IMG/VR virus record: IMGVR_UViG_3300037493_005727
Location: 133,091-190,250 of that record
Source: a virus
DNA length: 57,160 nt
Strand: one strand, 5' to 3'
This document shows positions 1 to 57,160 of the stretch, piece by piece. Positions within the stretch are counted from its first letter, which is position 1, and each line of letters starts with the position of its first letter. Below the pieces are notes generated by a model, which had not been told where the DNA came from, ran no database searches, and saw nothing but the letters and a program-made list of their open reading frames with translations. A program made the translations under genes and the position numbers.

Positions 1-1
1 T

Positions 2-379
2 CTGCAGGTCGTGGCTGGGCTCGAGAAGCTGGCCTTGAGCGTCGACGCTCAAACATCGGAGCAGGCGCAGCCTCTTCTGGCAGGAGCTTGTGACGAGCTC
101 TTCGAAACAGTGAAGCAAGCCGCCGCCGATCGCGGAGAGCATCTTACCAGCGCCCTGTGGGGGTATCGCGAAGCTCACCGGACCACTGGTGAGAAGTTCG
201 CCGCCGCGGCGGAAGAGACCGCTGAGCTGCTACAGAAGCTGGCCACCGCCACCTACGTAGACGAGGTTCTCGACGCCAAGCTTGAGAAATTGTCCGGAGA
301 CGAGTACGACGCGGCCCGCCGGGTTCAGTTGCTGGGTCGGGAATACGCAGTAAATCTGATGCGAGGACTCTTTGCGTAA
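2..379 (+). CDS. hypothetical protein, 5'-truncated by window edge (coiled-coil-like C-terminus)
   Basis: ORF 11..379 stays open upstream to the window start in the same frame. Composition is natural and Ala/Glu/Leu-rich, and its stop overlaps the start of the next gene. Confidence 0.4.
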   Translation: MQVVAGLEKLALSVDAQTSEQAQPLLAGACDELFETVKQAAADRGEHLTSALWGYREAHRTTGEKFAAAAEETAELLQKLATATYVDEVLDAKLEKLSGDEYDAARRVQLLGREYAVNLMRGLFA

Positions 380-2369
380 GGTCTACGAACTCGACACGCA
401 CTTCGCTACCGGCGAAGCGACGGTTCAGCCCGTGCTCCTTTGGGGCGCGAATGGCCGTCCCTTGCGTGAGCGGTTCACCAAGACGGCTAGCGAAGCGTCG
501 GACTACATCCAAGCCGTTGAGCCGAAGCCTGGGACCAGCATCGTGCTGGTTCTCGCTCTCGGAGCCTACGAGACCTACGATCTCAACCGCAACGGTGATG
601 GGTTCAATGAGTTCCCGTTCAAGAACGGATTCAAGCCTACGTGCGGTTGCTGCCAAGCCGACGGAGCCTGGGTCACGCAGCAAGAGGTTCTCCCGAACCA
701 CTACAAGTCTTTCGAAGAGCACGGCAAGATTTACCGTCACCACCAGAACAAAGATCCGCAGAAAGCGTGCGGCGACGTGCTCAAGTCGTTCTGGAATCCT
801 CAGATGCATCGGGTTGAGCTACTCCTGGGACTCAGGAATGAGCTCGCCCCTGATCTGGCGGAACGGATTGCTTCGGGAGAATACCCCGCTGTTTCGATGG
901 GGTGCCGCATCAAGTACGACGTCTGTACTATCTGCGGACACAAGGCTCCGACGCGGAAGCAGTACTGCGACCATCTGAAATTTGGGATGCGGCAAGTAAC
1001 GCCGAGTGGCCTCCGCGCCGGAGCCCTCAACCCGTCCCCGAAGTTCTTCGACATCTCTTTCGTTGTGAAGCCTGCCGATCTCACCGGCTACATGATGAAG
1101 AAGGTCGCTGACGAGAGCGCCTACAGCGTTCGTACGTCCGCGGAGCTCGGGGAATACCTGGACAACGTCGAAGAGAAGCGGGCGGCTATCCGTAAGATCG
1201 CCGACATCGACAAGATTGTTCGCGGGACCCCTGTCGACCACAAGACGTCGCCCATCACTGAGCAAGAGGCTCGTGGGATCCAGCAGTACCGCGACATGAT
1301 TCTCCCCGCGGTCAAGGGGATGCCCAACCTTGACGACGGGACTATCAAGGAGCTGTCGAAGCACCCGGTGGCCCAGGTGCTCTCAACTCTCTCCGCCGCA
1401 GGCGTCATCCTCACGACCCCGGAATTCGTGAAGATGATTGTTGAGCGCCTGGCCCCGGGCACGCAAATCCCCGCGGCGGCGCTCGATGGAATCGTCGCGA
1501 TGCAGGGGCACATCTTCGACCTCTTCGCGCGGCACCCGCAGCTGCTCGAGCAGCTTGGGTCTACGGGGATGTTCGACCGTAGCGCTAGCAACGTCAACCC
1601 TGAGATTGGGGTCATCGCGGAGAAGTACCTCGAGAAGCGCTCGACGATCACCGACTACCTGTCCCGGCAGCTCCTGCCGCCACAGCTTCGGTCGGAAGAG
1701 CCGATGTGGACGGACCCTCTTCACGTGAGCGACCCGGCTACCGGTGAGAGGTATGAGACGACCCGCGGCGCTGCTCGCGAAGCTCACGATGAGATCGCGA
1801 AGAAGCAGCTCGCCAAGCTCCTGGGCACTGGGGCTCTTCTCGCCGTCGGAGGCCGTGTAGCCGCTGGGCTGGTTCCAAAGCATTTTCGCCCGCTGACGTG
1901 GGCGACCACTGGGCTGCTCGGGGCACAAGCCCTTCGCCCCGATTACGGGTCTCAGTACCTTACCGACGAAGGCATCACGATCCCCACGCTCACCGAGATG
2001 CGGAAGCAGGGGTCCAACAAGCACGCCGACCTGTCGTCCGTGGGCCTCCCCATCATGGGGTCAGCCGCCCTCGTCGCAGCGCTTGGGCACGACTACCTCT
2101 CACGTCTTCGCAGCGGGCAACCTGTGAATGAGCCCGAGGCTCCTTTGGGGCGCCGAGTGCTTGATCAGCTTGGTTCGTTTTACGCGGACAACCCCGCTCT
2201 TGGGGTTCTTGGTACCTTGGGCGCCTACGGTGGAATTCGGCACGCACTCGGGAAGTTCGCGGGGTACGTTGAGACGCTGGGTTCTCCGTCTTCGTCGGAC
2301 AGCGTTCTCTCCCCCGAAATTGACATCGACGATGTCGTTACGAAAATCGGTAGCGTTCTCCTGAGGTAG
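372..2369 (+). CDS. large virion morphogenesis protein (portal or prohead-associated candidate), 665 aa, with a Cys cluster CxxC...C.H
   Basis: Long ORF with natural composition, first in the capsid gene order and immediately followed by a scaffold-like gene. It contains a CTICGHK...YCDHL zinc-like motif and a Gly-rich C-terminal region. No family could be assigned from the sequence alone. Confidence 0.6.
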   Translation: MRKVYELDTHFATGEATVQPVLLWGANGRPLRERFTKTASEASDYIQAVEPKPGTSIVLVLALGAYETYDLNRNGDGFNEFPFKNGFKPTCGCCQADGAWVTQQEVLPNHYKSFEEHGKIYRHHQNKDPQKACGDVLKSFWNPQMHRVELLLGLRNELAPDLAERIASGEYPAVSMGCRIKYDVCTICGHKAPTRKQYCDHLKFGMRQVTPSGLRAGALNPSPKFFDISFVVKPADLTGYMMKKVADESAYSVRTSAELGEYLDNVEEKRAAIRKIADIDKIVRGTPVDHKTSPITEQEARGIQQYRDMILPAVKGMPNLDDGTIKELSKHPVAQVLSTLSAAGVILTTPEFVKMIVERLAPGTQIPAAALDGIVAMQGHIFDLFARHPQLLEQLGSTGMFDRSASNVNPEIGVIAEKYLEKRSTITDYLSRQLLPPQLRSEEPMWTDPLHVSDPATGERYETTRGAAREAHDEIAKKQLAKLLGTGALLAVGGRVAAGLVPKHFRPLTWATTGLLGAQALRPDYGSQYLTDEGITIPTLTEMRKQGSNKHADLSSVGLPIMGSAALVAALGHDYLSRLRSGQPVNEPEAPLGRRVLDQLGSFYADNPALGVLGTLGAYGGIRHALGKFAGYVETLGSPSSSDSVLSPEIDIDDVVTKIGSVLLR

Positions 2370-2424
2370 TTGTTTGTTTTTCCACGGGGGGTCTCCTAGA
2401 CTTCCTGCAACTGAGGGCTCACAC

Positions 2425-3009
2425 ATGAAGATCGACAGAATTCTTGCAGGCATCCGGGATACGCAGGCCGCCGAGAAGAAGGCAAGCGAGACCCCCGTTC
2501 CCGCGGTGGCTGAGAAGACCGCCTCAACGCAGACGGCGCTCGTGGCGGCTCTGAACGACGCCCTGGCCCCGAAGGACACCAAGGTCGCGTCTGCGTCCGA
2601 GGCGTCTCCCGTGGACGACGTCATGAAGGTGGCGCAGGAGCTCGCCGGTGCGGAGAAGGAGGCCGCCGTCAAGGAGGCCCAGATTCTTGGTACTGCTTTC
2701 GCCGACGCCGCCATCGCGCGTATGGCGGAGTGGAACAAGACCGCCGCCCAGATGGTCACCGCCGCTCCCGTTCAAGCGGTCCAGGGGAACAGCGACTTCG
2801 GCAAGTTCGCGAACGCGAATCCCGATCTCGTGAAGCAGGCAGCGCAGCTGGGCTACGAGAAGGCGAAGGCCGACCTCGAGAAGCAGGCCGAGGACTCGTA
2901 CGTCCAGGGCTACAACGACACCGTCGAGACGATCCACAAGACCGCCTCGCTCGAGTTCCTGAAGGCCGCCGCGATCACCTCGCAGATCATCGACGCCTCG
3001 ACCCGGTAA
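2425..3009 (+). CDS. scaffolding-like protein (Ala/Lys/Glu-rich, predicted helical)
   Basis: The ATG at 2425 is preceded by GAGGG. The low-complexity A/K/E/Q-rich helical composition and its position between the portal-like and capsid genes are typical of scaffold proteins. Confidence 0.5.
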   Translation: MKIDRILAGIRDTQAAEKKASETPVPAVAEKTASTQTALVAALNDALAPKDTKVASASEASPVDDVMKVAQELAGAEKEAAVKEAQILGTAFADAAIARMAEWNKTAAQMVTAAPVQAVQGNSDFGKFANANPDLVKQAAQLGYEKAKADLEKQAEDSYVQGYNDTVETIHKTASLEFLKAAAITSQIIDASTR

Positions 3010-3013
3010 CGCC

Positions 3014-3166
3014 ATGTACGATGCCGTCACTCGCGAGACCTATGCGCAGCTCTTCAAGTTGGCGGAGGCCAAGTTGCCTCCGTCTGTTCGTGAAGAGACC
3101 GTGAAGGCCGCGAGTGTCGACCCCGTTGTCTCCAAGGCGTTGTTGGATCGGTGGAGCAAGTCATGA
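3014..3166 (+). CDS. small hypothetical protein (50 aa)
   Basis: Short ORF not in the track (under 60 aa). It ends in an ATGA overlap with the next start. Confidence 0.3.
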   Translation: MYDAVTRETYAQLFKLAEAKLPPSVREETVKAASVDPVVSKALLDRWSKS

Positions 3167-3378
3167 AAGACCTCAGCCAACTCGCGGCATCTGTGCTGAA
3201 AGAAGTAGAGCAGGGGCAGTTGGTGAAACAGGCGGAGTTGGCCTATACCAAAGAGCAAGCCCTGAAGACGGAGTCAGGGAAGATGTTGCATAAGCTCGCC
3301 GAGCAGCTTCGGATCGCAGGAACGTCGAACATCACCTACACTGACTTGGCGCGTTTTCGGAAAACCTATGACGTCTGA
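3163..3378 (+). CDS. small hypothetical protein (track ORF 3151..3378, GTG-extended)
   Basis: The ATG at 3163 overlaps the upstream stop (ATGA). The composition is helical and Lys/Glu-rich. Confidence 0.4.
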   Translation: MKDLSQLAASVLKEVEQGQLVKQAELAYTKEQALKTESGKMLHKLAEQLRIAGTSNITYTDLARFRKTYDV

Positions 3379-3518
3379 GAATCTCAAAAAGCTGGCCACT
3401 CTCCTTCGTGAGGAAGCTGCGTCTGCTGCTGCGGCGACCCAAGTGAAGTGTGGTCAAGTTCTTCAGGCGGCAACGGCCTTGAACATCCTTCGCGCAAAGG
3501 TGGCCCATGTCCGCTGAA
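3369..3518 (+). CDS. small hypothetical protein (49 aa)
   Basis: Short ORF bridging 3378 and 3507. Its stop overlaps the ATG of the next gene. Confidence 0.25.
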
Positions 3519-3872
3519 TTTCTTTTGAAGGTCGCTACTGTCCTCGAGGAGACCGCGAAGATCATCGACGGTCACGAGGTCGAGAAGGCCGCTGCGGTGA
3601 AGACGGCGCGAGACGCTGCTCTCAAGAGCGTCGCTGACAAGTACACAGAGGCCACGGGTGAAGAGATCCCGTCCGAAGTGTTTGACAAGCTTTCCTCGTC
3701 TGGAGAGGATGTTCTGTCGACCGTGAAGCAGTTGCTCGAGAAGACGGCGGGCAGCAGCGGAGTGGAGAGTCTCGGCAGGTCCAGCGAGAAGTCAGCACAG
3801 AAGCAGCCGACAACGAAAAAGGAAGCGGCGGAGGCCGCCTACGAGCGGTTTGGTAATTTCATCAATTCCTAA
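3507..3872 (+). CDS. hypothetical coiled-coil protein (121 aa)
   Basis: The ORF has A/E/K-rich natural composition. Confidence 0.5.
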   Translation: MSAEFLLKVATVLEETAKIIDGHEVEKAAAVKTARDAALKSVADKYTEATGEEIPSEVFDKLSSSGEDVLSTVKQLLEKTAGSSGVESLGRSSEKSAQKQPTTKKEAAEAAYERFGNFINS

Positions 3873-3908
3873 CGCCCACCAGGCGGATAGAAAGCAGGGA
3901 GACACGCA

Positions 3909-4400
3909 ATGAGCATCCTGAACTCGAAGTTTGACATCGTTTCTGTAGACAACCCGGTTGCGCTGGCGGCTCTGGCGCAGGTCCTCGTGGTCCCTGGTGG
4001 GATGACGCTCAACTCGGAGGGCACCCCTGTCGCGGGTACCATCCCGGCGGGCGCCATCGTCAGGATGGATCTCGTCACTGGCGAGGCCGTTCTTGCCACC
4101 ACCGCTGACGTGGTTGCCAACCGCCTCAACGCGGTGATGGCGTTCGTCACCATCGACGGCAACAAGGACTTCTCCGGCGCCTTCGTGCAGAAGCTCACCG
4201 TTCTGAACGGCGGCTTCACGATGTCGACCGATCAGTACGACGCCGGTGCGTACACCCCTGGCAAGCTGGTGTCGTTCAACGCCGGGAAGATCAAGCTCGC
4301 TGGCGCGACGGACCAAATCATCGGGGTTGTTGGCCCGGCTGGTCTCGACGCAGTGAACGGGGTTCTCCAGGTCATTGTTCCCCAGGGTGGTCTGACCTAA
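3909..4400 (+). CDS. virion protein, possible head decoration or capsid accessory protein (163 aa)
   Basis: GGGAGA RBS. Gly/Val/Ala-rich beta-type composition, immediately upstream of the probable capsid gene. Confidence 0.55.
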   Translation: MSILNSKFDIVSVDNPVALAALAQVLVVPGGMTLNSEGTPVAGTIPAGAIVRMDLVTGEAVLATTADVVANRLNAVMAFVTIDGNKDFSGAFVQKLTVLNGGFTMSTDQYDAGAYTPGKLVSFNAGKIKLAGATDQIIGVVGPAGLDAVNGVLQVIVPQGGLT

Positions 4401-4467
4401 GTTCGTACTACGCAACATTCACGCTGATGCCGGGATTCGCCCGGAACATGTTGGAGGAGACTGATAC

Positions 4468-5376
4468 ATGGCTTACAAGACCGAAACGCAGCAAGTCTCC
4501 GCCCAGTTCGTAAACTCGAACTTCGTCAAGAAGATCGAGGATGGGCGGATCAAGGAAGCAGCAGCCGAGGGCTCGGCGTTCATTCGCGAGTTCGTTCGCC
4601 AGGAGTCGTACGCGCGTGAGATTCTCACGCCCGTCCTGCTCCAGGATGACGAGATCGACCGTGACGAGAACACGGACGAGCCCAAGAAGATCGTAGAGAA
4701 GGAGCCCAAGTCGGTGGCCACCTTCGTGCAGTTCCAGGGAGCAGGTCCTCGGACCTGGTTCAAGGGACCGCGCTACTCGGTCTTCTTCGGCAAGACGGAA
4801 AGCCAGCACTTCACCAAGTCGAAGTTCCAGCTGATGACCTACCAGAACGACATCCGGAAGATGCTTTCGGACAACTCTGTGAAGGACATGGCGGACCAGG
4901 AAGACTCGAAGTGGCAGCAGACGGTCGACGCGCTCATCGCGGCGAACCCTCTCGAGCAGAACGTCAACGCTGGCGGGTTCAACTCCACCGCGTTCAAGTC
5001 AGGCTTCCAGAAGATGGTTGGTCGTCGCCGTCCGATCGGCAAGATGACCATGACCAAGGGCCTGTACTACGAGGCTCTCGATCTGGTGGCCACCAGCGTC
5101 GGTAACGACGTGGCGTCGCGGCACTACGACGACGGCGTGGAGAACGAGGAGAAGCTCTGGGGCTTCCCGGTCATCACGACCATCAAGTCGACCATCCACG
5201 ACCCGAAGAAGGCGTACATCTACTCGCCTGAGAACTACCTGGGCAACTTCTTCCTGCTCCAGGATGCGACGCTGTACATCAAGCAGGAGGCTGACACCAT
5301 CACCTTCTGGACGTACGCGGCCCCCGGCATCGGCATCGGTAACCGCCTGTCGATTCAGTCAATCACCTTCCCGTAA
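4468..5376 (+). CDS. probable major capsid protein (302 aa)
   Basis: It has the strongest RBS in the block (GGAGGAG). The position after the portal-like, scaffold and decoration-like genes fits a capsid gene. It is followed directly by a strong GC hairpin terminator, as is typical for highly expressed capsid genes. Confidence 0.55.
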   Translation: MAYKTETQQVSAQFVNSNFVKKIEDGRIKEAAAEGSAFIREFVRQESYAREILTPVLLQDDEIDRDENTDEPKKIVEKEPKSVATFVQFQGAGPRTWFKGPRYSVFFGKTESQHFTKSKFQLMTYQNDIRKMLSDNSVKDMADQEDSKWQQTVDALIAANPLEQNVNAGGFNSTAFKSGFQKMVGRRRPIGKMTMTKGLYYEALDLVATSVGNDVASRHYDDGVENEEKLWGFPVITTIKSTIHDPKKAYIYSPENYLGNFFLLQDATLYIKQEADTITFWTYAAPGIGIGNRLSIQSITFP

Positions 5377-5398
5377 GTACCGGGCAGGCTGTAGGCTA

Positions 5399-5435
5399 GG
5401 GACGTCTGGACTCTTCCAGGCGTCCCTTTCCATTT
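5399..5435 (+). terminator. rho-independent terminator after the capsid-like gene
   Basis: GGGACGTCTGG-ACTCTT-CCAGGCGTCCC forms an 11-bp stem with one mismatch. It is followed by TTTCCATTT. Confidence 0.6.
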
Positions 5436-5447
5436 GGGGCGTGCGCG

Positions 5448-5690
5448 ATGATCGTAACCGGCCCATCCAGAAGCACTGAGGTCTACGGTGAGACCCCGTC
5501 GGGCTTCATCAATGGGGTCAATGCGACCTTCCTCACGACGTTCCCCTTCCGCGCAAATAGTGAACGCCTGTACCTCAACGGCGTACGCCAGAAGCGGGTT
5601 AATGACTACGTCGTGATCCCTCCGGCTACGTTGGTCTTCGTTCTCGCTCCGAGAACAAACGACCATGTGCTAGTGGACTACCTACGATGA
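5448..5690 (+). CDS. hypothetical protein (80 aa)
   Basis: ORF whose stop overlaps the next start. Confidence 0.45.
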   Translation: MIVTGPSRSTEVYGETPSGFINGVNATFLTTFPFRANSERLYLNGVRQKRVNDYVVIPPATLVFVLAPRTNDHVLVDYLR

Positions 5691-5917
5691 CGCCCGGATG
5701 TTTCTCCACCGATAAGATAGGCTTAGCCTGCTACCTGATGATCAAGGGAGCGGAGCTAACCAGCATCCACGGAAAGAGCCGGGGGCGGGCTACGTTTACG
5801 TTCAAGCTACCCCCCGCGGAAGCAGTCACCCAGGAATTGGCCTATACTACGTCAGACCATTCAAGGTTCTTCGAAGCGTTCAAATACCTAAGAGGACGCG
5901 CCCTGCGGGGCGAGTAG
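5687..5917 (+). CDS. hypothetical protein (76 aa)
   Basis: ORF in tandem with translational coupling. Confidence 0.4.
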   Translation: MTPGCFSTDKIGLACYLMIKGAELTSIHGKSRGRATFTFKLPPAEAVTQELAYTTSDHSRFFEAFKYLRGRALRGE

Positions 5918-5956
5918 ACCCCACTTTACGTAGTAGCCCGACGCAGGAGATAACAC

Positions 5957-7513
5957 ATGGCGCGCACTTTCATTCGACAAGATACGCAGATCCGAAACTC
6001 AGACGTCTATGACGACACGCTCGTCGTAGGCTCAACTCTCGAGTCCGCCTCGACGGAGATCGAGACCGACCTCAACGCCATCCGCTCGCAGGCCAAGCGC
6101 GCCCTCTTCGCGGACAACGCGGGTGACTGGTTCGCGGACATCAACGTCCCCTCCGCGCTCGACACCGGCACCAAGCGAGGCATCACCAACCTGAACACCG
6201 ACCTCCACGACTTGGAGCGCAAGCGGGTGCTGGTCGCGGTGGACAAGTTCCTCACCGACATCACGGTCGGCGCGGTGGACAACTTCAAGATTCTGGCTCT
6301 CGGTGAGCTGCCCCCCAACACCACGGCGGCTGTCGGCGCGGTGACCACGCGGGGCACCGTCGCAGCGTTCCACACCGGCACCTTCGGGACGCACGCACTG
6401 GATGAGGTGTCGGGCTCCTCCGACATCACTCCGAAGAACCTCTGCAACATCGTGGACTCGGTGACGCACGACCCGATTCTGTCGAGTGGCCGCGTCGTCT
6501 ACGCCCTCTTCCAGACGGAGACGGTGACGGATGGGCACGCGATGACGGACACCACGCCCGTCCGCGCCCAGCTCTCCTTCGTGCGCCTGAACGCGGGCGG
6601 TACGGACCTCGAAGCCTGTCCCGCAGCCGACATCCAGACAAAGATCATCCACTACTCCGCCCCTGAGCGGAAGGCGTTGGAAGACCTCAACGAGCAGGAC
6701 TTCCTGCGTGGCGCGGTGACGGACATCGCCGCGGCAACCACCGTGACCCGGCAGGTCGCTTACAATAATCAGGGCACCACCCCGGTGGACCTCACCACCA
6801 ACGCGACCCTCGATCTTGAGGGTCCGGGGCTGACGTGGATCATCCGCGACGACACGCAGGCCAACCTCTTCCGGATTCTGGAGGGGAGCGCGGGCGGCAC
6901 CAGCGAGGTGCAGCTCGGCACCGACGTTGACGTGTTCAACGTGGACGCCATCGTCAACGACTTCGCGGAGGGCATCCGGGCAGATACAGGAGGTCAACGC
7001 ATCGATGTCGGTGTCAACGCCGGTGTCGTTGAGTCGACCGGCGCGAACGACCTCCGCATCCTCGGCGCAGCTGAATTGTTCCTGGATGACGGCAACCAGA
7101 CTGGCTCGACGTGGGCGCAGACGAATGGCATCAAGCTCTCCGACACTCAGGCGGAGTGGAACCTCTTCGAGACGAACTTCGGCGAAGTGTCCCTGCTCAA
7201 CGCCATTAACCAGGCGAAGAACACCTCGGCTCGCAACACCAAGATGTACGCCAACGTCACCGTGACCACGGACGCCAACCTCGATGTGAGCCTGGCGGAC
7301 GGCAACCTCGACACGGCGCTCCCGGCGATGAACGCTGGCAGCTTCCTCACCGACTACGACGTGTTCCTCAACGGAAACCTCCTCCGTCCTGGAGCCAACG
7401 CCGCGGCGAACAACGACTACTACCCAGGCACAACCATCACAGCTCCGGCGAAACTCAAGTTCGAGTTCAAGGTCAAGAACGAAGACGTTCTCTGCGTCAT
7501 TCCCTACGCATAA
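5957..7513 (+). CDS. large structural protein (518 aa), beta-rich Thr/Ala/Asp/Asn composition
   Basis: AGGAGA RBS with a long ORF. The composition is typical of virion beta-structure proteins (capsid, sheath or tail-tube class). The antisense 577-aa ORF is Arg/Gly-rich shadow. Confidence 0.65.
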   Translation: MARTFIRQDTQIRNSDVYDDTLVVGSTLESASTEIETDLNAIRSQAKRALFADNAGDWFADINVPSALDTGTKRGITNLNTDLHDLERKRVLVAVDKFLTDITVGAVDNFKILALGELPPNTTAAVGAVTTRGTVAAFHTGTFGTHALDEVSGSSDITPKNLCNIVDSVTHDPILSSGRVVYALFQTETVTDGHAMTDTTPVRAQLSFVRLNAGGTDLEACPAADIQTKIIHYSAPERKALEDLNEQDFLRGAVTDIAAATTVTRQVAYNNQGTTPVDLTTNATLDLEGPGLTWIIRDDTQANLFRILEGSAGGTSEVQLGTDVDVFNVDAIVNDFAEGIRADTGGQRIDVGVNAGVVESTGANDLRILGAAELFLDDGNQTGSTWAQTNGIKLSDTQAEWNLFETNFGEVSLLNAINQAKNTSARNTKMYANVTVTTDANLDVSLADGNLDTALPAMNAGSFLTDYDVFLNGNLLRPGANAAANNDYYPGTTITAPAKLKFEFKVKNEDVLCVIPYA

Positions 7514-7535
7514 CTCTTGAGGTAGAAGGTGCCCC

Positions 7536-8141
7536 ATGAGCGTCCTCAAATCCGAATTGAAGCAGCTTGTCACACAAGAGGTTGGTGTTCGGGTTGAGGA
7601 TGCTCTTGAGGGCGCTCGGAATGATTTGTTTGTGCTGGAAGGGCGCCAGGCCGGATTCTTCGAAGGCGCGAAGATCGCGGAAGCGCTCCTCGGTTTCGTC
7701 GACAAGGACTTGACGGAGGGGCTTCTCGAGCTCCCCGTTGCTGCTGAGGTGAAGAAGTACGTCACCCGCTGCGTTCACGCGCTGAACAACGCCGGGCAGA
7801 ACGCTTCGAACCTTCGCATTGAGCAGAATGGCAAGGTCAAAGCGCTCACCCAGACGGTGTCCATGCTCAGCGACATCGTTGAGAAAGAAAAAGCCAAAGC
7901 CGCCGCGATTCTTGCGGCAGAGGCCGCTCCCCCTCCAGAGAACGCACGAGATCGGGTGATGGGCGTAGCTCCTGTGAGCATCAAGGAACTTCGTCTCGCC
8001 GAAGAAGCGGTGACGGCTCCGGCCCCCGCCGCTCCGGAACCTGTCGCGGTTCCCGCGCCGGTCGCTGCTCCCCCGGCACCTCTCGTTCGCTTCTCTCCCA
8101 AGGGGCGCGGCGGGAGGAAATCGCGTGCCTCTAACTCCTGA
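7536..8141 (+). CDS. hypothetical virion-associated protein with a Pro/Ala-rich C-terminus (201 aa)
   Basis: The ORF has an APAPAAPEPVAVPAPVAAPPAP linker. Confidence 0.5.
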   Translation: MSVLKSELKQLVTQEVGVRVEDALEGARNDLFVLEGRQAGFFEGAKIAEALLGFVDKDLTEGLLELPVAAEVKKYVTRCVHALNNAGQNASNLRIEQNGKVKALTQTVSMLSDIVEKEKAKAAAILAAEAAPPPENARDRVMGVAPVSIKELRLAEEAVTAPAPAAPEPVAVPAPVAAPPAPLVRFSPKGRGGRKSRASNS

Positions 8142-8586
8142 TCGACGACATGGACCCCTTGAAGAAGATGAGGGTATCAATCTAAGCCCGCAGGCGGTTG
8201 TTCCAGCCGTCAACGGAGAGTTACGCTACGTCGCGGGAACAGGTTTTCAATTTTTCGATGAAGGTGTTCTTAAGGGACTCAGCGGTTCTGGCATCACCGC
8301 GCCGCAGCATGAAGTTCTGGACACGCTCGTCCATGATCTGTCGGAGACTTGCTATTTTGAAGTGACGCGCTCACTCGGCAAGGCGACAGCCCTCACATAC
8401 TGGACCTCCCCAGCGAAGACGATGAAAGTTCGTGAGACTCTCATTACTCGATCTCTGGGGAGAGTTTCTCAGATTGTAGAGAACCAGTACGACGGTACCG
8501 GTGCTCTTGTTCAAACCCTGACCACTGTGTTCACACGTGGCGTCGGTAATCGCGTAGTCTCCGCGCAGCTCACGGAGACGCCATGA
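8125..8586 (+). CDS. hypothetical protein (153 aa), in a locally AT-richer segment
   Basis: ORF with local GC of about 50% against about 60% in the flanks. Confidence 0.5.
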   Translation: MPLTPDRRHGPLEEDEGINLSPQAVVPAVNGELRYVAGTGFQFFDEGVLKGLSGSGITAPQHEVLDTLVHDLSETCYFEVTRSLGKATALTYWTSPAKTMKVRETLITRSLGRVSQIVENQYDGTGALVQTLTTVFTRGVGNRVVSAQLTETP

Positions 8587-9311
8587 CCACCTACGTCATC
8601 GCCGAAATTGACGGCCCGGTAGAGGCCAACATCACGGGGGCCGTCTTTCCGCAGTTGGCGGTAGCATTGGTAGCGCCTCTGGCGGTGTCCGTCGCTGCTG
8701 GATACTACGAGATCGGCGGCGTGCGGGGACAGTACCCGGGTGTTGGATCTATCGCTGTCACCGACAACGCGACCAACTACGTCTTCCTCAACAGTGCCGG
8801 TGCTCTCGTCATCAACACGACAGGGTTCCCGGGAGTAAATCACCTTCGCCTCGCCCAGGTCTTCACCTCGGGCGGCGTCATCCTCAACACCATCGATGTT
8901 CGCCCTTTCTTCACGGCGACTTCTCCTCAAACAGCTGACGATACATTCGTCTTCGCGGCGGGCGGTCTTGGGCTTTCGACGACTCCCCGCTTCCTGCCGT
9001 TTGGTCTCGCGTCGAACAACGCTCCAACGTCGCCCGTCTCTCTTCGAGCGGCGAGAGCGGGAACGTTTTCGAACATGCGAGTGCGCCACAATCTTACGGG
9101 CACGGGCGGCAACATCACCTATACCTTGAGAGTAAACGGGGTGGATTCCGTTCTCACAGTTACGGCTACCGCCGCATCGACGGGAGGGACTGATTTAGTC
9201 AACTCCGTTTTCGTCGCAGCAGACGACTTAATTGATCTAAGAGTCACCAAGGCAGCCGCCATCACAAACAGTCCTTCCGAAGTAACTGCGACTCTCGAAT
9301 TCAACATCTAG
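8583..9311 (+). CDS. fibre-like structural protein (242 aa); its C-terminal ~75-aa domain is paralogous to the C-terminus of 9324..10952
   Basis: GGAGA RBS. The C-terminus NLTGTGGNITYTLRVNG...DLIDLRVTK...SPSEVTATLEF matches NTAGTGASNLTFTLRKNG...DLIDLTVTK...SPSAVVASVEY. Confidence 0.6.
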   Translation: MTTYVIAEIDGPVEANITGAVFPQLAVALVAPLAVSVAAGYYEIGGVRGQYPGVGSIAVTDNATNYVFLNSAGALVINTTGFPGVNHLRLAQVFTSGGVILNTIDVRPFFTATSPQTADDTFVFAAGGLGLSTTPRFLPFGLASNNAPTSPVSLRAARAGTFSNMRVRHNLTGTGGNITYTLRVNGVDSVLTVTATAASTGGTDLVNSVFVAADDLIDLRVTKAAAITNSPSEVTATLEFNI

Positions 9312-9323
9312 GAGTAGAACAAC

Positions 9324-10952
9324 ATGGCTCTCACAATCTATCGATACCGAGCAACGGGCCCTGGGATCGGCGATCTCTCAAAAGAAGTTCCGAGTGCTGT
9401 CACTTTTTCAGCGGCCGGGCATCTGTACGTCGACATTCAGGTCGACGACACAGTTCTTCAGGATCTCAGCGATGCCATGGCCGCAAGAGGGTGGACCTTC
9501 GATTCCACCGCTCCGGCGACAACCCCGGCGGCTCAAGCCGCGTCTCTCGGCTCCGACGCCATCAACATCCTGTCGGGCGGCACTCTCGTCGCCAAGCAGC
9601 CAAGTCTGAACTTCGTCTCAGGCGCCACGGTCGTCAACAACGGCGGCGCTGGGCGAGTTGACGTCACCATTCCGGCCGGGCTGGCTCTTACCGCCAACGC
9701 CCCTCAAGGCGTTTCACTTACGGCGGCGGCGGTGGGTACGGGTACCGCTGCGGCCAAAGATGACCACGTTCACCTCTTGGCTACCGCGGCACCGAGCAAC
9801 ATCGGCACCGCCAACGCCGCAGGAACCGCGACTTCTTCAGTTCGCTCTGACCACGTTCACGCTCTTCCGTTTGCCACCGTGCAGACGGTGCTCGCAGGCG
9901 CAACCAGCGCCATCGCAGTCAATGCCCAGAAGATCACAGGCCTCGCGGACCCGACGGCTGCGCAGGACGCTGCGACAAAGGCTTACGTAGATGCCACGAG
10001 CCAGGGTCTCGACGTCAAGGCGTCGGTTCGGGCAATCTCGACCACCAACATCACGCTGAGCGCTCCGCAAACGATTGACGGCGTCTCGGTCATCGCGGGC
10101 GATCGCGTTCTCGTTGCCGGTCAGAGCACCGCCTCGGCCAACGGCATCTACGTCGTCGCAGCGGGTGCGTGGACCCGAGCTACGGACGCCGACACTTCGC
10201 CGAAGGTCACGGCCGGGATGTTTACCTTCGTCACAGAAGGAACAGCGAACGCCGACTCTGGTTGGGTGCTGACGACCAACGACGCCATCGTTCTGGGCAC
10301 CACCGCTCTCGCCTTCACCCAGTTCTCTGGGGCTGGGCAGGTTGTAGCGGGCGCTGGTCTCACGAAGACGGGCAACACGCTCGACGTCATCGCCAACGCG
10401 GACGCTTCCATCGTTGTCAACGCCAACGACATTCAGGTTGGCGTACTCGCGACCGATGGGCAGCACGGCAACCGGGGCGGTGGAGCTCTCCACGCCAACG
10501 CCACAACCTCTGTCGCGGGGTTCCAGTCTGGCGCCGACAAGACGAAGCTCGACGGCATCACCGCTCTGGCCTCGACGGACTGCCTCCTCTGGGGAAACTC
10601 CTCCATCGGCACCAGCACGACGGCCCGCTTTCTCACGCCCGGTTACACGGACAACAGCGCACAGACCTCCGCCGTTCAGTTCCGCGTCCCTCGCGCAGGC
10701 ACCATCCGGAACCTGCGTGTCCGCTCCAACACTGCAGGCACTGGCGCTTCGAACCTCACGTTCACGCTGCGAAAGAACGGAACGAACCAGACCCTGACCT
10801 GCACCTACTCGAACACGGCCCAGGACGGCTCCGACTTGGTCAACAGCTTCACAGTGGCCGCTGGCGATCTCATCGATCTCACAGTCACCAAATCCGCTTC
10901 TCTCTCGAACAGCCCCTCTGCTGTCGTAGCTTCTGTCGAATACAGCGCCTAA
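9324..10952 (+). CDS. fibre-like structural protein (542 aa), Ala/Thr/Gly-rich; its N-terminal domain is paralogous to 10971..11720 and its C-terminal domain to 8583..9311
   Basis: AGGAG RBS. N-terminal MALTIYRYR...ARGWTFDSTAPAT matches MAATVYRYR...ERGWVFDCTAPVT, and the C-terminal domain matches the upstream gene. Confidence 0.65.
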   Translation: MALTIYRYRATGPGIGDLSKEVPSAVTFSAAGHLYVDIQVDDTVLQDLSDAMAARGWTFDSTAPATTPAAQAASLGSDAINILSGGTLVAKQPSLNFVSGATVVNNGGAGRVDVTIPAGLALTANAPQGVSLTAAAVGTGTAAAKDDHVHLLATAAPSNIGTANAAGTATSSVRSDHVHALPFATVQTVLAGATSAIAVNAQKITGLADPTAAQDAATKAYVDATSQGLDVKASVRAISTTNITLSAPQTIDGVSVIAGDRVLVAGQSTASANGIYVVAAGAWTRATDADTSPKVTAGMFTFVTEGTANADSGWVLTTNDAIVLGTTALAFTQFSGAGQVVAGAGLTKTGNTLDVIANADASIVVNANDIQVGVLATDGQHGNRGGGALHANATTSVAGFQSGADKTKLDGITALASTDCLLWGNSSIGTSTTARFLTPGYTDNSAQTSAVQFRVPRAGTIRNLRVRSNTAGTGASNLTFTLRKNGTNQTLTCTYSNTAQDGSDLVNSFTVAAGDLIDLTVTKSASLSNSPSAVVASVEYSA

Positions 10953-10970
10953 CGCTGAGAGAGGATCAAC

Positions 10971-11720
10971 TTGGCCGCTACAGTCTACAGATACCGTTTC
11001 GTAGGAACTACTCTTACAAACGTGGCCAAGTTTGTCCCCGGGGCGGTGTCCGTCGGGGACATCGCTCCGGCTCAGTACACCGACTTGACCTGCGATGACA
11101 CCGTCAAGACGGACCTCGACAACTACATGTTGGAGCGTGGATGGGTCTTCGACTGCACGGCCCCTGTCACTTTCGTAGACCAAGCCGTCGCGGCTGACTC
11201 GCCAGCTCAGACTCTTGCCTCTGCAACGACGGTCATCGACATCGCTGCGGCTACCGCTCCAACGGCAGGGCAGGCTCTGGTAGCGACTGGGCCGACGACT
11301 GCGACGTGGCAAACGCCGTCAGGCTCTTCCATTCTGGTGAAGACGGCGCAGATCAACATCACGGCCAATACGACGACAAACCAGTCGTCGTTTCAGGACC
11401 TCCTCACACTCAACATCACCGCCGCTGGAGCTGGCTTCTTCTGCATCTTTGCCGACGGTGCCGTGTCCAACACCAACTCCAACGTCAACATGCGGCTTCG
11501 TGTTCTCCTCGACGGCGTGTCTATCGGCGGCGTGCAGATGCGTGTCGCCGCGTCCAACATCGCGATGGGTTTCGGCTTCAACAAGCGTGTCGCTGTCGCG
11601 GCTGGCGCCAGAGTCGTAAAGCTCCAGTGGGCTACCGCGAACAACACGATGCAGTGCCGCCCCGTCGCTAATGCTGACGCTGAGAGCGCGTCGCTACTCG
11701 TCCAAGAGGTCACCGACTGA
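10971..11720 (+). CDS. fibre-like structural protein (249 aa), TTG start; shares the YRYR N-terminal domain
   Basis: The ORF has an AGAGAGGA RBS before a TTG start. Its N-terminus is paralogous to 9324. Confidence 0.55.
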   Translation: MAATVYRYRFVGTTLTNVAKFVPGAVSVGDIAPAQYTDLTCDDTVKTDLDNYMLERGWVFDCTAPVTFVDQAVAADSPAQTLASATTVIDIAAATAPTAGQALVATGPTTATWQTPSGSSILVKTAQINITANTTTNQSSFQDLLTLNITAAGAGFFCIFADGAVSNTNSNVNMRLRVLLDGVSIGGVQMRVAASNIAMGFGFNKRVAVAAGARVVKLQWATANNTMQCRPVANADAESASLLVQEVTD

Positions 11721-12700
11721 TGACTACCTACAACTTCACCATTTCGACAGCCTTCCCTGCGGCCAAGGTGTCCTCCGACAGGCTCACTCGGGAGATTCAG
11801 GACTCGGACATCACCGTTGCTCTCGACGGCATCACCACGGCAGGCGACGCCTGTGCCATCATCTTCAAGGCGGCGCTCTCTGGCGGCGAGGAGACGACGC
11901 TCAACGGGCTGGTGGCGGCACACTCCGGCGAGCCCCTGCCCGACAACACGCTACTCAAGGTGAAGGAGTACACCTCCGAGGGAGTCCCTGCGCCCGTCGC
12001 AGCGGACGGCAAGCCCTTCGTCCTGCCCAACAGCTTCCCTGGCGAGGTGCTGGTGAACTTCACCGGGACCTCGGATCAGCTCTCTCCCCCGAAGCGATTC
12101 GCTGGCGGGTTGTTCAGCCTCCAGCAGGTTGGGGTTGGAGAGACTTCGCTCGAGCTCGACTTCCTCGACGGGGTTTTTCTCGCCGGTGGGCACGTCGACT
12201 GGGACGGCGGAAGCTGGGGAAGCACCGTCTACATGGAGCTCGTCGCCCCAGCGTCCACCGTCAAAGATCCTGCGTCTCCAGGGACCGGCAACTGCAACGT
12301 GGTTCCGACGGGGATCCCGGGGCTCAACATCATTGTCCCCGCCGCGGGCAACGGGGCGAAAGACATCGACGTCCCCATTCCCATCCCGGCGAACGACGAT
12401 GAGACGAACGCACAAAACGGCTACTGGACCTACTCAGAGCCGTGGATTGGCAAGGGAACGGTGTCCCCTTCTCCTGGCACCGGTAAGTACAACCTTTTCA
12501 CCGCACCGTTGGAGCTGGCGCATTTCGCTAAGCTTCATTTGTTTTTGCCTACTGGTCAGCGAGACATGATCGCTCCGGCTATCAAGCCGAAGTGGATTCT
12601 TCCGGAGTGGAAGATGAAGGTCCTCATCTCCAACACGGACGCCGCCAAGACTCTCAGGCTCAGCGTCGACCTTCTAATTGCCCGGAGAAAATCAGTATGA
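11720..12700 (+). CDS. structural protein (326 aa), Gly/Pro/Val-rich
   Basis: Its ATG overlaps the upstream stop (TGATG). Confidence 0.6.
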   Translation: MTTYNFTISTAFPAAKVSSDRLTREIQDSDITVALDGITTAGDACAIIFKAALSGGEETTLNGLVAAHSGEPLPDNTLLKVKEYTSEGVPAPVAADGKPFVLPNSFPGEVLVNFTGTSDQLSPPKRFAGGLFSLQQVGVGETSLELDFLDGVFLAGGHVDWDGGSWGSTVYMELVAPASTVKDPASPGTGNCNVVPTGIPGLNIIVPAAGNGAKDIDVPIPIPANDDETNAQNGYWTYSEPWIGKGTVSPSPGTGKYNLFTAPLELAHFAKLHLFLPTGQRDMIAPAIKPKWILPEWKMKVLISNTDAAKTLRLSVDLLIARRKSV

Positions 12701-12843
12701 GTGACTCAGCCATCATTGAAGCAGTTCCTGATGTACTTCCCGCCTCCGACCAGGTCGCGACGCACGCGGACCTGGAGGCCATGAGGAACAAGTTCCACAG
12801 CGACCTAGTGGGGCTCCGATCGAAGTCTACGAGCCAAAAGTGA
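12697..12843 (+). CDS. small hypothetical protein (48 aa)
   Basis: ATG after GGAGAAAA, corresponding to the track ORF 12592..12843 trimmed to its RBS-supported start. Confidence 0.35.
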   Translation: MSDSAIIEAVPDVLPASDQVATHADLEAMRNKFHSDLVGLRSKSTSQK

Positions 12844-13127
12844 ACATCGATGCCGCGGTTCCCAAGGCGGCTGAATGGCTCGGCACACCATACGACTTCC
12901 AAGGCCTGTTCGGCGGAATCGTCGTAGAGGTAGGGCAGTGGTTGAAGCACAAGTGGCGGAACCCTGTACGCAGCGTCAACATCGTGTACTGCAGCGAGTC
13001 TGTCATTCGCGGTTGCGCAGAAGTTCCGTATCCTGGGATGGAGGTTTTGGACCCGAACGACGCGGACCCTTGGGAGCTTCGAAATCTTCTCGCCCACGAC
13101 GGCAGCAAACTTCTGCCTTCCAGCTAA
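12840..13127 (+). CDS. hypothetical protein (95 aa); weak resemblance to an NlpC/P60-type GxPYxxGG...CSE cell-wall hydrolase motif
   Basis: It contains WLGTPYDFQGLFGG...YCSESV. The peptidase call is low-confidence. Confidence 0.4.
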   Translation: MNIDAAVPKAAEWLGTPYDFQGLFGGIVVEVGQWLKHKWRNPVRSVNIVYCSESVIRGCAEVPYPGMEVLDPNDADPWELRNLLAHDGSKLLPSS

Positions 13128-13138
13128 ACTGATGCCGC

Positions 13139-13648
13139 ATGCTTCTTCGAGCCACGCTCAACGAACCCGTCCCGCTCCAAGCTCTCGCGAATGACGGGAA
13201 CACGGGGCTGTTCGTTCGCGTAACAGTACTCAGCCCCACTCTTGTGGTCGTCGCGACGCTGTACCCTCTGCACGTCGTGAAGGGGCTGTACTCAGTAAAT
13301 TGGACCCCAACTTCCGAGGGGTACTACTCCGCGATCTACGAGTTCTTCACCGACCCCGGGTACACCACGGTTGCCTACGACTACCCGCAGCAGGGGGAGA
13401 CGGTCGAGGTCAACTCCGACAAGACCAACATCCTTCGGCTCCTGGCTCTCGAGCACGAGAACACTGTTCTTGACCAGCACACGTACGACGGGGCCAAGCG
13501 TCTTTTGACGTCACGTCTCCGAGGCTACAACTCGGCGGCCAATGCCGCGCTGGCAGGAGTTACAGGGCTCCTGTTTGAGTGGCACATCTCTGCGACATAC
13601 GATGGCTTGGGCAGGAACAACCTCTTCAAGATTGACCGTGTCCTATGA
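13139..13648 (+). CDS. hypothetical structural protein (169 aa)
   Basis: The ORF has natural composition. Confidence 0.5.
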   Translation: MLLRATLNEPVPLQALANDGNTGLFVRVTVLSPTLVVVATLYPLHVVKGLYSVNWTPTSEGYYSAIYEFFTDPGYTTVAYDYPQQGETVEVNSDKTNILRLLALEHENTVLDQHTYDGAKRLLTSRLRGYNSAANAALAGVTGLLFEWHISATYDGLGRNNLFKIDRVL

Positions 13649-13956
13649 CCCTCTACTTCGCGACGCAGGCGTACCTGCACGACGACTGTCCGAACGATCT
13701 CCTGCCGCCCGACGGGTCGGGGGCGTTCGACCCTCCGCCGAAAGCACCCAGCGGAAAGGCAAGTCTCGCGAATCCGGTACCCGTTCCCCCGAGGGGCGCC
13801 GCCGTAGCTTCTCCGTTGAACCCCATCCCTCGTCCGCCGACCGGAAAGGCTACACTAGAGAACCCTGCGCCTGTCGCGCCCAAGGGTTCGGCGGTGGACC
13901 AAACTTCAAACCCACCCCCGAAAGCACCTGGCGGTGGAAAAGCTGAGGACGTGTAA
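13645..13956 (+). CDS. Pro-rich tandem-repeat protein (103 aa)
   Basis: It carries three imperfect repeats of P-x-GKA(S/T)L(A/E)NP(V/A)PV(P/A)P(R/K)G(A/S)AV, which are also visible as DNA repeats at 13730-13900. Confidence 0.45.
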   Translation: MTLYFATQAYLHDDCPNDLLPPDGSGAFDPPPKAPSGKASLANPVPVPPRGAAVASPLNPIPRPPTGKATLENPAPVAPKGSAVDQTSNPPPKAPGGGKAEDV

Positions 13957-14507
13957 TGGGCATCAAGGTCAACTGGGCAGGGAGCACGGAAGCGGACATC
14001 GCTTCGTACAACCTCGAGCGCGCCGACAACCTGACCGGGGCCCCGTGGACTCTCCTGGTCAACGTCGTTCACACGATTCCTGGTCCGGCCTGGGACGCGC
14101 TGACGTCGACCTTCTTCTACCTCGACGCCACCGGCGACACGACGAAGTACTACCGACTGATCGCCATCGATACGGTGGCTCAGTACAGCGTACCCTCTAC
14201 CCCCTTCCAAGCAGTCAGCACCGCCCCGGCGATCCCCAACGTCGTCAAAGTGGACCACAACACTCCGACCGCGGGGTCCTTGAGATATCAGACCGCCGGG
14301 GGCATTCCCGTCGAGGCGGCGGTTGTGCGGGTCTACTACAAGAGCGCGTTCGACCAGGGGCAGACAGACACGCCTTTGGCTGTGACGATGACCAATGTTC
14401 AAGGCAACTGGGTGAACCCGATCAGCCTTACGACCGGCTTCACCTACGTCGTGCAATTCGCTAAAGAGGGCCTGTACGGTCCCGACAAAACCGAAATCAC
14501 CATCTAG
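13956..14507 (+). CDS. structural protein with an Ig/FN3-like beta-sandwich signature (183 aa)
   Basis: TAATGG overlap start. It carries a TTKYYRLIAIDTVAQYSVPSTPF FN3-like motif. Confidence 0.5.
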   Translation: MGIKVNWAGSTEADIASYNLERADNLTGAPWTLLVNVVHTIPGPAWDALTSTFFYLDATGDTTKYYRLIAIDTVAQYSVPSTPFQAVSTAPAIPNVVKVDHNTPTAGSLRYQTAGGIPVEAAVVRVYYKSAFDQGQTDTPLAVTMTNVQGNWVNPISLTTGFTYVVQFAKEGLYGPDKTEITI

Positions 14508-14516
14508 GAGTTACTC

Positions 14517-14948
14517 ATGGCTCTCGCTATCTCCGTAGGAACCAGCCCCGTAGGCATCCAGCAGCTGATCACCGCGGCATCGCAGTTCAATGGCGCGCGG
14601 TCCGATTCCACGCTTACCGCCGGTAACGGGATGAACAAGTACGCCACGGACACCAAGGGCGGCTTGTTTGACTTCGAGCAGAGCGAGCCCGTCATCGTGC
14701 ACAACATCTTGGCGGACTTCGGCGGCTCCGTCACCTACACCGTCTACATCGTCAACCTGGACGCCGCGGGAGCTGTGATCCCCGGGGAGTCACTGCTTCT
14801 CGCCACAGGCACCGGCGCGTTGCTGAACCTCGCGCTACAGCACATCGTTCTTGGCTCCAAGCAAGCCCTCCAGCTCACAACCACCGGCGCTACAGCTGCG
14901 ATGAAGGCCCGTGTTTGGGCTACGGCTGCCCGCGGATTCATGGGATAA
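14517..14948 (+). CDS. hypothetical structural protein (143 aa)
   Basis: The ORF has an AGGAG RBS. Confidence 0.55.
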   Translation: MALAISVGTSPVGIQQLITAASQFNGARSDSTLTAGNGMNKYATDTKGGLFDFEQSEPVIVHNILADFGGSVTYTVYIVNLDAAGAVIPGESLLLATGTGALLNLALQHIVLGSKQALQLTTTGATAAMKARVWATAARGFMG

Positions 14949-14954
14949 ACGATC

Positions 14955-15449
14955 ATGCCGGTAACCGCGACTCCAACAACCACGCTGGTCATCACCCAGG
15001 ACGACGTCCGCGGTTTCTTGCGCGACATCGCGGGGCAGATTCCGAACACCGGTTCGTACAACATCATGTACGATCTGCCGCAGTTCTCTGACGCGGAGCT
15101 TCAGCGAGCCATCAAGTTCACGGCTTCCCGGTTCAATGTGATGGCGCCGCCGTCGAATGACCCAGTAGACGGCATTAACTCTTGGATCATGTTGATTGGG
15201 GTCGCTGAGTTCCTTTCGATGAGTGAGGCGTTCCGGCAGACCCGCAACCAGGTCACGTACCAGGACGGCGACATTCAGCCTATCGGGCTCGACGACAAGC
15301 AGCAGCAGTACCTCGCCTTGGCGCAGATGTGCAAGGCGGAGTTCGAGGAGAAGGCGCGCAACTACAAGATCTCTCGCAACATGGAGTCGTGCTACGGTTC
15401 CCTGGGTTCTGGCTACCGCAACGTCTCGAGGTTCTTTCACTCATCATGA
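14955..15449 (+). CDS. hypothetical protein (164 aa)
   Basis: ORF. Confidence 0.5.
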   Translation: MPVTATPTTTLVITQDDVRGFLRDIAGQIPNTGSYNIMYDLPQFSDAELQRAIKFTASRFNVMAPPSNDPVDGINSWIMLIGVAEFLSMSEAFRQTRNQVTYQDGDIQPIGLDDKQQQYLALAQMCKAEFEEKARNYKISRNMESCYGSLGSGYRNVSRFFHSS

Positions 15450-15925
15450 GTATGCACAAGGACAAGATCCCTGGTGGACTGGCTTCCGGGAAGTCCGAGG
15501 ATGCTTTTCCTGAGAAGAAGCTCGACGCCGGGACAAAGGTCGAGAAGGAACACACCTCGGAGGAGGAAGTCGCTGAAGAGATCGCGATGGACCACCTCAC
15601 CGAAGATCCGTCGTACTACCGGAAGCTGAAGAAGATCGAAAAGATGGCTTACCTGGCAGGACGCCGGGACGCATTCGCGAAGTTCGGTGGCGCGGCGTCC
15701 GCCGCTCCGGCGGGCGCGTCGTCCGTTCGGGACTCAGGATCGCCGGTAGCGACAACGCATCATCGAGACAGTATGCAGAACATCTCTCAGGGGTTCTCTG
15801 CCAACGCCGCTAAGGGACAAACGTCGAACTTCACGGACCCCGGATTCAGGAACCACACGCTGCAAGGTGGCCCTCCTACGAAGCCGTTCAAGTCCGACAC
15901 CTCAGGAGGCCTCAGTGACTCTTAA
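15446..15925 (+). CDS. hypothetical protein (159 aa), acidic N-terminus
   Basis: The ATGAGTATG start overlaps the upstream stop. Track ORF 15329..15925 was trimmed. Confidence 0.5.
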   Translation: MSMHKDKIPGGLASGKSEDAFPEKKLDAGTKVEKEHTSEEEVAEEIAMDHLTEDPSYYRKLKKIEKMAYLAGRRDAFAKFGGAASAAPAGASSVRDSGSPVATTHHRDSMQNISQGFSANAAKGQTSNFTDPGFRNHTLQGGPPTKPFKSDTSGGLSDS

Positions 15926-15929
15926 CGAA

Positions 15930-16541
15930 ATGGCGTATCGCAGGGGCTCTCGAGACGCTCAAAACAAGTTCGCCGCGCTCGGTGCTGCTGGAGCTCCAGC
16001 CACTCCGTCGATGGCCGCTGGCGGGCTAGGCGCTGTTCCGCCGATCAGCACGACGGTTCCCGGGGCCTCCGCGGCAACGGCGAAGCCGGGCGCGCCGAAT
16101 CAGGCGCTCCCGACCTCCCCGGTTCTTGGGACGGGGGTTCCTGGAACGCCGACCGTCGCCGGTATGGGTAAGCCTGTGTCCGCGGGAGCAGCTATCTCTT
16201 CGCCGCCGGTCGCTGCTCCTGCGACGCCGACAACGAAAGCCGCCAGCGTTTTCGCCCCGGCAAAGGCCCCAAGCGCTGCGAAGATCCCGCGCACAACATC
16301 GACAGTCGGGAGCAACAACACCGTTGAGACCGCCAAGTCCGTTGCTCCGTCGTCTACAGCTTCGAGCTCCCCGGCGAGCGCTGGGACATCCACCTCTCCT
16401 GGGGGATCAGCGTCTGCGTCGGGCCCTGGGATGGGCGGCATCGTTCCTTCCACGGGACTGAGCCCGGCGGCGACACTTGCCAACGAGACGGCTTCGAACA
16501 CCCGGAACCAGGTCGTGTCCGTCTCAGGCGGTGGCAAGTGA
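15930..16541 (+). CDS. Ala/Pro/Ser/Thr-rich low-complexity protein (203 aa)
   Basis: The ATG lies 4 nt after the upstream stop. The extended low-complexity sequence looks linker-like. Confidence 0.45.
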   Translation: MAYRRGSRDAQNKFAALGAAGAPATPSMAAGGLGAVPPISTTVPGASAATAKPGAPNQALPTSPVLGTGVPGTPTVAGMGKPVSAGAAISSPPVAAPATPTTKAASVFAPAKAPSAAKIPRTTSTVGSNNTVETAKSVAPSSTASSSPASAGTSTSPGGSASASGPGMGGIVPSTGLSPAATLANETASNTRNQVVSVSGGGK

Positions 16542-16801
16542 ACAAGCTCGCCTACCAAAGCGGCTGTCTCGCTGCGGTGGCGGCGTTCAAGCTCGCGGAG
16601 TTCAACTTCGGCGTGACGGCGCGACCGGAGAAGAAAGACCGCATTTCGTCGGACAACGGGCGGCGAGCCTACGGGACGAATTTCACAGAACCTGGGCGGC
16701 AGAATCGATCAGTAGGGCAGGCCTTTGACGCGCTGAACTCTACGAAGCCCAGCGACTTCATCAACGCCGGTAACGAGGCGATGATCGGGACAATGGGCTA
16801 A
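16538..16801 (+). CDS. hypothetical protein (87 aa), GTG start coupled to the upstream TGA
   Basis: GTGA overlap. Confidence 0.4.
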   Translation: MNKLAYQSGCLAAVAAFKLAEFNFGVTARPEKKDRISSDNGRRAYGTNFTEPGRQNRSVGQAFDALNSTKPSDFINAGNEAMIGTMG

Positions 16802-17631
16802 TGGCGCTATCCATCGAAATCACGCGGCTCCTCCCGCTGTTCCCTCGAGGGGTGTTCCTCCAGTGGGATCTCATCAACCCCACAGAGGTGGGATCCTACT
16901 GTTTCAACATCTACCGCTCCGGATCCCCTGAGGGTCCGTGGGAAGCTTTGTCGCTTGGTGGTGTCGACAACTACAACTACAGCGATGTCCTTCCCACGGT
17001 GTCGACGCAGGACGCGGCGGACATCAACCAGCTCTCACTCACTCGAGGGATCTATTACCGCGTCGAAGCCATTCCCCCCTCGGGCACGGACAACAAGGTG
17101 GAGGCGGTCTCTATCGTCGAACCTCGCCTCGACGGCGTTCAGAGACTGCTGAAGAGGAAGATTCTCCGCGACGAGAGCCTCACGTTCAAGAAGCTCAACG
17201 GCGTCGAGATCGCCGTCGTCAAGCGGATGCACTGGGGGCCCCGCTGCACCAAGTGCTGGGACAAGACGACCAAATCGGTGACCCGCGCGAACTGCATCAC
17301 GTGTTTCGGCACCGGCTTCTCTCCGGGATACTTTGCTCCCATCTTGACGCTGGGACGCCGGGGCACGCTGCCCGCGGCCAAGCAACTGTCCCCGCAAGGA
17401 GTCTCTGAGTACCGCCCGACGCAGGTGACCATCCTTGATGCTCCGAAGGTGGACCCGGACGACGTGTTGGTGTTCCTCAAGGACAACAAGCGCTTTCTCG
17501 TGAAAGCGCACATTCAGACGGAGCTCAAAACAGTTGGCGTGCACCAGAAGCTCGAGGTGAGTGAGATCGCACGCAGTTCAATCGAGTATCGCTTGGTCGT
17601 TGACCCTGCGAGAATCCCCCCGTTGTTCTAG
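16801..17631 (+). CDS. structural protein with a zinc ribbon (276 aa)
   Basis: TAATG overlap start. It contains CTKCWDKT...CITCFGTG. Confidence 0.55.
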   Translation: MALSIEITRLLPLFPRGVFLQWDLINPTEVGSYCFNIYRSGSPEGPWEALSLGGVDNYNYSDVLPTVSTQDAADINQLSLTRGIYYRVEAIPPSGTDNKVEAVSIVEPRLDGVQRLLKRKILRDESLTFKKLNGVEIAVVKRMHWGPRCTKCWDKTTKSVTRANCITCFGTGFSPGYFAPILTLGRRGTLPAAKQLSPQGVSEYRPTQVTILDAPKVDPDDVLVFLKDNKRFLVKAHIQTELKTVGVHQKLEVSEIARSSIEYRLVVDPARIPPLF

Positions 17632-17642
17632 AGTGGTGGGGC

Positions 17643-18341
17643 ATGGGGACCATCAACAACCAGAACCAGAAGGTTCCCCGTATCGCCGGGCAGCAGGCGG
17701 ACATCGCTGTCGGCTCCCCTCTGGCCTTGGTGGCGCTGTTCACTGAGATTGTTCGTGAGCGGTTTCGCCCCGGCAACGGCCTGGCGTGGGAGTGGCACGA
17801 GAACTCCACCCCGGAGAAGACGGAAGAAAACACCGAGGAAGAGCCTCGGCGAATTGTCATCGAGCCCGGGTTCAATGAGGACCTGGAAGTTCGAAACTTT
17901 CGTCCTGCGATCTACATCGACAAAGGTGAGACGGCGGCGGGTAAAGTCGCCATCGGCAACTTCGTGGGCCAGCAGCTGCACACCGGGTTTCGCGCGTTCT
18001 ACGCCCTCGGTACGGCGCCGATGGACATTGAAGTGGTGTCAGACTCGAAAGGTGAGAGCGCTATTCTCGGGGATCTGGTGTGGTTCTATATCCTCGCGGG
18101 GCGCGAGCAGATTCGGGCTTCCTTTGATCTTCACGAGATGACACCGCCGATTCTAGGCAAGACTGTTCCTTTCGAAGGTGACAAGGGGCAGTGGTCCACG
18201 CACATTTCCTTCGAAGTCCAGTTCAACCTACGCTGGAGCACACTGCCGATCGGTCCGCTACTAGAAGACATCGTGGTGCGGTACCGCGATTCCAATGAAA
18301 CGAATCCCGACGCTTTCCTTTTGAAGCAGTACATCAAGTGA
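17643..18341 (+). CDS. hypothetical structural protein (232 aa)
   Basis: ORF. Confidence 0.55.
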   Translation: MGTINNQNQKVPRIAGQQADIAVGSPLALVALFTEIVRERFRPGNGLAWEWHENSTPEKTEENTEEEPRRIVIEPGFNEDLEVRNFRPAIYIDKGETAAGKVAIGNFVGQQLHTGFRAFYALGTAPMDIEVVSDSKGESAILGDLVWFYILAGREQIRASFDLHEMTPPILGKTVPFEGDKGQWSTHISFEVQFNLRWSTLPIGPLLEDIVVRYRDSNETNPDAFLLKQYIK

Positions 18342-18416
18342 CCCTGGGCGTTTGTTTCCAGCCCCTCGCTCACCTATACCTGGGTAGCGACGACTTTCGA
18401 CGCAGGAGACCTTCCA

Positions 18417-21212
18417 ATGGCGGCATCAAGGCCTGTAGTACTCGTTTTCCAGGAGTTCGCGACCCTGAGCAGCACTCCGGCAACCCCGGAGTTGAACTGT
18501 CTCGTGGCGGGCCCTGGCTACTGGATTCAAGACTTCCCCGACGACCGCGCCGCCATCAAGTGGGGCGCTGCGAACGTCATTGACTACGGCTTCGCCGCAA
18601 CGGCGCCTGCGACAGGCTCCGCGACGCAGACCGTCGCCGTCGTCCGCTCGGACGCCCCGAACAACGTGAACGGCGCCGTGCTGGATCAATCCAGCGTCAA
18701 GGTCTACACCGGCCAGAGCTCCGCGAACAAGATCTACGTCGAGATGGCTTTCGGCCTGGACATGACCACCACGATCTCGCCGCTCCCCACGGCGGTCGTG
18801 TCGTCGACGGGCACGGATTTCGCCGCGGCGGGTGTTCTTCCGCTGGACACCATCGTCATCACGGACAACTCCGGTTCGACCACCATGGTTCGGACGGTAG
18901 TCTCCGTGTCCACCAACACGCTCACGCTCAACAGCGACTCGACGTTCGCTGCGACGTCGGACGCGAAGTTCCGCGTCATGCGGGCGATGCCTGAGACTCT
19001 GGTTGACCCGAGCTTCTACACCTTCATCCCTGCGACCAACAGCATCCAGGTGAACGCTCTCGCGACTCTCAACGTCGGCACTTCGCCGAAGCGGATTGTC
19101 TCCGCTGAGCTCTACGTCGGGTACCGGTCGCTGCGCCAGGACCTCGCCGACGTGAAGACCCTCGATTCGGTGAACGAGATCGAGGGACAGCTTGGCCGCA
19201 TCGACGCCCGCAACCCGCTGGCCGCGGGTGCGTTCGTTGCCCTGCAGAACACCAACACCACCGTTCAGTACTTCGGCGTAGTGACCAACGACCTCGCTGG
19301 TTTCACTTCGATGAAGGACTCGATCTCTGGGCGCAAGGACATCTACGCTGTCGTCCCCCTCTGCTCGGGACAGTTGGCAACGGACGTCCTCGCGATGCTG
19401 AAGGCGGAGTTCACCGCCCTCGCGGACCCTGACTACGCGGTGACCAACGGCGTGCCGCAGAAGTTCCGCGTCGCCGTCGGTTCGTCGGCGGCTCTTCCCA
19501 CCACGAAGACCATCATCGACAAAAACACGGACGGGAAGACGGAAGTCAACACGGCGCTCGCCGTTCCGACGACTCACCACACCCTGTCGATCCCGACCGG
19601 CGTTGCGTTCGTGACGGCGGGCGTTCTCCCCGGAGACACGCTCACCATCTCGGCGGACACCACTGTTCCCACGGCGGCGGCGGGAACGCTGACTCTGACG
19701 GCGCAGCCGACCAACGACTCCACGGTCACCATCGGGACCAAGACGTACACCTGGAAGACGGTTCTTTCCAACGTCAACGGGTACGTTCTCATTGGTGCGT
19801 CGGCGACCACCGCCATCACCAACCTGAAGGACGCCATCATGCTTACCGGCGCGCCCGGTACGCAGTACGCTGCTTCGACTACGGCGAACGGCTTCGTGAC
19901 CGCCGTGCTGGGGCCGCCGGACACTCTGGCAGCGACCGCCATCGTCCTCGGCGTCGCAGGAAACTCCATCATCACCGCGGACACGAGTTCCGTAGCGTCA
20001 TGGGGCGCTCCGACGCTGGTGGGAGGTACGGGAGCCAACCGTAACGGGAACTACGTAGTGGCGCAGGTCCTCAGCGAGACATCTCTCGAGCTGGATACCG
20101 AGCTTCTCGGCGGGATTCAGGTCAACACCGGCGGCGCGATTCTCGTCAAAGTGGGCGCGACCAACACGACCCGCATCCCGCTGACCACGGTGGCCGCTCT
20201 GGATACCGCGGTGGACGCGGAGCTGTTCCTCGATCTGTACGATCCGAACGGAACGTTCGTAGACATTGGCGTGCTGGCCAACGACCTGGTCGAAATGCCG
20301 CGCAACCCCAACCAGGACAGCTTCACGTCCATGGACAGCTGGAAGGTCGCGAGCATCGTCTCGAACCAGCGCCTGCGCATCGTCAACAACGGTCGCAGCA
20401 ACTCGTTGATTGCGAACGAGCTCCCGCACGGAGCGTCTCGCAACGCACCGGTGACGATCATCCCAGGAACGACCGCCCTGCGGTACCGCATCACTCGTGC
20501 TCTCGACAAGACGGGGCAGGTGAACTCCATCATCCAGGTCACGCAGAGCATGGCGAGCCGTCGGGTTGTCAACGTTTGGCCGGACCTCTGCGACGTCAGC
20601 GGTCTGGTCGACGGGTCGCTGCCCCGGGATCCCGCGGCTCCGACCACCCCGCAGCCTGCTGCGACCCAGCCGGGGTACTACCTCGCCTGCGCCGTCGGCG
20701 GGATGACCGCGGGTCTCCCTTCGCACCAGGGTTTCACCAACATGGGCATCGCGGGGGTCTCGAAGATCTACAACGCGAACACGTATTTTAGCGACAAGCA
20801 GATCACCGACATCAGCAACGGTGGTTGGTTCGTGTTCCAGCAGGACACGCCGCAGGCTCTGCCCTACGTGGTGCACCAGCTGACCACGGATGTCTCGACG
20901 CTCCAGTCGGGTGAGTACTCGATGGTGAAGAACTTCGACTTCGTGTCACTCTTCTTCGCGGACATCCTGGACGATTACCTGGGCATCTGGAACGTCAACT
21001 CGGAGACCATGGGCTTCGTGGGATCGTCGATTCAAGGTGGGATCGACAACCTCAAGCTCCGTCGTCGTCCGCGCATCGGAGCCCCTCTCATCGAAGGGAA
21101 GATCGTTTCCCTGAAGGTGTCCTCGGTGTCCGCAGACCGGCTCGAGATCTTCGTCGAGTGCACGTTCCCGTCTCCGCTGAACACCATCGAACTCCACCTG
21201 GTGAGCGCGTAA
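18417..21212 (+). CDS. very large structural protein (931 aa); major capsid protein of a large-phage type or tail sheath candidate
   Basis: AGGAGA RBS. The composition is beta-rich Thr/Val/Ala/Asn. It is followed by an unusually elaborate cluster of hairpins. Confidence 0.7.
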   Translation: MAASRPVVLVFQEFATLSSTPATPELNCLVAGPGYWIQDFPDDRAAIKWGAANVIDYGFAATAPATGSATQTVAVVRSDAPNNVNGAVLDQSSVKVYTGQSSANKIYVEMAFGLDMTTTISPLPTAVVSSTGTDFAAAGVLPLDTIVITDNSGSTTMVRTVVSVSTNTLTLNSDSTFAATSDAKFRVMRAMPETLVDPSFYTFIPATNSIQVNALATLNVGTSPKRIVSAELYVGYRSLRQDLADVKTLDSVNEIEGQLGRIDARNPLAAGAFVALQNTNTTVQYFGVVTNDLAGFTSMKDSISGRKDIYAVVPLCSGQLATDVLAMLKAEFTALADPDYAVTNGVPQKFRVAVGSSAALPTTKTIIDKNTDGKTEVNTALAVPTTHHTLSIPTGVAFVTAGVLPGDTLTISADTTVPTAAAGTLTLTAQPTNDSTVTIGTKTYTWKTVLSNVNGYVLIGASATTAITNLKDAIMLTGAPGTQYAASTTANGFVTAVLGPPDTLAATAIVLGVAGNSIITADTSSVASWGAPTLVGGTGANRNGNYVVAQVLSETSLELDTELLGGIQVNTGGAILVKVGATNTTRIPLTTVAALDTAVDAELFLDLYDPNGTFVDIGVLANDLVEMPRNPNQDSFTSMDSWKVASIVSNQRLRIVNNGRSNSLIANELPHGASRNAPVTIIPGTTALRYRITRALDKTGQVNSIIQVTQSMASRRVVNVWPDLCDVSGLVDGSLPRDPAAPTTPQPAATQPGYYLACAVGGMTAGLPSHQGFTNMGIAGVSKIYNANTYFSDKQITDISNGGWFVFQQDTPQALPYVVHQLTTDVSTLQSGEYSMVKNFDFVSLFFADILDDYLGIWNVNSETMGFVGSSIQGGIDNLKLRRRPRIGAPLIEGKIVSLKVSSVSADRLEIFVECTFPSPLNTIELHLVSA

Positions 21213-21233
21213 AAAATGGGTACGGAGAAGAAA

Positions 21234-21305
21234 CCCCTTTTGGGTAAGGTACCTGGAGTCTCTTACCCAAAAGGGGTACTTACCGGTAAGGCGCTCGCAG
21301 CGCGT
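21234..21305 (+). terminator. compound terminator/regulatory structure: perfect 15-bp inverted repeat, 12-bp palindrome and a GC hairpin
   Basis: CCCCTTTTGGGTAAG-13 nt-CTTACCCAAAAGGGG; then CTTACCGGTAAG; then GCGCT-CGC-AGCGC followed by TAAAAAGC. Confidence 0.55.
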
Positions 21306-21422
21306 AAAAAGCTCGAAGGTTCTCCGGGCCCTTGGGATCCCCAGCACCTGGGGACGGGGAAACCTGGAACAGCGAAACGCGGGCCAAGTTTTCTAGGGCC
21401 CGGGGAAGACAAGGAAGCTTCG

Positions 21423-21644
21423 ATGAAAAACATCATTGACGACCTCATCAAAGGCGCCCAGAACAACACCTTCGGGCGTCCGGTGAGCATCCAGCGAGGC
21501 TTCGACCCCAGCCCCCTCGACCTGGCGAAGTTCGCCGGGCAGCTGCAGGCCCTCGGGGAACAGGGTTACTCGGTAAAGCAGGCCTCGGAGTACCTGGGGT
21601 TGACTGAGCAGCAGATTCGGTACATCGTTGCTACGGTGAGGTAG
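21423..21644 (+). CDS. small protein with a possible C-terminal helix-turn-helix (73 aa)
   Basis: Track ORF 21216..21644 trimmed to the internal Met after the hairpin cluster. It contains SVKQASEYLGLTEQQIRYIV. Confidence 0.4.
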   Translation: MKNIIDDLIKGAQNNTFGRPVSIQRGFDPSPLDLAKFAGQLQALGEQGYSVKQASEYLGLTEQQIRYIVATVR

Positions 21645-21645
21645 A

Positions 21646-21921
21646 ATGTTTCGCATGGCGTACGCGCAAGGTGCTCAGGATGCGCTGCACAAGTACGCCG
21701 GTGGCGTGACGGACGCAGTCCTTCATCAGCTTCTCGCTCCGGAACACCTCAAGCGGAACATCAACGTTGCCGGGCTTGGTCTGATCGCAGCTCCCGCGAT
21801 TCACAGTTTGGTCGCGGGAGAAGACTCTGAATCCAAGGTGATGAAGACCACGAAACATCTTTCAGATCTAGCCGGTCTCGGAATGCTGATCGGTACCGAG
21901 TTCATGAAGTCGAAGCACTAG
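21646..21921 (+). CDS. hypothetical protein (91 aa)
   Basis: ORF. Confidence 0.45.
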   Translation: MFRMAYAQGAQDALHKYAGGVTDAVLHQLLAPEHLKRNINVAGLGLIAAPAIHSLVAGEDSESKVMKTTKHLSDLAGLGMLIGTEFMKSKH

Positions 21922-21930
21922 GAGACATCT

Positions 21931-22686
21931 ATGGCAACCGCACATAACGGGATCGGCATCACCAAGGGCGTAGAAAGCTGGAAGTTTCAGGAGAACTACG
22001 TCGAGCGAGAGATGGACAACGCCGCCTACTCGGCGGCCCATCCCGACGACACCCTGGTTCTCGCGGGACCTCCGCGTAAGGGGACCGTCAACGTCGCGGA
22101 GAACGGGACGGGCGTAGGAACCCTCCTGGCCATTGGGATGCTGCAGAGCATCCAGTTCACCCAGACCAAGCCGACCCAGCCGATGATGGCGATCGGCTCT
22201 GGCCGGTCGTTCTTCGTGTCGGGCAAGGCCCAGACGCAGTGGACCATCGCTCGCCTGTTCGTGAACGGGCGCAACCTTCTCCGCGTGCTGTACCACAACG
22301 CGGTCAAGACCGGGATCGAGGTCGAGAAGTTCGATGACCCCGCGGCGAAGTCGAAGGACAGCAACTTCTTCATCAACCTGGACTCGGAGCTCTACTACGT
22401 TCCGTTTGGGCTCGCATGCTTCTTCCGCAACAAGTCGCATGACCTGGTCGGCTCTTTCTACGCCGAGCTGGCGATGATCAACTCGTACGCCGTCTCGGCG
22501 AACGCGGGCCAGAACATGATTCTCGAGAACGTCTCGGGCCTCGCAGACCGCCTGATGCCCTTCGAGATGTCCCAGGTGGCGACCGGCGCGGGACAGATCC
22601 CCCGCTCCACCATTGACACGCTGCTGGACTTCGCCGGTGGAAGCCCCGCGCCTCTCGGGAACAACGTCGTCACGCAGCCCGACTGA
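21931..22686 (+). CDS. hypothetical structural protein (251 aa)
   Basis: ORF followed by a terminator. Confidence 0.6.
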   Translation: MATAHNGIGITKGVESWKFQENYVEREMDNAAYSAAHPDDTLVLAGPPRKGTVNVAENGTGVGTLLAIGMLQSIQFTQTKPTQPMMAIGSGRSFFVSGKAQTQWTIARLFVNGRNLLRVLYHNAVKTGIEVEKFDDPAAKSKDSNFFINLDSELYYVPFGLACFFRNKSHDLVGSFYAELAMINSYAVSANAGQNMILENVSGLADRLMPFEMSQVATGAGQIPRSTIDTLLDFAGGSPAPLGNNVVTQPD

Positions 22687-22708
22687 CCGTCACCAGGGTT
22701 CACTTTCA

Positions 22709-22746
22709 GGCGCCTCGGGGAACACTCCCCGGGGCGCTTTTCTTTT
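22709..22746 (+). terminator. rho-independent terminator
   Basis: GGCGCCTCGGGG-AACACT-CCCCGGGGCGC followed by TTTTCTTTT. Confidence 0.6.
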
Positions 22747-22749
22747 GGT

Positions 22750-24303
22750 ATGGTGCCTGCCATGGCAAACTCAAAGCTGCCGCAGAGCAAGAACCATGGA
22801 AGCGCTGGAGCTTCTTCTCGCGGACGGTTTCTTGACAAGAAGTCGTCGAATAAGGGGTGGGAGATCTGCTCGGTCACCAATTACTCCCCGCAAGCACAGA
22901 CCTACTCGGTTGCCGCGGGCAGCGGCGCGCTTCTCTCCGACGTCCCCCGGATGGTGAACGACCCAGGAGAAATCAGCGTTCTTCCCCGCGGCACGGAGGT
23001 CGTCATCCACTACGAGCTCAACGGACGCCCGGTCATCCTCGGCGTGCTCAAGAGCGCGGTCTCCAACGCAGTCGAAGTGAACCCCGCCAGAATCAGTGAA
23101 GTCCGCGGCGTGGGCGGTGAAGACGGCGTGTACTCGCAGGAAGGGGATACGAGCACCAGCAGCAGCCGCCCTCCGAATGACCCCGTTGACATCATCTCGG
23201 ACGACTGGCTGCGCAAGGGCAAACACAACAACTTCGTGGGCGTCTTGTCCGGGGGCACCAACATCTTGTCTTCGAGCCCCATGGCGCAGATCCGTACGCA
23301 CGGGGTCAACGACATGGTGGAGGTGTTTGCCAACGTGTACCGGCACATCTCCGCCCTCGGGAACCTGGACATCAAGAACGACGGCGGCAAGACCTCACTG
23401 ACCTGGCGCGCAGGCGCTGACCAGCTCACCGAGAACGGCGCCAACGCGGAGAACTGGACGCTGCGTCTCGACGCAGGGGCGGAGGGAGACCTCTTCCGCT
23501 TGAGTGTCACCACCCCGCACAACAACACGCTGTGCGAGGTGCACATGAGCGCCGATGGTCGCCTGTCCCTCACAGGGGTCGCCGGGGTCGACATCTCCTC
23601 GGGGACCAACGGCACTGCTCGAGAAGACGTCGCGGCGAACAAGGAAGTCTCAGTCCTTGGGGACATGGCCACGCAGGTCAAAGGGGAAGTCACGGAGACC
23701 TTCGACGCAGGAAAGACCACCCTGGTTGCAACCAACGATGAGGTGTCCGCGGGCAACGACCTAAAAGAAACCGTCGGCCATGATCGGATGACGCACATTG
23801 GAAATCGGCTAGTCACCACCGTTGAGGGTGGTGGGCCGGTTCCTCCTCCAGACACAGGCAACCTGGCGATTCTCTGGGACGCCGTCAACGGGGGCATCGA
23901 GTCCGTGACCGGCAATCCCAAGAGCGGAGGGATCCCCACTCCGAAGCAGTCACAGAACTTCGTGAACTACGCGGGGGACTTCAACTTCGCCGTTCCGTCG
24001 ACCGCGAAGTTCAACCTTCTCTCTACGGGAAATGATTCGGTGATCCTCGGCGCAGACGGCGCGGCGACTTCCACAGACCAAGGCCATACGTTCTCAGTCA
24101 CCATGCCGCCGCATCACGTCTGCATGTGGGAGGAGTTCGAGAAGTTCGCCAACGCGGTCATTGAGTGGTGCGACTCCCACGTGCACCTGACCGCGGTGGG
24201 CCCCTCGGGGCCAGCCCAAGCGGGGGCTACAGGGCCTCTGACGGCGAAGGCCAAGGACAAGATCCCTCCTGTCAAAAGCACCCGCGTACTCGTCGGAGCC
24301 TAA
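22750..24303 (+). CDS. large structural protein (517 aa), baseplate or tail-spike-like beta-rich protein
   Basis: Long ORF directly after a terminator and a T-rich GGTATGG element. Confidence 0.6.
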   Translation: MVPAMANSKLPQSKNHGSAGASSRGRFLDKKSSNKGWEICSVTNYSPQAQTYSVAAGSGALLSDVPRMVNDPGEISVLPRGTEVVIHYELNGRPVILGVLKSAVSNAVEVNPARISEVRGVGGEDGVYSQEGDTSTSSSRPPNDPVDIISDDWLRKGKHNNFVGVLSGGTNILSSSPMAQIRTHGVNDMVEVFANVYRHISALGNLDIKNDGGKTSLTWRAGADQLTENGANAENWTLRLDAGAEGDLFRLSVTTPHNNTLCEVHMSADGRLSLTGVAGVDISSGTNGTAREDVAANKEVSVLGDMATQVKGEVTETFDAGKTTLVATNDEVSAGNDLKETVGHDRMTHIGNRLVTTVEGGGPVPPPDTGNLAILWDAVNGGIESVTGNPKSGGIPTPKQSQNFVNYAGDFNFAVPSTAKFNLLSTGNDSVILGADGAATSTDQGHTFSVTMPPHHVCMWEEFEKFANAVIEWCDSHVHLTAVGPSGPAQAGATGPLTAKAKDKIPPVKSTRVLVGA

Positions 24304-24307
24304 AAAA

Positions 24308-24331
24308 CAGCGCCCCCGTGAGGAGGCGCTG
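24308..24331. terminator. bidirectional GC hairpin terminator between convergent genes
   Basis: CAGCGCC-10 nt-GGCGCTG. It is preceded by AAAAAA on the top strand, which gives a T-run for the leftward gene 24334..24777. Confidence 0.55.
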
Positions 24332-24333
24332 CC

Positions 24334-24777
24334 TTACTTCAGGTTCACTTGGCCCACGCCGCCAACCAATATCCCAGCGCTGAAAATTGCGAGGGGCGGT
24401 TTGTCTCCAACGAACAGGCGGAACTCGGGCTCGGGTAACTTCTTGGTGACTACGTCGTAGATGGAGGGGTGGATAAACGCTACCCCTGAATCGGCGATCA
24501 ACTTGATGAGCGCCACTCCGTCTTCGGGGTTCGTCCAGCGGATCCCTTGCGCGTATTCTCCTTCGCCAGGGGGTACGCCGGATCTCCAGGTGACGGCGCC
24601 ATCAATCGCTTCTTCCCATTGTTTGATCCCTGGGTCGAATAGAGCGACAGGCAGTTCCAAGGCGAACCACTTGGAGTAGAGCAGGACAAGGTGGTTTTTG
24701 TCCCCAGCGAGTCTAGCTACCGTGGGCTTCTTTTTAGTTAACCCCCGGAGCAGTTCTACGTCGCTTGATGTGATCAT
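24334..24777 (-). CDS. hypothetical protein (147 aa), moron island gene 3
   Basis: Reverse-oriented ORF inside the structural block, in a lower-GC segment. Confidence 0.5.
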   Translation of the reverse strand: MITSSDVELLRGLTKKKPTVARLAGDKNHLVLLYSKWFALELPVALFDPGIKQWEEAIDGAVTWRSGVPPGEGEYAQGIRWTNPEDGVALIKLIADSGVAFIHPSIYDVVTKKLPEPEFRLFVGDKPPLAIFSAGILVGGVGQVNLK

Positions 24778-25069
24778 CGAAACTCAATACGTTTTTCGTA
24801 AGATGCTCTTCGCAGTTCTCTTCGTTGCATTTCTCACCTCGGACACTTACTGCGTAGTGGTGGTAGTTGACAGCCGTGTCATCGGCGACGTGCTCGATGA
24901 AGTGCTTTTGTTTTTGATGCAAGAGGTACATGGAATTGAGATCCAGGACCCCTGGGGCCACCGTGGAGATGGCCTCGTCCAACTTGTCCGGGAAGGCGGT
25001 GTACGTCAACCCCTCGGGCATCTCTTCTTCTGCTACCGACACAAGCAACAGCAGCCATTTCTTCGCCAT
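24734..25069 (-). CDS. hypothetical protein with a hydrophobic N-terminus (111 aa), moron island gene 2
   Basis: Its N-terminus is MAKKWLLLLVSVA. It lies in the AT-richer segment and overlaps the downstream gene by 44 nt. Confidence 0.45.
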   Translation of the reverse strand: MAKKWLLLLVSVAEEEMPEGLTYTAFPDKLDEAISTVAPGVLDLNSMYLLHQKQKHFIEHVADDTAVNYHHYAVSVRGEKCNEENCEEHLTKNVLSFDDHIKRRRTAPGVN

Positions 25070-25121
25070 CAGTTCTCCATGTTGTGAGAGGAGCCTGTGA
25101 TGGTGATCGATACTTCTACGA

Positions 25122-25472
25122 CTAGGCGATACGCAAGTGCGGGAAGTATCCTTTCGCGTTCGTATCCGCGTTGTTCGTTCCCCCCGTGATGGTGGTGATG
25201 ACCTTCGTCATCTCGTGTAGATCTACTTCTCCTACCGCAAGACCGCAGCGGTCGTATTTGAACTTTTCAGCGACGTACGCTACCGCGAGAAATCCCTTCT
25301 CTCGGAAGTAGTGCGCCGTGCCGAGCAGCGGAAACGAGACCAACCACGATCCGCCGATGCTTTGAAACTGGTCGGGCATCTTCACGCCGACCGCTTCGTA
25401 TCTTGTACCGTTGCCCGGTTGATGGACGACTTTGACAAAGTCCGGCCCAACGTTGTGGACTTCAGTGCTCAT
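25122..25472 (-). CDS. hypothetical protein (116 aa), moron island gene 1
   Basis: The ATG at 25472 lies 20 nt downstream of a copy of the leftward promoter-like motif. Confidence 0.5.
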   Translation of the reverse strand: MSTEVHNVGPDFVKVVHQPGNGTRYEAVGVKMPDQFQSIGGSWLVSFPLLGTAHYFREKGFLAVAYVAEKFKYDRCGLAVGEVDLHEMTKVITTITGGTNNADTNAKGYFPHLRIA

Positions 25473-25489
25473 AGGTGTCTCCGGCTAAG

Positions 25490-25524
25490 GTGGTGGTGGT
25501 TCAAACGGCTTATACCCTACGCGG
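25490..25524 (-). promoter_or_regulatory. copy 8 of the repeated promoter-like intergenic motif (GGGTATAAG...TTTGAACC)
   Basis: In gene sense it reads TAGGGTATAAGCCGTTTGAACC, matching the core of the motifs at 48.6 kb and 45.7 kb. Confidence 0.4.
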
Positions 25525-25566
25525 TAGGAGTTTTCCGAGGCACCCTTCACGTGGTACCTTGAGCGC

Positions 25567-25857
25567 ATGCCCTGGGGAAACGACTTTCCATTCGCAGAAC
25601 TGGCGCAGAAGCTCATCGAGACTCACCTACGCGCTGAACGCGTTCGTCTTGCACAGCGTCTCCAGGCGTTGGAAGCTCGCGCGGCGACCCAGGGGCTCAA
25701 AACAAAAGACCTCCGAGATCTTCGAAAATCGCTACAACAATCTACCCTTCTGGCTCCGGATCGGGTAGACAAAGAACTCGTTTTACCGCGTAAAGCCGCA
25801 GGCGTGTGGCGTCGGCGGTATCTTTCAACGAAATCCCGGCCCGGGAGTGTCTTCTAA
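25567..25857 (+). CDS. hypothetical protein (96 aa)
   Basis: The ORF ends in a TAATG overlap with the next gene. Confidence 0.4.
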   Translation: MPWGNDFPFAELAQKLIETHLRAERVRLAQRLQALEARAATQGLKTKDLRDLRKSLQQSTLLAPDRVDKELVLPRKAAGVWRRRYLSTKSRPGSVF

Positions 25858-27614
25858 TGGCGTGGCAAACCTTCGAGCTCCCAAAGATCCCCAGCGGACT
25901 CGGGACGGCCGTTGATGGTCTGAAGACTATCGCGTCTACGTCTTCAGAAGCGTTGAAGCTGGTCAAGAGTCTCGTTGAGGCTCTTGGCGCTACGGCGACT
26001 ACGAGCTTGTCCGCGTCTCAAATAGCGATCAACACGGCGGTGGCGACAATTCAGGCCGCGGTGAAGGCGTTGACCGAAGACACCGGGGTGTACGTGCTGC
26101 TCGTCCCTCCTCGGAGCAAGGTCATCATTCCCGAAGCCGTCAAAGCGGTGCTTGCTCCCTCTCTGTTCATCGCTCCGACTCCTGAGGGGTTGAAGACGCA
26201 AGCTATGTTCGCGGGGCAGCCGACCACTGTACAAGAGAATGCCATCCTCCGAGGCCTGTTCTCCGCCACCGGCGGAAACGCGGGATTCGTAAGGCAGGTC
26301 ACCGAATCTTTCGATGATCTTGGTGACGACAATCGGCCGCAGCTCGGGAAGACTGACGCCGTCGCAGGAATCTACATCGTAGCTGGCGCGGAGAACATCG
26401 CTTCCATCATTCCGTTCACCAACGGGATGTCGTCTCTCCTTGCTCCCGGCAAGCCCACGGCGCTCGACGCCCCAGCTCTTCCGACGCCGCAGAATCTCCG
26501 GGCGAAGGCGGTCAACGGACCCGCGGTCAGCTTGAAATGGGACTACCAGCCGCCCACGGTCGAGATTCCGGCCTTGGGGACCTTTGCGTCGGTGACGGAG
26601 GTGGCGATCATCAAGTCCACTTCCGTGAAGACGCTGTCCGCGACTACCAGCCAGGGGTTGTTTGGGACGACCCAGCTCCGCGTCGGAACGAAGACCGGGG
26701 ATGGAAAAACTGAAGTAGTGGCGATCATACCGCATACCGGGGTCGACTTCAAAAGCGTCGCCATCGACTCTACTGAGCACAAACCTGGAGTGGGCTATTA
26801 CTACGCCGCGAGCTACCACGTGAAGCTGGGGACCTCGAAGGAGCTGGCTTCAGGCGGCGGCTCTGATCTTGGGTTCCTCCGCCTCTCGAACGTGGCGAAG
26901 GTGTACTACCCGAACACCAATTACGGTACTCCACGAAGCATCACAGGTGTTCCCCCGGACTGGTACAGAACTCCGAGAACAATCGACCTATTCCCAGCGG
27001 TCGGTGATCTCTTGAGTCAAGTGGTAAGCCTCACCGCGCAGCTTGGAAACACGACCAAAGGGTACAGTGACCTCCTTAAGGCGAACGTCAAAGTCGTCGA
27101 GCAGCAGATTCTGGGGTACACGGATCTCGCAGCTCGGCTGTCCGCCGCGGCAGCGTCTATCGCGTCTTTCTCCACTATCGATCTCGGTACCGTCAGCTCC
27201 AGAGCGTTCGCAGGCACTGGAGGGGTGGACTTCGTCAAGAAGGACCTCGTAAAGGCGTTCGGTGACACGTCGGACCCCAATCGCCCTCCGTTTGACAACA
27301 ACGAATTCGTTACCGGCGTCGTCATCCTGGCAACCACGCCAAACGCGGTGGCCTTGCTGGAGCAGCTCTTGGGAAGCATCAGTTCGGGCGCCAGCGCCGT
27401 AGCGCTTGCGCTAGAAAAGATCGATGTTGTTCTCACAAACATCGAAGCCGCGGTGTTCAACGACGACATGTCCCCGCACGCGGCGGTCCCAGTTCCAAGC
27501 ACGAGCGCCACCTCTTCGGCAGCGCTGACGTCGTTGGTTGGCGAACAAGCGGGCTACTGCTATCACTCGTACGAACCCAATGTGGAGTTCGACGACAACC
27601 TGAATCCGATCTAA
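25857..27614 (+). CDS. large structural protein (585 aa) with an FN3-like segment
   Basis: Track ORF 25806..27614 with its start moved to the ATG coupled to the upstream stop. It has an Ala/Thr/Ser-rich helical N-terminus and a beta-sandwich-like middle. Confidence 0.6.
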   Translation: MAWQTFELPKIPSGLGTAVDGLKTIASTSSEALKLVKSLVEALGATATTSLSASQIAINTAVATIQAAVKALTEDTGVYVLLVPPRSKVIIPEAVKAVLAPSLFIAPTPEGLKTQAMFAGQPTTVQENAILRGLFSATGGNAGFVRQVTESFDDLGDDNRPQLGKTDAVAGIYIVAGAENIASIIPFTNGMSSLLAPGKPTALDAPALPTPQNLRAKAVNGPAVSLKWDYQPPTVEIPALGTFASVTEVAIIKSTSVKTLSATTSQGLFGTTQLRVGTKTGDGKTEVVAIIPHTGVDFKSVAIDSTEHKPGVGYYYAASYHVKLGTSKELASGGGSDLGFLRLSNVAKVYYPNTNYGTPRSITGVPPDWYRTPRTIDLFPAVGDLLSQVVSLTAQLGNTTKGYSDLLKANVKVVEQQILGYTDLAARLSAAAASIASFSTIDLGTVSSRAFAGTGGVDFVKKDLVKAFGDTSDPNRPPFDNNEFVTGVVILATTPNAVALLEQLLGSISSGASAVALALEKIDVVLTNIEAAVFNDDMSPHAAVPVPSTSATSSAALTSLVGEQAGYCYHSYEPNVEFDDNLNPI

Positions 27615-27623
27615 GGAGGCACA

Positions 27624-27884
27624 ATGCGAAAAATGTTCGACTACAGCTGTGAGGCTTGCGGGCACCAGTTCGAGGCCTTGGTGGAAGGGGAGAACGAAGT
27701 CGAGTGCCCAGAGTGTGAAGAGAGTCCTGCGACGAGGCGGCTCTCTGGGGGGCACCAGTTCGTGGTCATCAAGGCAACCACGCTGACCTCGAAGAAGTAC
27801 AAGGCGGGCTACCAGCACAGCCACACGAACCGGCCTAAGGAGAAAATCTCCGTACAGGTTCCAGCTGCCCCGAAGACCCCGTAG
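27624..27884 (+). CDS. FmdB-family-like zinc-ribbon protein (86 aa)
   Basis: AAGGAGG RBS. It contains YSCEACGHQFE...ECPECE, as in the CxxCGHxFE...CPxC regulatory zinc-ribbon family. Confidence 0.5.
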   Translation: MRKMFDYSCEACGHQFEALVEGENEVECPECEESPATRRLSGGHQFVVIKATTLTSKKYKAGYQHSHTNRPKEKISVQVPAAPKTP

Positions 27885-27900
27885 AGCCTATACTCCCCCC

Positions 27901-29154
27901 ATGCAGACTGACGCCTACCAACTGGGATACCTGGACGCTGCCCTCGACTTCGGGCTCACCAAGGAGGCTTGGGCCAAGGCTATCCTCCCGGCCGCAGGCG
28001 CTGCGATGGGCGCAATGCTCGCTCCTGAGGGTGAAGGCTGGCAGGGCGCGGCCCTCGGCGGTCTGGGCGCTTTGGGCGTTCAGAGCGCCGCCCTCGCAGG
28101 AGCCAAGGGGATCGGAAACGCCTTCAAGCGTACGCCCTCCCCGCACGCACCCACTCCTGGCGGGAGCCAGATGGCTCAAAGCGCGAACCTCAAAGGGCTC
28201 ACCCCCGCACAGCAGGACTTGAACAAGATGCACCGGCAGGAGGAGATGTTCGGGAAGACGCAGGACATGCTCAAGCGTGAGATGGCGAGCACTGACGCGG
28301 AGCTCGCACGCAACAAGGCGTCAATGGGCCCTCATCCGCTACCGCCGAAGCCCGCCGTGTCTCCTGAGACCGCCGCAGCGTCGAAACACTACGGAACAGA
28401 CCCCGCGCTGGTCACCGCGATGATGAACGCCCCCGGTCCGATGAAAGGCGCGCCCCAGCGCCACGCACCGGGGCCGCAGATGGACGCGGATCTTCAGGCG
28501 CTCCACGGGGGTATGTCCCCTCCTGGGGCCCTTCCTCCGAAGTCCGTGCCGCAGCAAATGAACGATGAGCTGCAGGCGGCTTCGAATCCGCCGATCCCTG
28601 GGACGACGAAGAAGGCCCCGAAAGAGAAGAAGGAAAAAGAGAAGGGGCGCAAGAAGAAAGCGTCTCTTGAAGACTTCAAGATCGCGGTGGACGTCTCCGC
28701 GGGTGTCTCTCTTCCCATTCTTGGTGGGGCGAGCGTCGGGTTCAAAGATCAGCGTGAGCGCCTTCCTGGGATGAGCCGTTGGGTTCCCCGGAGTACGGTT
28801 GAGCGTGGATTCGACTACGCCGATGAAGGCGTTGACCCGCAGGCTGTCGCAGAACAGGAAGCCGATCGCGGGTCCCTTTCGCATCCGTTGCTGGGCGCGG
28901 CTCTCGCAGCGGCGGGCGTAGCTAAGTTCCTCCCGCAAAGCGGTCCTCTCGGTCCTCTGCTCGGGGGTCTGGTGGGTGGCGGTCTTGGGACTCTGTATAA
29001 CCAAGCCACCCAGGGGCGGCGGATCGAAGAGGGTCTCGAGGCGCACACTGGGGCGCAACGTGAGCGTGAGAAGTTTCCGATTCGACGCCACGGCTCTCAA
29101 ACCGCGAATGAGTCGACGCCGTTGGCGGTCTCACGAGGCCACGGAGACGCGTGA
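27901..29154 (+). CDS. Gly/Ala/Pro-rich virion protein (417 aa), possible internal or ejection protein
   Basis: Long ORF with an N-terminal Gly/Ala-rich amphipathic region, a Lys-rich segment and the last large gene of the rightward block. Confidence 0.55.
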   Translation: MQTDAYQLGYLDAALDFGLTKEAWAKAILPAAGAAMGAMLAPEGEGWQGAALGGLGALGVQSAALAGAKGIGNAFKRTPSPHAPTPGGSQMAQSANLKGLTPAQQDLNKMHRQEEMFGKTQDMLKREMASTDAELARNKASMGPHPLPPKPAVSPETAAASKHYGTDPALVTAMMNAPGPMKGAPQRHAPGPQMDADLQALHGGMSPPGALPPKSVPQQMNDELQAASNPPIPGTTKKAPKEKKEKEKGRKKKASLEDFKIAVDVSAGVSLPILGGASVGFKDQRERLPGMSRWVPRSTVERGFDYADEGVDPQAVAEQEADRGSLSHPLLGAALAAAGVAKFLPQSGPLGPLLGGLVGGGLGTLYNQATQGRRIEEGLEAHTGAQREREKFPIRRHGSQTANESTPLAVSRGHGDA

Positions 29155-29354
29155 TGCTGCGTTTGGCGAAAGCCGCAGGGGAAGCGGCGGCCCTCAGCTC
29201 GTTTGGGCTGTCTCACGGGACGCCGCTTCCGCCACCATCTTGGGCTCAACGTTGGTTGAGTGAAGAATCGAAGAACGGGACCAAGAAGATCACGATTCCG
29301 TCGATGTCTCAGGGGAGCCTAAAAAAGGAAGCTCCGACGGCGTCGGCGAAGTGA
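29151..29354 (+). CDS. small hypothetical protein (67 aa)
   Basis: ATGATG start overlaps the upstream stop. It conflicts partly with the leftward ORF 29290..29559. Confidence 0.3.
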   Translation: MMLRLAKAAGEAAALSSFGLSHGTPLPPPSWAQRWLSEESKNGTKKITIPSMSQGSLKKEAPTASAK

Positions 29355-29559
29355 ACGACACCCACCCCTGACCCTTCCAGTACAGCAGGATCGAAAGGAT
29401 GCGTACGCGCATCTTCTTCTGCATCTCTTCGTCGAACGGCGCGTCCAGGTTGTCCATCGCCAGCGCGCCTGTCCCCTGGATGAGCTCTTTCCAAAGCTCC
29501 TCGAGGGTATGCCCTTCGTGAAAAGACCACGACGCAACAGGTGGTGAGAACGTCACCAC
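29290..29559 (-). CDS. hypothetical protein (89 aa)
   Basis: Leftward ORF with a natural-looking core (EELWKELIQGTGALAMDNLDAPFDEEMQKK). The start is uncertain because the GTG lies inside a 10-bp palindrome. Confidence 0.35.
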   Translation of the reverse strand: MVTFSPPVASWSFHEGHTLEELWKELIQGTGALAMDNLDAPFDEEMQKKMRVRILSILLYWKGQGWVSFTSPTPSELPFLGSPETSTES

Positions 29560-29599
29560 CTGCTGCGCCGGATCTTCCGCGTGCTGCGCGATGTGTACG

Positions 29600-29986
29600 T
29601 CAGGCCTCAGGATCGAACCCGAGGCTCTTGGCGTACTTCGTCACGCCGATACCGACGAGGGCGCCAACCGTGACGTCCTTCTCCTTCGCGGTGGCCTTCA
29701 GGAACTTCAGGACGCCCTTGGCGACCTGCCCCTGCGCCTTGGTGCCCGCGACGCGCTTCGGCTTCTTCTCCGCCTTCGGAGCCTTCGCCTTGGCGACGCG
29801 CTTCGCCTTCTTCTCCGCCTTCGGAGCCTTCGCCTTGTCCGCGCGCTTGGTGTACTTCCGCTTGGCCTTCGGCTCCGTGGAGGCGACGGCCTCTGCGGGA
29901 ACAGCGGTCAGCGGTACCGGCGCTGCGGCGGCGGCGGGAGGAGGAGGAACAGGGGCGGCGGGGACTACGGTTGCTGTGGTTTCCAT
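29600..29986 (-). CDS. histone H1-like Lys/Ala-rich DNA-binding protein (128 aa)
   Basis: Repeats AKAPKAEKKAKRVAKAKAPKAEKKPKRVAG correspond to a tandem DNA repeat of about 45 bp, like H1 or actinobacterial HU-tail AKKA repeats. Confidence 0.55.
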   Translation of the reverse strand: METTATVVPAAPVPPPPAAAAAPVPLTAVPAEAVASTEPKAKRKYTKRADKAKAPKAEKKAKRVAKAKAPKAEKKPKRVAGTKAQGQVAKGVLKFLKATAKEKDVTVGALVGIGVTKYAKSLGFDPEA

Positions 29987-30035
29987 CTTTCGACTCCTTG
30001 GGTGTGGTTTGGTGCTGCGACTCGTTTGTAACGCA

Positions 30036-30776
30036 TCATTCGATTGGGATCAACAGCTTCTCACGATACCCCGAATTCAGTTGGGTTGGGTACCCGAACG
30101 GGTTGCAGACGATCCGCGTACCCGAAAGCTGATAATCGAACGAATCATGTGTGTGGCCGTGTACCCAGAGCGCCGGACGCTTGTCAAGGATGAGTTGATC
30201 CGTCTCGGACACAAAGAACGGGTTCGTCGCCGATCCCTTGTACCGGGGGGACACGCTCTTCAAGGTAGGGAGGTAGTGGGTCAGCACTACGTCGCCCTCC
30301 TGCAAATTTTTCTTCAAGAAGTCGTTGAACTTACGGTTCTCCTGGACCAGCCAGGGATGGAAGTCAACGATCTGAGTGAAGTCGTTCATGCGGGTGCTGG
30401 CATACTCGGACATCGGGCTCCACTGAGGCACCCACATCGGACCTCCGAGGAACCGCCGCCCTTTGATGGTGACCAGCTGGTTGTCGAGCATGACGACGTT
30501 GGGAAGCCCAGTGGTGGCGCTTCGAAGAGTTGAGATCGCCTCCGCAGGCTTGAGCTTCCACAGCTCGTGGTTCCCAGGAACGTACAGGATCTGCGGGTAT
30601 TTCGCGGCCAGCTTCTTGAAGACAATCTTGGCCTGGTCGAGGAAGCGGGCCGACATGATGTCTCCCGCCAACAGCAGGATGTCAACGCCCGCGGGGTCCA
30701 TCGAATCAATGAACGCAGCTCCGTTGTCCCTGTGGAGCTCGAAGTGCAGATCGGACGCAACTTGGAGTGTCGGCAT
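30036..30776 (-). CDS. calcineurin-like metallophosphoesterase (246 aa)
   Basis: Motifs in order: DLHFE, GDIM..D, GNHE and HGHTH. Confidence 0.75.
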   Translation of the reverse strand: MPTLQVASDLHFELHRDNGAAFIDSMDPAGVDILLLAGDIMSARFLDQAKIVFKKLAAKYPQILYVPGNHELWKLKPAEAISTLRSATTGLPNVVMLDNQLVTIKGRRFLGGPMWVPQWSPMSEYASTRMNDFTQIVDFHPWLVQENRKFNDFLKKNLQEGDVVLTHYLPTLKSVSPRYKGSATNPFFVSETDQLILDKRPALWVHGHTHDSFDYQLSGTRIVCNPFGYPTQLNSGYREKLLIPIE

Positions 30777-30790
30777 GTGCTGGGTATACC

Positions 30791-30997
30791 CTAGTCGAGC
30801 TCAGGAAACCCAGAGGCTTCTGCATTGAGGATGTCGTCCGCGGACTCCCCAGTCTCTTCGCCCCACTGGGACCGAGGGGCCAACAGTTGGCCGCTCATGT
30901 TGTAGTCCGCGCCGCAGGTGCAGGTGTTCGTGAATCCGGAGCAGGTCACTGCCTCACCGCAGCTGCAAGTCACTGTCTTTCTTTTTCTCGCTTCCAT
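30791..30997 (-). CDS. small Cys-rich zinc-finger protein (68 aa)
   Basis: The ATG at 30997 has a GAGGAA RBS. Motif: TVTCSCGEAVTCSGFTNTCTCGADY. Confidence 0.5.
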   Translation of the reverse strand: MEARKRKTVTCSCGEAVTCSGFTNTCTCGADYNMSGQLLAPRSQWGEETGESADDILNAEASGFPELD

Positions 30998-31253
30998 CGT
31001 AGTTCCTCGCGTTTCGTGGCCCCGCCCACAGGACACTGCCGGGCCCGTAGGCCATGCGGTACTCCTGGAGAAGGTACGCTGCTTCTTTTTCATTCTCCGC
31101 GGTGTCGACTACTTCCGGCGGATTTCCGGGGTACTTGAACCAGATGCTGATCGTCATTTTTCCCTCACTGAGTTGAATCTTTGGAAGCTCTTCCTGGTGG
31201 TTCGACAAAGCTCGGCTTTGTGGAACCTCCTGGAAGATACGTACCGCTGTCAC
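30954..31253 (-). CDS. hypothetical protein (99 aa)
   Basis: The ORF overlaps the downstream start by about 45 nt. Confidence 0.45.
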   Translation of the reverse strand: MTAVRIFQEVPQSRALSNHQEELPKIQLSEGKMTISIWFKYPGNPPEVVDTAENEKEAAYLLQEYRMAYGPGSVLWAGPRNARNYDGSEKKKDSDLQLR

Positions 31254-31429
31254 CGCTACGGTGACCGTCCTAACAAACGGGTCTGAGGGTTACAGCATCA
31301 GCATGATCCGCATCAGCCGGTAGTAATCTCGCTGCGCCTCTACGTCTGCGGTCTCGATCCACTTCTCGAACGCAGGGAAGCGTTTACCCGTCACAGCTTC
31401 TACCTCTGAGAACTGGGTCCGCAGGTGCT

Positions 31430-31714
31430 TTACAGCCTCGGGCCGTGGAGTCTCCGGGACCGGCTTTTCATCAGACTGCTTTCCTTCTTCAGGAGCAGCA
31501 GCGCGTTCATCACGTCTTGGTACGCCTTCTTCTCCGGCGTGGTAACGAAGATCGAGCGGGAGTTGTACCCGGTAAATTCTTCGAGGAACCTCTCCGTGCT
31601 CTGATGGAGGTACACGCTCCACTTCTGGAGCTCGTCCACTGTCTGATGCAGCTTCCATGTGCGCTTGCTCCCTGCGTCGAGCTTCGACACTTTCACTTCG
31701 GCGGATGGTTTCAT
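31430..31714 (-). CDS. hypothetical protein (94 aa); a possible frameshift junction with the downstream reading frame
   Basis: The N-terminal 75 aa look natural. The last 18 aa look out of frame, while the alternative frame continues naturally to 31290. Confidence 0.4.
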   Translation of the reverse strand: MKPSAEVKVSKLDAGSKRTWKLHQTVDELQKWSVYLHQSTERFLEEFTGYNSRSIFVTTPEKKAYQDVMNALLLLKKESSLMKSRSRRLHGPRL

Positions 31715-31716
31715 GG

Positions 31717-31977
31717 CTACACCTTGGTTGTTCGTTTGAAGATGACATCCCCCCCGATCCAGACCTTGAGTTCCAGCAGGCCGTCTCGGTGGAGTCCTTC
31801 TACAGTGATGTCGTCGTGGTGGATTGAGCCCTCGGCTCTCTGCAGCACCTGGCAGCGAAACCCCCCGGAGCGGCTCCTGGGGCCCGTTCCGACTTTCGCT
31901 TTCCGCCCATCCACGCTGATGTTGAGCCAGAAGTTCCTAACGTTTCGGGGCATCGGCGGTGTCCTCCAAGTAAGCAT
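31717..31977 (-). CDS. hypothetical protein (86 aa)
   Basis: ORF. Confidence 0.4.
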   Translation of the reverse strand: MLTWRTPPMPRNVRNFWLNISVDGRKAKVGTGPRSRSGGFRCQVLQRAEGSIHHDDITVEGLHRDGLLELKVWIGGDVIFKRTTKV

Positions 31978-32272
31978 CTCCGTCCACTCGAATGTCCCCC
32001 ATCACCATGTTCGCGCCTTGGTCTACGGCGGTGCCAGTGATCTTCTGCGTCAGGGTTTGTTTCCCCGCTTTGATGGTGAGTACGCCCCCTTTCCGCATCA
32101 GCTCCTCGAAGAACGCTAGAAGCTCGTTTGGACGGTAGACCGTCGATTCGAAGAGGCACTTTCCTTTCGCGTGCTCTCCTTCCGGTTTGCCACACTGCGT
32201 ACAACCTTCGAGGTGATACCGAGAGAACGTGTACTTGAGATCCGCTCTGAACTTGTGGCCGTGTAGCTTCAT
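31937..32272 (-). CDS. C2HC zinc-motif family protein, paralogue A (111 aa)
   Basis: Motif CTQCGKPEGEHAKGKCLFE. It is full-length similar to the adjacent paralogue B. Confidence 0.55.
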   Translation of the reverse strand: MKLHGHKFRADLKYTFSRYHLEGCTQCGKPEGEHAKGKCLFESTVYRPNELLAFFEELMRKGGVLTIKAGKQTLTQKITGTAVDQGANMVMGDIRVDGDAYLEDTADAPKR

Positions 32273-32643
32273 CCGCCCACCCCTACGAGTTCGAGCTCTA
32301 CCGCCGTTCCCGTTGGTCCGCCGTAGACAGGGCTGAGTCTCCCCAGTTCGTAGTACGCCGGGTCGTTGGACAAGGTGTACTGATACGACGACGCTTTGAC
32401 CAAGTAGGACACCGAAGCTCCTCCAATGATCTCCAAGGTCAACTTCCCGTCCTTCGGGAGCTTCCCTTGGAACAACGCCGCCAGGATACGCTCTAGTGGC
32501 GCAGCGTCGAGCTTGGTGAAGTCGAACATACAGTCCTCCCCCATGTGCGCGATGATCGGCTTCTTACACTTTCTGCAGACCCCGCTTCCGAGGCTGCTTC
32601 TTCCGTACTCCTCGATGGTGAGTCGTGCCGTCAGTCTTTGCAT
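32269..32643 (-). CDS. C2HC zinc-motif family protein, paralogue B (124 aa)
   Basis: Motif CRKCKKPIIAHMGEDCMFD. The downstream region GKLPKDGKLTLEI matches paralogue A. Confidence 0.5.
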   Translation of the reverse strand: MQRLTARLTIEEYGRSSLGSGVCRKCKKPIIAHMGEDCMFDFTKLDAAPLERILAALFQGKLPKDGKLTLEIIGGASVSYLVKASSYQYTLSNDPAYYELGRLSPVYGGPTGTAVELELVGVGG

Positions 32644-33154
32644 AGTGCGCCTTGTAGTTGGTGGGGGAGAACAAGCACTTCCCTTTCACGTGGGTATCCT
32701 TGGCGTGGCCACAGTGAATGCACTGAGTAAACCAAGCCCAGTCGATCTGCCCGCTCTCGACCGTGATGTCCGAGTGCTTCGGGTGCGCCCCCCACCAGAT
32801 TCCACGTCCCGTGACTACCAGGTAGTCGGCGTGGGCTTCCGCGTTTAGCTCGTACCCGGGACGCGGAGGGACCAGAAACAGCTCTCCGTTGGACACCTGG
32901 TCCTCCATCTGGTCGAAGGCCGCCTCACCCACGAGCTCTTCAGCCGTGCTTCGTCGGATGAACGAAGCGCTCCAGCCATGGAGCTCAAAGGATGAGATGT
33001 CCTTCAGCCTTTTCTGTACGTCGGCGAAGGTCTTCTGAAGCTTGGGCAGCAGCTTCAGGAGATCCGGAGTCATCGTCACCACCGCGAAGTCGCAGTCGGC
33101 GTTGAAGTGCTCGTTGTTACTGCTCGCGCTTAGGAGGTAGCTTTGACCTGACAT
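32564..33154 (-). CDS. hypothetical protein with a C-terminal C2HC zinc motif and a basic tail (196 aa)
   Basis: Its C-terminus is CIHCGHAKDTHVKGKCLFS. Confidence 0.55.
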   Translation of the reverse strand: MSGQSYLLSASSNNEHFNADCDFAVVTMTPDLLKLLPKLQKTFADVQKRLKDISSFELHGWSASFIRRSTAEELVGEAAFDQMEDQVSNGELFLVPPRPGYELNAEAHADYLVVTGRGIWWGAHPKHSDITVESGQIDWAWFTQCIHCGHAKDTHVKGKCLFSPTNYKAHYAKTDGTTHHRGVRKKQPRKRGLQKV

Positions 33155-33384
33155 ACGAAGTCGACCTCCCGGATCTTGGCGTCGTACTCCTCATCCTCCT
33201 CGATGTACTGCCAGACGATCCCACCTTCTCGCATGTCCGCGAAGGCCTTCATCCGGGCTTCCTGCTCGTCCTTTGCATCGACGGTCAGGACCCCCCGCAT
33301 CCACGCCTTGCCGAGAAACTCGACGTTGTACCGGTTGAACTTTGGAGCTGGAGCCGGTTTCTTTTTAGGCGTCGCTCTCTTCAT
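33130..33384 (-). CDS. hypothetical protein (84 aa)
   Basis: ORF. Confidence 0.45.
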   Translation of the reverse strand: MKRATPKKKPAPAPKFNRYNVEFLGKAWMRGVLTVDAKDEQEARMKAFADMREGGIVWQYIEEDEEYDAKIREVDFVCQVKATS

Positions 33385-33385
33385 G

Positions 33386-33589
33386 TCAGCGCTCCTTCAG
33401 GTAGTAGGCCTCGAGCCACTTTAGGCCGCACTCAGTCGCTAGAAACTCAAGCTGGGCGTCGATACCCTCGTTGTTGATCTCCGAAGCCCTGAGCGTCATG
33501 ATTTCGTGCACCTGGTCATCCAGGTCGGCGTCTTCGTATTTCGCCTTGATGGCCGCGAAAACGCGCTTCTTCTTCTCAGAGACCCGCAT
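33386..33589 (-). CDS. hypothetical protein (67 aa)
   Basis: ORF ending in an ATGA overlap. Confidence 0.45.
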   Translation of the reverse strand: MRVSEKKKRVFAAIKAKYEDADLDDQVHEIMTLRASEINNEGIDAQLEFLATECGLKWLEAYYLKER

Positions 33590-33843
33590 CAGTCACATCC
33601 TCGTTCAGCGCGGTCGGCGCAGGTGTCGCACTGGTACCCTCGAGCTCTGTCCGCGGGGGTCAGCCGGTTCTCCTCTCCGCAGTTGGGACAGGGGAGGTTC
33701 CTCGGGTTGCTGTCGGTTTCCGCCCTCAGGGCGCTTCGCCCTCCAGGATCGGCGAACTCGCTCCGGTCTTCGTCGAAGTCCTGATCGTGGGAGTCGCCGT
33801 AGTCCACGTCGTCATCTTCCTCCATCGTCCCGGGGTTCGACAT
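33589..33843 (-). CDS. acidic protein with a C-terminal zinc ribbon (84 aa)
   Basis: The ATG at 33843 has an AAGGAG RBS. Motif: CPNCGEENRL...YQCDTCADRA. Confidence 0.5.
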   Translation of the reverse strand: MSNPGTMEEDDDVDYGDSHDQDFDEDRSEFADPGGRSALRAETDSNPRNLPCPNCGEENRLTPADRARGYQCDTCADRAERGCD

Positions 33844-34018
33844 ATGGGATCTCCTTCTTCGGTTCATTCTGCTGGTTGAGCTTCTCGAGGTTCGCGTTGA
33901 GCTTCTTGAGCTCACGAACCAGTTCAGGCATCGTGTACTCGAAGAACGTCCGGCCCATGGCCGTCTGGAAGAATTGCACCTCAGCCACGGGGCCATCTCC
34001 TTGAATACTTCGCAACAT
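33812..34018 (-). CDS. hypothetical protein (about 68 aa)
   Basis: Track ORF 33812..34174 trimmed to an internal Met. The start is uncertain. Confidence 0.3.
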   Translation of the reverse strand: MLRSIQGDGPVAEVQFFQTAMGRTFFEYTMPELVRELKKLNANLEKLNQQNEPKKEIPYVEPRDDGGR

Positions 34019-34286
34019 CTCCGTCAGTGACGTCAACAGTCTCTCCTTCGTCGTTGTAGCGGCTGATGAAGAAGGGTCCACGGATGACATCCCGGATCTC
34101 CGGCACGGGCCGATTGAACGGCAAGCCGGTGAGCTTTCCCTCCTCGTTGCAGATGAGGCCGACTCCGTCCTCAAGGGTCACGTTCTCGATGTACCCTCCA
34201 ACCAGGTCTTGCATTGGTTGCAGCCCCGCTGCGATGTCCATCACCTTCGGATCTCCGCCAACAGGGAACAGCAGTACTTTGGGCAT
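33981..34286 (-). CDS. hypothetical protein (101 aa)
   Basis: ORF. Confidence 0.5.
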   Translation of the reverse strand: MPKVLLFPVGGDPKVMDIAAGLQPMQDLVGGYIENVTLEDGVGLICNEEGKLTGLPFNRPVPEIRDVIRGPFFISRYNDEGETVDVTDGDVAKYSRRWPRG

Positions 34287-34385
34287 GGCTTCTCCTTTGT
34301 TACGCGTGGACTACTTTGGGGATGTCCGGCCCGGACATCCGTCGGGAAAACCCTCGAAGCACTGGCTCGGCCAGTACAAACAGCT

Positions 34386-34769
34386 GCCTCCACTACGGAG
34401 GCGTCGATCTAAAAATCGAATCTAGTTCACGCTTGAATCACTGTGTTCTGCACGATCCAGTCCTGGAGCTCGCACCCTCGGATGAGCTCGAGGAGAACTC
34501 AGAATTTGGATGTTGCCTGGTGACTCCAATCTGATCTGATCAGATTGGCCACAGGCCATCTTAAAGATGTCTCCACTACGGAGACGCTGGTTACTCCCAG
34601 TTTGCTGATTGGCGTGTCTACTTTGTTCGGTGAGCCGCCACTGGCGGCCTGTGCTCGACTACTCGCGATTACTTTGATTCACGGTCTCCGCCAGGCGCCG
34701 GCGGACGACATCTCCGGCTCGGGCAGTTTTGGCCTAGGGCCAACAAGAAGAAGTCGCCACTACGGCGAC
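34386..34769. repeat. three-unit hairpin array with covarying 6-bp stems, an identical ACTAC loop and 183/184-bp spacing (34386-34402, 34569-34585, 34753-34769)
   Basis: The three units are GCCTCC-ACTAC-GGAGGC, GTCTCC-ACTAC-GGAGAC and GTCGCC-ACTAC-GGCGAC. Compensatory changes occur at two stem positions. They lie in a 500-bp non-coding gap. Confidence 0.6.
34526..34548. promoter_or_regulatory. perfect 11-bp inverted repeat around a central T, GATC-rich (CCAATCTGATC-T-GATCAGATTGG)
   Basis: Direct reading of the sequence. It lies between hairpin units 1 and 2 of the array. Confidence 0.5.
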
Positions 34770-34783
34770 TAGCACTCTCTAAT

Positions 34784-35062
34784 CTAATCGCGATCTGTAA
34801 AATTGTACCCCGCGAGATACGACTCACGTAGGTAGAGAACGTAGAGACTCCGAGCTTCTGCGCCAGGGACTTTCAGGGTCACGGCGAGCTCGAGGGGGGT
34901 CGCTTGCTCCCGCTCCGTCGCCCGGTGCTCGTGCCCCAACTTGACTGCCTTACCCATCATACGGGCAAAAGAGTCGAAGTCAGTTTTCGGGAGCTTCTTC
35001 GGCTTGGGCGGCATGCCCTTCTTTGTATACCAGTCGAGGCAAAAGAAACAGCGCCCGTTCAT
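34784..35062 (-). CDS. hypothetical basic protein (92 aa)
   Basis: ORF. Confidence 0.45.
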   Translation of the reverse strand: MNGRCFFCLDWYTKKGMPPKPKKLPKTDFDSFARMMGKAVKLGHEHRATEREQATPLELAVTLKVPGAEARSLYVLYLRESYLAGYNFTDRD

Positions 35063-35102
35063 GGGCGCTGCTCTTCTTCCTCGCGGTGGAGGGTTCTACC
35101 TA

Positions 35103-35345
35103 CTACGCCGCCTTCTTGTGCTTCGACAGCTTGGCGGCGGGGCTGCGGGCCTGGGTCTTCTTGGCCTTCGCCTTCTTCTTGGTGTCGGCGCCCTTGACCT
35201 CCACCGCCACCTTCTCCTGCTTGCGGGGGCCGACCGCCTTTTCACGCGTGTATTCGTACGCGTCGGAGCCGAGGGCAACGCCGAGGAGGACGCCCGCGCC
35301 AGTGGCAACAGTGACCGCCGCGGTCTTCAGGAAAGTTCCGAGCAT
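35103..35345 (-). CDS. small membrane protein with a Lys-rich tail (80 aa)
   Basis: It has an N-terminal hydrophobic helix (LKTAAVTVATGAGVLLGVALG) and then a KKKAKAKK tail. Confidence 0.5.
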   Translation of the reverse strand: MLGTFLKTAAVTVATGAGVLLGVALGSDAYEYTREKAVGPRKQEKVAVEVKGADTKKKAKAKKTQARSPAAKLSKHKKAA

Positions 35346-35540
35346 GATTGTCTCCTTCCTTGGGGGCTACCCAAGAAACCCTGAGGGAACGCAACATCAA
35401 CCATCCGGGAAGATGGCTTGCGTTTACAACCCCACGGCCAGACCCACGTCGATCCCTGTCGGGTGCGAGGTCTTCCAGTAGGTACTAACTTCATCTCATA
35501 GTCTTGTACCCGCCTTTGGGCCGTTTTTATGAACCATGGC

Positions 35541-35568
35541 TTGACAGGGGTCTTTGGGGGGCTAATAT
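35541..35568 (+). promoter_or_regulatory. sigma70-like promoter (TTGACA-16 nt-TAATAT)
   Basis: Near-consensus -35 and -10 hexamers. It is the only such element upstream of the rightward PTH2 and tRNA-like unit. Confidence 0.5.
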
Positions 35569-35638
35569 GGGGGCATGAACAGCTCAAGCCATTGACGTCC
35601 GGCCCGAAGCACCCCAGGACCCGTGGACTCACTACTGT

Positions 35639-35932
35639 GTGATCCGCAGAGACCTACCCCGCGGTACCCAAGCTGCCCAACTGATTCACGCCGCTGGCCA
35701 CTCATCGCCAGGCACGAATCTCCCCTCAGGAACCTACGCCATCGCCCTGTCCTGCCAAGATGAGGCTGAACTGCGTTCGCTCTCTGAGCGCCTGGAAGTC
35801 GCTGGCATTCCACACCACCGAATCAACGAGCCAGACGAGCCCTACAACGGGCAACTCATGGCCATCGGGCTGCCGCCCGCCTACAAGTCCACCTACCGGA
35901 GGTACATCTCGAATTTGCCTTTGATCAAATAG
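35639..35932 (+). CDS. PTH2-family peptidyl-tRNA hydrolase (97 aa, GTG start)
   Basis: IRRDLPRGTQAAQLIHAA matches the PTH2 N-terminal motif (V-R-x-D-L-x-M-G-K-G-K-x-A-A-Q-x-x-H-A-A). The C-terminal part ...SCQDEAELRSL...AGIP...INEPD...MAIGLPP parallels KAPDEE...L...GL...IxDAG...LGIGP. Confidence 0.55.
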   Translation: MIRRDLPRGTQAAQLIHAAGHSSPGTNLPSGTYAIALSCQDEAELRSLSERLEVAGIPHHRINEPDEPYNGQLMAIGLPPAYKSTYRRYISNLPLIK

Positions 35933-35993
35933 TCTTATGGGGCGAGCGGTAGTATGGCGCTTCGGGAGGTTCGACTCCTCCCCGCCCCACCAT

Positions 35994-36068
35994 GCTTCGT
36001 TACCTCAGTTGGTAGAGGGCCCAGAGTAATGACCTGGGAAGTCGGGGGTTCGAATCCCCCACGAGGCT
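35994..36068 (+). tRNA. tRNA-like gene with canonical acceptor, D and T arms but an apparent 9-nt anticodon loop (AGTAATGAC); identity unresolved
   Basis: Acceptor GCTTCGT/ACGAGGC, D arm CCTC-AGTTGGTA-GAGG and T arm GGGGG-TTCGAAT-CCCCC. The anticodon stem CCCAG/CTGGG encloses 9 nt. Confidence 0.5.
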
Positions 36069-36071
36069 CTT

Positions 36072-36145
36072 GCTCCCCTAGCTCAGTTGGTAGAGCGTCG
36101 GCTGATTTAAGCCGCGGGTCCCTGGTTCGATTCCAGGGGGGAGCG
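36072..36145 (+). tRNA. tRNA-like gene (Lys/Ile-like body) with an apparent 8-nt anticodon loop TGATTTAA; identity unresolved
   Basis: Acceptor GCTCCCC/GGGGAGC, D arm GCTC-AGTTGGTA-GAGC and T arm CCTGG-TTCGATT-CCAGG. The anticodon stem CGGC/GCCG encloses 8 nt. Confidence 0.5.
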
Positions 36146-36829
36146 CTACTTCTTGAGAAGATGGGCTGCGATCAGCCCCGCCACAGACCCGAGGATTCCT
36201 GGGGCGGCTTTACGCAGGACCTCGCCTTTGTTGACGAAGCTCTGGTCAAGGGCCTTCGTCCCAAAGCCCCCAGGCGGCTTGAGCTTGAGCGCCGTTGTTT
36301 CAGTGGGCTTCAGAGCGGGACCTTTGGCGGCCAAGAACTGCTGCTTGTTGGCTTCGTCGAGTCCGTGGAGATCCCACAGCGCTTTCGAGGCAGGGCCGTG
36401 CGCGACACCAGGCCGCCGCATGTGCAGAAGGGCGTCGAACTGGTCCGGGTCTTGATTGACCAGGGTGTCGTAGCGGTCTGAGACGTGCCCCGGAGGAACA
36501 CCGCCAAGGCCCATCCGAAGATCTGCGTCGTAGTGCTGCATTCCGAGATGCCGAGACAGCTCCGACGCCATCTCGCTCTTCCCCGTCCTCGGCAGGCCGC
36601 CGATCCCAATGCGCGCCGTCGCGGGGTCTAAGTGTTTCAACAGGGGCGCGATTTTAGCCGCGTCCGAGATGATCTGTGGATGGATCTTCGCACCTCCGCC
36701 CTGTTGGAGCAGTTCGTTACGCAGGTCCCTGTCCAGTAGCATCTGAAGAGCGATTCCCCCGAGACCTCCAGCAACGGCTCCGAGTCCGTAGTGAAAGGCG
36801 GCAGCGGTCTTTCCTGCGAAATAGAACAT
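36146..36829 (-). CDS. P-loop NTPase/kinase-like protein (227 aa) with hydrophobic termini
   Basis: Walker A motif GIGGLPRTGKSE. It has a GAGGTG RBS. Its stop abuts the 3' end of the second tRNA-like gene, and it lies downstream of the leftward tRNA cluster. Confidence 0.55.
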   Translation of the reverse strand: MFYFAGKTAAAFHYGLGAVAGGLGGIALQMLLDRDLRNELLQQGGGAKIHPQIISDAAKIAPLLKHLDPATARIGIGGLPRTGKSEMASELSRHLGMQHYDADLRMGLGGVPPGHVSDRYDTLVNQDPDQFDALLHMRRPGVAHGPASKALWDLHGLDEANKQQFLAAKGPALKPTETTALKLKPPGGFGTKALDQSFVNKGEVLRKAAPGILGSVAGLIAAHLLKK

Positions 36830-36907
36830 GACACCTCAAGTTTAGGCCAGAGGCTAAAAATGAGCTGGGCATACTCGCCGTTGCTCTTCTCTTCTTCTTA
36901 TACCGCA

Positions 36908-36978
36908 CTGGGGCACGTGGACTCGAACCACGATTCTCAGAGTCAAAGTCTGATGTCCTGCCATTGGACGATGCCCCA
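36908..36978 (-). tRNA. tRNA-Gln (anticodon UUG)
   Basis: Cloverleaf: acceptor TGGGGCA/TGCCCCA with U1-A72, anticodon arm TCAGA-CTTTGAC-TCTGA and T loop TTCGAGT. Confidence 0.7.
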
Positions 36979-37060
36979 TCGGAACGGGGGGACTCGAACC
37001 CCCACGCCTTGCGGCACTAGATCCTAAGTCTAGCGCGGCTACCAGTTACGCCACGTTCCG
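36979..37060 (-). tRNA. tRNA-Leu (anticodon UAG), class II with a long variable arm
   Basis: Acceptor CGGAACG/CGTTCCG, anticodon arm CTAGA-CTTAGGA-TCTAG and variable arm TGCCGCAAGGCGT. It resembles E. coli tRNA-Leu architecture. Confidence 0.7.
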
Positions 37061-37064
37061 CTTG

Positions 37065-37137
<73 letters not shown>

Positions 37138-37186
37138 AAAAAAACGAACACCGGACCCTGGGAGGGGGGAGAGGATCCGGTGTTCG
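37138..37186 (-). terminator. rho-independent terminator (11-bp stem CGAACACCGGA/TCCGGTGTTCG plus T7 run on the bottom strand)
   Basis: Inverted repeat with a 20-nt loop followed by a run of A on the top strand. It lies between gene 37242..37505 and the tRNA cluster. Confidence 0.6.
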
Positions 37187-37241
37187 TAGGCGCATGCAGC
37201 GGGGGAGGGGGGAAAACCGCTGCGGCGCCCTTCTTTTGAGA

Positions 37242-37505
37242 CTAGTACTGGCTCTCATCTCCTGGACGAAGAATCGTGATGATCTCCTTCGTGTTCTTGT
37301 CGTACGCCACGCGGACCAGAATGTCATGAATCATCAGCTCGAACAAGGTAACACGGAGCGACTGTTTGCGAATGGGTTTCGCACGCCCCTGTTGGATGTC
37401 CAGCACGGCCTGCCGAAGCGTTTCGTCTCCTACTGGAATTCCAAACCGCTCGACCATGCGGCGCTTAGCGTGCTTTCGCTCGGCCGCTGCTTTTCCTCTG
37501 GGCAT
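37242..37505 (-). CDS. hypothetical basic protein (87 aa)
   Basis: ORF. Confidence 0.5.
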   Translation of the reverse strand: MPRGKAAAERKHAKRRMVERFGIPVGDETLRQAVLDIQQGRAKPIRKQSLRVTLFELMIHDILVRVAYDKNTKEIITILRPGDESQY

Positions 37506-37508
37506 GGG

Positions 37509-37661
37509 TCACCGATGTTTCCCGCTCGTCCGTAGCATCTGGATGAGCATCCCCGCCGCGGAGATGACGGGTGGGGACGTCAGTGCCTGAACTACGGCGT
37601 CGATTGTCTCGTTGCAGACAACCTTCTTCGGCGCCTTCTTCCTCTTCTTTTTCGCTGCCAT
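37509..37661 (-). CDS. small Lys-rich protein (50 aa)
   Basis: The ATG at 37661 has an AAGGAG RBS. Track ORF 37509..37694 was trimmed. Confidence 0.4.
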   Translation of the reverse strand: MAAKKKRKKAPKKVVCNETIDAVVQALTSPPVISAAGMLIQMLRTSGKHR

Positions 37662-37685
37662 GTGTAGCTCCTTTGTGAGCGTTTG

Positions 37686-37724
37686 GGTGCTCACCTCTTA
37701 TACCCATAAAGTGATCAAAAAAAG
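37686..37724 (-). promoter_or_regulatory. degenerate copy 9 of the promoter-like motif (CTTTTTTTGATCAC...GGGTATAAGAGG)
   Basis: It shares the GGGTATNAG core and the upstream GATC/T-run with copies 4 to 6. Confidence 0.3.
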
Positions 37725-37757
37725 AAAGCCACCGCCTGTACAAGCGCGGTGGCTTTT
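37725..37757. terminator. bidirectional terminator: 11-bp stem AAAGCCACCGC with loop CTGTACAAGC, flanked by A- and T-runs
   Basis: Direct reading of the sequence. The loop is nearly identical to that of the terminator at 38977-39010. Confidence 0.55.
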
Positions 37758-37775
37758 TCTTTCTTCGACCCTTCT

Positions 37776-38057
37776 TTACTGCGTAAAGGCCGAAGCGCCC
37801 TTCTGCGCGTCGTACTGCATCAGCTTGGTTTCGAGCTCTCGCACGACGGTCGCCCAGTCTTCCGAGGTGTCACCCTCGGCGAGATAGGTCTTGGCGATGT
37901 GCAGGTGGCCCTCGAGCTCATCCCGAAGGTACGTCGGGCTCTTCTGAAGCTCGGCACACTCAGGGGTCTTGCAGCCTTCGTTGTACGGCCGCCCTTGAAA
38001 GCAGCGCGGGCAGATCTTGTAGACCATCACGGGGGGCACCTCGATCGACAGGGTCAT
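37776..38057 (-). CDS. small zinc-finger protein (93 aa)
   Basis: Track ORF 37776..38099 trimmed to the ATG at 38057. Motif: CPRCFQG...GCKTPEC. Confidence 0.45.
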   Translation of the reverse strand: MTLSIEVPPVMVYKICPRCFQGRPYNEGCKTPECAELQKSPTYLRDELEGHLHIAKTYLAEGDTSEDWATVVRELETKLMQYDAQKGASAFTQ

Positions 38058-38087
38058 GGTGAGTCCTTTCTTGGGCGGGAAGTACAA

Positions 38088-38128
38088 TCTTTGGCTCAAG
38101 GACTCATACCCGAATTCTAGCCCTTTTA
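38088..38128 (-). promoter_or_regulatory. copy 1 of the promoter-like motif (...GGGTATGAGTCCTTGAGCCAAAGAT)
   Basis: About 30 nt upstream of the ATG at 38057. It is preceded (in gene sense) by a GC hairpin plus T-run. Confidence 0.4.
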
Positions 38129-38190
38129 ATGAAAAGACCCCCGCCTACCCGGAGGTAGACGAGGGTCGTTTCTACCTCGGTTCTACGAGG

Positions 38191-38922
38191 TCAGCTCGCC
38201 TGGACGTTGAGCAGGGCCACGAAAGACAGAGCGCCGTTGGGAACAGAGGTGGCGGTCCATGCGTCAGCCACCGGGTCCACCGTCACCGCCTCGGCCAGAC
38301 CACCCACGAACATCAGGCCGGTGCTGTTGGCCACGTTGTACGCCACGCCGATCTTGTCACCGGTTCCAATCGAGCACCCGGCCGCAGCGACGCCGATGGC
38401 CGCCTTGGTGATGGAGGTGACCGTCTTGAAGATCTTGGTGCCGTAGACGGTCGAGTTCGCCACCGCCGCGATGACCTCGGTCTGGGCCTTGTCGAACTGG
38501 TCCGTGCCCACCACGGTGATGGAGCCGCCGTCGTAGGTCGCCGCAGCGACCGCGCTCAGGTTGCGAGGCGTGACGGGGTTGGTGATGGGGCCGGGGAACA
38601 GATTCGCAGCGGTCGCCAGCACGGAAGCGTGCACGGCGGTCGCTGACTTGGCTGCCGGAACCACCGCGGGAACCAGGAGAGCCTGGGGAACACCGCTCAT
38701 CAGCTCGAGCTCGTCGGTCACCGCCGGGTCCTGCGAGAGAACCCACGAGATGTACCCCTTGGCCTTCAACGACTCCAGCTGCGGAGTGCTGCTGGACAGC
38801 TGCCCGCCGGTCAGCGAGACCGTGGTGCCTGTGGTGGGGATGTTGAACGACTTGCCGTAGCCGTCGGCGTTGCCAACGGCGATGTCAGAACCTGCGGTGT
38901 TGGTGAAGACGAGACGAGGCAT
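38191..38922 (-). CDS. beta-rich Ala/Thr/Val/Gly protein (243 aa), structural-like composition inside the accessory block
   Basis: The ATG at 38922 has an AGGAG RBS. Track ORF 38191..38985 was trimmed. Confidence 0.55.
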   Translation of the reverse strand: MPRLVFTNTAGSDIAVGNADGYGKSFNIPTTGTTVSLTGGQLSSSTPQLESLKAKGYISWVLSQDPAVTDELELMSGVPQALLVPAVVPAAKSATAVHASVLATAANLFPGPITNPVTPRNLSAVAAATYDGGSITVVGTDQFDKAQTEVIAAVANSTVYGTKIFKTVTSITKAAIGVAAAGCSIGTGDKIGVAYNVANSTGLMFVGGLAEAVTVDPVADAWTATSVPNGALSFVALLNVQAS

Positions 38923-38976
38923 GGGCTGCTCCTGAAAAGGTTTGTGGTCGACCCCCTCAGTATAGGCCACTCGGCT

Positions 38977-39010
38977 AAAAAACAACCCCCGCCTGTACGA
39001 GCGCGGGGGG
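38977..39010 (-). terminator. rho-independent terminator: stem AACCCCCGC with loop CTGTACGAGC and a T-run on the bottom strand
   Basis: Hairpin and complementary A-run immediately downstream of gene 39027..39248. Confidence 0.55.
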
Positions 39011-39026
39011 TTCTTTGAGATCTCCC

Positions 39027-39248
39027 TTACTCGTACTCCGTCACCTTGACCCGTGGAGGCGGCGGAACTTCGATCCGCTTGACCGCCTTCATGATGACGA
39101 AAGCTTCCTCGTACTTGAGAGCCATCTCTTTTGCCACCCGCTCAGCGTGCTCCAAGGTCTGAAACTGGACCTTGGATGGTTTCTCTGAGTCCGGGTTCCA
39201 AATGATCCAGAATGACTTGGTTCCAGGCCACGTCTTTTTAGCTGTCAT
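39027..39248 (-). CDS. hypothetical protein (73 aa)
   Basis: Track ORF 39027..39284 trimmed to an internal ATG. Confidence 0.4.
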   Translation of the reverse strand: MTAKKTWPGTKSFWIIWNPDSEKPSKVQFQTLEHAERVAKEMALKYEEAFVIMKAVKRIEVPPPPRVKVTEYE

Positions 39249-39420
39249 ACTCATCCTTTGGAAATGGTTCGATCTCATCGACATCGACCCAGGTGTCTAG
39301 CTTGTGCTCTTCGTTCACTACTCGTGCGGTCTTCCCCATGGCGCAGGCGACGACCAAGGGAATCTTCTTCTTCTTCACCTTTACGAAGTAAACCACCTGG
39401 CCGTCAAAGACCCAGGTCAT
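39238..39420 (-). CDS. hypothetical protein (60 aa)
   Basis: ORF. Confidence 0.35.
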   Translation of the reverse strand: MTWVFDGQVVYFVKVKKKKIPLVVACAMGKTARVVNEEHKLDTWVDVDEIEPFPKDEYDS

Positions 39421-39910
39421 TTTTGATCGCCTCCCTCAGTCGCGGCAGACTGTGCTTGATGAAGGCCCGCGCCTGTTCGGAGTACTTGTAGCAAGTGAGT
39501 TCATGAGTGTCGGGCAGCTCGGTCTGATTCGCCCAACCCCAGAACTGGTACTCGTCACAGAGCCCCTCATGGAGATCGGGGAGCTCCCACTCGTCTCGAG
39601 CCTCTTCCGCGGTGAGTTGCTTCTCCCGCCGCATGCCGAGAATCGTCTCTCTCACGGCTTGCAGCGTTGCTTCGTCGTCGTACTCCTGCTTCGGGGCGAT
39701 CTTCCGAAGGATGTAGTCGTCCTCGCACTGAATGATGAAGTGGCGGAACGTCGTTTCTTCGGGCAGCCCCCGCTGGTTCCAGCGGTAGCTCCAATCCCCG
39801 TAGTCACTGAGCGCGGCGAAGCAGCCCGTCTCGTCGAGGAAGATGATGGCCCACCCCTCCCCCTTGACGCTGGGGAAGGAGTACCGCCACGTCTTGACAT
39901 CAGAGGGCAT
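39404..39910 (-). CDS. hypothetical protein (168 aa)
   Basis: The ATG at 39910 has a GAGGTG RBS. Track ORF 39404..39982 was trimmed. Confidence 0.5.
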   Translation of the reverse strand: MPSDVKTWRYSFPSVKGEGWAIIFLDETGCFAALSDYGDWSYRWNQRGLPEETTFRHFIIQCEDDYILRKIAPKQEYDDEATLQAVRETILGMRREKQLTAEEARDEWELPDLHEGLCDEYQFWGWANQTELPDTHELTCYKYSEQARAFIKHSLPRLREAIKNDLGL

Positions 39911-40190
39911 CGTGCACCTCCTCGAGGTGCCCCTGCAGATCCCACAGCTGCTCCTTGGCGCGCTCGATGGCTTGCGCGGCATAGTAGAGTTGCTGCTTCT
40001 TGTACAAGTCAGGATCGAACGTCTCGATGAGCTCGATGACGATGAACTTCGCCAGCGTGTCCCCGGACCCGTTCTTCTTCAGCTTCCCCGCCTTCGTGTA
40101 GTAGTTGCTGAGGTAGCCGTCGTCGTACGCCTCATTCGCCAGATCCAGCAACTCCTTCTGGGTGAAGCTTTTTCCCCTCTTCGTCTTCAT
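39900..40190 (-). CDS. hypothetical acidic protein (96 aa)
   Basis: The ATG at 40190 has a GGGAGGA RBS. The track ORF N-terminus is out-of-frame shadow of the upstream gene. Confidence 0.45.
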   Translation of the reverse strand: MKTKRGKSFTQKELLDLANEAYDDGYLSNYYTKAGKLKKNGSGDTLAKFIVIELIETFDPDLYKKQQLYYAAQAIERAKEQLWDLQGHLEEVHDAL

Positions 40191-40566
40191 ACCAATCCTC
40201 CCCGCAGAGTGAACAGATGATGTGATACTTGTCTTTCTCCGGAGCGAGCCTGCGCTCCAAGAGGCCCATTCCTTCGTCGTTGACGTGTTCGCAGCAGGAA
40301 GCCGCCACGTCGTGGATCTTTCCGATCTCCTGCTCGTTGTCGTCTGCTTTCTTGTGAAGGCGCCCCACCAGCTGACGATCCAGCGTTTCCAATCGACCCA
40401 AGAGGGCCTCTCGCTCCAAAGACGTAATCTCCGCTGGGAACTTCGGCTCGAAGCGGGAAGCCTGGAACAGGCACTTCCGCTCTTTGCCGGCGTGCTCTCG
40501 GCGCCACTGCCCACAATTTCTGCACGGGAAGTAGCGTTCCGGGGTCAGCTTCGGAGGCTTCGCCAT
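40132..40566 (-). CDS. C2HC zinc-motif family protein with a second Cys cluster (144 aa)
   Basis: N-terminal CRNCGQWRREHAGKERKCLFQ and C-terminal HIICSLCGEDW. Confidence 0.5.
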   Translation of the reverse strand: MAKPPKLTPERYFPCRNCGQWRREHAGKERKCLFQASRFEPKFPAEITSLEREALLGRLETLDRQLVGRLHKKADDNEQEIGKIHDVAASCCEHVNDEGMGLLERRLAPEKDKYHIICSLCGEDWYEDEEGKKLHPEGVAGSGE

Positions 40567-40730
40567 CGCCACCCCCAGCCGCAAGAGAAGTGGAGGCGAA
40601 GGCGGCCCCAGCCGAAGTTGATGGAAAAGTACTCAAGCTCTGGCGAGTAGTAGAAGTTGAAGCCTTGGCGGGGGAAACCTTGATCCTTCGCCTCCCGCGA
40701 CCACCACTGGGAGCCGTAGTAGATGTTCAC
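40545..40730 (-). CDS. small Trp/Tyr/Phe-rich protein (61 aa), GTG start coupled to the upstream stop (GTGA)
   Basis: The in-frame tail of track ORF 40545..41060 looks natural from VNIYYGSQWW... The GTG overlaps the TGA of 40727..41161. Confidence 0.35.
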   Translation of the reverse strand: MNIYYGSQWWSREAKDQGFPRQGFNFYYSPELEYFSINFGWGRLRLHFSCGWGWRWRSLRS

Positions 40731-41161
40731 CGCTCGAGAGCTCCCATCCCCCCGCTCATCTGGATGAGCGCCAGGTCCGTCGACACGCCGAAGTGCTGCC
40801 CCACGAACTGCGCGTGGAGCAGGACCTCTGGGACCATGATGTGAAGCCCGGGACAGGAGTACTGCTCCGCGTGCTTGCAATGGCCTTCTCTGCTGACCTG
40901 GATGCACTCCAAGGCGGTCTTGGGGTCCCAGTTCATACTGATGAGGCTCTGCATGTTCTTCTGAGTGATGCGGAAACGCTTCGCGTCTTTCTTCTTCTTG
41001 TCGATTCGGCGTTTCGGGGTCAGCAGGTACAGCGGACGCCAGCGCGTGGCGAAGGCCCACAGCTGCTCCGGGGTGGTGACTTCTGAGAGCTCCTTGACGT
41101 ACGTCTCCCGCACGTGGTCTTCCGTGTACGTCGGTTGAACCGGCAGATCTTTGAGGCTCAT
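40727..41161 (-). CDS. hypothetical protein (144 aa)
   Basis: The ORF has natural composition. Confidence 0.55.
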   Translation of the reverse strand: MSLKDLPVQPTYTEDHVRETYVKELSEVTTPEQLWAFATRWRPLYLLTPKRRIDKKKKDAKRFRITQKNMQSLISMNWDPKTALECIQVSREGHCKHAEQYSCPGLHIMVPEVLLHAQFVGQHFGVSTDLALIQMSGGMGALER

Positions 41162-41225
41162 TGTTTCTCCTTGAAAAAAGAAAGCGGGACCCTGAGATTC
41201 CAGGGCCCCGCGGTACCTCTGACGG

Positions 41226-41762
41226 TTACGGCTTACCGTCTGAGTCCCCCGAAGGCAGCATGAGCATCGCCTCGAACGCGGGCGAGATCAGCAGCTTGTT
41301 CAGGGGCTTCACCTGCTTGTCGTGCCAGGCCCGATGCGCCGCGAGTTCCGGCGTGTTCGGGACCTTCTTCATGTCGATCAGGTTGTCAGCCTGAATGACG
41401 GCGCTCCGGGCGCTATCGAGCTTCTTGACGAACTTCGGCAGGGAGCTCACCAGAACGTCCGCGTCATCCACGGAAGCCCGGATACCGGCGCCCGCTTCGA
41501 CGATGAGGTCCCGGTTGTACTTGGCGCGGAGGACCTTGCGGATCGTTCCGTACTTCGAACGCAGCTTGTCCACTTCGTCCGACTTCAGACGAGGCGTGTG
41601 CCCGTACCCCATGATCGCCTTGACGGCGATGTTCGGGGCCACGAACACCTCAGGACGCTTCTGGCAGAGCCAGTGGAGGAAGTCCGCGCAGCGCGTGCTC
41701 AGCGGAGCGGCGTCATCCTTGACGAACGTCGACAGATCGACCACTTTGGAATTACGGGGCAT
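41226..41762 (-). CDS. hypothetical protein (178 aa)
   Basis: The ATG at 41762 has an AAGGAAAAGCC RBS. Confidence 0.5.
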   Translation of the reverse strand: MPRNSKVVDLSTFVKDDAAPLSTRCADFLHWLCQKRPEVFVAPNIAVKAIMGYGHTPRLKSDEVDKLRSKYGTIRKVLRAKYNRDLIVEAGAGIRASVDDADVLVSSLPKFVKKLDSARSAVIQADNLIDMKKVPNTPELAAHRAWHDKQVKPLNKLLISPAFEAMLMLPSGDSDGKP

Positions 41763-41794
41763 GGCTTTTCCTTTTTTTTTGAGGCGCATCTGGG

Positions 41795-42694
41795 TTAGGG
41801 TTTCTGGGACTGCGAGAGGGACGTCTGATCAGGGGACAAGAGCGCCTGCACGCAGGCGTTCGCTTCTACGACCTTGAGATACTCCTCTGCCAACGCAGGA
41901 TTGTTCTGCGTTCGATCTGGGTGGTAAAGCCTGGCGAGACGACGAAACTGCGTCTTGATGTTCGCGCGAACCTTCGGCGTGAACTCCCCGTTCTTCGGAG
42001 GGTCCACGTTGAGGACACGAAGAGCCGCATAGAGCCTCTTCGTTCTCGAAGCGTCCGAAAGCTTCTCCGGATCTGCCACTCGAGCGCGTGCGATGATGCT
42101 GCGCCACGTTTCAGTCAACGCCCGAAGATCCGCGCGACCAACGGCGCGGATGTTATAGGCGGCGAATTCTGGGACGCCGACCAGCATCTGGTCGAACAAG
42201 CGTTCCACGGCTGCGAAGAACTCAGTGGACTGCCCTCTGGCAGACAAAGGTTCTTCTGGCTCCTTTTCCGGTGTCCTTGCCCTCGTTTTGCTCGTAGGAG
42301 CATTTTCGGAGGGGCGCTTCTTGTCCAGCGTTCCCGCCAGATACGCCTGGATAGTCGCTTCTACTTTCTCGGGCGTTGGTTGCTGTTTGTCGTCCCGCGA
42401 CCGAGCGATGATGATTCCGCTCGACCGGAGCGTAACCTTCTTAGCTTCGAGCGCCGCCCAGATAGGCTCCGCCGCAGCGCCCACCCGGTGCAGGATCGCC
42501 CGATCCATGATGTGTCGGGGTCCTGCGTTCTCAGAGCCGGGGGGCAACTGAGCGGTGATCCAGTAGCCGCAGTAGTTTTTGCGGGCTCCTGGAGTGTCTG
42601 GAGTGAACGCGCGCATCTCGTGTTCAACCTGAGCGCGCTCCTTTTCACTGGTACTGGCAACCCACGCCAGAACCAGCTCTGCGATCGATCTCAT
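41795..42694 (-). CDS. J-domain (DnaJ-like) protein (299 aa)
   Basis: Its C-terminus IKTQFRRLARLYHPDRTQNNPALAEEYLKVVEANA matches the J-domain helix II/III with the HPD motif. Confidence 0.55.
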   Translation of the reverse strand: MRSIAELVLAWVASTSEKERAQVEHEMRAFTPDTPGARKNYCGYWITAQLPPGSENAGPRHIMDRAILHRVGAAAEPIWAALEAKKVTLRSSGIIIARSRDDKQQPTPEKVEATIQAYLAGTLDKKRPSENAPTSKTRARTPEKEPEEPLSARGQSTEFFAAVERLFDQMLVGVPEFAAYNIRAVGRADLRALTETWRSIIARARVADPEKLSDASRTKRLYAALRVLNVDPPKNGEFTPKVRANIKTQFRRLARLYHPDRTQNNPALAEEYLKVVEANACVQALLSPDQTSLSQSQKP

Positions 42695-43599
42695 AGCAGT
42701 TTCCTTAGAATGGTGAGAACTTCGTTGAGCTGCTGTTCGAGAGCTTCGAACCGAGCGTCAATGTGTTCGGCGTTGACCACCGTCAGTACGACCGGAATCT
42801 CTTTGGGGAGAACCGGTACCTTGATGACTTCTTGCTGCGACGGCGGAGCTTGAGGCGCTGGAACGGGTCGTTTGATCAACCCGTCCAGACGGTCCCGGAT
42901 GTACACCATGTTCTCCGCGGTGGCATGCATCAACTTCATCTTCGCCATCTCGATGTCGACCAGAGTCTCCTCCGGGGTAGGCGGCGGAGGGTCGACGGCC
43001 TTTTCTGGCTCAGGCGGTGGGACAGGCTCCGGCTCCGGCGTTGGGGCCGGCTCCGGCGGCGGAGGCTGGTAGAGCTTGATCTCTACCGCTTTAACCTCCG
43101 GCCTCGGTGCTGGGCGAGGCGGAGCGAACATGTTCAGAGCAGCCCGCGCCGAAGAAAGGTCCCCTGGAAAGGACTTGGACTTGATGACGGGCCTCTCCGA
43201 GACCGCTTGTACGAGGGACTCCAGTTTCATGAGGGATTCCATCGCTCTCGGGGTAGCGGGTTGAGCCGCTTTCTGCTTCCGAAGCTCCTCGATGTGTGCC
43301 TGCTGATCGCGCCACTCCTCTGCTTCGGCGGGCCAGAGTACATTGGCCACCGTCATGGGGGTCATGAGCATGTCCAGCGCTTTTTCGTGGTCTCGAACAA
43401 TCAGCTTCTTGCTCGGCGCATCCACGCCAAAGATGCCCGAGTCCAAGAGGATCTTGCGGTAGGGAGACATCGACCCGACGGGCATCGTATCCCCGAAGAT
43501 CTCGGGGGCGCTCAGCTTGTCCCCTCGAATCACTCGAGGAATGGTTTGTTTCAACTGGTTCCACATCACTTCTGCGATACGATCAAAATTGGGTCGCAT
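42691..43599 (-). CDS. hypothetical protein with a Pro-rich central linker (302 aa)
   Basis: The ATG at 43599 has an AAGGAATG RBS. Track ORF 42691..43716 was trimmed. Motif copy 2 lies about 40 nt upstream. Confidence 0.5.
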   Translation of the reverse strand: MRPNFDRIAEVMWNQLKQTIPRVIRGDKLSAPEIFGDTMPVGSMSPYRKILLDSGIFGVDAPSKKLIVRDHEKALDMLMTPMTVANVLWPAEAEEWRDQQAHIEELRKQKAAQPATPRAMESLMKLESLVQAVSERPVIKSKSFPGDLSSARAALNMFAPPRPAPRPEVKAVEIKLYQPPPPEPAPTPEPEPVPPPEPEKAVDPPPPTPEETLVDIEMAKMKLMHATAENMVYIRDRLDGLIKRPVPAPQAPPSQQEVIKVPVLPKEIPVVLTVVNAEHIDARFEALEQQLNEVLTILRKLL

Positions 43600-43636
43600 G
43601 ACATTCCTTTCGCCCCTGCGGGCTTTGAGACGGGTT

Positions 43637-43670
43637 AAAGGCTGCATCTCTGATACCAAAAAAAGGGCTG
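43637..43670 (-). promoter_or_regulatory. copy 2 of the promoter-like motif (TTTTTTTGGTATCAGAGATGCAGCC)
   Basis: It has the GGTATCAG core after a T-run. It is preceded in gene sense by the hairpin GGCCCCCC-GATGATCT-GGGGGGCC (43687-43710). Confidence 0.35.
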
Positions 43671-43725
43671 TCACTACTGGTAGCAAGGCCCCCCGATGAT
43701 CTGGGGGGCCTGCCAACCGAGAGGC

Positions 43726-43986
43726 TCAGCTGAGAATGCGATCGTACGTCGCAATGCCTCCCTTGATCCGCGGCCCGCGAGCGTACACGCACAACTCCAT
43801 CGTGAACCGGAGGCCATACCGCAGAGCCTCTGCGACGGCCATGCGGCAAGCCGCCTCCCCGGTATCGGCGTGCTTCGCGAATGTCCAGGACGTGGACCCT
43901 TCGACGGGCTCGCTCAGATGCCCTGAGACGAAGAACAGCTGCTTCTGGATTTCCAGGGTTTTCGTGACCGTTTTCTTGGTTGCCAT
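43726..43986 (-). CDS. hypothetical protein (86 aa)
   Basis: Track ORF 43726..44115 trimmed to the internal ATG. Confidence 0.4.
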   Translation of the reverse strand: MATKKTVTKTLEIQKQLFFVSGHLSEPVEGSTSWTFAKHADTGEAACRMAVAEALRYGLRFTMELCVYARGPRIKGGIATYDRILS

Positions 43987-44006
43987 TTTTGTTCCCCTCC
44001 TGCGGT

Positions 44007-44489
44007 TTACAGCTTCACCTTCGTGACCAACTCCACTTCCGGGCTGTCCCCGAGCTGCCAGGAAACGCCACGGATACCCTGAGCCTCCAGGCGCGGCTGG
44101 ATCTCCCGAGCCCACCAGGCAGCGAGAAGAGGATTCGAGGACCGAGGAGCGTCCTCCTCCGAATGAACAGGACCCGGCCTCCCAGACATCTTCTTGGAAG
44201 GCTTCTTCGAGCTGGAGTCGAGCCGCTCCTTCGACCAGCGCTCCATCTTCTTGCCGAGCGGGAGCTGAATCTTCTCAGCCTCCGCGAAGGTCTTCACCTC
44301 GACCCCCTGGGAAACCGCGAAGGCCATTTTCTTGATGGTCCCGGGCTTGATGCCGATCGGCCCTGGGATCTCCTTCAGGAGGTTCGTTTGGAGCTCCTCG
44401 AACGGGAGGTGCGCTCCCCCGTTGAGAAGGGACTTCTCGAGGTACTGAATTCGCTTGTTCTGTAACGCTTGCTGCCAGGTGATAGACAT
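44007..44489 (-). CDS. hypothetical protein (160 aa)
   Basis: The ATG at 44489 has an AGGAAGGAAG RBS. The upstream part of the track ORF is Cys/Arg-rich shadow. Confidence 0.5.
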   Translation of the reverse strand: MSITWQQALQNKRIQYLEKSLLNGGAHLPFEELQTNLLKEIPGPIGIKPGTIKKMAFAVSQGVEVKTFAEAEKIQLPLGKKMERWSKERLDSSSKKPSKKMSGRPGPVHSEEDAPRSSNPLLAAWWAREIQPRLEAQGIRGVSWQLGDSPEVELVTKVKL

Positions 44490-44547
44490 GACTCTTCCTT
44501 CCTGCCCGAAGGCAGTTTGTTGGTGGTGATCTACTTCGTTGGTTGCT

Positions 44548-45000
44548 TCAGTGAGACAGGCCAGAACTGCGCTCTTGCTGATCGAGAGCGCCACCCTGAT
44601 ACAGCCGGAACGGCGGGACGGGAGCCCTGAACCATCCCTTGGTCGGTTCGAACCGAAGGAAGTCCAGCAGCACGCGCCCGTAAGACCGCAGGGCCACTCG
44701 CCCGTAGGTTTCGTCGAATCCGTTGGGACCGTTGATGTCCCGGTACAGCGCCTTGTACAGCCCTTCACGCGCCCCGGTGGCCATGATCGCCGCCCGGATC
44801 TGGTTGTTGTACATCGCGTGATTCTTGTGCAGCCACGTCTCCAACTCCCACGGCTGGGAGCAGGCGCAATGGCCCGGGATGGCCACGCCCATCTGGACCA
44901 GGTGGTGCAGCAGGTCGGTCCACTTCTTCACAGGCACCTTCGCCTGAAGCGCCGCAGTGAACTCGGCGATCCAGCCCAACTCCTCTGGGGTGAAGAGCAT
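44548..45000 (-). CDS. hypothetical protein (150 aa)
   Basis: The ATG lies 29 nt downstream of motif copy 3. Confidence 0.5.
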   Translation of the reverse strand: MLFTPEELGWIAEFTAALQAKVPVKKWTDLLHHLVQMGVAIPGHCACSQPWELETWLHKNHAMYNNQIRAAIMATGAREGLYKALYRDINGPNGFDETYGRVALRSYGRVLLDFLRFEPTKGWFRAPVPPFRLYQGGALDQQERSSGLSH

Positions 45001-45028
45001 CAGTGTCTCCTTCGAGCCGGGTAAGAAA

Positions 45029-45064
45029 GCTTTGGCTCAAGTCCTGATACCAAAAAACAGCCCC
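45029..45064 (-). promoter_or_regulatory. copy 3 of the promoter-like motif (TTTTTTGGTATCAGGACTTGAGCCAAAGC)
   Basis: It is followed to the right by the nested hairpin GCCCC-AA-CCTAC-GAAG-GTAGG-A-GGGGGC with flanking T/A runs. Confidence 0.4.
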
Positions 45065-45102
45065 AACCTACGAAGGTAGGAGGGGGCTTTTCGGCGGGCC
45101 GA

Positions 45103-45627
45103 TTACGAGGGCAACTGGTACCGGGACGTTTCAGGGTCCCAGAGCAGCAGCTCGTGATCCCACCAGGGCATCATCCCCTTGGTGCCCTCGTCGAGGGCGG
45201 CGGCCATGCGGTCCACCCTGACCTGGGGGACCCCGTGGGTGTTGCGCGGACCGGCGATGGCCGGGTCGATGCGGAGGGTCATGATGACCACCTCCGCCCC
45301 GAACGCCTGCCCGACCGCCACGTAGGGGGCGATCTCAGCCACCGACGTGGACGTGTTGTCCACCACGATGACCGGCTCGGGGACGGGGTTACGGACCCCG
45401 GAGATCTTGGCCAGCTCGCGCTGGGCATACCCGTCCTGCAGGTGCTCGATGACCGAGAGCAGGCACGCCCCGTGAGCCGCCGGGAGCTTGGCGGGGTTGA
45501 AGACGTACTTCTCCCCTTCCATCATCCCGTCGTCCGCCGACGCGATGAGGTCAGCCTTGGGGAGCTCCTTCCGGGCGAAGGTGCTCTTCCCGCTGCCGGG
45601 GATGCCTCGAAGAATGATAAGGCGCAT
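45103..45627 (-). CDS. polynucleotide-kinase-like P-loop kinase (T4 Pnk kinase-domain-like, 174 aa)
   Basis: MRLIILRGIPGSGKSTFARKE plus a downstream VVDNTSTS segment. It parallels the T4 Pnk kinase domain (IILTIGCPGSGKSTWARE...ISDTNL). No phosphatase domain is present. Confidence 0.5.
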   Translation of the reverse strand: MRLIILRGIPGSGKSTFARKELPKADLIASADDGMMEGEKYVFNPAKLPAAHGACLLSVIEHLQDGYAQRELAKISGVRNPVPEPVIVVDNTSTSVAEIAPYVAVGQAFGAEVVIMTLRIDPAIAGPRNTHGVPQVRVDRMAAALDEGTKGMMPWWDHELLLWDPETSRYQLPS

Positions 45628-45711
45628 GGGTGGTCCTTTCTCGGCTTTCACCGAAGTGAGACGCAGTGCCAATAACTAGCCACCTCCGGCTCCCATGCAG
45701 GAGCTTGCGTC

Positions 45712-45746
45712 GGGTTCAAGTACTAATACCCTAAAAATGATCAGTT
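45712..45746 (-). promoter_or_regulatory. copy 4 of the promoter-like motif (AACTGATCATTTTTAGGGTATTAGTACTTGAACCC)
   Basis: Near-identical to copies 5 and 6. Confidence 0.4.
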
Positions 45747-45752
45747 TTAGGG

Positions 45753-46124
45753 TTAGGCCGCCCCGACGTGTCCGAGGTACTCCTCGCACTTCTTCAATTC
45801 TCTCTCTTCCTCCGGGGTGAGCTCACCCTTCTGTTTCTTCTCTAGAAACAAGCGGTATCTCCTTTCAACGCTGACGTAGAGGTCCATCTTGAAGATCGCT
45901 GCGTCTGCCTCGTTGGCGGTCTTCCCAAGCAGCCGCTTCTCCAGCCCGTACAGAAGGTATGGTCTCATCCGCTCCGTTTGCATGACGGTCAGTTCGAAGA
46001 CTTCATCCCCGTACCCCTCGAGAGTCACGTACACCGTGCTGAGGTCACGCTCATCCGCAACGATGTTGACGGTCTTGACACAAGCGTCTGGAGCAACGGC
46101 CGTTGCTGTTCTATGCTCTGCCAT
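45753..46124 (-). CDS. hypothetical protein (123 aa)
   Basis: Strong AGGAAGGAG RBS. Confidence 0.5.
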   Translation of the reverse strand: MAEHRTATAVAPDACVKTVNIVADERDLSTVYVTLEGYGDEVFELTVMQTERMRPYLLYGLEKRLLGKTANEADAAIFKMDLYVSVERRYRLFLEKKQKGELTPEEERELKKCEEYLGHVGAA

Positions 46125-46151
46125 TCAGCGTCTCCTTCCTGGTGAGAGTTC

Positions 46152-46997
46152 ATGTTCTACCGCCTCGGACAGCATCATGCTCTCGCCGCATTAGGCCTCG
46201 AAAAGCTCGCGGCGATTCTACGCCCAGGGATTGGGGGTCCCGCGGCGGAGATTCAACGGCACGTCGACACCGGTAACTTCGCTGAAGCTTCCAGGCTGGC
46301 TCGGCAACCAGGGGCTTTCGTGGATCAGCAGCACCTCAGCCCTTTTGACCTCGGACACCACATCCGGCATCTCGGGGCGGGGGTCGAAGGCAGCGCGGAA
46401 CTGATGGTCCACCCCCAGCACGGCGTCAACGCCACGAAGATCTACGACCCTCGGGGGATCACTAAGCGTCGTGGGGTTGAACTCAAAGGGGAGGCGTTCA
46501 ACCGTATCCAGAACTTCGAACCCAGGTCTACCAGAGATCGTGAGCTACAGCAGCATCTCGTACGCCTCCTTGGGCAGACAACGCCTCCCAGGCCGACAGA
46601 CGCCGGGATCCCGACGGTTCTCCCAGCCCACCACTTCGAATTCGTGCCTGGGCATCACGGGGATCATGTTCTACCCGCTGACCAGGAAGCCCGTTTCACG
46701 ACGCTGCAGGGGCAAATGCGCGACTTCATCCCCAGGGCTACCGGCGGTATGACGGTCCACGACACCAACAAGCGGGACAACTGGATCATCGGTCCTGATG
46801 GCCGCCCCACTCTGGTCGATTTCTCCCTTACCAGCGCTCCGGGCGCTTCTTGGGGGGACATCCAGCAGAAGGCGCTCCCCGGGGCGGACCCTAAAACAAT
46901 CTTCGCCCGCCACAGGGAAGGGTTTGATTCCGCCGAACCGTCCGACGACCCACGCTACGCCGAACCCCCGCCGGTGAGGGCGGGGGCCCGACGTTAG
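46152..46997 (+). CDS. protein-kinase-like protein (atypical or eukaryotic-like kinase fold candidate, 281 aa), rightward gene inside the leftward block
   Basis: It is the only long ORF over this 850-bp stretch and its codon third positions are GC-biased like the rest of the genome. VHDTNKRDNWII resembles the HRDLKPEN catalytic loop, and TLVDFS resembles DFG. Confidence 0.45.
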   Translation: MFYRLGQHHALAALGLEKLAAILRPGIGGPAAEIQRHVDTGNFAEASRLARQPGAFVDQQHLSPFDLGHHIRHLGAGVEGSAELMVHPQHGVNATKIYDPRGITKRRGVELKGEAFNRIQNFEPRSTRDRELQQHLVRLLGQTTPPRPTDAGIPTVLPAHHFEFVPGHHGDHVLPADQEARFTTLQGQMRDFIPRATGGMTVHDTNKRDNWIIGPDGRPTLVDFSLTSAPGASWGDIQQKALPGADPKTIFARHREGFDSAEPSDDPRYAEPPPVRAGARR

Positions 46998-47398
46998 CTT
47001 TCCAGCGTTGAAACCCAGCTGCGCAGCTTTTCTGGGGTCAGCTCGTTGAAGGGGACACGGGTGACATCGAACCCCGCGGCCGCCAGGATCGTCACCATCT
47101 TCATGGCTCCGGGGGTGTTCATGGAGTGCACGAGAACGGGGACTCCTTGATCGAGCTTCTGCGCAACGGCCTTTGCCACGACGCCCCCGTTGGTGAAGGC
47201 GCCGTCAGCCGTGACCCCCTGCTTGTACAGGTCGTAGTCCAACAGGACCCCGTGGTAGGTGTCCGCCTCGTCCTTCTTGAGGATGGCCAACGCAGCGCCG
47301 CCTGAACGCGCCCAGACCACCCGCACCTCTTTGGGGAGGTGCGCCGTGAAGAAGGCATGCCGGTCAGAGTCATCCTCGACCAGCAGGAGGCGGATCAT
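46994..47398 (-). CDS. stand-alone response-regulator receiver (REC/CheY-like) domain protein (134 aa)
   Basis: MIRLLLVEDD...VLLDYDLYK...VLVHSMNTPG...K pattern. It has a GGAGAGGAGGAAGC RBS. Confidence 0.5.
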   Translation of the reverse strand: MIRLLLVEDDSDRHAFFTAHLPKEVRVVWARSGGAALAILKKDEADTYHGVLLDYDLYKQGVTADGAFTNGGVVAKAVAQKLDQGVPVLVHSMNTPGAMKMVTILAAAGFDVTRVPFNELTPEKLRSWVSTLES

Positions 47399-47727
47399 GC
47401 TTCCTCCTCTCCAAAGTCGATCTCGAGCATGATCTTCTGTTCGATCCGCTTTTGGGACCACCCGGCCTTGGCGAGGTGGCAGACAGCCAACTCCAGCGCC
47501 ATCTGGAACTTCCAGCGCCCCAGCGAGGTGTCTTCCGCCTGCCCAAGCTTATTGGCGTAGCGGAGGATGGCGACCCCCGATACCAGGTCCTGCTCCTGGC
47601 GGTCCGGCGGTCCAGCGAGGGCCCTGGCTCGCCCAAAGGCCACCTTGTAGGCCTCCGGTCCAACCACGAACAGCTCCAGCCACTGGCCGTAGAGAAACCC
47701 GGCCAACCAACCTAGCGCGTAGCGCAT
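47395..47727 (-). CDS. hypothetical protein (110 aa)
   Basis: The ATG lies 30 nt downstream of motif copy 5. Its stop overlaps the REC start (ATGA). Confidence 0.5.
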   Translation of the reverse strand: MRYALGWLAGFLYGQWLELFVVGPEAYKVAFGRARALAGPPDRQEQDLVSGVAILRYANKLGQAEDTSLGRWKFQMALELAVCHLAKAGWSQKRIEQKIMLEIDFGEEEA

Positions 47728-47756
47728 AGTTCATCCTCTCTGAGCCGTAGGTACGA

Positions 47757-47796
47757 TCTTTGGCTCAAGGTCTAATACCCCTAAAAAAGATCACTT
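47757..47796 (-). promoter_or_regulatory. copy 5 of the promoter-like motif (AAGTGATCTTTTTTAGGGGTATTAGACCTTGAGCCAAAGA)
   Basis: It is preceded in gene sense by the hairpin GGGGGCCCCCC-AAAA-GGGGGTCCCC (47810-47836). Confidence 0.45.
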
Positions 47797-47851
47797 TACT
47801 GATGGGTAGCGGGGACCCCCTTTTGGGGGGCCCCCGGCGAACCAGGGTGAC

Positions 47852-48064
47852 CTACCGCTTGGCCTTCTTCTTGGCCTTCTTCTTGGACCTGGCGGGCTTC
47901 CCGAAAAGGGACACGACGAAGCGCTCGTCCGCGGCCTTCTCCTCCTCCGAAGGGTCGAACCAGCCCCACGAATCCATCAACCGCACGCCACCCACCGCGC
48001 CCACCAGCGCGCCGCCAGCCGAAACAGCGGCCACCGCGGCGCTCTTAAGAATCGTTCCGATCAT
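47852..48064 (-). CDS. small membrane protein with a Lys-rich C-terminal tail (70 aa)
   Basis: The ATG at 48064 has a GAAAGGA RBS. It has a hydrophobic helix (ILKSAAVAAVSAGGALVGAVGGV) and then KKKAKKKAKR. Confidence 0.45.
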   Translation of the reverse strand: MIGTILKSAAVAAVSAGGALVGAVGGVRLMDSWGWFDPSEEEKAADERFVVSLFGKPARSKKKAKKKAKR

Positions 48065-48236
48065 GTTTTTGTCCTTTCTCGGCCTGGACCGAGGGTTCAA
48101 CGGGTTGGACTTCTTTGACACTGAGGATCCGCACGACCTCGCCACCCGGCGGAGTCAGCGGTTCCTCAGATCCCATCACTACGGTGGTCAGACCCGCCGC
48201 GTTGCGGACGGCCCAGCCAATGATTGGTCTTTTCAT
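48045..48236 (-). CDS. hypothetical protein (63 aa)
   Basis: The ORF has a GGGAG RBS. Confidence 0.4.
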   Translation of the reverse strand: MKRPIIGWAVRNAAGLTTVVMGSEEPLTPPGGEVVRILSVKEVQPVEPSVQAEKGQKHDRNDS

Positions 48237-48247
48237 AGGCTCCCAGG

Positions 48248-48553
48248 TTACGGGGAAACGCGGATCGCGCTCTTGCCCGTCAGAACGTTCTTCAACTTCG
48301 CGCCGGGGGCGTTGATGGTCCAGGGGTAGACCCCCTCACCGTGGCCGCGGCTCGTCACCGAGACCTTGTTCCCGTCCTCGTCGCGGAAGTACAAGACGTT
48401 GCCCTGGGCCATCCGCGTCGCCTTCTTCTCCAGGGCCTTGAAGCTCGCCTTGGTACCGCCTTGGGCGATCCACAGCGCCAAGGCGTCGTCGATCCAGGTA
48501 CCGCCGGTACGGCGGAGGCGGGACCAGCCAACCATCTCTAAGAGGTCGAACAT
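48248..48553 (-). CDS. hypothetical protein (101 aa)
   Basis: The ATG at 48553 lies about 35 nt downstream of motif copy 6. Track ORF 48248..48619 was trimmed. Confidence 0.45.
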   Translation of the reverse strand: MFDLLEMVGWSRLRRTGGTWIDDALALWIAQGGTKASFKALEKKATRMAQGNVLYFRDEDGNKVSVTSRGHGEGVYPWTINAPGAKLKNVLTGKSAIRVSP

Positions 48554-48585
48554 TGGTGTATCTTTCTCCCTGCTTCCAGGGTGTA

Positions 48586-48623
48586 GGGGTTCAAAGTCTA
48601 ATACCCTAAAAAAGATCACTTTT
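48586..48623 (-). promoter_or_regulatory. copy 6 of the promoter-like motif (AAGTGATCTTTTTTAGGGTATTAGACTTTGAACCCC)
   Basis: Near-identical to copy 5. It is preceded in gene sense by the hairpin around 48628-48655. Confidence 0.45.
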
Positions 48624-48666
48624 ATGACCCCCAGGGACCCCCTTTCGGGGGCCCCCGGAACCGCCT

Positions 48667-49449
48667 TTACTTGGTAAAGTGGCGAACGGTGCCTTTGAGG
48701 CGAATGGGAGCGACCACCCCCCAGCCCTTCTTGAGCAGTTCATTGGAGTAGACGGGGCTGCTCACGCACGAAATGGTGACGTGGTGCAGCTGCCCCAGAC
48801 TCGGGGCGTTGTAGGGCTCAGGCAGCGTGACCTTTACCGCCTGCCCCTTGTCGTCGGAGGCCTCCCCGACGACCTCGAACTCCACGACCTTCTCGAGGAG
48901 TGGCTCAAAAGCCTTGATCAGTTCAGGCCCAGGCTTGAACGCCAAGGTCACGTGATGCCCAAAGACCTTCGGGTGGATGGGCGGGAAGGCCTTGAGCAGG
49001 GCGTCCTTGGAAGGCTCGTCCAAGAAGATCGCCGTGTAGACGGGCTTCGGCTGAACTGGGATTCTGAGCAGGGCCAGCGCCTTCTCTGGCACCCCGTCGC
49101 AGCTGGGGTGGCAGTCGTGCTTCTCCAGGGCGGCAATGGCCGCCATGATTCGTTCGTCCGAAGCTCTCCAGCCAGCTCGGGAGATCCGGTCATTCTCCTC
49201 GGCCTTGGTCACCTGCTCCGCGAAATACTTCACCTTCTCATCGGCCAACTGCTGGCCCAGTTGCTCGTCTTCGAGCTCCTTGATGCGCTTGTGCAAGCGC
49301 GCCTTGGTCTCCATGAAGATCGTTTCATGGTCTCGGATGAGCTCCGCCTGGTCGCGGATGGTCTGTTTCATCTCCCGCTCCCGCATCTTCAGCACGATGA
49401 CGTCACCCATCGCTTGTCCAAGCCCGATAGCAGGATCTCCTTCACTCAT
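48667..49449 (-). CDS. 2H phosphoesterase superfamily protein (LigT/CPDase-like) with an N-terminal coiled-coil extension (260 aa)
   Basis: It has two H-x-T-x motifs, HHVTLAF and LHHVTIS, in the C-terminal approximately 130 aa. The N-terminal approximately 130 aa are Glu/Lys/Arg-rich helical. Confidence 0.55.
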   Translation of the reverse strand: MSEGDPAIGLGQAMGDVIVLKMREREMKQTIRDQAELIRDHETIFMETKARLHKRIKELEDEQLGQQLADEKVKYFAEQVTKAEENDRISRAGWRASDERIMAAIAALEKHDCHPSCDGVPEKALALLRIPVQPKPVYTAIFLDEPSKDALLKAFPPIHPKVFGHHVTLAFKPGPELIKAFEPLLEKVVEFEVVGEASDDKGQAVKVTLPEPYNAPSLGQLHHVTISCVSSPVYSNELLKKGWGVVAPIRLKGTVRHFTK

Positions 49450-49642
49450 TTTTACGCATCTCCGCGTAGCGGGCGGTCGCCAGCCACTTCATGTAGTGGG
49501 ACTTCTCCAACGTGTCGATGATCTGAAGCAGTTCTTGGGCGAAGGGGTGGCCTACCCGGATAACGCCCACCGTCTTGTTGAGGAGGTTGATGGCCTGAGA
49601 CAGGTACTTCTCCGCGTCTTCGTCTAGGTGGTTTAGGGGCAT
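49442..49642 (-). CDS. hypothetical protein (66 aa), first gene of the leftward block
   Basis: Track ORF 49442..49927 trimmed to the ATG at 49642. It overlaps the downstream start by 8 nt. Confidence 0.45.
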   Translation of the reverse strand: MPLNHLDEDAEKYLSQAINLLNKTVGVIRVGHPFAQELLQIIDTLEKSHYMKWLATARYAEMRKNE

Positions 49643-49644
49643 TA

Positions 49645-49670
49645 CTCCTGATACCCTAATAGAGTCCTGG
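49645..49670 (-). promoter_or_regulatory. copy 7 (partial) of the promoter-like motif (CTATTAGGGTATCAGGAG) in the divergent region between the leftward and rightward blocks
   Basis: It has the GGTATCAG core but lacks the TTGAGCC half. The ATG lies only 8 nt downstream. Confidence 0.3.
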
Positions 49671-49702
49671 CTTTCGGTCGAAAAAACAGGTAGGCTACGT
49701 CC

Positions 49703-49957
49703 ATGCCCGACATCCAACCCGGCCTGGTTCACACCGTTGACCCGTCCCGCTGTGGCAACTGTAAGCACCCTCGAGCGGCTCACGTTGAGGGCATCTGCTT
49801 GTTTGACTCCACGACCTTCCGTGAGGAGAAAGCAGAGGATCACATGGACTGCGTCTGTGAGGTCGTCACCGAAACGGCGCCACCGGAGAGGGTAAGGGCT
49901 CCTACGCCACAAAGGGTCCTCACCCACTACTATCCACCCATGGGCGTCATTGTCTGA
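49703..49957 (+). CDS. C2HC zinc-motif family protein (84 aa)
   Basis: Motif CGNCKHPRAAHVEGICLFD. Confidence 0.5.
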   Translation: MPDIQPGLVHTVDPSRCGNCKHPRAAHVEGICLFDSTTFREEKAEDHMDCVCEVVTETAPPERVRAPTPQRVLTHYYPPMGVIV

Positions 49958-50183
49958 CCGTGCCTACAAGATCCGCATGCCGGTGATGCAGCAGGTCTGC
50001 CTGAACTGTCACAGGGACCGCGTCCAACATGTAGATGGAAAGTGCTTGTTTGAGGCCTCGGAGTTCAAGCCTGGCGGGGTCAACGTGACCAAGAAAACGG
50101 TCACGGCCCCGGTAGTCTGTGGCCGCTGCGGCGGGAGCAAGAAGGACCCCGAGCACGAAGGTACTTGCGGCGCCTGTTCCTGA
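49950..50183 (+). CDS. C2HC zinc-motif family protein with a second C-terminal CxxC...CGAC cluster (77 aa; TTG start or ATG at 49977)
   Basis: Motifs CLNCHRDRVQHVDGKCLFE and CGRCGGSKKDPEHEGTCGACS. Confidence 0.5.
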   Translation: MSDRAYKIRMPVMQQVCLNCHRDRVQHVDGKCLFEASEFKPGGVNVTKKTVTAPVVCGRCGGSKKDPEHEGTCGACS

Positions 50184-50197
50184 GCTAAGCTAGGAAC

Positions 50198-50689
50198 ATG
50201 GCCCTCATCCCCTACCAGTTCATCCCGCCGAACGGCTTCAAGGAGCTCAAAGCACGCTACGGCGACTTCAAGTTCACCGAGCTCTCCAAGGGTGAAGTCG
50301 ACATCGACGATACCTGGGAGAAGGACAACCTCGTTGTACTGCGTAAAGTGTGCGGGACCGCCTGCAACATTCAGCTGCACCGTCTCGTCGCGCCTATCTT
50401 CGAGGTCTGTCTCGCCGAGGCGATCAAGCGAGTCCCCGGGTACAAGGTTCGAATGCTCGGCGGGCACAGCGCCCGTCACATGATGCACGACCCCTCGAAG
50501 CCACTCAGCACGCACTCCTGGGGCTGCGCCTTCGACGTGAACTGGGACAAGAACCCGGTGGCGAGGACCCTGGTGACGGACCTTCCTCCGGAATGGGTGG
50601 CTGCGTTCACGGAGCAGGGGTGGAACTGGGGCGGCGCTTGGAAGGGCACGAAGGACGCCATGCACTTCCAGTACGCCACGGGGCTCTAA
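50198..50689 (+). CDS. peptidase M15 / LAS-family (VanY-like) cell-wall hydrolase, endolysin candidate (163 aa)
   Basis: LGGHSARHMMHD and STHSWGCAFD match the zinc-binding SxHxxGxAxD signature of M15/LAS peptidases. Confidence 0.7.
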   Translation: MALIPYQFIPPNGFKELKARYGDFKFTELSKGEVDIDDTWEKDNLVVLRKVCGTACNIQLHRLVAPIFEVCLAEAIKRVPGYKVRMLGGHSARHMMHDPSKPLSTHSWGCAFDVNWDKNPVARTLVTDLPPEWVAAFTEQGWNWGGAWKGTKDAMHFQYATGL

Positions 50690-50749
50690 GAAGAGGCGTG
50701 ACGTTCGTACCCCATCGCCTATACTCAGGCGGTCCAACGTGGAGATGCA

Positions 50750-51226
50750 ATGAACGAAACCTTTGCCAGCGTTCTGCTTTTTCACACCGCGCTGAAGAAC
50801 TTCTTGCTGGCCACTGTCGGATTGACGGTTGATCGAACACTCAGCGCCAACGATGTGATTCTCGCAGACGGCGCTGGGGCGTTCATTCGACTTCAGAAGA
50901 AAACTAACGGCGCCACAACTTCGATTGGGATGGAGCTCGGAACAAGCGCGGACGCACTCGAAACCTCTACGTACGATCCTGAGCGCTGGTTCCCCTTCGA
51001 TACCTCCGCGGAGGGGGTGTTCCTAGGGCAAGCGCGTTGGGAGCCGGAAGCGAAGAGGATTACCCTCTTTGTGATGGCCAGCGGGGACCGTTGGGCTAAG
51101 CGCTACCGCGCTACGGCGTCTTTGATCTTGCGAACCAGCTCCCTGGCGCACCAGGACCACCTCAATCCCATGACAGAGCCCAACTTCAAGCTGAACGGCG
51201 GGTCCTACGTTCAGGCCGGAGCGTAA
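50750..51226 (+). CDS. hypothetical protein (158 aa)
   Basis: The ORF has a GGAGATG RBS. Confidence 0.5.
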   Translation: MNETFASVLLFHTALKNFLLATVGLTVDRTLSANDVILADGAGAFIRLQKKTNGATTSIGMELGTSADALETSTYDPERWFPFDTSAEGVFLGQARWEPEAKRITLFVMASGDRWAKRYRATASLILRTSSLAHQDHLNPMTEPNFKLNGGSYVQAGA

Positions 51227-51229
51227 CCC

Positions 51230-53017
51230 GTGGCTGTTCGGCTGCCCCTCGACGGTTCAGTTGTAGGGTACTGGGGCTTCGACGAGGCCCTAGAGACCGA
51301 TGCTGCCCGAGACGCGACGGCGAACGCCTTACACCTGACGGTCACTAGCGCAGCGTCTGCTACGCTTGGACGCGTTGGCGGCGCACGCGGGATGAATGGG
51401 TCTTCCTCATTCGCCTCGGTCGCGAACGCGGCGCTTCGGCTTACTGGCGACCTCGCCATCATCGGCTGGTTCAAACTGAATTCGGTCAACACTTCTGGAT
51501 CGTTTCTACGCTGCTTCGTGTCCTGCGCGGGCCCCACAAATGGGGACGGCGTGCTGTACGCCCTCTCGGTCAAGAGCAACGGCGCGATTGAGTACAGGCA
51601 CACGGCTTCCGCAGGAGAAGTGCTGGTCACTACAGCGACTGGAACGGTCAAGACCGCGCAGTTCTACTCGATAGCCGTACGGCGAGTAGCCAACGGGCCA
51701 AACCAAGATGTAGAGATCTATCTCGATAATCGCTTGGTGGCGAATAGCGCTGTTACGGTGAACGGGTCCCCCGTTTCAATGCCCGTTCCGCCGCCCGCGG
51801 CTAACGCCTCCGCCGTCTTCAGCGTGGGCCGTCTGCAGCGCGTCGCTGACTCGGCGTTTTGGGATGGGCTTGTTGACGAGATTTCCGTGCACAGCGTTGC
51901 GCGGGCCTACCAACCGTATTTGATCGCGGCGTATTACCAAGCCGCCCTACGCTCCGGGACTACCCAGCTTACTGCCACGGACAACGTCGTCGCGGTTTCC
52001 TCCTACGAGATGGGCTCTGGTGTTCGATGGTGGTGCGTAGAGCGAGATCGTGACTTGTACGTAGTGAAAGAGAGCCCCTTCGGTCAGTTCGGTTCTGAAA
52101 CTCGTTTGACTACTCCCGGTGGTGGCAACTCCTCCAACACTGGGCGTCCCGAGCTAGTCTACGACGCCGCGACCGATACCTTGTACGTGTTCTTCTTCGC
52201 AGGGAATCGGATCTACAAGCTAACCGCTAGCAGTACGGATGACCCTGCGACCATCAACATGCCGTTCACCGCAGATACAGGCGGCATCATCAAGTCGCTT
52301 GAAAACGTAGATGGAGGTCGCGTAGGAGAGGGTTCTGGGCAGAGAGATCCTCGCCCCGATGACGACCTCGTCTACGTCAACCGGCAACCCGTAAAGATCG
52401 GTTTTACGGACCCAGCTCTGAACTACGTCGGTGAAGGATCTGGTGACGTTCTTACGTTCACGCGGGGTTCGCCGAGTGCCCCGTCAATCGCCTTTGTTGA
52501 GCGCCCTTCGCCCGATGGGTTTGGTGTGTTTGTCGGTCCGAAGAACTCCCAAGAGACCGGCTACATTGTCTATCGCCTCGACGGGGGCATAGCCACTGTG
52601 CTTGGGACTCCGACGCTCCCATACCCCGGAGCGACCGCCTACTTCATGCCTGTCGCCCCCCGAGTACTGGGACGGGGGTACTTCGCTCGCGCCCTAGACG
52701 CGTCTGGTCGCCAGACTGACGTGGTCACTACTACCATCTACGACAACTTCAACTCGGGAGTCCTGGTTCCCGGTGGAGCACGGTGGGATTTTGGACGAGA
52801 CGGCGACCTTTCGGACTACGGGCTAGTTGGTGAGGGGTCAGCGCAGCGCCATCCCAGGGACGACGATTTTGTGTACGTCAACAGAGCGCCAGTGAAGTTT
52901 TCTACGCAGGACCCTGATACAAACTTGCTGGGTGAAGGCGCGGGCGGCCCCGGCGGTAGGGGTAACGCAGATGGCGCTGGTTCGTGGACCCAGAGCGGCA
53001 CGACGAGGATCATATGA
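51230..53017 (+). CDS. tail-fibre-like protein with an internal duplication (595 aa, GTG start)
   Basis: Repeated segment GEGSGQRDPRPDDDLVYVNRQPVK...DP matches GEGSAQRHPRDDDFVYVNRAPVK...DP. The composition is beta-rich. Confidence 0.55.
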   Translation: MAVRLPLDGSVVGYWGFDEALETDAARDATANALHLTVTSAASATLGRVGGARGMNGSSSFASVANAALRLTGDLAIIGWFKLNSVNTSGSFLRCFVSCAGPTNGDGVLYALSVKSNGAIEYRHTASAGEVLVTTATGTVKTAQFYSIAVRRVANGPNQDVEIYLDNRLVANSAVTVNGSPVSMPVPPPAANASAVFSVGRLQRVADSAFWDGLVDEISVHSVARAYQPYLIAAYYQAALRSGTTQLTATDNVVAVSSYEMGSGVRWWCVERDRDLYVVKESPFGQFGSETRLTTPGGGNSSNTGRPELVYDAATDTLYVFFFAGNRIYKLTASSTDDPATINMPFTADTGGIIKSLENVDGGRVGEGSGQRDPRPDDDLVYVNRQPVKIGFTDPALNYVGEGSGDVLTFTRGSPSAPSIAFVERPSPDGFGVFVGPKNSQETGYIVYRLDGGIATVLGTPTLPYPGATAYFMPVAPRVLGRGYFARALDASGRQTDVVTTTIYDNFNSGVLVPGGARWDFGRDGDLSDYGLVGEGSAQRHPRDDDFVYVNRAPVKFSTQDPDTNLLGEGAGGPGGRGNADGAGSWTQSGTTRII

Positions 53018-53592
53018 GCGACTACCGAGTAACTACCGTCAGTCCAGAAGAAGGCGAGGCCGTTCTTGCGCGCCTTCGCGGAGCTACCACTGAGAACAAG
53101 AACGCGCGGCGTTCCGTTGTCCTCCCAGGGGGGTTCGAACTTAAAGGTTCGTTCGAGCTAGTTTGCCGAGAAGAGAAAACCGGTGAAGTAGCTTGGGCCC
53201 ACAGCGACAACAACCTCATTACGGACTACGGTCGCCGCATCTGGATGGATTATAAGTTCTCAGGCATGACGCTCGGGTTTTGTGCGTCTACCGAGACCCC
53301 AACCGCTGCCCGTTCCTCGCTCAGCGGAGATTCTACGCAGATCTTCTTTAGCGCCACCTTGACGCCTTCAAACAACTCCGTCACCAATACGAAGACGCTC
53401 TCCACGACGTTCACTACGCCGCCGAACAATAGAACGCTCGGGTCAATACTTTTGATGGACTATTACGCGAGCGCTCCTAACGGGATCGCTCGTGGGATTT
53501 GCGCCTACGCCCTGCTGACCCCGCCCAAGACCCAAACCACGACCCAGACGCTTGAAGTCGTCTACAAGATCAGCATGAGCCCGATTTACTGA
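53014..53592 (+). CDS. hypothetical tail-associated protein (192 aa)
   Basis: ATGA overlap with the upstream stop. Track ORF 52984..53592 was trimmed. Confidence 0.5.
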   Translation: MSDYRVTTVSPEEGEAVLARLRGATTENKNARRSVVLPGGFELKGSFELVCREEKTGEVAWAHSDNNLITDYGRRIWMDYKFSGMTLGFCASTETPTAARSSLSGDSTQIFFSATLTPSNNSVTNTKTLSTTFTTPPNNRTLGSILLMDYYASAPNGIARGICAYALLTPPKTQTTTQTLEVVYKISMSPIY

Positions 53593-53604
53593 GGGGTACC
53601 GAAA

Positions 53605-56600
53605 ATGTCCGTGAAAGATATCACCGGCCTTCTGACCATTCTCCCGGAGAAGGATCAGCCTAATCAGGCCATCAAGGAAGACCTACAGGCCGGGAACATC
53701 GCTTTCCGTAGCCGCACGCTGGCGCGTACCCTCTTGTTCTGGAACAATAACAACTCAGGCTCGGATCACGGTCTCGCGCTGTATCCGTTTAAGCAGGGCG
53801 GACTGTTGGATGACCTCGACATCACGGTGGGGCACGCCGTGTACGACAAGGCCACCATCACACCGTACCCTACCGGGGGTAACGGCACCGCTCCTACTGC
53901 CATGTCCACGTACGACTACGCCAAATTCCGTGCGACGGGATCTGTTCCAAATATCAATTCCGCGCAGATTCCTCGGGTACACGCCGGAGTCGCCGCGTAC
54001 GATCCAACTACAAGCAACGCACTGAGCTTCTGGGGAGGCGATGCCATCGTTTCTGCGTCAGATCTTCCGGCTGACTATACGCAAGTCGGCATCGTGTACG
54101 CCCACCCGACGTACCTTGCTTCGTCCAGCGGCCTGGCCGCTGGCAATACACAGCTGGTGATTCAAGTCGGCGTACCCTTCGTCTCCTTCACGGGCGCTGG
54201 GTGGTGGGATCAGGAATACGTAACTCCAGGGCGATTTCAGGTACTCCGTATCGGCGTCGGTGCGAATGCGGGGTCCTACTACGTCCAGCACGTCGACTAC
54301 ACGAACAACAGGCTGTACCTCCGCAACTTGGACGGAACGCCATTCGTCGGGCAGTCCGCTGCTACTATCGCTGGAACTGATTTGTACCTCGGCCCGGGGC
54401 GCACCGCGTACTTCAATGAAGTGAGCATCATCCCTCTCTCGACGGGAGTCCTGCTAACGAGTGGACGCTACACCCCAGGGTTTTACCCTGGAACAACACA
54501 GCCCCTGCGGTCTAGCTTCATCGCGCGCATCAAGTTCGAAAAAACCGGCTCGACGGAAGTCGCAGCGGCGGCTGAGCAGCAGGGGTCCTACACCATCGGG
54601 ATGCGCCCGTGGACCCACGGCGCATACGACTACGATACCGGTTACGACTTCTCGTGCTACCAGGCCACCGCTAACGAAGGAGCAACGGGCCACTACCCGG
54701 GGCACACCTTCCCGTACAACGCGACGACGGCTGCGGCTGCGAACGCTATGATCCTCGACGAGGCCAACCAGCGCTGCTGGATCGGCGTCACAAACAACGC
54801 CAACGTTTCGACCATCAATCACTGGCGGTGGCGTACGCTCGAAAGCCCCCGCGAAGTAGCCAGCGGCGTTAGCGTGGCGGGTCACGCGTCCTTCCTCACA
54901 CCAGCTCTGGTGCTTGGAAGCGGAGATCGTATTCGCGGCGGAGCACTCGGTTCAAATCAGTGGGTTTACTTCGCGGTATCGCACCCAACGCTTGGCAACG
55001 GCGGACTCATCGTCATCAAGCCAAACTTGACGACGCTCCAGTACACTGAGACCACAGGGATCCCTGACTCCAACGTCGCTGGTGTGGTAGCCGACAAGTC
55101 GCGTACCCGCGTCGGCACGGCCGCAGATGCTTCGACTAACGGCGCTGACCAAATCACCTCCGCGTCGGGCGCATTCACCAGCGCGGATATTGGTCGCGCC
55201 ATCAAGCTCACGGGGCTCGGAGCCGACAACGGAACCTACAAGATCGCCACTATTGTTGGCGGCACGCAGGTCACTGTTACGACGATGGCTGGTGCCGCCG
55301 TCACATTCACCACGCAGACTGGCGGAACTTTCGAGATTAGCGACCGCCTGTACCTCTTCTTCCACGACGCAGTCGCTGGTGCAGGGAAGATCAACTACAT
55401 GGAGGCGCTGGTTCCCGGTACCTTCCTGACGCGCACGGTGTCAATGACGAACGGCGCGACTTGCACCATCCAGAACAACAATGGAGAGAGCCAGAAGATC
55501 TCCATCGACCCTGCCAATGGGAATGTTTACTGGCTGTCTAGCGACACGCAACAGCAGATCAACAAGTACGACGTCGCCGCCAACGCGCACTCTTTCATTC
55601 CAATCACGAACTCCTCGCTGCTCGCGCCCGCTGGCGGCGTGCAGAACAACGTGGCGAGTCCCGCGAACAACCCTGGCACGCCGACCGCCTTCACGGCCAT
55701 CCAGGTGAACTCGAAGTTCGACGAAATCTGGGTCGGGTCGGACGCTGGCGAATTCAAGATCGTCAAGAGCACCTTCTCGACGTCTACCATCAAACGGTAC
55801 TACGGCGATGAGGACACGACAGTAGCCGCAGGGAACTGCAACTACTTCACTGGGACTCCTCTGACGACGGGAACCGGAAACGGTACGACTGGCCTCACGG
55901 CTTCCGCCGGAAACGTCACCCTGAATGCAACCGGTACTCCATTTGTTGCGAGCGACGTAGGCAAGTACGTCATGATCACCGGAGCGTCTACCGCCGCGAA
56001 CAACGGCGTGTTCGTTCCTGCGACCGCCATCCCGTTCAAGATCATCACATTCAACAGCTCATCATCTATTGTGTATGCCAACGCCTCAGGCGTGACGCAG
56101 GCCAACTACGCGGGCACCTTCTACATCGTGTCGTCTTACGCGCCGCGTTCTTCGGGTACTTTTTCTGGTTCAGCCAACAGCAACTACGTTCGTAACTTCT
56201 TGGAGCATCCAGACGGAAGAATTTCCGCGCAGCTGTGGCCTAATACCGTCATAGCTCATGACTATGCGAGCTACTCCCGCGAAGCTGACACCTTTGTGTA
56301 CCGTATCTTTCAGCACGCTACCCAGTCATCAACCGCAACCGGCCGCCTCCGTGTGATCGATTCTATCGGGTGGTTCCTAGATCATTGTTACGGGGCTTCG
56401 AACGCGGGGTCCCGGATGATGCTCGGTGCGTACGAAGTTAACTACCAGTGGACAGGCTCCGCGTGGACTCCCAGGGAGCTGGCGCTCGCTGGCACTCCGA
56501 ACAAGTCCTTCGCCGACACCACCAACCCGCTCGCAGCGGCGAAGCCCATCCACTCCGCAGCCGAAGCTTTGATGTACGGCGTGAAGATTCAGTTCAATCG

Positions 56601-57160
56601 CCAAGGCGGTGCGACGCCAGCCAACAACGAATTCCTTGGTCGAATGGGGCAAACGAGGACCTCCACTTCTGATGGGGCTACTACGCTTGGCGCTGCGACC
56701 TTTGACGGTTCAGGGTTCATCGCCGGGGACGCAGGGCGACTGATTCGTATCGAAGGCGGGTCCGACGCAGGGGTTTACACGATCAACACCTTCGTCAACG
56801 CCGGGCAGATCACCCTCACAACGATGTCTGGGGCTACGTTCTCCGCCGTCGCTACGGCTGGAACGCTGACGTACTCCGTTTGGGACGCGGGTTCCGTAGG
56901 ATCCAACGCAGGCCCAGAAGACATTACGTTCATCCTCGCGGACGGTGTCAGCAAGGACAACACGCAAGATATCACGGGCTTCACGTACGAGGCGTACCAC
57001 TTCAAGACACGTCTGCACGAGAATGATGAGGGTCGGAAGTGCGTCGTGGAGAATCCGCTAGCCGCCCCTGGGCAGCTTGAGACGAAGATCTACACCGAGT
57101 ACTACCCTCGGCAGGCTGTTCAGTATGACGCTGCCTTGGCGCACCATCGAAGCCTTCCGG
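53605..57160 (+). CDS. very large tail-fibre/structural protein, 3'-truncated by the window edge (over 1,185 codons, no stop)
   Basis: Manual translation from the ATG at 53605 (GAGGGG RBS) finds no stop before the window end. It is absent from the ORF track because it is unterminated. Composition is Thr/Gly/Ala/Asn/Val-rich. Confidence 0.6.
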   Translation, partial: MSVKDITGLLTILPEKDQPNQAIKEDLQAGNIAFRSRTLARTLLFWNNNNSGSDHGLALYPFKQGGLLDDLDITVGHAVYDKATITPYPTGGNGTAPTAMSTYDYAKFRATGSVPNINSAQIPRVHAGVAAYDPTTSNALSFWGGDAIVSASDLPADYTQVGIVYAHPTYLASSSGLAAGNTQLVIQVGVPFVSFTGAGWWDQEYVTPGRFQVLRIGVGANAGSYYVQHVDYTNNRLYLRNLDGTPFVGQSAATIAGTDLYLGPGRTAYFNEVSIIPLSTGVLLTSGRYTPGFYPGTTQPLRSSFIARIKFEKTGSTEVAAAAEQQGSYTIGMRPWTHGAYDYDTGYDFSCYQATANEGATGHYPGHTFPYNATTAAAANAMILDEANQRCWIGVTNNANVSTINHWRWRTLESPREVASGVSVAGHASFLTPALVLGSGDRIRGGALGSNQWVYFAVSHPTLGNGGLIVIKPNLTTLQYTETTGIPDSNVAGVVADKSRTRVGTAADASTNGADQITSASGAFTSADIGRAIKLTGLGADNGTYKIATIVGGTQVTVTTMAGAAVTFTTQTGGTFEISDRLYLFFHDAVAGAGKINYMEALVPGTFLTRTVSMTNGATCTIQNNNGESQKISIDPANGNVYWLSSDTQQQINKYDVAANAHSFIPITNSSLLAPAGGVQNNVASPANNPGTPTAFTAIQVNSKFDEIWVGSDAGEFKIVKSTFSTSTIKRYYGDEDTTVAAGNCNYFTGTPLTTGTGNGTTGLTASAGNVTLNATGTPFVASDVGKYVMITGASTAANNGVFVPATAIPFKIITFNSSSSIVYANASGVTQANYAGTFYIVSSYAPRSSGTFSGSANSNYVRNFLEHPDGRISAQLWPNTVIAHDYASYSREADTFVYRIFQHATQSSTATGRLRVIDSIGWFLDHCYGASNAGSRMMLGAYEVNYQWTGSAWTPRELALAGTPNKSFADTTNPLAAAKPIHSAAEALMYGVKIQFNRQGGATPANNEFLGRMGQTRTSTSDGATTLGAATFDGSGFIAGDAGRLIRIEGGSDAGVYTINTFVNAGQITLTTMSGATFSAVATAGTLTYSVWDAGSVGSNAGPEDITFILADGVSKDNTQDITGFTYEAYHFKTRLHENDEGRKCVVENPLAAPGQLETKIYTEYYPRQAVQYDAALAHHRSLP

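Follow-up and report, generated by a model that had tools for sequence, protein, structure and literature searches.

A stand-alone cREC-family protein of receiver-like fold encoded by a phage, tentatively assigned to cyclic-phosphate processing

The window (the whole 57,160-nucleotide stretch of viral DNA analysed here) carries an open reading frame (ORF) of 134 codons plus a stop at positions 46994-47398. The preliminary description had reported this 134-aa ORF without naming its strand; it lies on the minus strand. Its start codon is the ATG at 47398-47396, which agrees better with the N-termini of homologues than an upstream GTG at 47461 does. The ORF is far beyond chance expectation, because 358 representative homologues were found at E ≤ 1e-3 (best 1e-33), and its GC3 of 0.83 is similar to that of the adjoining genes. 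The ORF is therefore a real gene, hereafter called the cREC gene after the family to which its product belongs.

The expression signals of the gene can be read directly from the sequence. A Shine-Dalgarno-like element, GGAGAGGAGG (47403-47412, minus strand), places AGGAGG at 47408-47403, with 4 nt between it and the ATG, in agreement with the strong ribosome-binding site described before. This element falls within the 3′ end of an upstream ORF of 110 aa (47395-47727, minus strand), whose stop overlaps the cREC start as ATGA, and the overlap suggests that the two are translationally coupled. A repeated promoter-like motif, GGTATNAGNNCTTGARCC, has five copies on the minus strand, where 0.12 would be expected. 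One of them (47761-47798, minus strand, with the core GGTATTAGACCTTGAGCC at 47762-47779) precedes the 110-aa ORF by about 35 nt and likely marks the start of a two-gene unit. The preliminary description was thus right that a motif copy lies upstream of the cREC gene, but the 110-aa ORF separates the two. Taken together, cREC appears to be the second, translationally coupled gene of this unit, expressed from a phage-specific promoter-like motif. On the far side of the motif, a G+C-rich, terminator-like hairpin of 10 bp (47811-47835, minus strand), likewise legible by eye, follows the preceding small gene. Hairpin and motif form a module, and such a module is also found at about 48640-48660.

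Two genes near cREC are of RNA-end-processing types. The gene at 48667-49449, 1.3 kb upstream on the same strand, encodes a coiled-coil-like N-terminus and a C-terminal 2H cyclic phosphodiesterase domain resembling CNPase and tRNA-ligase CPD. Both HxT motifs are invariant in 36 sequences, and PF08302 is carried by four of the homologues. Supporting this, the AlphaFold model (pLDDT 94.2) retrieved CNPase-type or RICH catalytic domains as its top 49 PDB matches (E 2e-5); at the level of the model, this confirms a 2H cyclic phosphodiesterase of CNPase-like structure. The other gene, 1.3 kb downstream of cREC, encodes a P-loop kinase of the AAA_33 or polynucleotide-kinase (PNK)-like type (45103-45672, minus strand; AAA_33, 6.9e-9; phrog_2071; phrog_505 polynucleotide kinase, 1.3e-4); the Logan gene call for it is 45103-45627, 174 aa. 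Five phage tRNA genes lie at 35994-37137, with those for Gln, Leu and Thr on the minus strand (36908-37137) and two on the plus strand (35994-36146). The cREC gene lies in an early-gene block with the 2H phosphodiesterase, the PNK-like kinase and the five tRNA genes. A calcineurin-like phosphoesterase is also encoded in the window. In this 57-kb window of the 190-kb contig, where most genes are orphans, we detected neither an RNA ligase nor a KptA/Tpt1, sirtuin, Macro or NUDIX gene, and the window genes that were scanned contained no HisKA or HATPase_c domain.

The cREC protein matches the Pfam profile PF20274 (cREC_REC) with 32 bits against a curated cut-off of 27 (E 2e-7). In contrast, it fails the Response_reg profile (PF00072), where its 12.8 bits (E 0.14) fall below the curated cut-off of 30.2, the very search that had been proposed as a check on its identity. 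The same division holds among its homologues: 128 of 133 match PF20274, whereas 21 of 133 reach Response_reg at E < 0.01. Consistently, the top viral structural match (BFVD), at 30% identity and E 1.8e-7, carries a cREC annotation, the structural matches include the cREC proteins of Pectobacterium phage CBB and Aeromonas phage 65, and the NCBI name of one homologue also counts in support of membership. The family profile reached receivers in the PDB weakly (E about 1e-4); a single-sequence PDB search returned noise only, and an NCBIfam search gave no useful match. Nor was there any match when the protein was searched by tblastn against 50,697 phage and 72,556 plasmid records, when the 6-kb region was compared with phages by megablast for cultured relatives, or when cREC was scanned with PADLOC for known defence-system components. 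The gene is a stand-alone member of the known cREC family, a divergent receiver-fold lineage, and not a canonical receiver. The earlier label of a CheY-like receiver therefore stands for the fold but not for the family. PF20274 was named the "cyclic-phosphate processing receiver" by Iyer et al. of the Aravind group (Viruses 2021, PMC7824862; 2022, PMC9503650). In these papers, activity on cyclic phosphates is a computational prediction with a gene-neighbourhood rationale, the family lacks association with histidine kinases, and its proteins are described as still uncharacterised (the last in PMC9503650). Our literature search for experimental work on any cREC protein found none.

The modelled structure agrees with this placement. 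The AlphaFold model has a pLDDT of 94.8 and adopts a receiver-type Rossmannoid (beta-alpha)5 fold, and each of its top 50 Foldseek hits in the PDB is a receiver domain. Neither a domain search nor the structure model detected a second domain in the 134 residues, so the protein is indeed stand-alone and free of an output domain. Profile alignments pair the acids E8/D9, D54 and S92 with CheY D12/D13, D57 and T87, respectively, and D54 also with the acceptor of RcpA. The acidic pocket, the Asp of LLDYDL and the Ser noted before are thereby upheld. These residues sit in the motifs VEDD (E8, D9 and D10), LLDYDL (D54 and D56) and HS (S92); D56, two residues past D54, completes a DxD motif. Conservation across the homologues is high: D54 99%, R13 97%, D56 95%, S92 95%, H91 94%, E8 93%, N94 89% and D9 87%, with G71 also among the key residues. 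R13, D56, H91 and N94 are invariants of the cREC family that are unconserved in canonical receivers. In addition, the beta3-alpha3 loop after the Asp is lengthened by a 9-residue insertion, and a conserved C-terminal helix carries W128.

The Lys of receivers, which the preliminary description had counted among the retained positions, is replaced. Its place was mapped by the xPF motif together with the predicted secondary structure: strand 5 spans residues 112-114 and is followed by V115-P116-F117, so that V115 takes the place of the Lys. Position 115 is I, V or T across the family, and R114 before it is semi-conserved (54%). Of the two residues whose alignment to receivers had been named as decisive, the Asp aligns and the Lys does not.

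We then consider the relatives. The roughly 360 found are stand-alone genes in the cargo of prophages or conjugative elements, and the lineage as a whole is found on phages as well as on prophages and conjugative elements. In the subfamily of the window gene, every member stands alone, and most derive from elements of uncultured sediment organisms or anaerobes. Related loci were retrieved from metagenomes with a 6-sequence alignment, and the neighbourhood survey covered 78 non-redundant loci and drew on 13 annotated loci and 149 nearest neighbours. The neighbours vary; besides DUF1848 they include types that process phosphoesters or nucleotides (NUDIX, PP2C, HD, Macro, CYTH, PLDc, and RelA_SpoT with HD_4), which fits an enzymatic role, and even the commonest, DUF1848, on which the literature was uninformative, occurs at 7 of the 78 loci. 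None of the window's neighbour genes recurs beside cREC in these loci, and when all of them were compared by tblastn with the first 13 related loci, cREC alone was matched. Because no neighbour is conserved in the subfamily, guilt by association is weak for cREC. The 110-aa ORF was considered as a partner and rejected: similarly placed small ORFs at other loci are unrelated to it. No recurrent histidine kinase or Hpt gene was found beside cREC among the 78 loci and 149 nearest neighbours; across the 13 annotated loci, a single histidine kinase lies within 8 kb, 5.4 kb away in a different operon. A host partner encoded elsewhere is nevertheless conceivable.

The founding cREC examples come mostly from jumbo and T4-like phages and are often fused to Nudix domains or found in sirtuin or RNA-ligase neighbourhoods. 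The window gene shares with them the Pfam match, the REC fold, the conserved aspartates, carriage on mobile elements and the absence of histidine-kinase linkage. The RNA-end-processing genes nearby (here the 2H enzyme and the nucleotide kinase) may be a further parallel. It differs in that its subfamily is always stand-alone and lacks a conserved neighbourhood. With CheY and Spo0F the protein shares the (beta-alpha)5 fold (TM about 0.7), the acid pair, the Asp at the acceptor position and a Ser/Thr after strand 4. Unlike them, it has neither the strand-5 Lys (CheY K109) nor a linked kinase partner, and it adds invariant Arg, Asp, His and Asn residues. The similarity of the HAD and CheY active sites is well established, and HAD motif I reads DxDxT. 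Like HAD phosphatases, cREC presents an Asp at the nucleophile position, a second Asp two residues on, a Ser/Thr and an acidic metal site, whereas the fold topology and the strand bearing the motif differ and cREC lacks a cap domain; the likeness is a mechanistic analogy that offers a clue to the working of the protein and does not imply family membership. What cREC is predicted to do, to open cyclic phosphates, it would have in common with the 2H phosphoesterases (CNPase, tRNA ligase CPD and LigT), but their fold and catalytic residues (two HxT motifs) are unrelated, and the likeness is purely functional.

On these data we tentatively favour, at somewhat less than even chances, a cyclic-phosphate-processing phosphoesterase that belongs to an early RNA-repair or counter-defence toolkit of the phage. 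The product would then be an enzyme instead of a signalling switch. In the proposed mechanism, D54 attacks the phosphoester, and D56, judged by its position, could serve as acid/base, as in the HAD-phosphatase DxD motif. H91, N94 and R13 are proposed to bind the phosphate of the substrate, the roles of H91 and R13 likewise being suggested by position. That the protein opens or removes cyclic phosphates is predicted from the published proposal and the local context. Candidate substrates are the 2′,3′-cyclic phosphate RNA ends made by host anticodon or toxin nucleases, and further candidates are ADP-ribose cyclic phosphates and cyclic ADPR-type molecules. The toolkit would also include the neighbouring 2H enzyme and PNK-like kinase, together with the tRNAs of the phage. 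As a point against this reading, the 2H enzyme in the block would make a second 2′,3′-cyclic phosphodiesterase redundant, unless the substrates differ. The variable neighbourhood of the subfamily also counts against it, as does the failure to detect an RNA ligase, KptA/Tpt1, sirtuin, Macro or NUDIX gene in the window.

There are two further readings, and we regard the one as unlikely and the other as no less doubtful. The protein could be a phosphatase or phosphotransferase whose substrate is not cyclic (RNA 2′- or 3′-phosphomonoesters, nucleotide alarmones, other nucleotides or phosphoproteins) and that uses a HAD-like aspartyl-phosphate mechanism. By analogy, the DxD of D54 and D56 at the nucleophile position together with the acid pair would mimic HAD chemistry, and genes for PP2C, HD, NUDIX and RelA_SpoT with HD_4 stand beside cREC at other loci. 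In the window, the 2H enzyme would cover ring-opening and the kinase 5′ phosphorylation, leaving over the 2′/3′-phosphatase step; however, the calcineurin-like phosphoesterase could perform that step, and the published prediction favours cyclic substrates (PMC7824862). In the other reading, a non-catalytic binder or switch, the pocket would sequester a phosphorylated or nucleotide-derived small molecule, such as an immune second messenger, in the manner of a sponge; or else its binding or phosphorylation would toggle contact with a partner from the host or the phage. The small, stand-alone protein without an output domain would suit this role, as would its residence in variable mobile-element cargo regions, where anti-defence genes cluster; a conserved polar pocket is as compatible with binding as with catalysis, and the C-terminal helix with W128 offers a possible interaction surface. 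Against it, retention of all the receiver catalytic acids, joined by an extra Asp and His, would be more usual in an enzyme; the survey brought up no conserved partner gene, and the protein shows no sign of an oligomeric sponge architecture.

The preliminary description had raised the possibility of a phosphate sink or decoy, in which host kinases or phosphotransferases would phosphorylate D54 of a canonical orphan single-domain response regulator and two-component signalling would be rewired. The REC fold fits this idea, with its acid pair and with D54 and S92 at the phospho-acceptor and Thr/Ser positions, as do the Response_reg matches of 21 homologues and the automatic annotation of homologues as "CheY-like" or "response regulator" by JGI and UniRef. 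We nevertheless consider it very improbable, and found no support for it. The protein falls short of the Response_reg cut-off, V115 (I/V/T in the family) stands in for the Lys, and R13, D56, H91, N94 and the 9-residue insertion are foreign to receivers. Furthermore, neither the 78 loci nor the literature associates cREC with histidine kinases or, at the loci surveyed, with Hpt genes, and a spread across hosts on phages and conjugative elements fits poorly with partner-specific docking. The "CheY-like" and "response regulator" labels thus convey the wrong idea of phages plugging into host two-component signalling, and the cREC placement turns experiments towards RNA-end or nucleotide-signal chemistry.

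A more specific variant of the enzymatic reading, which we hold to be quite unlikely, is that the pocket formed by D54-x-D56, H91, S92, N94 and R13 makes the protein a phosphodiesterase of receiver fold, able to destroy second messengers of host immunity. Its candidate substrates would be cyclic ADPR isomers, other ADPR-derived signals and cyclic-phosphate-terminated oligonucleotides. If true, it would represent a new structural class of counter-defence enzyme of phages and conjugative elements, and the first receiver domain shown to be a dedicated hydrolase instead of a switch. The cREC family is widespread on mobile elements and its active site is sharply conserved and non-canonical. The protein described here is compact and confidently modelled, its gene lies near those of a 2H enzyme and a PNK-like kinase in a phage that carries tRNA genes, and it is thus a convenient first candidate for biochemistry.

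Downstream, the cREC gene faces a convergent ORF of 281 aa (46152-46997, plus strand), which overlaps its stop by 4 nt and was called as a gene. Weak protein-kinase-like matches surround a catalytic-loop-like motif (NCBIfam Ser/Thr kinase, E 1e-3), and it is plausible that this ORF is protein-coding. The contig of the closest cREC relative has a convergent ORF too, with a kinase-like DLHHGN...LID motif; the pairwise similarity of the two ORFs (E 0.095) is not significant, and as a candidate partner of cREC the 281-aa ORF is a lead. Between the convergent genes, 8 nt past the cREC stop, an 8-bp G+C hairpin (CCCCCGCC-GGTGA-GGGCGGGG, 46965-46986) may act as a bidirectional terminator. It resembles the hairpins at 37727 and 38984.

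The gene at 46994-47398 on the minus strand encodes a 134-aa protein that begins MIRLLLVEDDSDRH. Its start codon (ATG, 47398-47396) is preceded by GGAGAGGAGG, and AGGAGG lies 4 nt upstream, which agrees with the ribosome-binding site reported in the preliminary description. The reading frame itself is real, as the same gene was called in an independent assembly (Logan), its GC3 of 0.83 is in line with that of adjacent genes, and homologues share the M1 start. A 155-aa version initiated at GTG lacks support, given this shared start position. The start codon overlaps the stop codon of an upstream 110-aa ORF (47395-47727, minus strand) as ATGA, an arrangement that points to coupled translation of the pair.

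The gene had also been placed downstream of a promoter motif. A copy indeed lies upstream at 47762-47779, about 35 nt from the 110-aa ORF and immediately past a G+C-rich hairpin (47811-47835), but the cREC gene is the second gene of the unit, with the 110-aa ORF in between. The minus strand has five copies of the motif, whose core is GGTATNAGNNCTTGARCC (38093-38110, 45034-45051, 45713-45730, 47762-47779 and 48588-48605), against 0.12 copies predicted from dinucleotide shuffles. All five copies are located upstream of minus-strand early-type genes; a T-run precedes the motif, and often a G+C hairpin does as well. From this position and repetition we infer that the motif is a promoter. A generic sigma-70 scan gave no match at the copy upstream of the 110-aa ORF. 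As the motif is unlike the sigma-70 consensus, it may be recognised by a sigma factor, or through an RNA polymerase specificity, peculiar to the phage.

The CheY-like label given to the protein earlier was not borne out by Pfam. The canonical receiver profile PF00072 (Response_reg) scored 12.8 bits, below its cut-off of 30.2, and PF20274 (cREC_REC, "Cyclic-phosphate processing Receiver domain") passed instead, with 32 bits against a cut-off of 27. The best PHROG match was phrog_1479, of unknown function. HMMER was run exhaustively against 1.84 billion representatives and retrieved 358 relatives with E<=1e-3, of which 120 reached E<=1e-10. Nearly all are 130-200 aa long and matched end to end, indicating a stand-alone architecture, in line with the claimed absence of an output domain. 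cREC_REC matched 128 of the 133 full-length relatives, and 21 of the 133 also showed a weak Response_reg match. An AlphaFold2 model built with the family alignment (pLDDT 94.8, pTM 0.89) contains five strands alternating with five helices, with lower certainty in the 61-70 loop only. The receiver fold was confirmed by Foldseek, in which all of the top 50 PDB matches were receiver domains (TM about 0.65-0.73). Among viral predicted structures, the best match, with 30% identity and E 1.8e-7, was a cREC-annotated protein of an uncultured Caudovirales phage; cREC proteins encoded by Pectobacterium phage CBB and Aeromonas phage 65 matched too. The protein thus very probably belongs to the cREC family, as a further, divergent member of an already named, computationally predicted family, a placement that corrects "CheY-like" auto-annotations.

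The family was defined by the Aravind group in a survey of jumbo phages as a divergent receiver never seen with histidine kinases and linked to NAD+/ADPr-processing and RNA-repair genes; processing of cADPr or 2',3'-cyclic nucleotides was "posited" (PMC7824862). Its members come mostly from phages and prophages, occur in up to 18% of jumbo phages, are frequently fused to Nudix, and neighbour genes for sirtuin, T4-like RNA ligase, nucleotide kinase, MazG and sometimes calcineurin-like phosphoesterase; the same paper states that cREC is experimentally uncharacterised (PMC9503650). Our literature search found no later experimental work on cREC, for which the present protein is a clean candidate for a first biochemical test.

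Active-site residues were mapped by profile alignments to RcpA (1k68) and CheY. E8 and D9 (CheY D12 and D13; conservation 93% and 87%), D54 (CheY D57; 99%) and S92 (CheY T87; 95%) align, so the acidic pocket, Asp and Ser of the preliminary description stand, but the Lys is replaced by V115. Because the sequence-profile alignments ended short of strand 5 (residues 112-114, followed by V115-P116-F117), V115 was assigned to the Lys position by matching the K-P-F motif and by secondary-structure register. This position is I, V or T across the family, and R114, one residue earlier, is conserved in only 54%. Other residues scored for conservation are D10 (53%), R13 at the start of helix 1 (97%), D56 (CheY N59; 95%), G71 (CheY G65; 93%), H91 (CheY V86; 94%) and N94 (CheY E89; 89%), and the D56-G71 stretch holds about nine residues more than the aligned receivers. 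Judged from these alignments, the combination differs from the canonical receiver signature: the Lys is lost, an Asp (D56) is gained two residues past the nucleophile position, an invariant His precedes the Ser, an invariant Arg opens helix 1, and the loop is longer.

Phage-like genes in the window include matches to head maturation protease, head-decoration protein, Peptidase_M15_4 endolysin, a Laminin_G_3 fibre-like protein, Phage_phiTE_072 and, weakly, a gp5-like spike. Cultured phages gave no DNA match to the window, the majority of its genes are orphans, and most of its large ORFs, including plus-strand ones of 518, 931, 517, 602 and 417 aa, had no Pfam or PHROG match. A 190-kb JGI contig carries an identical cREC protein, and homologues of a cREC-neighbouring gene sit on contigs that measure 171-187 kb; the window therefore probably belongs to a phage genome that is large and very divergent.

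The cREC gene lies within a block of small early-type genes on the minus strand, interspersed with hairpin-plus-motif modules, close to a 2H phosphodiesterase, a polynucleotide-kinase-like gene and tRNAs. The 2H gene (48667-49449, minus strand) encodes 260 aa, with a coiled-coil-like N-terminal half and a compact C-terminal domain of ~125 aa carrying two HxT motifs, both invariant. The top 49 PDB matches of this domain (model pLDDT 94.2) were 2',3'-cyclic-nucleotide 3'-phosphodiesterase or RICH catalytic domains (E about 2e-5, TM about 0.72), and PF08302, the fungal tRNA-ligase CPD domain, is present in four homologues. The protein is a genuine 2H cyclic phosphodiesterase of the CNPase/tRNA-ligase CPD type; the homologues encoded by the jumbo phages Atu_ph07, SCTP-2 and Phosso are annotated as hypothetical. 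The early block also encodes a P-loop kinase of the AAA_33 type that has polynucleotide-kinase-like matches (45103-45672, minus strand) and a second P-loop kinase-like protein with a weak AAA_18 match (36146-36829, minus strand), and a calcineurin-like metallophosphoesterase (Metallophos, E 4.5e-11) is encoded at 30036-30776 on the minus strand. Rfam identified five tRNA genes: two at 35994-36146 (plus strand), one read by ARAGORN as Ile with anticodon AAT and the other given no anticodon by that program, and Gln(TTG), Leu(TAG) and Thr(TGT) at 36908-37137 (minus strand). Ring-opening, 5' phosphorylation and phosphate removal are a tRNA-repair "healing" set, here in a tRNA-carrying phage. Ligase, KptA/Tpt1, sirtuin, Macro and Nudix were not found among the window genes scanned.

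We sampled the neighbourhoods of relatives at 13 loci with precomputed annotation and 80 metagenomic loci; 78 loci were left once duplicates were removed. The relatives form part of the cargo of prophages and integrative-conjugative elements, alongside integrases, ParA and TraH/TraF/TrwB. The neighbours that recurred were DUF1848 (7 of 78 loci, usually directly downstream), TrwB/HerA-type ATPase (6), DnaB-like helicase (5), PP2C (4), and NUDIX, HD and SAM methyltransferase (3 each); Macro, CYTH, PLDc and RelA_SpoT with HD_4 occurred once. None of the window neighbours is conserved beside cREC at other loci, and PADLOC returned no defence-system match. An association of this subfamily with RNA repair or NAD+ is suggestive, not compelling. 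In element cargo, DUF1848 follows or lies close to cREC at loci L005, L006, L010, L011, L029, L033 and others, sometimes with a SAM methyltransferase upstream of cREC, and some elements, including L027, L029 and L033, carry two cREC paralogues.

The receiver fold had led to the proposal that the protein may act on host two-component systems as a phosphate sink or decoy. Only one histidine kinase was found within 8 kb of a relative in the 13 annotated loci, at a distance of 5.4 kb, in a unit of its own and in DNA that looks chromosomal, and the histidine-kinase domain is absent from the families common to at least two of the 149 nearest neighbours; the family's lack of kinase linkage therefore holds. 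The predicted logic of the family is enzymatic and conflict-related rather than signalling. A sink or decoy is very unlikely. A non-catalytic binder or switch, such as a nucleotide-signal sponge, is an unlikely alternative.

We tentatively predict that the protein is a cyclic-phosphate phosphoesterase. It would be an enzyme acting on a phosphoester, in which D54 would serve as the nucleophile or as a metal-site residue, and D56/H91 would provide the acid/base. The active site of HAD phosphatases resembles that of CheY, and the D-x-D of the cREC protein recalls their motif I, a mechanistic lead only. A phosphatase of non-cyclic substrates is unlikely; cyclic phosphates are the most likely substrate class, given the published prediction and the local gene context. 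The CPD-type 2H enzyme might open RNA 2',3'>P ends, and cREC might take a second cyclic phosphate, for example the ADP-ribose cyclic phosphate that arises as a 2'-phosphate is removed using NAD+. This division of labour is speculative, since no KptA-type gene turned up in the 57 kb examined.

A convergent 281-aa ORF (46152-46997, plus strand) overlaps the cREC gene by 4 nt at the stop codons and shows weak Ser/Thr-kinase matches around VHDTNKRDNWIIGPDGRPTLVDFS. Beside the closest cREC relative, on contig L012, a convergent overlapping ORF (3177-3485, minus strand) carries a kinase-like DLHHGNFVL...KLID motif; the similarity between the two ORFs is not significant (E 0.095). The 281-aa ORF may encode a kinase-like partner, or this may merely be shared synteny. 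The gene at 47852-48064 (minus strand), whose coding region runs over 12-nt tandem repeats (GGCCTTCTTCTT), encodes a small protein whose N-terminal segment is hydrophobic and Gly/Ala-rich and whose tail (KKKAKKKAKR) is rich in Lys. The 299-aa product of 41795-42694 (minus strand) matches DnaJ (J-domain) at its C-terminal end (E 6.4e-7) and may be a phage co-chaperone.
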